Below are positions 1 through 64,000 of a DNA stretch of 64,000 nucleotides, piece after piece; within the stretch, counting starts at the first letter, position 1; every line of letters begins with the position of its first letter. The DNA is taken from positions 85,808,001 through 85,872,000 of the forward strand of contig OZ024745.1 of assembly GCA_964016885.1 (NCBI GenBank), written 5' to 3'. A program made the position numbers and the translations under genes. The notes under the pieces were generated by a model, which searched no databases, had not been told where the DNA came from, and was given only the letters and a program-made list of their open reading frames with translations. The stretch comes from Eledone cirrhosa. Taxonomy: Eukaryota.

Positions 1-1416
1 GGACCAAAGCTATACGGACCCCCCAAAACACTGATCAGGTAAGAAAAATGGTCGCACATGCAATAGGGGCTAGTATCAAAACTACCCTAAAGGGCCACAT
101 ATTTAAGTTCAATGAGAAAATCTACACCCAAAATGAGGGAGCAGCCATCGGCGTCAGCATAGCTGGTGATGTTGCCAACCTTTTCATGGTATGGTGGGAA
201 AGGAGACTTAAAGATCTCCTTAATGAAAGCTCCATAGACCTCATCATGTACTCTCGTTATGTAGACGATATCAATATAGTTATAAGAACACCCCCACTAG
301 AGAGCACTAACATGTTTGATTTAGAACGTAGCACGATGGAAAGCATCCAGCAGATAGCTAATTCCATACACCAGAGTATAACTGTAACTATCGACTTCCC
401 TTCCAAACACCCTAAACAATAGACTATCTGTATTAGACACAGAACTCTGGATTAACACTATAGACGAGAGAGCCCAAATTCTCCACTCACACTATGCTAA
501 ACCCATGGCCTCCAAATACCTGATACTCAAAAACTCAGCAATGTCCAGTAGTGCTAAGTTTAATATTCTGATCGCAGATTTGGTACGAGTGATGAAGAAT
601 GTGTCCAGCATGTGCGACCCAACAGAAATGGAAAGACACATCCAACACTTCATCAACCGCATGCAGTTCTCTGGCTACAACCAAAGAGACAGAGTCAGAG
701 TATACGAAGGAGCCATGGAAAAGTATAAGACCCTCATAAAACTGGACATGAAAGGAATTTGCCCATTATACAGGAGCAAATCATGGAATAGCTTAGATAG
801 GGCTAGACATAAGATAGGGAAAGCCACATCATGGTACGACAACCAGAGATACTAGAGTGTCATGTTTGTGGACGCCACCCCTGGAGGGAAATTAGCTAAC
901 CAGTGTAGAAAGGCCTTGAGAAAGACCCACTTAAAAATCAAGGTGGTAGAAAAGCCAGGAACCACCATAAAATCCCTGATCAGCAAAACCTACCCTTTTA
1001 AGAAAACCCACTGTACCAATAGGAAATGTATCATATGTAAGGTGAACCCCCGGATAAACTGTAAAACTAGAAACGTAGTCTATAGCATAAGATGTACAGA
1101 GGGTACTTGCAGAAACATGACAACAACATACATAGGTGAGACAGCTCGTAGCATAGGTGAAAGGATAGACCAACACTGGGGGGAACTAAAAGGACGAAAA
1201 AACGGGTCAGTACTATACGAACATGCTAGACAACAACATGACGGTAACATAGACAACATAGAAATTAGAATAATATCTAAACATAGGAATGACCCAGCAG
1301 ATAGGCAAATCAGAGAGACCAGTGAAATAGAAATTAGAAGACCAAAGCTAAACAGAAAGAATGAGTGGAACAAAAACAACACCCAAACAAACAACACTGA
1401 CCTAAGAGAAGTATAA
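1..1416 (+). pseudogene. Penelope-like element RT plus C-terminal GIY-YIG endonuclease (Cys-rich linker, Neptune/Hydra-like); 5' end cut by the window
   Basis: ORFs 48-422 (QNEGAAIG...YSRYVDD), 505-855 and 862-1416 ([43 protein letters not shown]). Frameshift near 420 and in-frame TAG at 853-855. Clade assignment is tentative. Confidence 0.9.
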
Positions 1417-1653
1417 ATAAGTAAATAAATAAAATAAAATAAAATAATATAATAAAATAAAATAAGATAAATAAATACATACACAAGCACAATAACAACA
1501 AGCACATAAACACACACTAGTCACCCAGCAGACACAACACTATACACACTAAATAAATAAATAAATATATAGACAGACTGAATAAAAAAATGGCGTAGAC
1601 ATACAACACAACAGGAGGAAAAAATATAACACAACAGGAGGAAAAAATATAAC

Positions 1654-1695
1654 ACCACTGACGATGTTGCAGATGTACAACGAAAGATTTATGTA
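1654..1695 (+). ncRNA. Degenerate type I hammerhead in PLE 3' pLTR (family O-like)
   Basis: CTGACGA-t-GTTG..CAAC-GAAA-gatt-TA with weak stem I. Same position and same downstream ATGACCCTCCC terminus as the better copy at 35067. Confidence 0.5.
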
Positions 1696-1936
1696 AATTA
1701 TGTAAACTATATATATGTGTTTGTGTCTATATTGTGTCTGTATTATTTTTGACCATCGGTCAGTCAATGGCAACATTGCGGACCGAGTAAGTTAGATCGC
1801 AGATATAAAAGACAGCGAGAAGCGAAAACCAACCAAACAATGAGTGTGTTCTGTTATTAATTCTGGCAATATTACGCAAATATGACCCTCCCCATATATA
1901 TATATATTGTTAGACTTGGGGAGGGTCATGAGAGGG

Positions 1937-1968
<32 letters not shown>

Positions 1969-1971
<3 letters not shown>

Positions 1972-2453
1972 AAAGTTCTATTTAAATTGTTGGGATACAA
2001 CTAGTAAATATTTTTATAACTGATATAAAGCACTCGACAAGTATTTGGAGTAGATTTACGATATTAACAAATGGAAACTATATTTATAAAACCATATTTA
2101 TTTCATTATACATATTTCAATGATACCAAGTTAAATTATGGTATGCCTTCATCAGACAAAATACAATACATACCAGTTTTATAAATAAACATTGACGTAC
2201 CCTTTCAAAATGCGAACGTTACTTTTGGATATCCTTAACACTACGACTTACTAAAATAAACAAACCACTAATCTGATGTCTTCCAAAAGTAACAGTCGCA
2301 TTTTGAAAGGGTACGTCAATGTTTATTTATAAAACTGGTATATATCGTATTTTGTCTGATGAAGGCAAACCATAATTTAACTTGGTATACTTGAAATATG
2401 TATAATGAAATAAATATGGTTTAATAAATATAGTTTCCATTTGTTAATATCGT
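1969..2453. mobile_element. Fold-back insertion of family C pLTR with two hammerheads (2101-2161 minus, 2350-2410 plus)
   Basis: Inverted arms around a ~50-bp spacer. HHR TTTTGT-CTGATGA-aggcatacca..tggtat..t-GAAA-t-atgt-ATA-ATGAAA. (TA)n on both flanks. Confidence 0.8.
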
Positions 2454-2458
2454 ATATA

Positions 2459-2509
<51 letters not shown>

Positions 2510-2669
2510 ATGTGTGTATGTATATGCATAATTACATACAGTGATTTAATGCTTATTTTCATTGATCTTTTGCTCCAGGAACTTGTTGAGTGCTCTAAAT
2601 CTGCTATAAACATTTATACCCTTTTTTAAATATATATTTTTTATTTATTATTTGTCGTATTCCCAACTT

Positions 2670-2757
2670 TTTATTTTCATTTTTATTTTTATTTTTATTT
2701 TTATTTTTATTTTTATTTTTATTTTTATTTTTATTTTTATTTTTATTTTTATTTTTA

Positions 2758-2788
<31 letters not shown>

Positions 2789-2880
2789 TTTATTTTTATT
2801 TTTATTTTTATTTTTATTTTTATTTTTATTTTTATTTTTATTTTTATTTTTATTTTTATTTTTATTTTTATTTTTATTTT
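2670..2880 (+). repeat. (TTTTTA)n simple repeat
   Basis: Direct reading of the sequence. Confidence 0.95.
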
Positions 2881-2951
2881 TATATATACTCTATTTAGGG
2901 TTTTTTTATATATATAATATTTATGTTCTTTCTCATATATATATATATAAT

Positions 2952-2992
<41 letters not shown>

Positions 2993-3633
2993 ATGCATAC
3001 GTATGTGTATGTATATGTATATATGCGTATATATATATATTTTAGAGTTAAACAAGGCTCATATGAATTATCTAAGAATGAGTTTTACACATATATATGT
3101 GTGTGTTTGTATTTGCATGTATGTGTTTGTGATATGTATGTATATGTATGTGTATGTATGTATGGATATGTATGTATGTATATATATATATATATATATA
3201 TGATATGTATGTGTGTGTATATATGTATATGTGTGTGTGTATGTGTATGTATATGTGTATGCGTATGTGTGTTTATGTATTTGTATATGTATGTGTATGT
3301 GTGAGAGTGTATGTATGTATTTATTTTTAAGTATGATTGTGTACGTGCATTTTTGTGTATTGCTTACCACGTGTGTTCAATTATTTGTTGCCTGTATCGC
3401 TGTCGTCATTATAATAATCTTTATATTCATTCTTATTTTTTTATTATTATATATTTTTTCTCATATTTATTTGTGTGTGCGAGTATGTAGGTGTGTGTAT
3501 ATATTTCTATATTTGCGCATGCGTATGTATGCGTGTATATATGTGTGTATGTATGTGTATGTGTGTACGTGTGTATATACGTATGATTGTGTGTATGTAT
3601 GTATGTATATATGTATGTGTATGTATGTGTATG

Positions 3634-3664
<31 letters not shown>

Positions 3665-4061
3665 GAATGTGTGTGTATTTTTGTATATATATATGTTTAT
3701 GTATATATATATATATATGCTTGTATATATATGTGTGTGTGTGTGTGTGTGTATGTATGCACATTTGTGTATTTGTATGTATGTGTATGTATGGATATGT
3801 TGATATTTATGTGTGTATGTATGTATGTGTATATGTATGTGTATGTATATATATACACATATATATGTGTGTGTGTGTGTGTATATGTGTGTGTGTATGT
3901 ATGTGTGTATGTATATATATAGGTGTATGTATATAATTGTGTGTGTGTGTGTTTGATAGTGTGTTTTTATGTTTCCTTTCCCCCTTTCTTTTCCAGCCTT
4001 ACTTTCATATAGATTATATTTTTGTTTTTGAAATCCAACGCCAATAAATACACCAGGATTT

Positions 4062-4122
4062 TTTCATTCTGATGATTGAAAGCGAAATTTATTTGCTTTT
4101 AAGAAACCACTGGTAAATGAAA
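4062..4122 (+). ncRNA. Type I hammerhead ribozyme, family D
   Basis: TTTCATT-CTGATGA-ttgaaagcgaa/tttgcttttaa-GAAA-CC-act-GG-TA-AATGAAA: 7-bp stem I, 11-bp stem II, GUA site. Second copy 4371-4430 minus; mutated copy near 16024-16085. Confidence 0.85.
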
Positions 4123-4310
4123 TAATTGCCTTATGTTGTTTATTACATGACTATATATTTTATATATATATATTATATATAGGTATATATTATATATAAA
4201 TATATATTATATATATATTATATATAAATATATATTATATATATATATTATATCTATATATGATATATATATATATATATTATATATATATATATTATAT
4301 ATATATATAT

Positions 4311-4340
<30 letters not shown>

Positions 4341-4341
<1 letters not shown>

Positions 4342-5235
4342 GTTATGTAATAAACAACATAAGGTAATTATTTCATTTACCAGTGGTTTCTTAAAAGCAA
4401 AAAATGTTGCATTCAATCATCAGAATGAAAAAATCCTGGCGTTTTTATTGACTTTGGATTTTAAAAACAAAAATGCAATCTGTATGAAAGTGAGGCTGGA
4501 GAAGGAAGAAGGAAAGGAAAAATAAAATAAAAACAAACATGCAAACACACACACACACAATTATATACATACACACACACACATATATATATATATACAT
4601 ACACACATACATACACACACACATATATACACACGCGCACCCACATATATATGTGTATATATTTACATACACATACAAATACACATATATACATACACAC
4701 ATAAATATCAACATATGCATACATATACATACATATATACAACCACACACATACACACATATATATATATATACATATATATACATATATATGCATACAT
4801 ATACACATACATAGCCATACACACATACATATACATACATACATACATACACACAATCATACGTATATACACACGTACATACATACACATACATACACAC
4901 ATATATACATGCATACATACGCATGCACAAAAATAGAAATATATACACACACCTCTACATACTCACACACACAAATAAATATAAGAAAAAATATATATAA
5001 TAATAAAAGGCATAAAAAAGAAAATAAAGACTATTATAAAGTTGACAGCGATACAGGCAACAAATAAATGAACAAACACACGTGGTAAGCAATACACACA
5101 AATCCACGTACACATACATACGTAAAAATAAATACATACACACACTCTCACACATAAATATACATATACAAATACATAAACACTTACATACGCATACACA
5201 AATACATACACATACACACACACATATACATATAT

Positions 5236-5278
<43 letters not shown>

Positions 5279-5604
5279 CACACACACATACATACATAGC
5301 CATACAATTATACACCTACATATACATACATATCACAAACACGCACAATCAAATAGAAACACACACACATATATATATATGGATGTAAAACTCATTCTTA
5401 GATAATTCATATGAACCTTATTTAACTCTAAAATAAATATATATATATATTTATATATATATATATACACATACACATACATACACATACATACACATAC
5501 ATACGTACTCACATACTCATATATACCTACACACACATATATACATACACATACGTATGCATACGTACATGCACACACCCACACACATATACATATATAA
5601 CTCA

Positions 5605-5636
<32 letters not shown>

Positions 5637-5860
5637 AAGAACAAATATTATAAAATAAATATTGTATATATAAAAATAAAAAAATATTGTATATATAAAA
5701 ATAAAAAAATAAATAAAATAAAATAATAATATATATATTTAAAAAAGGGTATAAATATTTGTAGCAGATTTAGAGCACTCAACAAATTCCAGGGGTAAAG
5801 ATCAATGAAAATAATCATTAAATCACTATATGTAATGATGCATATACATACACCCTTATG
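4341..5860 (-). mobile_element. Family D element, inverted copy facing 2520-4152 tail-to-tail
   Basis: Reverse-complement match of all unique islands, with visible divergence. Same 3' terminus abutting (TA)n. Confidence 0.75.
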
Positions 5861-5994
5861 CATATGTACATATACACACACACATACACACATATATATA
5901 TATACATACACACACACAAAAAAACACAACCACAGAAATACACACACACATACAAATACGTATATATACATATATATATATATATATATACACT

Positions 5995-6972
5995 GGATAT
6001 GCAAATTGGGCTACTCAGCCGTTAATATGCATAAGGTAAGTATATACGTTCAATAATCTGGCAGGATGGTATACGTTGCTGACGATAGCTAATAAGCTTG
6101 AAACTAGTACAGCGTTCCTTTGTCAGTATTGAATATTTCGCTGCACCCGGCCGATCAACCCACTCGATATGCAAATTGGGCTACTCAGCCGTTAATATGC
6201 ATAAGGTAAGTATATACGTTCAACTATCTGGCAGGAAGGTATACGTTGCTGACGATAGCTAATAAGCTTGAAACTAGTACAGTGTTCCTTTGTCAGTGTT
6301 GAACAAACGAGCAACGATGGTTGCTGGACACTACGGCTTAATGCGGGATGTTTGTTTACAAACACACCGAGCATTATAATAAATGTTCAGTGAATCCATA
6401 CGTACATATATATATGTGTGCATGTATGTATATATATATACATACTACTGTACGTCTGTATACATATATGAATGTACGTGTACATATTTATATTTAAGTA
6501 ACAGCCATACTAAGAGTGGGAAATTAAATTAAGTTTCATTTTTTCCGTTTATCGTTTTCGGTGCACCCAGCCGATTAACCCACTCGATATGCAAATTGGG
6601 CTACTCAGTCGTTAATATGCATAAGGTAAGTATATACGTTCAACAATCTGGCAGGATGGTATACGTTGCTGACGATAGCTAATAAGCTTGAAACTAGTAC
6701 AACGTTCCTTTGTCAGTGTTGAACAAACGAGCAACGATGGTTGCTAGACACTACGGCTTTATACGGGATGTTTGTTTACAAACACACCGAGCATTGTAAT
6801 AAATGTTCGGTGAATCCATACGTACATGTATATATGTGTGCATGTATGTATCAATATATGCATACCACTGTACGTCTGTATACATATATGTATGTACGTG
6901 TACATACTTATATTTAAGTAACAGCCGTACTGAGAGTGGGAAATGAAATTTCGTTTATTTTTTCCGTTTATT
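5995..6972 (+). repeat. Family A tandem array (~420-bp unit), one hammerhead per unit, retrozyme-like
   Basis: HHRs at 6073-6115, 6243-6285 and 6663-6705: ACGTTG-CTGACGA-tAGCT-aata-AGCTt-GAAAC-ta-GTA-CARYGT. The first unit is internally deleted (170-bp spacing). Confidence 0.9.
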
Positions 6973-6982
6973 ATATATATAT

Positions 6983-7172
6983 TAGGGCGGTGGATTGGCA
7001 GTATCGGTGGAGGGTCGGACGCCATGCTTTCCAGCATAGTTACGTCCCTTTACGATCTGAGTTCAAATCACGCCGAGGTTCACTTTGCCTTACATCCTTA
7101 CGGGGTCGATAAAATAAAGTACCAGTAATGCACAGGGTAATTGCTGGCCTTGTGCCTAAAGTAGAAGCAATT
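6983..7172 (+). mobile_element. tRNA-derived SINE (octopus-type)
   Basis: A-box-like TGGCAGTATCGG, B-box GTTCAAATC, body GTCGATAAAATAAAGTACCAG. Five near-full copies in the window, all in (TA)n. Confidence 0.8.
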
Positions 7173-7192
7173 ATATATATATTATATATATT

Positions 7193-7382
7193 AAGGGCGG
7201 TGAATTGGCAGTATCGGTAGAGGGTTGGACGCCATGCTTTCTAGCATAGTTACGTCCCTTTACAGTCTGAGTTCAAATGCCGCCGAGGTTAACTTTGCCT
7301 TTCATCCTTACGGGGTCGATAAAATAAAGTACCAGTAATGTACTGGGTAATTGCTGGCCTTGTGCCTAAAGTAGAAGCAATT
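7193..7382 (+). mobile_element. tRNA-derived SINE, second copy
   Basis: Homologous to 6983-7172. Confidence 0.8.
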
Positions 7383-7409
7383 ATATATATATTATATATA
7401 TATATTATA

Positions 7410-7451
<42 letters not shown>

Positions 7452-8454
7452 AGATAAATCTACCAAAATGTACGGTAGTGTCCAATTCGTATGAAAAACT
7501 CAATGTAATCCAAATATCATGAAAATAGAAGATGTATTCTAAATCTTTTCGATGAAAAACACAGGAAAACAGTCAAGATGAATTAATAAAAATAATGAAT
7601 AAAAACAAAGAAACAGTTCCTTATATTAAAAAATTCATCATTTTACGGTCTTTTCTAGGATATATATGTGTGTTGGTATGTATATCATATAGATCTATGT
7701 AAAATTTTTACAAACTATCAGAGGGAATATACATACCTACACATATATATGCTGTCTTTAGAAATAGTGATATTTGTTTATTGAAAAAAAACCAACAAAG
7801 ATTTAATATAATAGGTCTGTTTGGGAACAGGTTTTGAATTGACCAATAGAAAGGTAGTAAGTGGTCAAGATGGTAGAATAGTAGTAATGGAACTTTAATT
7901 TAGGGGTAGAGGAAAGCAGACTTCAGTTTTGAATGGAAAGAGTATTTTGGATGAAAAGATTACTTTGGGGATGAAAATAGGTCAAGTCGGAAAAAGGTAC
8001 ACGAAAATTTGATGTTATAAAAGAATAATGCGAATGTAAAAATCTAAGGAGATTAAAATTTTACGGTAAATATGTTAGTGAAAAATATCAATCTTATTTA
8101 AAACATAAGGAATTTACATCTATGAAAAGAAATTAAATTAATTTAATTGATAAGTATATTTATATTGATAAATTTATATTAATTCATATAGATATGATAA
8201 ATAAGAGTTAGATGTAATTGAAGAATGTTGTTAAAAACGAAGGGAAAATAAAAAAAATAATAATAATAATTGGGGGGGATAAATGTATTAGTGAGAAATA
8301 ACAAATTTATATAGATTATAAGGAATATAGATTCATAACCTGAAACTAAAATAGTTTATATGTATACTTATGGGTATAAATTTTAGGAAAAGATAGCTGT
8401 AAAATAGAAATTTAAAAAAAAAAAAAATTATTATAATAATTTCTAAAGTTTATA

Positions 8455-9336
8455 TTAATTAGGTTTATAATATTTAAAATTTCTTCTAATTTTATGATTA
8501 CATGATATAATTAATTCTTGTCGCTTATTTAATAGGATATCCTTAGGTTTCATTATTTCAAAAAGTTCCTGGGAACATAATCTACATTCATATCTATTAT
8601 TTTGATAAGGGGTGACCCTTTTGAGCACACTCCAGGTCGGATTATAATCGATATTCTTTTTTCTATAATTATTAATTATTTCAGCTAAGGATGTTGTATT
8701 AGCTAATGCGGCATTTTTAAAAGTGTGTTTGTGGGTATTAAATCTTACTTTAAATTGGTTAGAAGTAGCTCCTATATATGAATAAGTTGAGTCCTTAGTG
8801 TTAACTTTACATTTATATACTATGTTATTAATAAGGCAATTTCCTTTTAATGGGCAATTTGCTTTGTTTCTACAGTTACAACCTTTCGTGAATGCTGTAT
8901 CAGAGGAGATAGTCAAATTAGGTGTGGAATTTTTACGACTTGTTGTATGTAAATGAGATGGTGGTTTGCTGTGGTTTATTTTAGTATTATGGTTAGTTTG
9001 ATGTATTGGTGGTATATTTATGGTTATTTTACATTTATATGCATTATAGGCACTTATATTTTGTTTTATATTTTTGGTTGTTGAGTAGGAGAATTTGACC
9101 GTTGATCTATTTAAAATGTGATGGTATTTATGGTTTGGCGGGAAGTTTTTCTCTAGGATAGTAACAACATTTTTAGGTATATTATCTTTAATTTGTAGAT
9201 TAAATGGAGCATTATACCAAGTAACTCGTCTATTACGGTTCCGATGTTGTTTATTATTTTTATACGATGTATCCTGATGTTTATTAAGAGAATTAGTATT
9301 AGTGATTTTATTACACATATTTTTAGTTAGATGCAT
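8455..9336 (-). pseudogene. 5'-truncated PLE: linker plus GIY-YIG endonuclease (Nematis-like); 3' UTR probably extends to ~7450
   Basis: Open 293-aa frame: VTWYNAPF, CNCRNKANCPLKGNC, NIVYKC..YIGAT..FKVRFNTH, CRLC..E..LLNKRQE..CNH. Confidence 0.9.
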
Positions 9337-9419
9337 TGATTTAGGTGTTTTAGCCTGATTATTAGGAATTTTGTTATTAACATATATTGGAATATTAGGA
9401 TGAATGGTTTTTTGAAAGT

Positions 9420-9800
9420 TATTATATTGTATATTAGAAGAGTTTTCCTTGATATAACATTAGACTTATCTACGGGTATCTACCAACCTTACCATAAACC
9501 TAACCAAAACTTACATTACATACACTCACAATCTAATCACCCTAAATCTATCCTTAAAAACCTAGCATATAATATCTCACTCAGAATGTCTAACCTTTCA
9601 TCTAACCAGGATGTAGATTCGATAAAAATGCGACCTTTTATAACGAAGCTTTAGCTAGAAGCGGCCACAAAAACAAATTAGTATATATACCTTGTACCAA
9701 TAACACTACAAACATACAACCCAATATTACCAACATACACCAAATGAAATATACACACTATATGCCACTCACACTATACCCCAAAATACCAACTTAAAAC
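9420..9800 (+). pseudogene. PLE RT C-terminal (thumb) fragment, inverted relative to its neighbours
   Basis: FLDITLDL..YQPYHKPN..YIHSQSNHPKSI..RMSNLSS, homologous to the 43519-44775 protein. Confidence 0.85.
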
Positions 9801-10395
9801 TTAATTTCTCTAACTCTTCTAATATACAATATCCCAGTGCGTGGAGAAGCTGATGTTTAATTCTTTTAATGATGTGATGTAGTCCGCGAGCAAAGTGGAG
9901 TGTCTTAGTTTTTTATTTGTGAAAGAGTGGAGATGTGTTCGAAACCTAATTTTGAACGGGCCGGAGGTAGCCCCTATATAACGTTTAACGCTATTGTGGC
10001 TAGTTACAGTGCATCTATATATAACCCTATAAGTCAAGCAGTATCCTCTAAGAGGGCAGCATCCACTGTCACGGCAGTTGCAATTTCTGTCGCGGTTCCA
10101 TCTATTTCCCACGGTAAGGCTATCATTGTTGCAGCCTACGTTGTTACCTACGCTCCTGCAGCTGTCGTTAGCACCATTACAACCCACAGCACGCGGGGTG
10201 GTGCGATTGTTATTCCGCACGTCATGTTCTGCATGTTCCACAGTCATTTCGCGGTCATGCTAGTGGCGTCTGCAGAGGCCATTGCTCGCACTATTGGATG
10301 CTGCTAGAGAGTTGTTAAGGCCGATATAGTTATTGTCAGGTGAAGGTGCATCTGTGTCGAGGTGCTGTGTCTTGGTGATCTTACTGTGGTTCGTT
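9800..10395 (-). pseudogene. PLE GIY-YIG fragment (Nematis-like), joined to an inverted family E tail at 10395-10585
   Basis: CNCRDSGCCPLRGYC..VIYRC..YIGATSGPFKIRFRTH. Partial second copy at 22613-23085. Confidence 0.85.
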
Positions 10396-10582
10396 GTTCC
10401 TATTTCTTACTTTTCCACGTGCTAACGCTCTGCTAAATCTCTAGCCCACTAAATATTAACACTCCGAACATTTAATACTGCCGGCATTAGTATCGAGCAC
10501 ATTTGGCATAGGCTACTTGGCAAATAACTATATGTATCACCTATCCTCCCCTTTTTTTCTCTCTCTCGATAAGTAAATACAG

Positions 10583-10584
<2 letters not shown>

Positions 10585-10621
<37 letters not shown>

Positions 10622-11510
10622 ATATATATATATATTATATATATATTATATATATATATATTAAATATATATATATATATATTATATATATATATTATAT
10701 ATAAATATATTATATATATATATATTATATATATATATATTATGTATATATATATATTATATATATTATATATTTATATATATTATATATATATATATAT
10801 ATTATATATATATATATTATATATATATATAGATTATATATATATAAATATTATATATATATATATTATATATATAAATATATATTATATATATATATTA
10901 TATATATTATATATATATATATTTTATATTATATATATATATATTATATATATATATTATATATATATTATATATATATTATATATTATATATATATATT
11001 ATATATATTATATATTATATATTATATATATATATTATATACATATTATATATATATATATGATAATATATATATAATTTATATATATATTATGTATTAT
11101 ATATATATTATATATATATATTATATATTTATTATATATATATTATATATATATATATTATATTTATATATATATTATATATATATTATATATTATATAT
11201 ATATTATATATTATATATAAATATATTATATATATATTATATATTATATATATATATATTATATATATATTATATATTATATATATATATATATTATATA
11301 TATATATTATATATATATTATATAATATATATATATATATTATATATGTATTATATATTATATATATATATATTATATATATATATATATTATATATATA
11401 TATTATTTATATATATAGATTATATATATATATATTATATATATATATATAGATTAAATATATATATATTATATATATATTTTATATATATATATATATA
11501 TTATATATAT
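10585..11510. repeat. Long degenerate (TA)n tract, representative of many (e.g. 16875-17525, 24085-24938, 28910-29500, 38075-38905, 48290-48716)
   Basis: Direct reading; (TA)n interrupted by TT/AA phase shifts. Confidence 0.95.
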
Positions 11511-11700
11511 ACGATATATTAACAAATGGAAACTATATTTATAAAACCATATTTATTTCATTATCCATATTTCAAGGACACCAAGTTAAATTATGGCGTG
11601 CTTTCATCATATAAAATATAATATAGATCGGTTTTATAAATAATTATTGACATACGCTTAAAGAATGCTACCATTTCTGTTGGAAGCTCCCGGATAGGGG
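11511..11700 (-). mobile_element. Family C pLTR fragment with mutated hammerhead
   Basis: Homologous to 2057-2230 and 13120-13325. Confidence 0.75.
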
Positions 11701-11823
11701 AGTTATAAATTTGTTTATACTATTATGCAAATTAATACCCCAACAGCTTATTTTAAATCTACTGTGATTTTAAAATATCCGACACTAATTTGCATAATAG
11801 TATAAATAAAGTTTCTTACGTAT

Positions 11824-12225
11824 ACTTACGTATATACTTACCTTATTCATATTAACGGCTGAGTAGCCCAATTTGCATATCGAGTGGGTTATGCATAAGG
11901 TAAGTATATACGTTCAACAATCTGGCAGGAAGGTATACGTTGCTGACGATAGCTAATAAGCTTGAAACTAGTACAGCGTTCCTTTGTCAGTGTTGAACGA
12001 TGGTTGCTGGACACTACGGCTTAATACGGGATGTTTGTTTACAAACACACCGAGCATTATAATAAATGTTCGGTGAATCCATACGTACATATATATATAT
12101 GAGTGCATGTATGTATATATATACACATACTACTGTACGTCATACATATATGTATGTACGTGAACATACTTATATTTAAGTAACAGCCGTACTAAGAGTG
12201 GGAAATGAAATTTCGTTTCATTTTT
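11824..12225 (+). repeat. Family A unit (HHR 11937-11979) preceded by an inverted family A piece (11824-11890)
   Basis: Same HHR sequence as 6073-6115. The reverse-complement octamer segment abuts the plus-strand copy. Confidence 0.85.
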
Positions 12226-12363
12226 TGTGTATATATATATATATATGTTTAAGTGTTAAACAAGGTTCAGTGAATACATCTAAGAATGAGTTTTACACAC
12301 ATACATGTGTGTGTATGTATTTGTATGTATGTGTGTATGTATATGTATGTGTATATATGTGTG

Positions 12364-12488
<125 letters not shown>

Positions 12489-12819
12489 ATGAGTATATGT
12501 ATATGTATGTGTGTGTGTATGTATTTGTTTTTATGTATGTATGTGTATGTGCTATTGTGTGTATTGCTTACCACGTGTGTTTGTTCATTTATGTGTTGCC
12601 TGTATCGCTGTCAACTTTATAATAATTTTTACATTTATTTTTATTCTTATGTGACGGTATTTTTATTATTATATGTTTTCTCATAATTATTTGTGTGTGT
12701 ACATATATCTATATTTGTGCATGCGTATGTATGCGTGTATATATGTGTGTATGTATGTGTGTATACGTACGTGTGTATATATGTATGATTATGTGTATGT
12801 ATGTATATATATATATGTA

Positions 12820-12861
<42 letters not shown>

Positions 12862-12987
12862 TATATATATAAATATATATATATATACATGTGTGTGTGT
12901 GTGTGTTTGTGTATTTGTGTGTGTATGTATGGATATGTTGATATATATGTGTATGTATCTATATGTATATGTTTCTGTATTTTTACT

Positions 12988-13032
<45 letters not shown>

Positions 13033-13035
<3 letters not shown>

Positions 13036-42538: not shown

Positions 42539-45015
42539 GCTCTAGTATTAATGTAAGGGAGATATATGTGGTTAGGAGAGAAACCAGCTGTTATATAGAG
42601 AGAAAAAATTAAAAATAACCAGACATAGGCGAGGCATAAAAACCCTATGTTTTAATGTAGAGGTATTAGTATGTATAAAAACCAGCCACTATATTGTAAA
42701 TATCAGTATTCCTGAATGAGACATGTATCCATAATGTGTGAAAAGTAATGATCTTATGTTTAGTTTTTTTTTAAAAATTCATATGTTTATGTGATAACTA
42801 CAAACATCTATGTGCATTTACATGATCAACTCTGCAAACCCTAAGTTCACGGAAAACATTCTCATTGTGCTATAAAAATTTAAGTATACATATATGTGTA
42901 TATATATACACACATATATATATAGAGTCTATATTACTACTATTGTCTTTACTCTAAAAGATTATCTATCAAGCAGAAATAGAGAGCAGATTTCAATATA
43001 TTAATAAAAAAATATATATCAGAAACAAAACCAAAAAATAACAATAATAATAATAATAATAAATAATAATAAAATAGAAAACTAAAAAATATTACGAGAG
43101 AATATTACATATTAAAAATATTACATATTAAAAATAAAAATATTAGAAAATACTACAATAATAAAAATAAACCACAAAGATCAACCCTTCAAAATTAATT
43201 GACAATATATTGCCAAGTTCATTATAAGCATCAGAGTCGAAAAACAGATAAAGCTAAAAATTATTTATCAAATCGCATCTAGCAAAAATCATTTCAAAAA
43301 GTTTACGATGCCCATTTGGTCTACATGTGTTCTTATATTTAATATAGAAGTTTATCTCGTGTAACGTTTATTCGAAATATTTGGAGCATCAACTTTTAGG
43401 GTGGCTTAATTTTTCATGAAGAATGTTTAAATAAAAATACAAATAAAAAGAAGAAAAAGAAGAAATCGAAAGATTTATCGGCTAGTTTCCCATATAATTA
43501 TAAATCAAACTAAATATACTACATTTTAAATTTAAATTTATATTTAAAAGTTGAGTTTAATCTATGTTTGCAGCAACTGAATAAATTTGTCCGTAGATTA
43601 AGGGAATTTTTAGATTTTAGTATAAAGAATATCTCCTCTGCGCAGAGGTCACATGTCTCAGAGGAAGAATTAAAAGGAATCCCTCTTGAGACTATATTCC
43701 AAGCCGTCGAATATCTAACGTTATCTAGCTTAAGTTGCCAGAGTACGCCTGATAGTGCCGTTGAAGATTTTTTGCTTGGATCTGTGAAAGAATTCTTGTG
43801 GTTATTATAGCGAAGTTTAAATTCCGTCGATGTGGAACCGACGTAGTTAAAAGAATTAGAGTCAGTTTTAACATTACAATTGTATACTATATTTTTAACT
43901 AAGCATTTGTTATTTAACGGACATTTAGATCTATCTCTACAGTTACATTTGTTAACTTGTATATTATTTATGCTATTATCACTAGGTTTTAAGTTCCTAT
44001 TATTTATTCTATTAATATTTTGTGCTAAATTTTTGGTGGATGAGTAGGTTAATTTTATAGTATGTCTATTGAAAATTGAGTGATACCTATGTGTTCTAGG
44101 GAAGCGATTATCAAGAGCTTTAAAAAATAGTTTAGCGATGTGGGTTTTAATGTTTAGTGAGAAAGGGGGGGCAAACCAAATTATGTTCCTAGTTCTATTT
44201 CTTTTTTGGCCTTTGGAATTATTGTAATGCTTTCTATTATAGTTGTTAAGGTTGTTGCCGTAATTAAAATAGTTGTTATTTTGTTTAGTTTGTCTATCAT
44301 TATCTATGTACATAATCATATCAGTATATCCTGCTCTAGCTAATGCTTCATTGTAGTATTGGGCTTTTTCGTCAAAAATCTTTCTATTCGACGAGATCCT
44401 AGAGATACGTTTTTGAACAGAGTTTACTATAGTGTTTTTGACAGATCTGGGGTGGTTAGAGTTAAAGTTGACATAGTTTAAGTTTTCATTCAACTTGTGA
44501 AAAGGATAGTGAAGACATGTGTTGAGATTTAATGTTATATCTAGGAAATTGACTATTCTATGGTTGTTCTCAATTTCTATTTTAAGATTAAAGTAATTAA
44601 AAAATTGTGTAATTTGTTTACATTTTCTATTTAGTTCAGAGTTATTATTATCAATAAGTAAAAGCATGTCATCTTTATATAAACCTCCGGTAGTACCAGG
44701 TATTTTCCTATGTAGCGAATTGATTAAAAATAGGCCCACAAGGTCAGTTACCTGAGCTGAGTCGGATGATCCCATAGTAATGTCAAAATTGCTATCTCTA
44801 TCTGCTCTGGTCCATAGTGGTCATTAAATTCTATCAAAGTTTTCCTAGCCGATAATATAATATGCATTTCATTGCTAGTTAGGTCAGTATGTTTGAATGC
44901 GTAATTTAGTGCCTTATTTAGTAGATTAGGGGTAATAGAAGAATAATAGTTAGCAATATCAAGTTGAATAAACTTATTATTATTGTTATATTTAATTTGC
45001 TTAAACCACTCAACA
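41977..45015 (-). mobile_element. Family C PLE (Nematis-like), 5'-truncated, 1.5-kb 3' UTR with hammerhead at ~42108-42169
   Basis: ORF continuous with the UTR and the family C terminus at (TA)n. Confidence 0.9.
43519..45015 (-). pseudogene. PLE reverse transcriptase plus GIY-YIG endonuclease, one frameshift near 44800
   Basis: FIQLDIANYYSSI; MGSSDSAQVTDLVGLFL..GLYKDDML..VNFLDITL..SNHP; CNCRDRSKCPLNNKC..NIVYNC..YVGST..CDLCAEE..LN. Confidence 0.92.
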
Positions 45016-45980
45016 ACCTCTCCTCCCTTCTCACTCAACGTTAAAACCAATGTAGGAAAAAATGTCTAGCCCTCTTAGATAGACACTTCCCCATAGGTCA
45101 TAAATACCGCTCCATCTTTAACCGACACAAAGTTAAACTAGGATACTCCTGCGCTAAGAACATGAAGGCCCACATCACCAGCAGCCCTAGGAGCAACACC
45201 CCACCAGGGTGCTCTAGCCGTAAGCCTGAAGCTTGCCCCCTTCAACAGCAATGCAACACACCAGCTGTAATCTATGAAGCAGTGGTCACTTCCAACCGAC
45301 CAAACGAACCACAGGAGGTCAAATCCAATGTGGGCATGGCGTAGAGTCGATTCAAGGAACGTTTCCTGAACCACCAGTCTACCTTCAGATACCCGGACAG
45401 ACGTTCATCCACGAAACTCGCGAGCCACGTATAGTCCCTCAAGGACTCAAGTATAGGCTACTCCATTCAATGGAAAGCCATCACTAAGTCCAAGCCATAG
45501 GCAAGGGGAAATTCGACGTGTGGCTTATGTATTGACGAAAGAATAACTATCCTAAAGAGATTACGCAATAGTGATTGCCTAAACACGAGAAGTGAATTTT
45601 TCACACGTTGTACACACGTCACCAAACATCTATTGCATAACTACAAGGCTCCGGACTGATTCTTTGTAATTTTATTTTTAATTCTTTTTATTTTATTTTC
45701 AACCTAAAAACTTTCTGGACTTTCGCAGTTATCCCCCTTACACCTCCCGCACGCAGTCTAGTATTGCCTGTGTGAAGTGACCGAGTTTCTGCGCATGCGC
45801 GTTCGTACGGTTGTACTTCCTCTTCCTATAACCATACACATCCCGAGCTGAAGATCCGCGAAGGTGAAACAATTGTTCTCGGTATGGTGAACTAACTGTT
45901 GTGTAACCACTTCTACCTAACTCGTCCCTTGGACTGCGTGCTCTACCACTACGGATATTACCTTCCAGTGTTCCACCACT
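45015..45980 (+). mobile_element. Different PLE 3' end: GIY-YIG pseudogene ~45015-45659 plus pLTR
   Basis: PPFSLNVKTNVG..CPLQQQC..VIYEA..RFKERFLNH..CGLCIDE..LNTRSE..CTH, with in-frame TAG stops. Confidence 0.85.
45843..45882 (+). ncRNA. Minimal type I hammerhead in PLE pLTR
   Basis: CCGAG-CTGAAGA-tCC-gcgaa-GGt-GAAAC-aatt-GTT-CTCGG, with distal pairing CCATA/TATGG. Confidence 0.85.
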
Positions 45981-46130
45981 ATATATATATATATTATATA
46001 AATATATATATTATATAAATATATATATTATATAAATATATATATTATATAAATATATATATATATATGATATATATATATATATATGATAAAGAACACA
46101 AGAGCGTCTACAACATCAACAGATTTTTAT

Positions 46131-46179
46131 TGGCTTACAATGTTTCTTCCTTACGTAACCGTAGGATTCGTCAGAGCTA
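46131..46179 (-). ncRNA. Type I hammerhead, family L
   Basis: Minus strand TAGCT-CTGACGA-aTCCTACG-gtta-CGTAaGGAa-GAAAC-att-GTA-AGCCA. Confidence 0.75.
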
Positions 46180-46749
46180 TAAAAGGGGTTTGATTGGTGT
46201 TATGGACTTTACCAACAAAACATTCAAGAACAAAGAGTAAAGAGAGTAAAGCGCAAAAGCAGGGGACGATAAGTCTAATATCGTCCCCTGCTTTTATCGT
46301 CCATGGACGATAAAAGCAGGGGACGATATTAGACATATATATATATATATATATATTTGTAAACGCAGAAGTGGATATTTCAAAAAACGTTGCAACCAGA
46401 GGAAGACAGGAAGACGATACTTGGTTCGTGGAAACGTTCCCTGGCAAAGAACGGGAAAAAATGAATATAATACGTCATTATCTGGAGCGGTGAAAAACAA
46501 TTACACGCAAAGACAGAACCACGTTTATGGTATAAAAGAAGTCGTAGGCTAATGTTCTCTTAGGTGGATCATAAAGACGTTCTCTGGCAATGAACGGAAA
46601 CAACGAAGATAATACGTCATATGTGGATCGTAGAGAACAATTGCACGCAAAGACCAAACCACGTAAATGGTATAACTGAAGTTGTAGACTAAAATTCTAA
46701 CTAGGAAACCGAATGATTCTCCGCTTTCTGAAGCGGAGAATCATTCGGT

Positions 46750-48285
46750 TAAGAATAAAGTAAATAAAATACAATACAGAGGTAGTTGAAATTAAATAAA
46801 TACATACACGCATCCAAATACGTACATACACCAGCATACGCGAAAACAGTCGCCATAGGTATACAAAACCACGCACATATAAATATGTGTGTGTGTGCGT
46901 GTATACAAATAAATAAGTAATTAAATAAACGTATATAAATAAATACGTATATAACAAGCGCACACACATACCTACATGTAAATACACAAATATTCGGAGA
47001 CGCATGTCAACCAAAACACGAAGTACACATATACACACACCCTACATAACGTACGAATCCGCATACTCACACAGACGCAAAACTCATGTATACACATAAC
47101 CAAAAGCATATGTACCAGAAAATATAAAATATACGCCATAACATATACAATCAAATATACGTACGAGAAAGTATACGTACCTTCACAAAACATACAGGTA
47201 ATATATACTTACCTATGCAAATAAGTAATGGTATAAACATAACATATACTTAGCTACCACATCAAGACGTAAAATATCCACGTATAGATCGTACTATCCG
47301 TTAGGGTATAATGTGGGGCTGTAATACAGGAACGTTTTGTGCAATTTATGTTTACAAGCCGAAATTGCCTCAGATTTTTTTTAAAGATGTGGTCTGGGGC
47401 GTAGAGTATTTCCAGGGCCTCAGGGCGCAAAGGTCACATGGTCTTTTATTTCCGTTATACGATCTAGCCCTAGCTAGGATCTCCCAGTGTAACTTATATT
47501 GGGTGTGGTTGTTTTTTAGACTCCAGATATAAGCTGAAAGTGACGTCATATTCCTTCTAAGAGGGTAACGAAAAGAATGGGTATGCATGTAACGACGCTA
47601 CTTGAATATATTGGCGGTTAACCCTATGTAGGCCCTACGGGACGTGGGTGTTTCAACCTTACATTTGTAGACAACGTTACTAGAGAGGCATTTCCCAAAT
47701 AGGGAGCAATCAACCCGATTCCTACAATTACAGTTATTACTAACTACAGGGTTGCACGTGTTCCTAAGGTTAGGTAGTTTAGCTAAATTTGAAGCTGTGA
47801 TGTTCTGTGTAAGGTTAGGAGTCGTAGAGTAAGAAATTTTAATAGTATTTCTATTAAAAATGTTACTATATTTATGTGTAGGGGAAAATGCTTCGTAATA
47901 AGGGAAAGAAAGATCTTAGTTAATGGTGTGGCCACCTCCATATTATATGGTGGGTTATACCAACAAATGGGACGGGATCTATTTCTTCTATGTCTATTTT
48001 CGTACTCTGTATATGCTACCTTATCGACAAATCAACTCCGAGCAAGAGCTTCATTGTAATAAGTGGAATGGTCGTTGAAAATACGCTCGTTAGTAGATAG
48101 ACGGGAAAGCCTCGACGAAAGGTTTCTTACCAGATTCTTCGTTATGCTGGCAGGATGGGTAGAATGCTTACTTATGTAATTAAGCGTATCATTCGGCCTT
48201 CTATAAGGGTAATACAACCCATTCGATAAGTTGAGGGTAACGTCGAGGTAATTAACGACCGAGAGATTTGCCTCAACCTGTATAG
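46750..48285 (-). pseudogene. Decayed PLE RT C-terminus plus GIY-YIG (~47300-48285) with 3' UTR
   Basis: YYPYRRPNDTLNYISKHSTHP..RLSRLS..YYNEALARS; SLSAYIWSLK..WEILARARSY..CDLC. Confidence 0.85.
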
Positions 48286-48369
48286 AGTGTATTATATATA
48301 TATATTATATATTATATATATGTATATTATGTATATATATATATGTTATATATATATGTTATATATACA

Positions 48370-48442
<73 letters not shown>

Positions 48443-48443
48443 T

Positions 48444-48479
<36 letters not shown>

Positions 48480-48638
48480 TAGATATATATTATATATATA
48501 TATTATATGTATATAATAGATATATAGATATTATATATTTATTATATATATATATATTATATATATATATATTATAGATATATATAATATATATATACAT
48601 ATATATATTATATATATATATTATATATATATATATAT

Positions 48639-48670
<32 letters not shown>

Positions 48671-48715
48671 TATATATATATATATTATATATATTATATA
48701 TATATATATATATAT

Positions 48716-49812
48716 AAAAACAAATAACGAAACGAAATTAAATTTCGTTTCGTTTGTAACTCACTTTTGTATGACTGACGCTTAAACAATTAAGTTAAAA
48801 ATGTACATCCACATATGTATACTGAAATACTAGTATGCATATGAATACACACACGTATACATATGTAGATGTACCAAGTCTTTCACTGGTCACTTTACTG
48901 TGAGTGGCCAGCTATTCTGTATGTAAACACACAGACAAACCGGTTTTTAGAGTCATATTGATTTTTGAGGAAACACCTTTCCTCTATTCTCCAGAAAGCC
49001 AGACAAGGAATATTGAACTAGTTCCGTTGTTGTTACAACTCATCAGCAATATTTACCTATCTACCGGCCTTTCTGGAGAATCGTAAAAGCACATATCGTT
49101 ATATGCTTTTTCTATGAAAATTAGTAGTGGGCAGACTAATTTGCATAGAGTGTGAGTACGTACCGGTTCAACGGAGACGATAAAAACAAATAAGGAAACG
49201 AAATTAAATTTCGTTTCGTTTGTAACTCACTTTTGTATGACTGACGCTTAAACAATTAAGTTAAAAATGTACATATGTATACTGAAATACTAGTATGCAT
49301 ATGAAATACTAGTTTACATACAGAATAGCTGGCCACTCACAGTAAAGTGACCAGTGAAAGACTTGGTACATCTACATATGTATACGTGTGTGTATTCATA
49401 TGCATACTAGTATTTCAGTATACATATGTGGATGTACATTTTTAACTTAATTGTTTAAGCGTCAGTCATACAAAAGTGAGTTACAAACGAAACGAAATTT
49501 AATTTCGTTTCGTTATTTGTTTTTATCGTCTCCGTTGAACCGGTACGTACTCACACTCTATGCAAATTAGTCTGCCCACTACTAATTTTCATAGAAAAAG
49601 CATATAACGATATGTGCTTTTACGATTCTCCAGAAAGGCCGGAAGATAGGTAAATATTGCTGATGAGTTGTAACAACAACGAAACTAGTTCAATATTCCT
49701 TGTCTGGCTTTCTGGAGAATAGAGGAAAGGTGTTTCCTCAAAAACCAGTATGACTCTATATGCATACTAGTATTTCAGTATACATATGTGGATGTACATA
49801 TTTAACTTAATT
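48716..49812. repeat. Second family B insertion (minus ~48716-49305, plus ~49310-49812)
   Basis: HHRs at 49009-49053 (minus, GGAAC mutation) and 49653-49697. Distinct SNP haplotype from 26189-28472. Confidence 0.92.
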
Positions 49813-49851
49813 ATATATATATATATTATATATATATATATATACATTCAC

Positions 49852-49899
<48 letters not shown>

Positions 49900-49911
49900 T
49901 AGATATATATT

Positions 49912-50012
<101 letters not shown>

Positions 50013-50121
50013 ATATATATAATATATATATAATATATATATAACGATGGAAATGTGGTAAGGAACCAGGTGGACCACAACGCACCAAAGTACTCAATAC
50101 TTGAGGTAGTAGAGTGGGTAA

Positions 50122-50221
50122 TAGGAACCAGTAAGACCCCGACAGCTGAGCTCAAGCCGTTTCGACGGCTAAAGCCGTCGAAACGGCTTGAGCTCAGCTG
50201 TCGGGGTCTTACTGGTTCCTA
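50122..50221. repeat. 100-bp perfect palindrome made of the 3' half of a hammerhead
   Basis: 49-bp arms around AA; GACGGCT-aa-AGCCGTC-GAAAC-ggct..agct-GTC-gggg. Confidence 0.85.
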
Positions 50222-50253
<32 letters not shown>

Positions 50254-50386
50254 TATATTTAATATATATATATATAATAAATATATAATATATATGTATA
50301 ATATATATACATATAATATATATATATAATATATATATATATAATATATATATATATATAATATATATATATATAATATATATCTA

Positions 50387-50471
<85 letters not shown>

Positions 50472-50717
50472 TATTAAGGGTACTATTTATGGTTATGTAT
50501 GCAATAAAACCTTTAATGGTAATATATTATATATACACAAACCTTAAATAGTGAAAGATAGTCATTAATTACTATCCTATTACCAGTAAGATAAATAGCT
50601 CCATGTAATAACATCAGTTGTTTTACAGAGCAGTTATATAGCAGTTATATTATATATAGTGAATGTATATATAAATATATATATATATAATATATATATA
50701 TATAATATATATATATA

Positions 50718-50920
50718 TGTGAAGGCGTGTGACTGAGTGGTTAGAGAATTGGATTCGTAATTGTAAGGTTGTGAGTTCGATTCCTGGACCAGGCGATGCG
50801 TTATGTCCTTGAGCAAGACTCTTTATTTCACGTTGCGACCGACAGATAGTATTAGCAATTGGAAAGACCAACGGAAACATTGTTCCCTCGGTCCGATTTG
50901 ACGAAAGTCGATCGTTCCTT
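50718..50920 (+). mobile_element. tRNA-derived SINE (second family)
   Basis: A-box-like TGACTGAGTGG, B-box GTTCGATTCC, TGTCCTTGAGCAAGAC. Confidence 0.75.
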
Positions 50921-50965
<45 letters not shown>

Positions 50966-50981
50966 ACATATATATATATAT

Positions 50982-51015
<34 letters not shown>

Positions 51016-51023
51016 ATATATTG

Positions 51024-51055
<32 letters not shown>

Positions 51056-51110
51056 AAATATATGTTATATACATATATTATATAAATATTCATATATATG
51101 TTATATATAT

Positions 51111-51711
51111 ATAATGTATTTTTAACTCTGATACTGGTTCAGTCTGGTTCAACCGGATTGGTCTGTCCCAGTCATTCATTGAGCAACATCGGTGAAGTTG
51201 GCACCCTTAACTCACGGTTGGGTGCGGATGCATTCATGTATATGTGTGTGTGCGCATGTATCTGTGTGTTTCTAAATATATTGTTAATAACTCCCTCTGG
51301 TCGAGCAATCTTTGAGGTGTGGGGACTGCTGGAAAGCTTCCATTACTCATACTTCTCGCCTCCTTCACCACCTCTTCTACGGCTTCGATATAAATATCCC
51401 CTCCGCCTCCGTGGTATTTTCTTCGGGGTTATAAGAGGCTTAGCTCTGTTTCTCAACCGTTATATCGCGTGACTATCTCCCCCTCCGCCTTTTGGGATTC
51501 TTTCTCACGTCGTGTAGACGCGTTCTTGAGACTAGTAAAATGAGGTATCCTCTTGATAAGTCGGCAGACCTCGCAGGGACTCTATATCTTTATGATGTAT
51601 TGTTTTTGTTTATGCCACGAAACTACGTAGTCGAGGACTCTAGGAGCAGTTTAGGTATGATACATTTTATTACTAATTATATCTAAATGTTTCTTCTCTC
51701 TTCATAATGTA
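51111..51711 (+). mobile_element. Family F single circularly permuted monomer (593 bp) with hammerhead at 51548-51637
   Basis: ATAATGTA at 51111 and 51704. TCCTC-TTGATAA-GTcGGCA..TGCCAC-GAAAC-tacgta-GTC-GAGGA. Confidence 0.85.
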
Positions 51712-51895
51712 TATATATTATATATATATTTATTATATATATATAATATATATATATGTATTATATATATATATTATATATTATATATATATTATATATA
51801 TATATTATATATATATTATATATATATATATATTATTTATATATATTATATATATATATATATTATATATATATATATTATTTATATATATATAT

Positions 51896-51926
<31 letters not shown>

Positions 51927-51982
51927 ATATATATATATATATTATATATAATATATATATATATTATATATATATATATATT

Positions 51983-53465
51983 CTAGTATTAATTATACTA
52001 TTTATGGTTATGTAAATACAAACACCTTTTGCAGTTATATATATTTTTTTATACAAACCTAAATAGTGGTAGGCAGTAATATATTACTACCTTATTATCA
52101 GTAAGTTAATTAGCTCAATGTAAAAACATCAGATGATTTACAGAACAGTTATATGAAATATAAGAATCAAAGAACTGTTCAAAGCAATTTTATGCTTACA
52201 ACTGTTTCCTCCAAACCGAGGTTTGGATTCTTCGGAGCAATTTATTAATGAATGGACAGTTATATGACCTCCTTTTTACCCAAGAGACATACAGATACAT
52301 ATGCAAATATTGTGGGTCAACATTCATTAGAGCATTTAGAGTGGCAGTACACACTTAGAGATTTCATTCATATTAAAAGGTACAATGAAAAATCAAAAAT
52401 ACAGGTTAAAATACAACATGAAAATAAGCGGTTATATAGTGCAAATGTTATATGTGTGGCAAGCACGTGCGTCTTGTTTATATAGTGTGGCAGAGAGTTA
52501 CGTGTAGTAGAAGCACTTAGGTAGGTAAACAAGAGTGTTAGGTTGGTTGATCTGGTGGCAAATTCTTTATATGATTGTCATAGTCTGTGTGTGGAGAAAT
52601 GATATAAGCATTAAAAATAGTGCAAGCATTAAAAATATTTAAAATATTGGAAATTCACAGCGAAGGGATGTTATGGACTTCATGTACTTCGACATTTTCA
52701 TAGTCAGGGGAGTGTATTTTTCAGATTATATACCCCTCACATAATCCACGACAATTCGATATGGAGCGTTTGACAATCCAGTTAGAGAATCGTAGTCTGA
52801 TGTTCTTTAGTTCAATACAGGAGGATGTTACGTTTCGAGAATCGCCATTGAATACTACCCGGAAGTGTGTGTGTGGCTAAGGGGAGTTAATGCATGAGGG
52901 GAGGTAACTCCGAGGTTTCTATTACTAGCTATTGAAATGTGTCTCAAAATAGACCCTAATTTCTATGGTTATGCGCAACTTCCAAAAAATTTCTAAAGCA
53001 TAAAGTGTTTTAACTATAGAGTAGTCTATTAAGTTGTGCTGAAGGTGTTCGTATTACTATGGTGAATGAACCCCCATCGTAAGGTGCCACAAATGAATAT
53101 TATAGACGACGAGCGAGGATTCTGAATTAATTATCTCTGTGGTTGTAGTCTACTCATAGGACCAGGCGCGGTGATTGCAGAATCACTTCAACACACAATG
53201 ATCTCTGGTAAGTTCTGAGTCATCGCTTGCTACACTGGATGTCGAAAGATAATCATCACCAGGGCCGACCAGAGGTCAATCCGCAGTCCTCATGATCCCA
53301 CTCTCACCATCAAATCATCCATATATGTACAACCCGCACGCCAGTTTCAATACATTCATTCTCTGCACTCAATAAATTGCCCCGAAGAATCCAAACCTCG
53401 GTTTGGAGGAAACAGTTGTAAGCACAAAAATGCTTTGAACAGTTCTTTGATTCTTATATTTCATA
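51983..53465. mobile_element. Family N element: minus-strand pLTR (HHR 52192-52240), ~850-bp unique middle, short inverted pLTR (HHR 53377-53425)
   Basis: Inverted match of 52155-52247 and 53370-53463. Confidence 0.75.
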
Positions 53466-53480
53466 TATATATTCTATATA

Positions 53481-53535
<55 letters not shown>

Positions 53536-53777
53536 ATTATATATATATATTATATATATATATTATATATATATATTATATATATATATTATATATATAT
53601 ATTATATATAAAAGGAACGATCGACTTTTTTGTCAAATCGGACCGAGGGAACAATGTTTCCGTTGGTCTTTCCAATTGTTAATACTATCTATCGGTCGTA
53701 ACTCCAGGTAATATATATATATAATATATATATATATTATATATATATATTATATATATATATTATATATATATTAT

Positions 53778-53967
53778 ATGGTGGTTGATTGGCAGTATCG
53801 GTAGAGGGTCGGACGCAATGCTTTCCAGCATAGTTAAGTCCCTTTACGATCTGAGTTCAAATCCCGCCGAGGTTGACTTTGCCTTTCATCCTTACGAGGT
53901 CGATAAAATAAAGTACCAGTAATGCACTGGGTATTTGCTGGCCTTGTGCCTAAATTAGAAACAATTA
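53778..53967 (+). mobile_element. tRNA-derived SINE copy (3' fragment also at 54847-54902)
   Basis: Homologous to 6983-7172. Confidence 0.8.
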
Positions 53968-54136
53968 TATATATATTATATATATATATTATATATATAT
54001 ATATTATATATATATATTATATATATATATTATATATATATATTATATATTTATATATAGTATATATATATATATTATATATATATATATATTAAATATA
54101 TTATATATATATATTATATATATATATATATAATAC

Positions 54137-54175
<39 letters not shown>

Positions 54176-54206
54176 ATATATATATATTATATTATATATA
54201 TATACC

Positions 54207-54242
<36 letters not shown>

Positions 54243-54273
54243 ATATATATATATTATATTATATATATATACC

Positions 54274-54324
<51 letters not shown>

Positions 54325-54329
<5 letters not shown>

Positions 54330-54822
54330 ACTGTTGCATACACTGGCTACTCCAAACTTTCCTTTTGCTTTATCTTAGTAGACTGCCAATGTTTTATTTC
54401 TATTTTAATTTTAATTTTGTCCTGTAATATGACTGTAATCTTTGTATGTAAATTACCATGCTATATTATTAAAATGGATGTCAACCCACTGTGCGTCAAT
54501 ATATACATATGTTTCTATATGTCTCTTGTGTTGAAAAGGAGGTCAAGTATGTTAGAAATCACTGAATAATAGCTCCAAAGACTCCAAACCTCGGTTTGGA
54601 AGAAACGATTGTAAGCAGATAAATGATTTAAACAGAACTTTGTTTCATGTAATCTCTATATAACTGCTCTGTAAAACAACTGATGTTGTTACATTGAGCT
54701 ATTTATCTTACTGGTAATAAGATAGTAATAAATTACTGTCTTTCACTATTTAGGGTATAATATATATATAACTATAAATGGTTTTAGTATATACATAACC
54801 ATAAATAGTATCCTTAATACTA
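54325..54822 (+). mobile_element. Family N pLTR-like block with full tail (HHR core mutated)
   Basis: Homologous to 16190-16543. The tail matches the reverse complements at 41335-41408, 50470-50650 and 51983-52155. Confidence 0.75.
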
Positions 54823-54968
54823 TATATATAAGTATATATTTATATGTAAGTACCAGTAATGCACTAGGTAATTGCTGGCCTTGTGCCAAAAGTAGAAACA
54901 ATTATATATATATATATATATATATTATATTTATATTATAAATATATATATACATATATTATATATAT

Positions 54969-57900
54969 TCAAAAGTTCTATTTAAATTGTTGGGATACAA
55001 CAAGCAAATATTTTTATAACTGATATAAAGCACTCGACAAGTATTTGGAGTAAATATACGATATTAACAAATGGAAACTATATTTATAAAACCATATCTA
55101 TTTTATTATACATATTTCAAGGATACCATGTTAAATTACTGTCCGTTAAATAACAATTGCTTAGCTAAAAATGTAGTTCATAATTGTAATGTAAAAACTA
55201 ATTTAAATTCATTTAATTATGTCGGGTCTACCTCCACAGAGTTTAAATCCCGCTTCAATAATCATAAAAATTATTTTACAGATCCAAACAAAAAATCTTC
55301 AACTTCGCTATCTAGCCTATTATGAGACCTAAAACGAGATAATGTTGAATATTCGCTGATTTGGAATATTATTTCAGAAGCTACTCCTTTTAATTCCTCT
55401 TCAGAAAATTGCGATCTTTGTATAGAGGAAATATTCTTTATATTAAAGACCAAAAATTCCCTAAATTTAAGGAATAATTTATTCAGTTGCTGCAGACATA
55501 GATTGAACTCAACGTTTAAATATAAATATAAATTTAAAATGTAGTATAATTAATTATGTAATTTAGTTAATATATGAAACCTGTCGATAAATCATTAGAT
55601 TCCTTCACCTTTTTCATTTTCTTTAGTTAAGTACTCAAGTAAAAATAAATTTTCTTCCTAAATATAAATATAAATATAATAAACTATTCTAGAGAAATAT
55701 ATTGAGATCTTGAAAGTAGAAAATATTTCCTATTTCTTATATTTTTTCTCTTTGCATATCTTTCATATTTTTCATTTTTATATTTTTTTATATTTTATTT
55801 ATTTTTTTATTTTTTATTTTTTATTTTTTATTTTTTATTTTTTATTTTTTATTTTTTATTTTTTATTTTTTATTTTTTATTTTATTTTTTATTTTTTATT
55901 TTTTATTTTTTATTTTTTATTTTTTATTTTTTATTTTTTATTCTTTATTTTTTATTTTTTATTTATTTTTTATTTTTTATTTTTTATTTTTTTTTTATTT
56001 TTTATTTTTTATTTTTTATTTTTTATTTTTTATTTTTTATTTTTTTTTTTATTTTTTATTTTTTTTTTTTATTTTTTATTTTTTTTTTTTTTTTTTTTTT
56101 TTATTTATTTTTTATTTTTTATTTTTTTTTTTTATTTTATTTTTTTTTTTATTTATTTTTTATTTTTTATATTTTATTTTTTATTTTTTATTTTTTATTT
56201 TTTATTTTTTATTTTTTATTTTTATTTTTAATTTTTAATTTTTAATTTTTTATTTTTTATTTTTTATTTTTTTTTTATTTTTTTTTTTTTTTATTTTTTA
56301 TTTTTTTTTTTTTTTTTATTTTTTATTTTTTTTTTTATTTTTTTTTTTTATTTATTTTTTTTTTATTTTTTTTTTTTTATTTTTTTTTTTTATTTTTTAT
56401 TTTTTTTTATTTTTTTTTTATTTTTTATTTTTTAATTTTTTTTTTTTTTTTTTATTTTTTTTTTATTTTTTTTTTTTTTTAATTTTTTTTATTTTTTTTT
56501 TTTATTATTTTTTTTTTTTTTTTTTTTTTAATTTTTTTATTTTATTTTTTTTGTATCTATTTTTTTTTATTATTTTTTATTTATTTATTTATTTATTTTT
56601 TTTATTTTTTATTTTTTTTTTATTTATTTTTTATTTTTTTTTTATATATATATATATATATTTTTTTTTTGTTTATTTATTTTTTTTTTTTTTAATTTAT
56701 TTATTTTTTTTTTAGGTTTGTTTTTTATTCTCATAATTTTCGAACGTTTATCCTTTCAATATCTTGAATAAAATATACGTAAGATAAATTTCTATACTAA
56801 TTCTATTAAACATTATTTTAACTTAAAATATTCTATAATATTTTGAAATATTTTAATATTTTAATATTTTAGAATTCTTTTGTTTTTAAGTTATATTGAT
56901 ATAATTATATTTCCAAAATATAATCCTTTTGTATTTTATGTACTCAATTATACTATGTAATATATTGATGTATACTTATCTCTATACGAGTATGTATGTA
57001 TATGTGTGTATTAACATACATATACATGTGGTATATGCATTTTTATGAATATAGGTCTGTCTGTATATATGAATGAGTGACGCGTGTCTACCAATTGGGT
57101 GATGCACACACATGTGTATATATGTATATGTAAGAATTGTGTCTGTACATGTACATGTGTACCCATACAATTTGATTGCAGATAGGCATAATTTAACAGC
57201 CATAAATGCATGAAAACTAATCCTATATATTTTATATATATATATATTAAAATTTTTTATTTAATAACAAAAGGGATATATAACATTAATAATAAAATAT
57301 ATCATTTATGCTTTGTATGTATATATTATATACGGGAGTAGATATGTGTATATTCTGAGTGTATATATATATATATATTTATGTATATTTTTTGCGTGTG
57401 TGTGCGTGTTATATGATAGGTAATTTCCTCAAGCAATATATAGATTTCTTAATGTTTAAATTCCAATTTTTAATATATTGATCTAAATTCTTAAACTAAA
57501 TATCTAATCATAGTTAAACAATGATTAATTTCTCATATTATATATATATATTCCATTCATGAATATTAATATCTCTAATTTTATTTATTCATTTCATCTC
57601 AATTGTTAACTTAACTTAATATGACATGACTTAAGGTTTTCGTTCTATCACCCTCTCTCTATCTCTATATTTCTCTCTTTTGATTTTTTCTCTGTCTGCT
57701 GTTTTGATATCTCTCTCTCCTTTTTCTTTTTTTCTTTTTTTCTTTTTTTCTTTTTTTCTTTCTTTCTTTTTTTCTTTTTTCTTTTTTCTCTTTTTCTTTC
57801 TTTATATCTCCCTTTCTTTCTCAACTTTTCTCTCTCTCGGTTTTTCTCTCTCTCCGTCTTTTTTCCTTCTCTGTAACACAATGACTTACTAAGATAAACA

Positions 57901-58043
57901 AATCCAATATCCTGATGTCTTCCAAAAGTAACGGTTGCATTTTCAAAGGGTATGTTAACATTTATTTATAAAACTGGTATATATTGTATTTTGTTTGATG
58001 AAAGCATACCATAATTTAACATGGTATCCTTGAAATATTTATA
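54969..58043 (+). mobile_element. Family C PLE 3' part (GIY-YIG remnant 55140-55544, UTR, HHR ~57989-58043) with inverted pLTR 54969-55140
   Basis: CPLNNNCLAKNVVHNC..YVGSTSTEFKSRFNNH; UTR colinear with 13033-14790. The (TTTTTTA)n tract is expanded to ~900 bp at 55790-56720. Confidence 0.88.
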
Positions 58044-58157
58044 TATTATATATATATATATTATATATATATTATATATATATATATATTATATATATAA
58101 AAATATATATATGTTATATTATATATATATATATATATATATATTATATTTATATTA

Positions 58158-58264
<107 letters not shown>

Positions 58265-58327
58265 ATACATATTATATATATATATATATATTATATATAT
58301 ATATAGTATTTATATATATATATACAT

Positions 58328-58796
58328 TTACAATATTAAATAAATGGAAAACTATATTTATAAAACCATATTTATTTCATTATATATATTTCGGGGATAT
58401 CATATTAACAATATGCTATGCCTTCATCAGACAAAATACAATATAAACAGTTTTATAGATAAATATATTCGACATACCGTAATAAACATCAACTTCATTT
58501 GAAGAGGTTTACTCTAGCAGTGAAAATACAGAGAGAAAGAAAGAGAGAAAGAAAAGAGGGAAAAACGAAAGAAAGAAAGACAAAACGAAGAGAAGGAAGA
58601 AAAAGACGAAAAAGAAAAAGAAGAAATGCATGGAACAAAATAGAGAGATGGAAAAATAGATAAAGTGAAGAGCTTCATGTAAAGAGACAGAAAGATATAT
58701 ATATATATAGAGAGAGGAAATAGAGATAGATACATATATATATATAGAAAATTAGGTAGTGGGAGGTCATTTTGAGTAAGTGTATCAATGATACAT

Positions 58797-58831
<35 letters not shown>

Positions 58832-59640
58832 GCTCAAGTATTAATGTAAGGGAGATATATAGAGAGATATAGAGAGATATAGAGAGAGAAAAAAATTTTA
58901 AAATATCCAGACATATTCGAGGCGTAGAAAACCCTATGTTTTAATGTATTAGTATTTATATATTTATAAAACTTACACTACACTGTAAATATCAGTATTC
59001 CTGAATGAAACAAGTATTCACAATGTGTGAAAATTCATTATCTTATGTTTAGTTTTAAAAATGCATATGTCTATGTGACATCTACAAATCTCAATTTGAA
59101 TCCAACTGATTCACTCCGCAAACTCTAAGTTATCAGAAAACATTCTCAATGTGGTATAAAAATTTGAGCGTATTATTATTCTTGCGATTATTCTACAAGA
59201 TTATCTATCAAGCAGAAATAGAGAGCAGATTTCAATATACTAATCGAAAATATATATTATATTATAAACATAATAATAAGTAAAAATATAGAATAGAAAA
59301 CTAAAAAAATATTACGAAAGTATATTACATAATAAAAATATTGCATATTAAAAATACTACGTATTAAAAAATATTACGTATTAAAGATTTACATATAAAA
59401 ATTTACATATAAAAATATACATATAAAAATTTACATATAAAAATTTACATATAAAAATATATAAAAATATTTTTAAAAAAAATAAATAAATAAAATAAAT
59501 AAAATAAAAATAAAAATATTATAGAATACTACAATACTAAAAGAATAAAAGTAAAAATAAAAATAAAAATAAAAATAAAAATAAAAATGAAAATAAAAAT
59601 AAACCACAAAAAAAAAAAAAAAAAAAACCCTTCAAAGTTA
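58328..59640 (-). mobile_element. Family C 3' UTR/pLTR fragment (HHR ~58375-58436)
   Basis: Colinear with 42063-43195. Confidence 0.85.
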
Positions 59641-59744
59641 TATACATTTATATATATATATAAATATGTTATATATATATATATATATGTTATATTATAT
59701 ATATATATATATGTTATATTATATATATATATATATAAATATAT

Positions 59745-59800
<56 letters not shown>

Positions 59801-59869
59801 CATATATATTTTATATATATATATATTATATATATATATGTATATGTATATATATGTAATAAAATGAAA

Positions 59870-59962
59870 ATTCAGGCTGTTCAGTTTGTTTACAAACGAA
59901 CAAAGCGGGCGTTATAATAAGCGTCCGCTAAACTGATACGTGCATATATGTATGTGTACCTG

Positions 59963-60002
<40 letters not shown>

Positions 60003-60712
60003 ACGAAAGGACTATGACTATATATAAAGAACTATCTGGTTGTGGAACCAACCAACCAACCAGAAATTTATAAATAACTAAATTTATAAATGTATTATAA
60101 GAAATTGAAGTAAAATCAACTGGTGCGTGTGTTTCTTATTGGCAACATGACCCTCCCAAAGTATAACTATATATATATATATATATATATATGCATGCTA
60201 CTGTACGTCTGTATACATATATGTATGTACGTATACATACATACTTACATTTAAGTAAGTGCCGTACTAAGAGTGAGAAATGAAATTTCGTTTTCATTTT
60301 ATTACAACTTATCGTTTTCGGTACACCTGGCCGTCTGAACTCACTCGATATGCAAATTAGGCTACTCAGCCGTTAATTTTCATAAGGAAAGTATATACTT
60401 TCGAACGTTCAACCATCTGGCAGAAGGGTATACGGTGCTGATGATAGCTAACAAACTTGAAACTAGTACATCGTTCCTGTGTCAGTGTTGAACAAAAAGG
60501 TGACGTGGTTGCCTTAACACCGTACGGCATAAATTTAGGCTGTTCAGTTTGTTTACAAACGAACAAAGCGGGCGTTATAATAAGCGTCCGCTAAAATGAT
60601 ACGTGCATATATGTATGTGTACCTGTATGTATATATTTTATATATATATATATGCATGCTACTGTACGTCTGTATACATATATGTATGTACGTATACATG
60701 CATACTTACATA
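59870..60712 (+). repeat. Divergent family A array (HHR 60432-60474), interrupted by a family O tail at 60000-60168
   Basis: 59874-59970 repeats at 60537-60635, and 60190-60250 repeats at 60652-60710. Confidence 0.8.
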
Positions 60713-60720
60713 TATATATA

Positions 60721-60778
60721 TACTCTTTTACTCTTTTACCTGTTTCAGCCATCCGGCTGAGGCCATGCTGGGGCACCG
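60721..60778 (-). mobile_element. SINE 3' tail fragment (octopus-type)
   Basis: Minus strand CGGTGCCCCAGCATGGCC..GCTGAAACAGGTAAAAGAGTAAAAGAGTA; recognised from memory of octopus SINE tails. Confidence 0.6.
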
Positions 60779-60969
60779 TGTATATATATATATATGTATT
60801 ATATATATATATTATATATATGTATTATATATATATATATTCTATATATATTATATATATATAATATATATATATATATTATATATATATTATATATATA
60901 TATTATATAAATATATATTATATATATATATATATTATATATATATATTATATATATATATTATATATA

Positions 60970-61022
<53 letters not shown>

Positions 61023-61059
61023 ATATATATTATATATTATATATATATATATATTATAT

Positions 61060-61493
61060 ACGATATTAAATAAATGGAAACTATATTTATAAAACCATAT
61101 TTATTTCATTATATATATTTCAGGGATATCATATTAAAAATATGCTATGCCTTCCTCAGACAAAATACAATATAAACAGTCTTATAAATAGATAGATTCG
61201 ACATACCTTTCAACATCGACTTCAATTTGAAAAGTTGAATTGAAGTCGATGTTGAAAGGTATGTCGAATCTATCTATTTATAAGACTGTTTATATTGTAT
61301 TTTGTCTGAGGAAGGCATAGCATATTTTTAATATGATATCCCTGAAATATATATAATGAAATAAATATGGTTTTATAAATATAGTTTCCATTTATTTAAT
61401 ATCGTAAATATACTCCAAATACTTGTTGAGTGCTTTTATATCAGTTATAAATATTTACTCGTTGTTAACCCAACAATTTAAATAAAACTTTGC
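61060..61493. mobile_element. Family C fold-back palindrome with two hammerheads (~61104-61165 minus, ~61300-61361 plus)
   Basis: Perfect ~165-bp arms around CAATTTGAAAAGTTGAATTG; the right arm has ~88 bp of extra tail. Confidence 0.88.
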
Positions 61494-61662
61494 ATATATA
61501 TTATATATATATATTATATATTATATATATATGTTATATATACAGATCATATATATATTATATATATATATTACATATATATATATTATATATATATATT
61601 ATATGTATATATATATTATATATATATATATTATATATATATATATTATATATATATATATT

Positions 61663-61745
<83 letters not shown>

Positions 61746-61819
61746 GGGGGTGAGTTTTATTGTAGTACAATAAAGCAATGCAGATATCGGATATGTAACA
61801 CTCTACAATTTGTAGGACT

Positions 61820-63650
61820 TTAAAAACACTTGTGAATAGTGCAGTTTTAAATCAACATATGAAAAGTAGTTTTAGAGTGATGTGTTATATTGGGAAAAAG
61901 ATGAGGGGGGATTTGGAAAGGATGAAAAAGAGGAGGAGATGAGAGTAAAGAATGGAGGGGGAGGAATATAATAAGAAAGGATGAGATAGGAGGAAAGATG
62001 GGTGATAGAGAGAGAGACAGATTTTATAACTGAGAAAAATATATTGTTTTACAGAGAGAGGTTAAAAAACCGTTGGAAGATAATATATAAATTAAAAGAA
62101 TTTGAAAATTAACGAAGAGAAAAATTTAAGAATAATGTTAAATTAAGGGTTTAATAATATGTGCGATGAAAAGAAATTGTTAATATGTATTAAGAATAAT
62201 ATTAAGTTAAGGTTTGAATAATGATGGGTTTAATAATATGTGCGATGGAATGTTTTCTCTCTGCCTGCATAAATTCCACAGAACATTCCATAAAGTATAC
62301 AGCTAATATCTAATACTTTACAAATTTAAAATCCTTTTTCTCAAAGGCACATATATATATATACATATATTTCTTTAAAAATATACCCATCTTCTACCTT
62401 ATTTCAATGTTATTTATTATACATTATATAATACTAGTTACCCATTCTATATCATTCCTATTTATCACTTCCCTTTCTTCCTTTTTTTCCTTTTTTCTTT
62501 TAATTTTTAACCTCTAATCTGTACCCTTTCTTCCTAGATACTTCTCAATTCTCATTATTACTCACCACAATATATCCACTCTTCCTTCTTCCATCCTATC
62601 ACTGGCCATAAAACTTACTATTACCCTTTTAAATACTTTATAGTATCACCTTGAAAAATCCTTCGCAAACATAAACATTTTTTGTTACGTTAGATTATTC
62701 ATCCTCAATTCATTAGTTTTTTCTCCCTTTCAGGCTATCTAACTTCTACATATTACACATCACAACACATAAAAACAAACTTAAACCCTAACTAATCTCC
62801 TTTATTACATTATATTATTACCATTAGGAAATACTTCATAAACATACATATTTTGATGTTAAGGTCTTCTTAAACACTATCTCCTTCTTTGCTTTCTGCG
62901 CTCATTTGTAAACAAACTATTTACATATATTACACATACATATTACTTTACATAAAAACATACTTAAACAATAACTAATTCCTCTAAATTCATAATTCAT
63001 CCACTCTTCTACTTCTGTTCACAATATATCCTTAATAACATTACTATTTTTATTTTAATAATACATATCAACAATTTCTTCCCATCGCACATATTATTAA
63101 ACACTTCAATATTCAAACCTTAACTTAATAATATTCTTAATACATATTAACAATTTCTTTTCATCGCACATATTATTAAACCCTTCAATATACAAACCTT
63201 AATTTAACATTATTCTTAATTGTTTCTCTGCGTTAATTTTCAATTTCTTTTAATTTATATATTATCTTCCAACAATTTTTTAACCTCTCTCTGTAAAAAA
63301 AATATATTTTTATAAGTTATAAAAGCTATCTCTCTCTCTATCACCCATCTCTCCTCCTATCTCATCCTTCCTTATTATACTCCTCCCCCCTCCATTCTTT
63401 ACACTCATCTCCTCCTTTTTTCATCCTTTCCACCCCACCCCCTCATCTTTTTCCCAATATCACACATCAATCTTAAACTACTTTTCATATGTTGACTTAA
63501 AACTGCACTATTCACAAGTGTTGTTTAACCTTCATATCATGTCTCCCTATTTTATATGACGAAAACGCAAATGTCATCATATGATGATATTTGTTTTTGA
63601 AATGCGCATAATAAAATACATGGAACTATTTTAACCATCTTTTGATCTTA
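61820..63650. mobile_element. Family M element with diverged inverted arms (~61825-62250 and ~63070-63522) and a degenerate hammerhead at ~63548-63618
   Basis: Reverse-complement match of the arms. (A)TGACGA-long stem II-GAAA-t-gcgc-ATA-ATAAAA, with C3 lost. Confidence 0.6.
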
Positions 63651-63685
63651 TATATTATATATATATATATATTGTATATATATAT

Positions 63686-63836
<151 letters not shown>

Positions 63837-63874
63837 TATATACATATATATACAGAGCCCTGGTTTTCTGTTGA

Positions 63875-63956
63875 GCTCTGCTGATGATTGAAATTCCAAC
63901 CGTGACCATCTCCACTGAAAGTTTTCATGAAATAGTCTTTTAAGACTATACAGAGC
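63875..63956 (+). ncRNA. Type I hammerhead, family I second copy
   Basis: GCTCTG-CTGATGA..GAAA-TAGTCTT/AAGACTA-TA-CAGAGC. Confidence 0.8.
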
Positions 63957-64000
63957 ATTTGATGTTATTCCAAATTGAAGGATAAGTGTTTCAAACTTTA

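What the first reader, a model, noticed from the sequence alone, without database searches (positions are those of the whole stretch)
5995..6972. Family A (420-433 bp) is a diverged sister of family B with covarying ribozyme stems
Seen: A and B share motif order (ATGCAAAT, AT-rich box, HHR, TGTTTAC hairpin, AATTTCGTTTC, T-run, TTTATCG) and the GAAAC-UA-GUH end, but their stems differ while staying paired. Stem I is ACGTTG/CARCGT in A, AATATTG/CAATATT in B and ACGGTG/CATCGT in the 60432 copy. Stem II is AGCT/AGCT versus GTTGT/ACAAC. A occurs at five or more separate loci in the window. Inference: selection on RNA structure across a radiation of HHR repeats, not neutral satellite drift.
Basis: partly seen in the sequence, partly recalled or inferred. 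Interest (0 to 1): 0.8.

Follow-up and report, generated by a model that had tools for sequence, protein, structure and literature searches.

The report
Ribozyme repeats carrying a U6-type promoter
These are two related families of short non-coding repeats that contain a predicted self-cutting hammerhead RNA, show the insertion scars of Penelope-type retrotransposons, and carry the same DNA box that sits in front of the host's U6-class genes, which likely lets them drive their own transcription.

Summary
A (420 bp) and B (467 bp) are homologous outside the hammerhead (z=15, 0 of 500 shuffles), and their stems covary: 134 of 143 pair cells stay paired across 13 subfamilies, 0 of 1000 tree simulations at matched variability. 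They belong to a larger clade with 33,339 box-plus-ribozyme matches genome-wide (control: 1). This is a known kind: non-LTR retrozymes. Selection acts on source copies only; inserted copies mutate in the core as fast as elsewhere (p=0.87). (1) Insertions have Penelope-like anatomy: (TA)n targets, random 5' ends, inverted arms, and two fixed, homologous 3' ends 56-74 bp apart (25 of 43 inverted pairs use one of each). (2) The ATGCAAAT motif is the box found at -77 to -79 in 5 of 5 host U6/U6atac/MRP promoters and 0 of 10 other small-RNA promoters, followed by a TATA at fixed distance. Against a working Pol III promoter: the spacing is 4-5 bp shorter than the host's, T-runs lie inside the unit, and the box also forms a hairpin arm. 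Transcription, cleavage and circles are untested; no autonomous partner was found.

The parts
5991..6133 (+). 5'-truncated short unit of family A (box, TATA, hammerhead, extended stem I), joined to the next unit by a 252-bp skip
5998..6009 (+). U6-type box, first copy
6073..6115 (+). type I hammerhead 1, predicted cleavage after 6109
6136..6971 (+). two full 420-bp A units in tandem (93.7% identical)
6168..6179 (+). U6-type box, second copy; also 5' arm of a predicted hairpin
6211..6216 (+). TATA element, 42 nt from the octamer start (host U6 class: 46-48)
6243..6285 (+). type I hammerhead 2, predicted cleavage after 6279
6497..6552 (+). tail between the two fixed 3' ends (unit positions about 330-385), with the T6 run
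6588..6599 (+). U6-type box, third copy
6663..6705 (+). type I hammerhead 3, predicted cleavage after 6699
6917..6971 (+). terminal tail ending at the fixed 3' end, joined to (TA)n
11828..12234 (+). A insertion with an inverted arm (11828-11891 on -)
20947..22284 (+). A array of about 3.2 units (subfamily with 8-nt longer TATA-to-ribozyme spacer)
41536..41725 (-). 5'-truncated A copy ending at the second fixed end, no ribozyme
59884..60699 (+).
26185..26894 (-). B inverted arm, 1.5 units, ending at the first fixed end
26894..28473 (+). B arm, 3.4 identical 467-bp units, ending at the second fixed end; boxes at 27179, 27646, 28113, ribozyme cores at 27280, 27747, 28214
48714..49758 (.). second B insertion, inverted pair (48714-49305 on -, from 49312 on +)

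Best explanation
A and B are sister families of non-coding hammerhead repeats (non-LTR retrozymes) that are likely copied into (TA)n tracts by a Penelope-like element's enzymes and likely transcribed from a captured U6-type promoter box inside each unit. Steps. (1) Shown: each unit has box, TATA, type I hammerhead, hairpins, TA-rich stem and a T-rich tail in that order. (2) Inferred, about 55%: box and TATA start transcription just ahead of the ribozyme; the polymerase (II or a leaky III, undecided) runs through the tail and the next unit's promoter. (3) Predicted: two successive ribozymes cut at GUA (A) or GUU (B), probably as dimers, releasing a unit-length RNA with the promoter inside it; it is then circularised as in other retrozymes. 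(4) Inferred from insertion anatomy: a TA-targeting Penelope-like RT/endonuclease primes at the tail end and copies round the circle or along a multimer, giving near-identical tandem units; a second priming 56-74 nt upstream gives the inverted arm. (5) Shown for the sample: inserted copies then decay without regard to the core; only intact arrays would seed new families, which yields the covariation.
For: Homology and covariation: 134 of 143 cells paired, 17 further Watson-Crick types; re-paired control maximum 85 and 10 in 1836 permutations; simulated mean 83, maximum 110 at matched variability. Insertion anatomy: 3' ends at two fixed sites in 50 of 56 (blast-picked A loci), 26 of 35 (other A loci) and 31 of 35 (B); 25 of 43 inverted pairs carry one end of each type, against 3 and 2 with two like ends; TA-flanked 3' ends 72 of 91 (A) and 27 of 35 (B); inverted arm in 28 of 47 A and 15 of 20 B loci; 5' ends scattered, 1 of 91 and 1 of 37 near the cleavage site. 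This matches the PLE anatomy in bioRxiv 10.1101/2021.04.23.441226 section 6. Units within an array differ by 0.3%, between arrays by about 4%. Box: within 1 mismatch at -77 to -79 in 5 of 5 U6/U6atac/MRP promoters, 0 of 10 U1/U2/RNase P/SRP promoters, 17 hits in 1.2 million strand-bases of random DNA, 8 of them ahead of a ribozyme-like core; octamer-to-TATA distance fixed at 41-43 in lineages A-E and G despite a diverged spacer, 47 in lineage H; TATGCAAAT is identical in A, B, C and G, which were found without selecting on it. Neutral decay.
Against: Spacing is 4-5 bp shorter than the host's 46-48. Lack of T4 runs in the body is not significant (chance of none 0.56 for A, 0.30 for B), and B carries T5, T4 and T4 runs that a transcript must cross. 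The box is the 5' arm of a predicted hairpin in A-F (-5.6 to -12.3 kcal/mol) while host promoters barely fold (-0.9 to -3.4), so an RNA role is possible. In A1 the extended stem I begins 8 nt after the TATA, upstream of the expected start. The tail is longer than the 30-40 bp given for PLEs. No autonomous element sharing the tail was found in the window plus 282 loci. In the 2026 preprint only 1 of 9 predicted Xenopus retrozymes cleaved in vitro. The decay test rests on 9 core events. Lineages D, E, F and H were found by selecting on the box.
Confidence: 0.72

Rival explanations
1. Same retrozyme and PLE mobilisation, but the ATGCAAAT region is kept as an RNA hairpin (for example a binding site for the RT) and transcription comes from outside by read-through; the promoter match is a relic or chance.
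For: Hairpin predicted in A-F with a compensatory TTAG/CTAA versus TGAG/CTCA change between B and C, none in host promoters; spacing differs from host U6 class; internal T runs.
Against: The 5' arm is invariant and equals the host box while the 3' arm varies; real stems here change on both sides. TATA distance is fixed, and lineage H has the exact host spacing. Background rate of the box is about 1 per 70 kb.
Confidence: 0.2
2. A and B are solo pseudo-LTRs shed by autonomous PLEs, so the covariation arose in the autonomous parents and the repeats are passive by-products later amplified as satellites.
For: bioRxiv 10.64898/2026.07.22.740005 derives retrozymes from pLTRs; other hammerhead families in the window also end in (TA)n.
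Against: No co-oriented PLE reading frame was seen directly upstream of a box-ribozyme unit in the loci scanned; both arms of an inverted pair exceed one unit in 11 of 43 pairs, so tandem units are present at insertion.
Confidence: 0.1
3. Neutral satellite drift, with paired stems produced by template switching between inverted arms rather than by selection.
For: Short palindromes can self-correct (established knowledge, recalled); inserted copies do decay neutrally.
Against: Stem I arms lie about 30 nt apart around a core that is intact in all 13 subfamilies; 9 of 11 pairs show two or more Watson-Crick types; dispersed insertions with fixed ends are not satellite behaviour.
Confidence: 0.03

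Closest known systems
Metazoan non-LTR retrozymes (Cervera and de la Pena 2020, PMC7229834; Li et al. 2026, bioRxiv 10.64898/2026.07.22.740005)
   Same: Short, AT-rich, non-coding tandem units each with a type I hammerhead; palindromic stem III loop as in axolotl HHR_Amex1; U.U at the base of stem II (family A) as in HHR_Amex2; two or more families side by side.
   Different: Units are 420-500 bp; a promoter box, fixed 3' ends and inverted arms are not described in the parts I read. Those papers infer PLE mobilisation from co-occurrence and pLTR phylogeny; here the insertion scars show it.
EN+ Penelope-like elements, Neptune/Naiad type (Craig et al. 2021, bioRxiv 10.1101/2021.04.23.441226)
   Same: (TA)n target, 5' truncation, inverted 5'-truncated copy, extension on one end only, partial tandems.
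   Different: No reading frame; tail 56-74 bp rather than 30-40; Naiads lack hammerheads.
Newt satellite 2 (Coats et al. 1994; seen only as a citing passage and title in PMC2220036)
   Same: Hammerhead tandem repeat with an internal snRNA-type promoter.
   Different: Reported there as Pol II; here the box matches the host's Pol III class (U6, U6atac, MRP), not U1/U2, though a YCAS motif sits where U1/U2 have TCAGT. That satellite 2 has an octamer and PSE is recalled, not read.
Schistosome Sm-alpha and TRIMp3 elements (Cassandra, Helenus, Ajax; PMC2220036, PMC2770079, PMC10886601 passages)
   Same: Non-autonomous elements carrying a captured small-RNA promoter; Sm-alpha also has a hammerhead.
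   Different: Their promoters are gene-internal (tRNA, 5S); the box here is an upstream-type element that can only be carried if transcription reads through a tandem.

Membership tests
non-LTR retrozyme | type I hammerhead in each repeat unit | tested here: met
non-LTR retrozyme | [quoted passage not shown] | tested here: met
   6249+6669; 27280+27747+28214; unit lengths 416-502
non-LTR retrozyme | low GC, non-coding, no LTR | tested here: met
   GC 0.35 over 6001-8000; no frame of 170 aa or more over 5991-6971 or the B arrays
non-LTR retrozyme | expressed as linear and circular unit-length RNA | not testable with these tools
   no suitable reads were available (see Tried and rejected)
non-LTR retrozyme | self-cleavage | not testable with these tools
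   structure only; bench assay needed
PLE-type insertion | inverted 5'-truncated copy at the 5' end | tested here: met
   28 of 47 A loci, 15 of 20 B loci
PLE-type insertion | extension (tail) on one end only, 30-40 bp | tested here: met
   25 of 43 pairs have one end of each type; length 56-74 bp, longer than described
PLE-type insertion | microsatellite target | tested here: met
   72 of 91 and 27 of 35 3' ends next to TA repeats
autonomous PLE | RT plus GIY-YIG reading frame | tested here: not met
PLE pLTR derivative | homology to the pLTR of an autonomous PLE | tested here: inconclusive
   none found in window plus 282 loci; whole genome not searchable this way
type 3 Pol III (U6-class) promoter | host U6-class upstream box | tested here: met
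   5 of 5 versus 0 of 10 host promoters
type 3 Pol III (U6-class) promoter | box-to-TATA spacing as in host genes (46-48) | tested here: not met
   41-43 in A-E and G; 47 only in lineage H
type 3 Pol III (U6-class) promoter | T4-free body ending in an oligo(T) terminator | tested here: inconclusive
   T5-T7 in the tail, but depletion in the body not significant
type 3 Pol III (U6-class) promoter | start about 30 nt after TATA, polymerase identity | not testable with these tools
   needs RNA 5' ends

The most novel reading that the evidence does not exclude
A retrozyme clade of more than 33,000 units captured the host's upstream U6-class promoter, respaced it by half a helical turn, and carries it inside a self-cleaved RNA circle: a self-transcribing, PLE-mobilised counterpart of a SINE whose tandem layout is required to inherit a promoter that normally lies outside the transcript.
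Probability: 0.45. Interest if true: 0.78.

Novelty: new variant of a known kind. Interest (0 to 1): 0.58.

Why it matters
Two points left open in the retrozyme papers I read become testable: which enzyme moves animal retrozymes (the fixed ends, one-sided tail and inverted arms point to a TA-targeting PLE and name the priming sites) and what transcribes them so strongly (a captured snRNA-gene box, which would extend the single newt precedent to an invertebrate-type genome and explain why the elements must be tandem). The 13 or more subfamilies also give a natural covariation series for minimal hammerheads. The host U6-class promoter motif found on the way is of practical use for guide-RNA expression in this animal. 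The covariation itself is expected for a retrozyme and is not surprising.

Tried and rejected
Rfam at gathering score: no match; the ribozyme call rests on pattern and pairing. Sequencing runs: no RNA holder listed, which says nothing on expression. Contigs of X1, X4, X5 laid on 6100-7000 cannot show starts, cuts or circles; one X4 contig (second organism label, depth 11.4, 16 differences over 6450-6815) is too thin to claim the family for another species. T4-depletion test for Pol III: not significant. SRP, RNase P, U1 and U2 promoters checked for a host gene with the 42-43 spacing: none has the box. Search for an autonomous partner by tail homology and flanking frames: nothing; Pfam named none of three window frames and gave RVT_1 for the L215 frame. 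The pairwise identity matrix has artefacts (trivial end overlaps scored 1.00 or 0.80) and only its A1-B1 cell (0.69) is used. Lineage H was left out of the stem counts because its one majority sequence has no clear stem III; clusters 9 and 13 were dropped as chance matches. R-scape was not available; stand in for it. Coats et al. 1994 is not held; the supplement of PMC7229834 could not be read and bioRxiv supplements are closed, so published retrozyme sequences could not be checked for the box. Earlier-findings look-ups returned nothing.

Full report
Observation. The window (G000:C5:85808001-85872000, in a 3.0-Gb genome) holds eight A-type and five B-type hammerhead cores. The given interval is a 170-bp deleted unit followed by two 420-bp units and ends in (TA)n. 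A has U.U at the base of stem II and B has G-C; the 60438 copy has one broken stem II pair. Real A and B copies fold into the three-way junction with a long extended stem I (z -2.6 and -5.0), and whole units fold well as circles (z -5.4 and -11.1 against 30 shuffles). Rfam gave no match.

Homology. With the ribozyme and TA-rich part left out, tail plus promoter of A and B align at score 72 against a shuffle mean of 21 (z=15, 0 of 500). The post-ribozyme segment alone is weak (15 of 500), as is the promoter spacer without its 12-mer (10 of 500).

Radiation. A pattern for the box followed 62-92 nt later by CTGANGA gives 33,339 matches against 1 for the reversed control; this counts tandem units and misses mutated ones. 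Narrower patterns (5,775 and 429 matches) and 60 evenly spaced 10-kb stretches yielded subfamilies A1, A1b, A2, A3, B1, B2, C1, C2, D, D2, E, F, G and H. Mean distance to the subfamily majority runs from about 1-2% (A3, B, A1) through 6-11% (C) to 13-14% (D, E) (small samples, overlapping loci), so amplification came in several waves. Of 37 hammerhead-like motifs in the 600-kb sample only 3 have the box upstream, so it marks this clade and not hammerheads in general.

Covariation. Over 13 subfamilies, 134 of 143 stem I and II cells are paired, with 17 further Watson-Crick types; re-pairing the columns gives at most 85 and 10 in 1836 permutations. Five of the nine unpaired cells are at the base of stem II. 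On eight real copies the tool found 8 of 17 pairs changed on both sides, covariation score reached by 0 of 500 shuffles, but the count of further pair types was not above shuffles (205 of 500). Independent-site evolution on a tree from the promoter region, starting fully paired, gave a mean of 83 and a maximum of 110 paired cells at matched variability; at the slowest rate tried 2 of 1000 runs reached 134 cells, none with the observed pair diversity. Hairpins downstream of the ribozyme also change on both arms between A, A2, A3 and B (by eye, not tested).

Where selection acts. In 130 distinct copies, singleton substitutions per site-copy were 9 of 1310 in the core, 20 of 2257 in stems, 9 of 1560 in the box and 235 of 29415 elsewhere (non-CpG; p=0.87, 0.62, 0.46). 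Many loci were preselected for an intact box and core, which would bias towards a deficit, and the counts are small; none was seen. The covariation therefore reflects which copies found new families, not host selection on inserted copies.

Insertion anatomy. 3' ends fall at two sites: A unit positions about 385 and 329, B about 435 and 361-365, which align with each other. Counts are 50 of 56 for loci picked with a query that itself ends at the first site, 26 of 35 for other A loci, and 31 of 35 for B. Of 43 inverted pairs, 25 have one end of each type, 3 and 2 have two like ends, and 13 have an unclassed end. Most ends abut TA repeats, and 5' ends are scattered with no pile at the cleavage site. 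Craig et al. describe this anatomy for PLEs: inverted 5'-truncated copy, 30-40 bp tail on one end, (TA)n targets (section 6 read; passages). Neither end lies at the cleavage site, and units in one array differ by 0.3% against about 4% between arrays (74 and 84 comparisons for B, 13 and 4 for A3). A circle or uncut multimer primed internally fits this; later homogenisation of arrays is not excluded. No autonomous partner was found.

The box. I fetched host small-RNA genes and compared one promoter per distinct upstream type. TATGCAAATKAG within one mismatch lies at -77 to -79, with TATA at -30, in three unrelated U6 promoters, U6atac and RNase MRP; five U1, three U2, RNase P and SRP promoters lack it, and all but SRP have TCAGT, at -56 to -58 in U1/U2. 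Other U6 and U6atac hits without such upstream sequence were treated as pseudogenes and left out. The repeats carry the box with a TATA 41-43 nt from the octamer start (F has a weaker TATAC), against 46-48 in host genes and 47 in lineage H. A YCAS motif lies 25-27 nt before the TATA, where U1/U2 have TCAGT; this is a weak resemblance. Against a working Pol III promoter: shorter spacing, T5 and T4 runs inside B, no significant T4 depletion, and a hairpin over the box that host promoters lack. I put a working promoter at about 55% and leave the polymerase open; that snRNA promoter spacing can switch polymerase is recalled knowledge.

Comparison. The elements meet the sequence-level definition of non-LTR retrozymes (PMC7229834: abstract, passages, sections 15 and 17; supplement unreadable. 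bioRxiv 10.64898/2026.07.22.740005: parts 1-3 of 5). Expression, circles and cleavage are untested. An internal snRNA-type promoter has a precedent in newt satellite 2 (citing passage only; the paper itself not held). Captured gene-internal Pol III promoters are known in Sm-alpha and TRIMp3 elements (passages). Searches listed no paper on such repeats in a cephalopod or on a U6-class box in a retrozyme or PLE; the library lacks most subscription papers and Repbase, and unread supplements may bear on this.

Verdict. A real, large retrozyme radiation: ordinary in class and in its covariation, new in showing PLE insertion scars directly and in carrying the host U6-class box. New variant of a known kind, interest 0.58.

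Noticed in passing
L061, L062, L063, L226, L282 versus L083-L114, L225: Host small-RNA promoters fall into two clean classes: octamer box at -77 to -79 plus TATA (U6, U6atac, MRP) and TCAGT at about -57 plus TATA (U1, U2). RNase P RNA has the U1/U2-type motif, suggesting Pol II transcription; SRP has neither.
   Followed up: partly
L230:1370-1500; L227, L228: A U6atac pseudogene is fused to an inverted piece of the G-lineage promoter region, and two others begin right after TA repeats, as if the same TA-targeting machinery copies U6atac RNA.
   Followed up: no
L215:1200-3140 (-): A C-lineage piece (box plus ribozyme) sits directly 5' of a 5'-truncated element with RT (Pfam RVT_1) and a GIY-YIG-like end: a chimera by template switch or a nested insertion.
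   Followed up: partly
window 2155, 2356, 4069, 4423, 13235, 15694, 31820, 32604, 36915, 42163, 46174, 58430, 61159, 61306 and 37 motifs in L115-L174: The genome holds many other hammerhead families without the box; 37 motifs in 600 kb would scale to the order of 10^5 genome-wide. Several end in (TA)n and lie beside PLE-like frame fragments (label recalled).
   Followed up: partly
window 6969-7404; L067, L068, L072: A 210-bp repeat with A/B-box-like motifs follows the A array as a dimer; the same repeat has inserted into the TATA of several U6 promoters in the C19 array.
   Followed up: no
window 5991-6133: A 170-bp unit reduced to box, TATA, ribozyme and extended stem I; seen once, possibly a minimal retrozyme made by a template jump.
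   Followed up: no
L254, L261, L271, L274: Old lineage H keeps the exact host U6 spacing (47) and may be closest to the capture event.
   Followed up: partly
G000:C1:5738348-5751969; G000:C1:376448698-376456734: B arrays of up to about 30 near-identical units, one with multi-unit arms in both orientations.
   Followed up: partly
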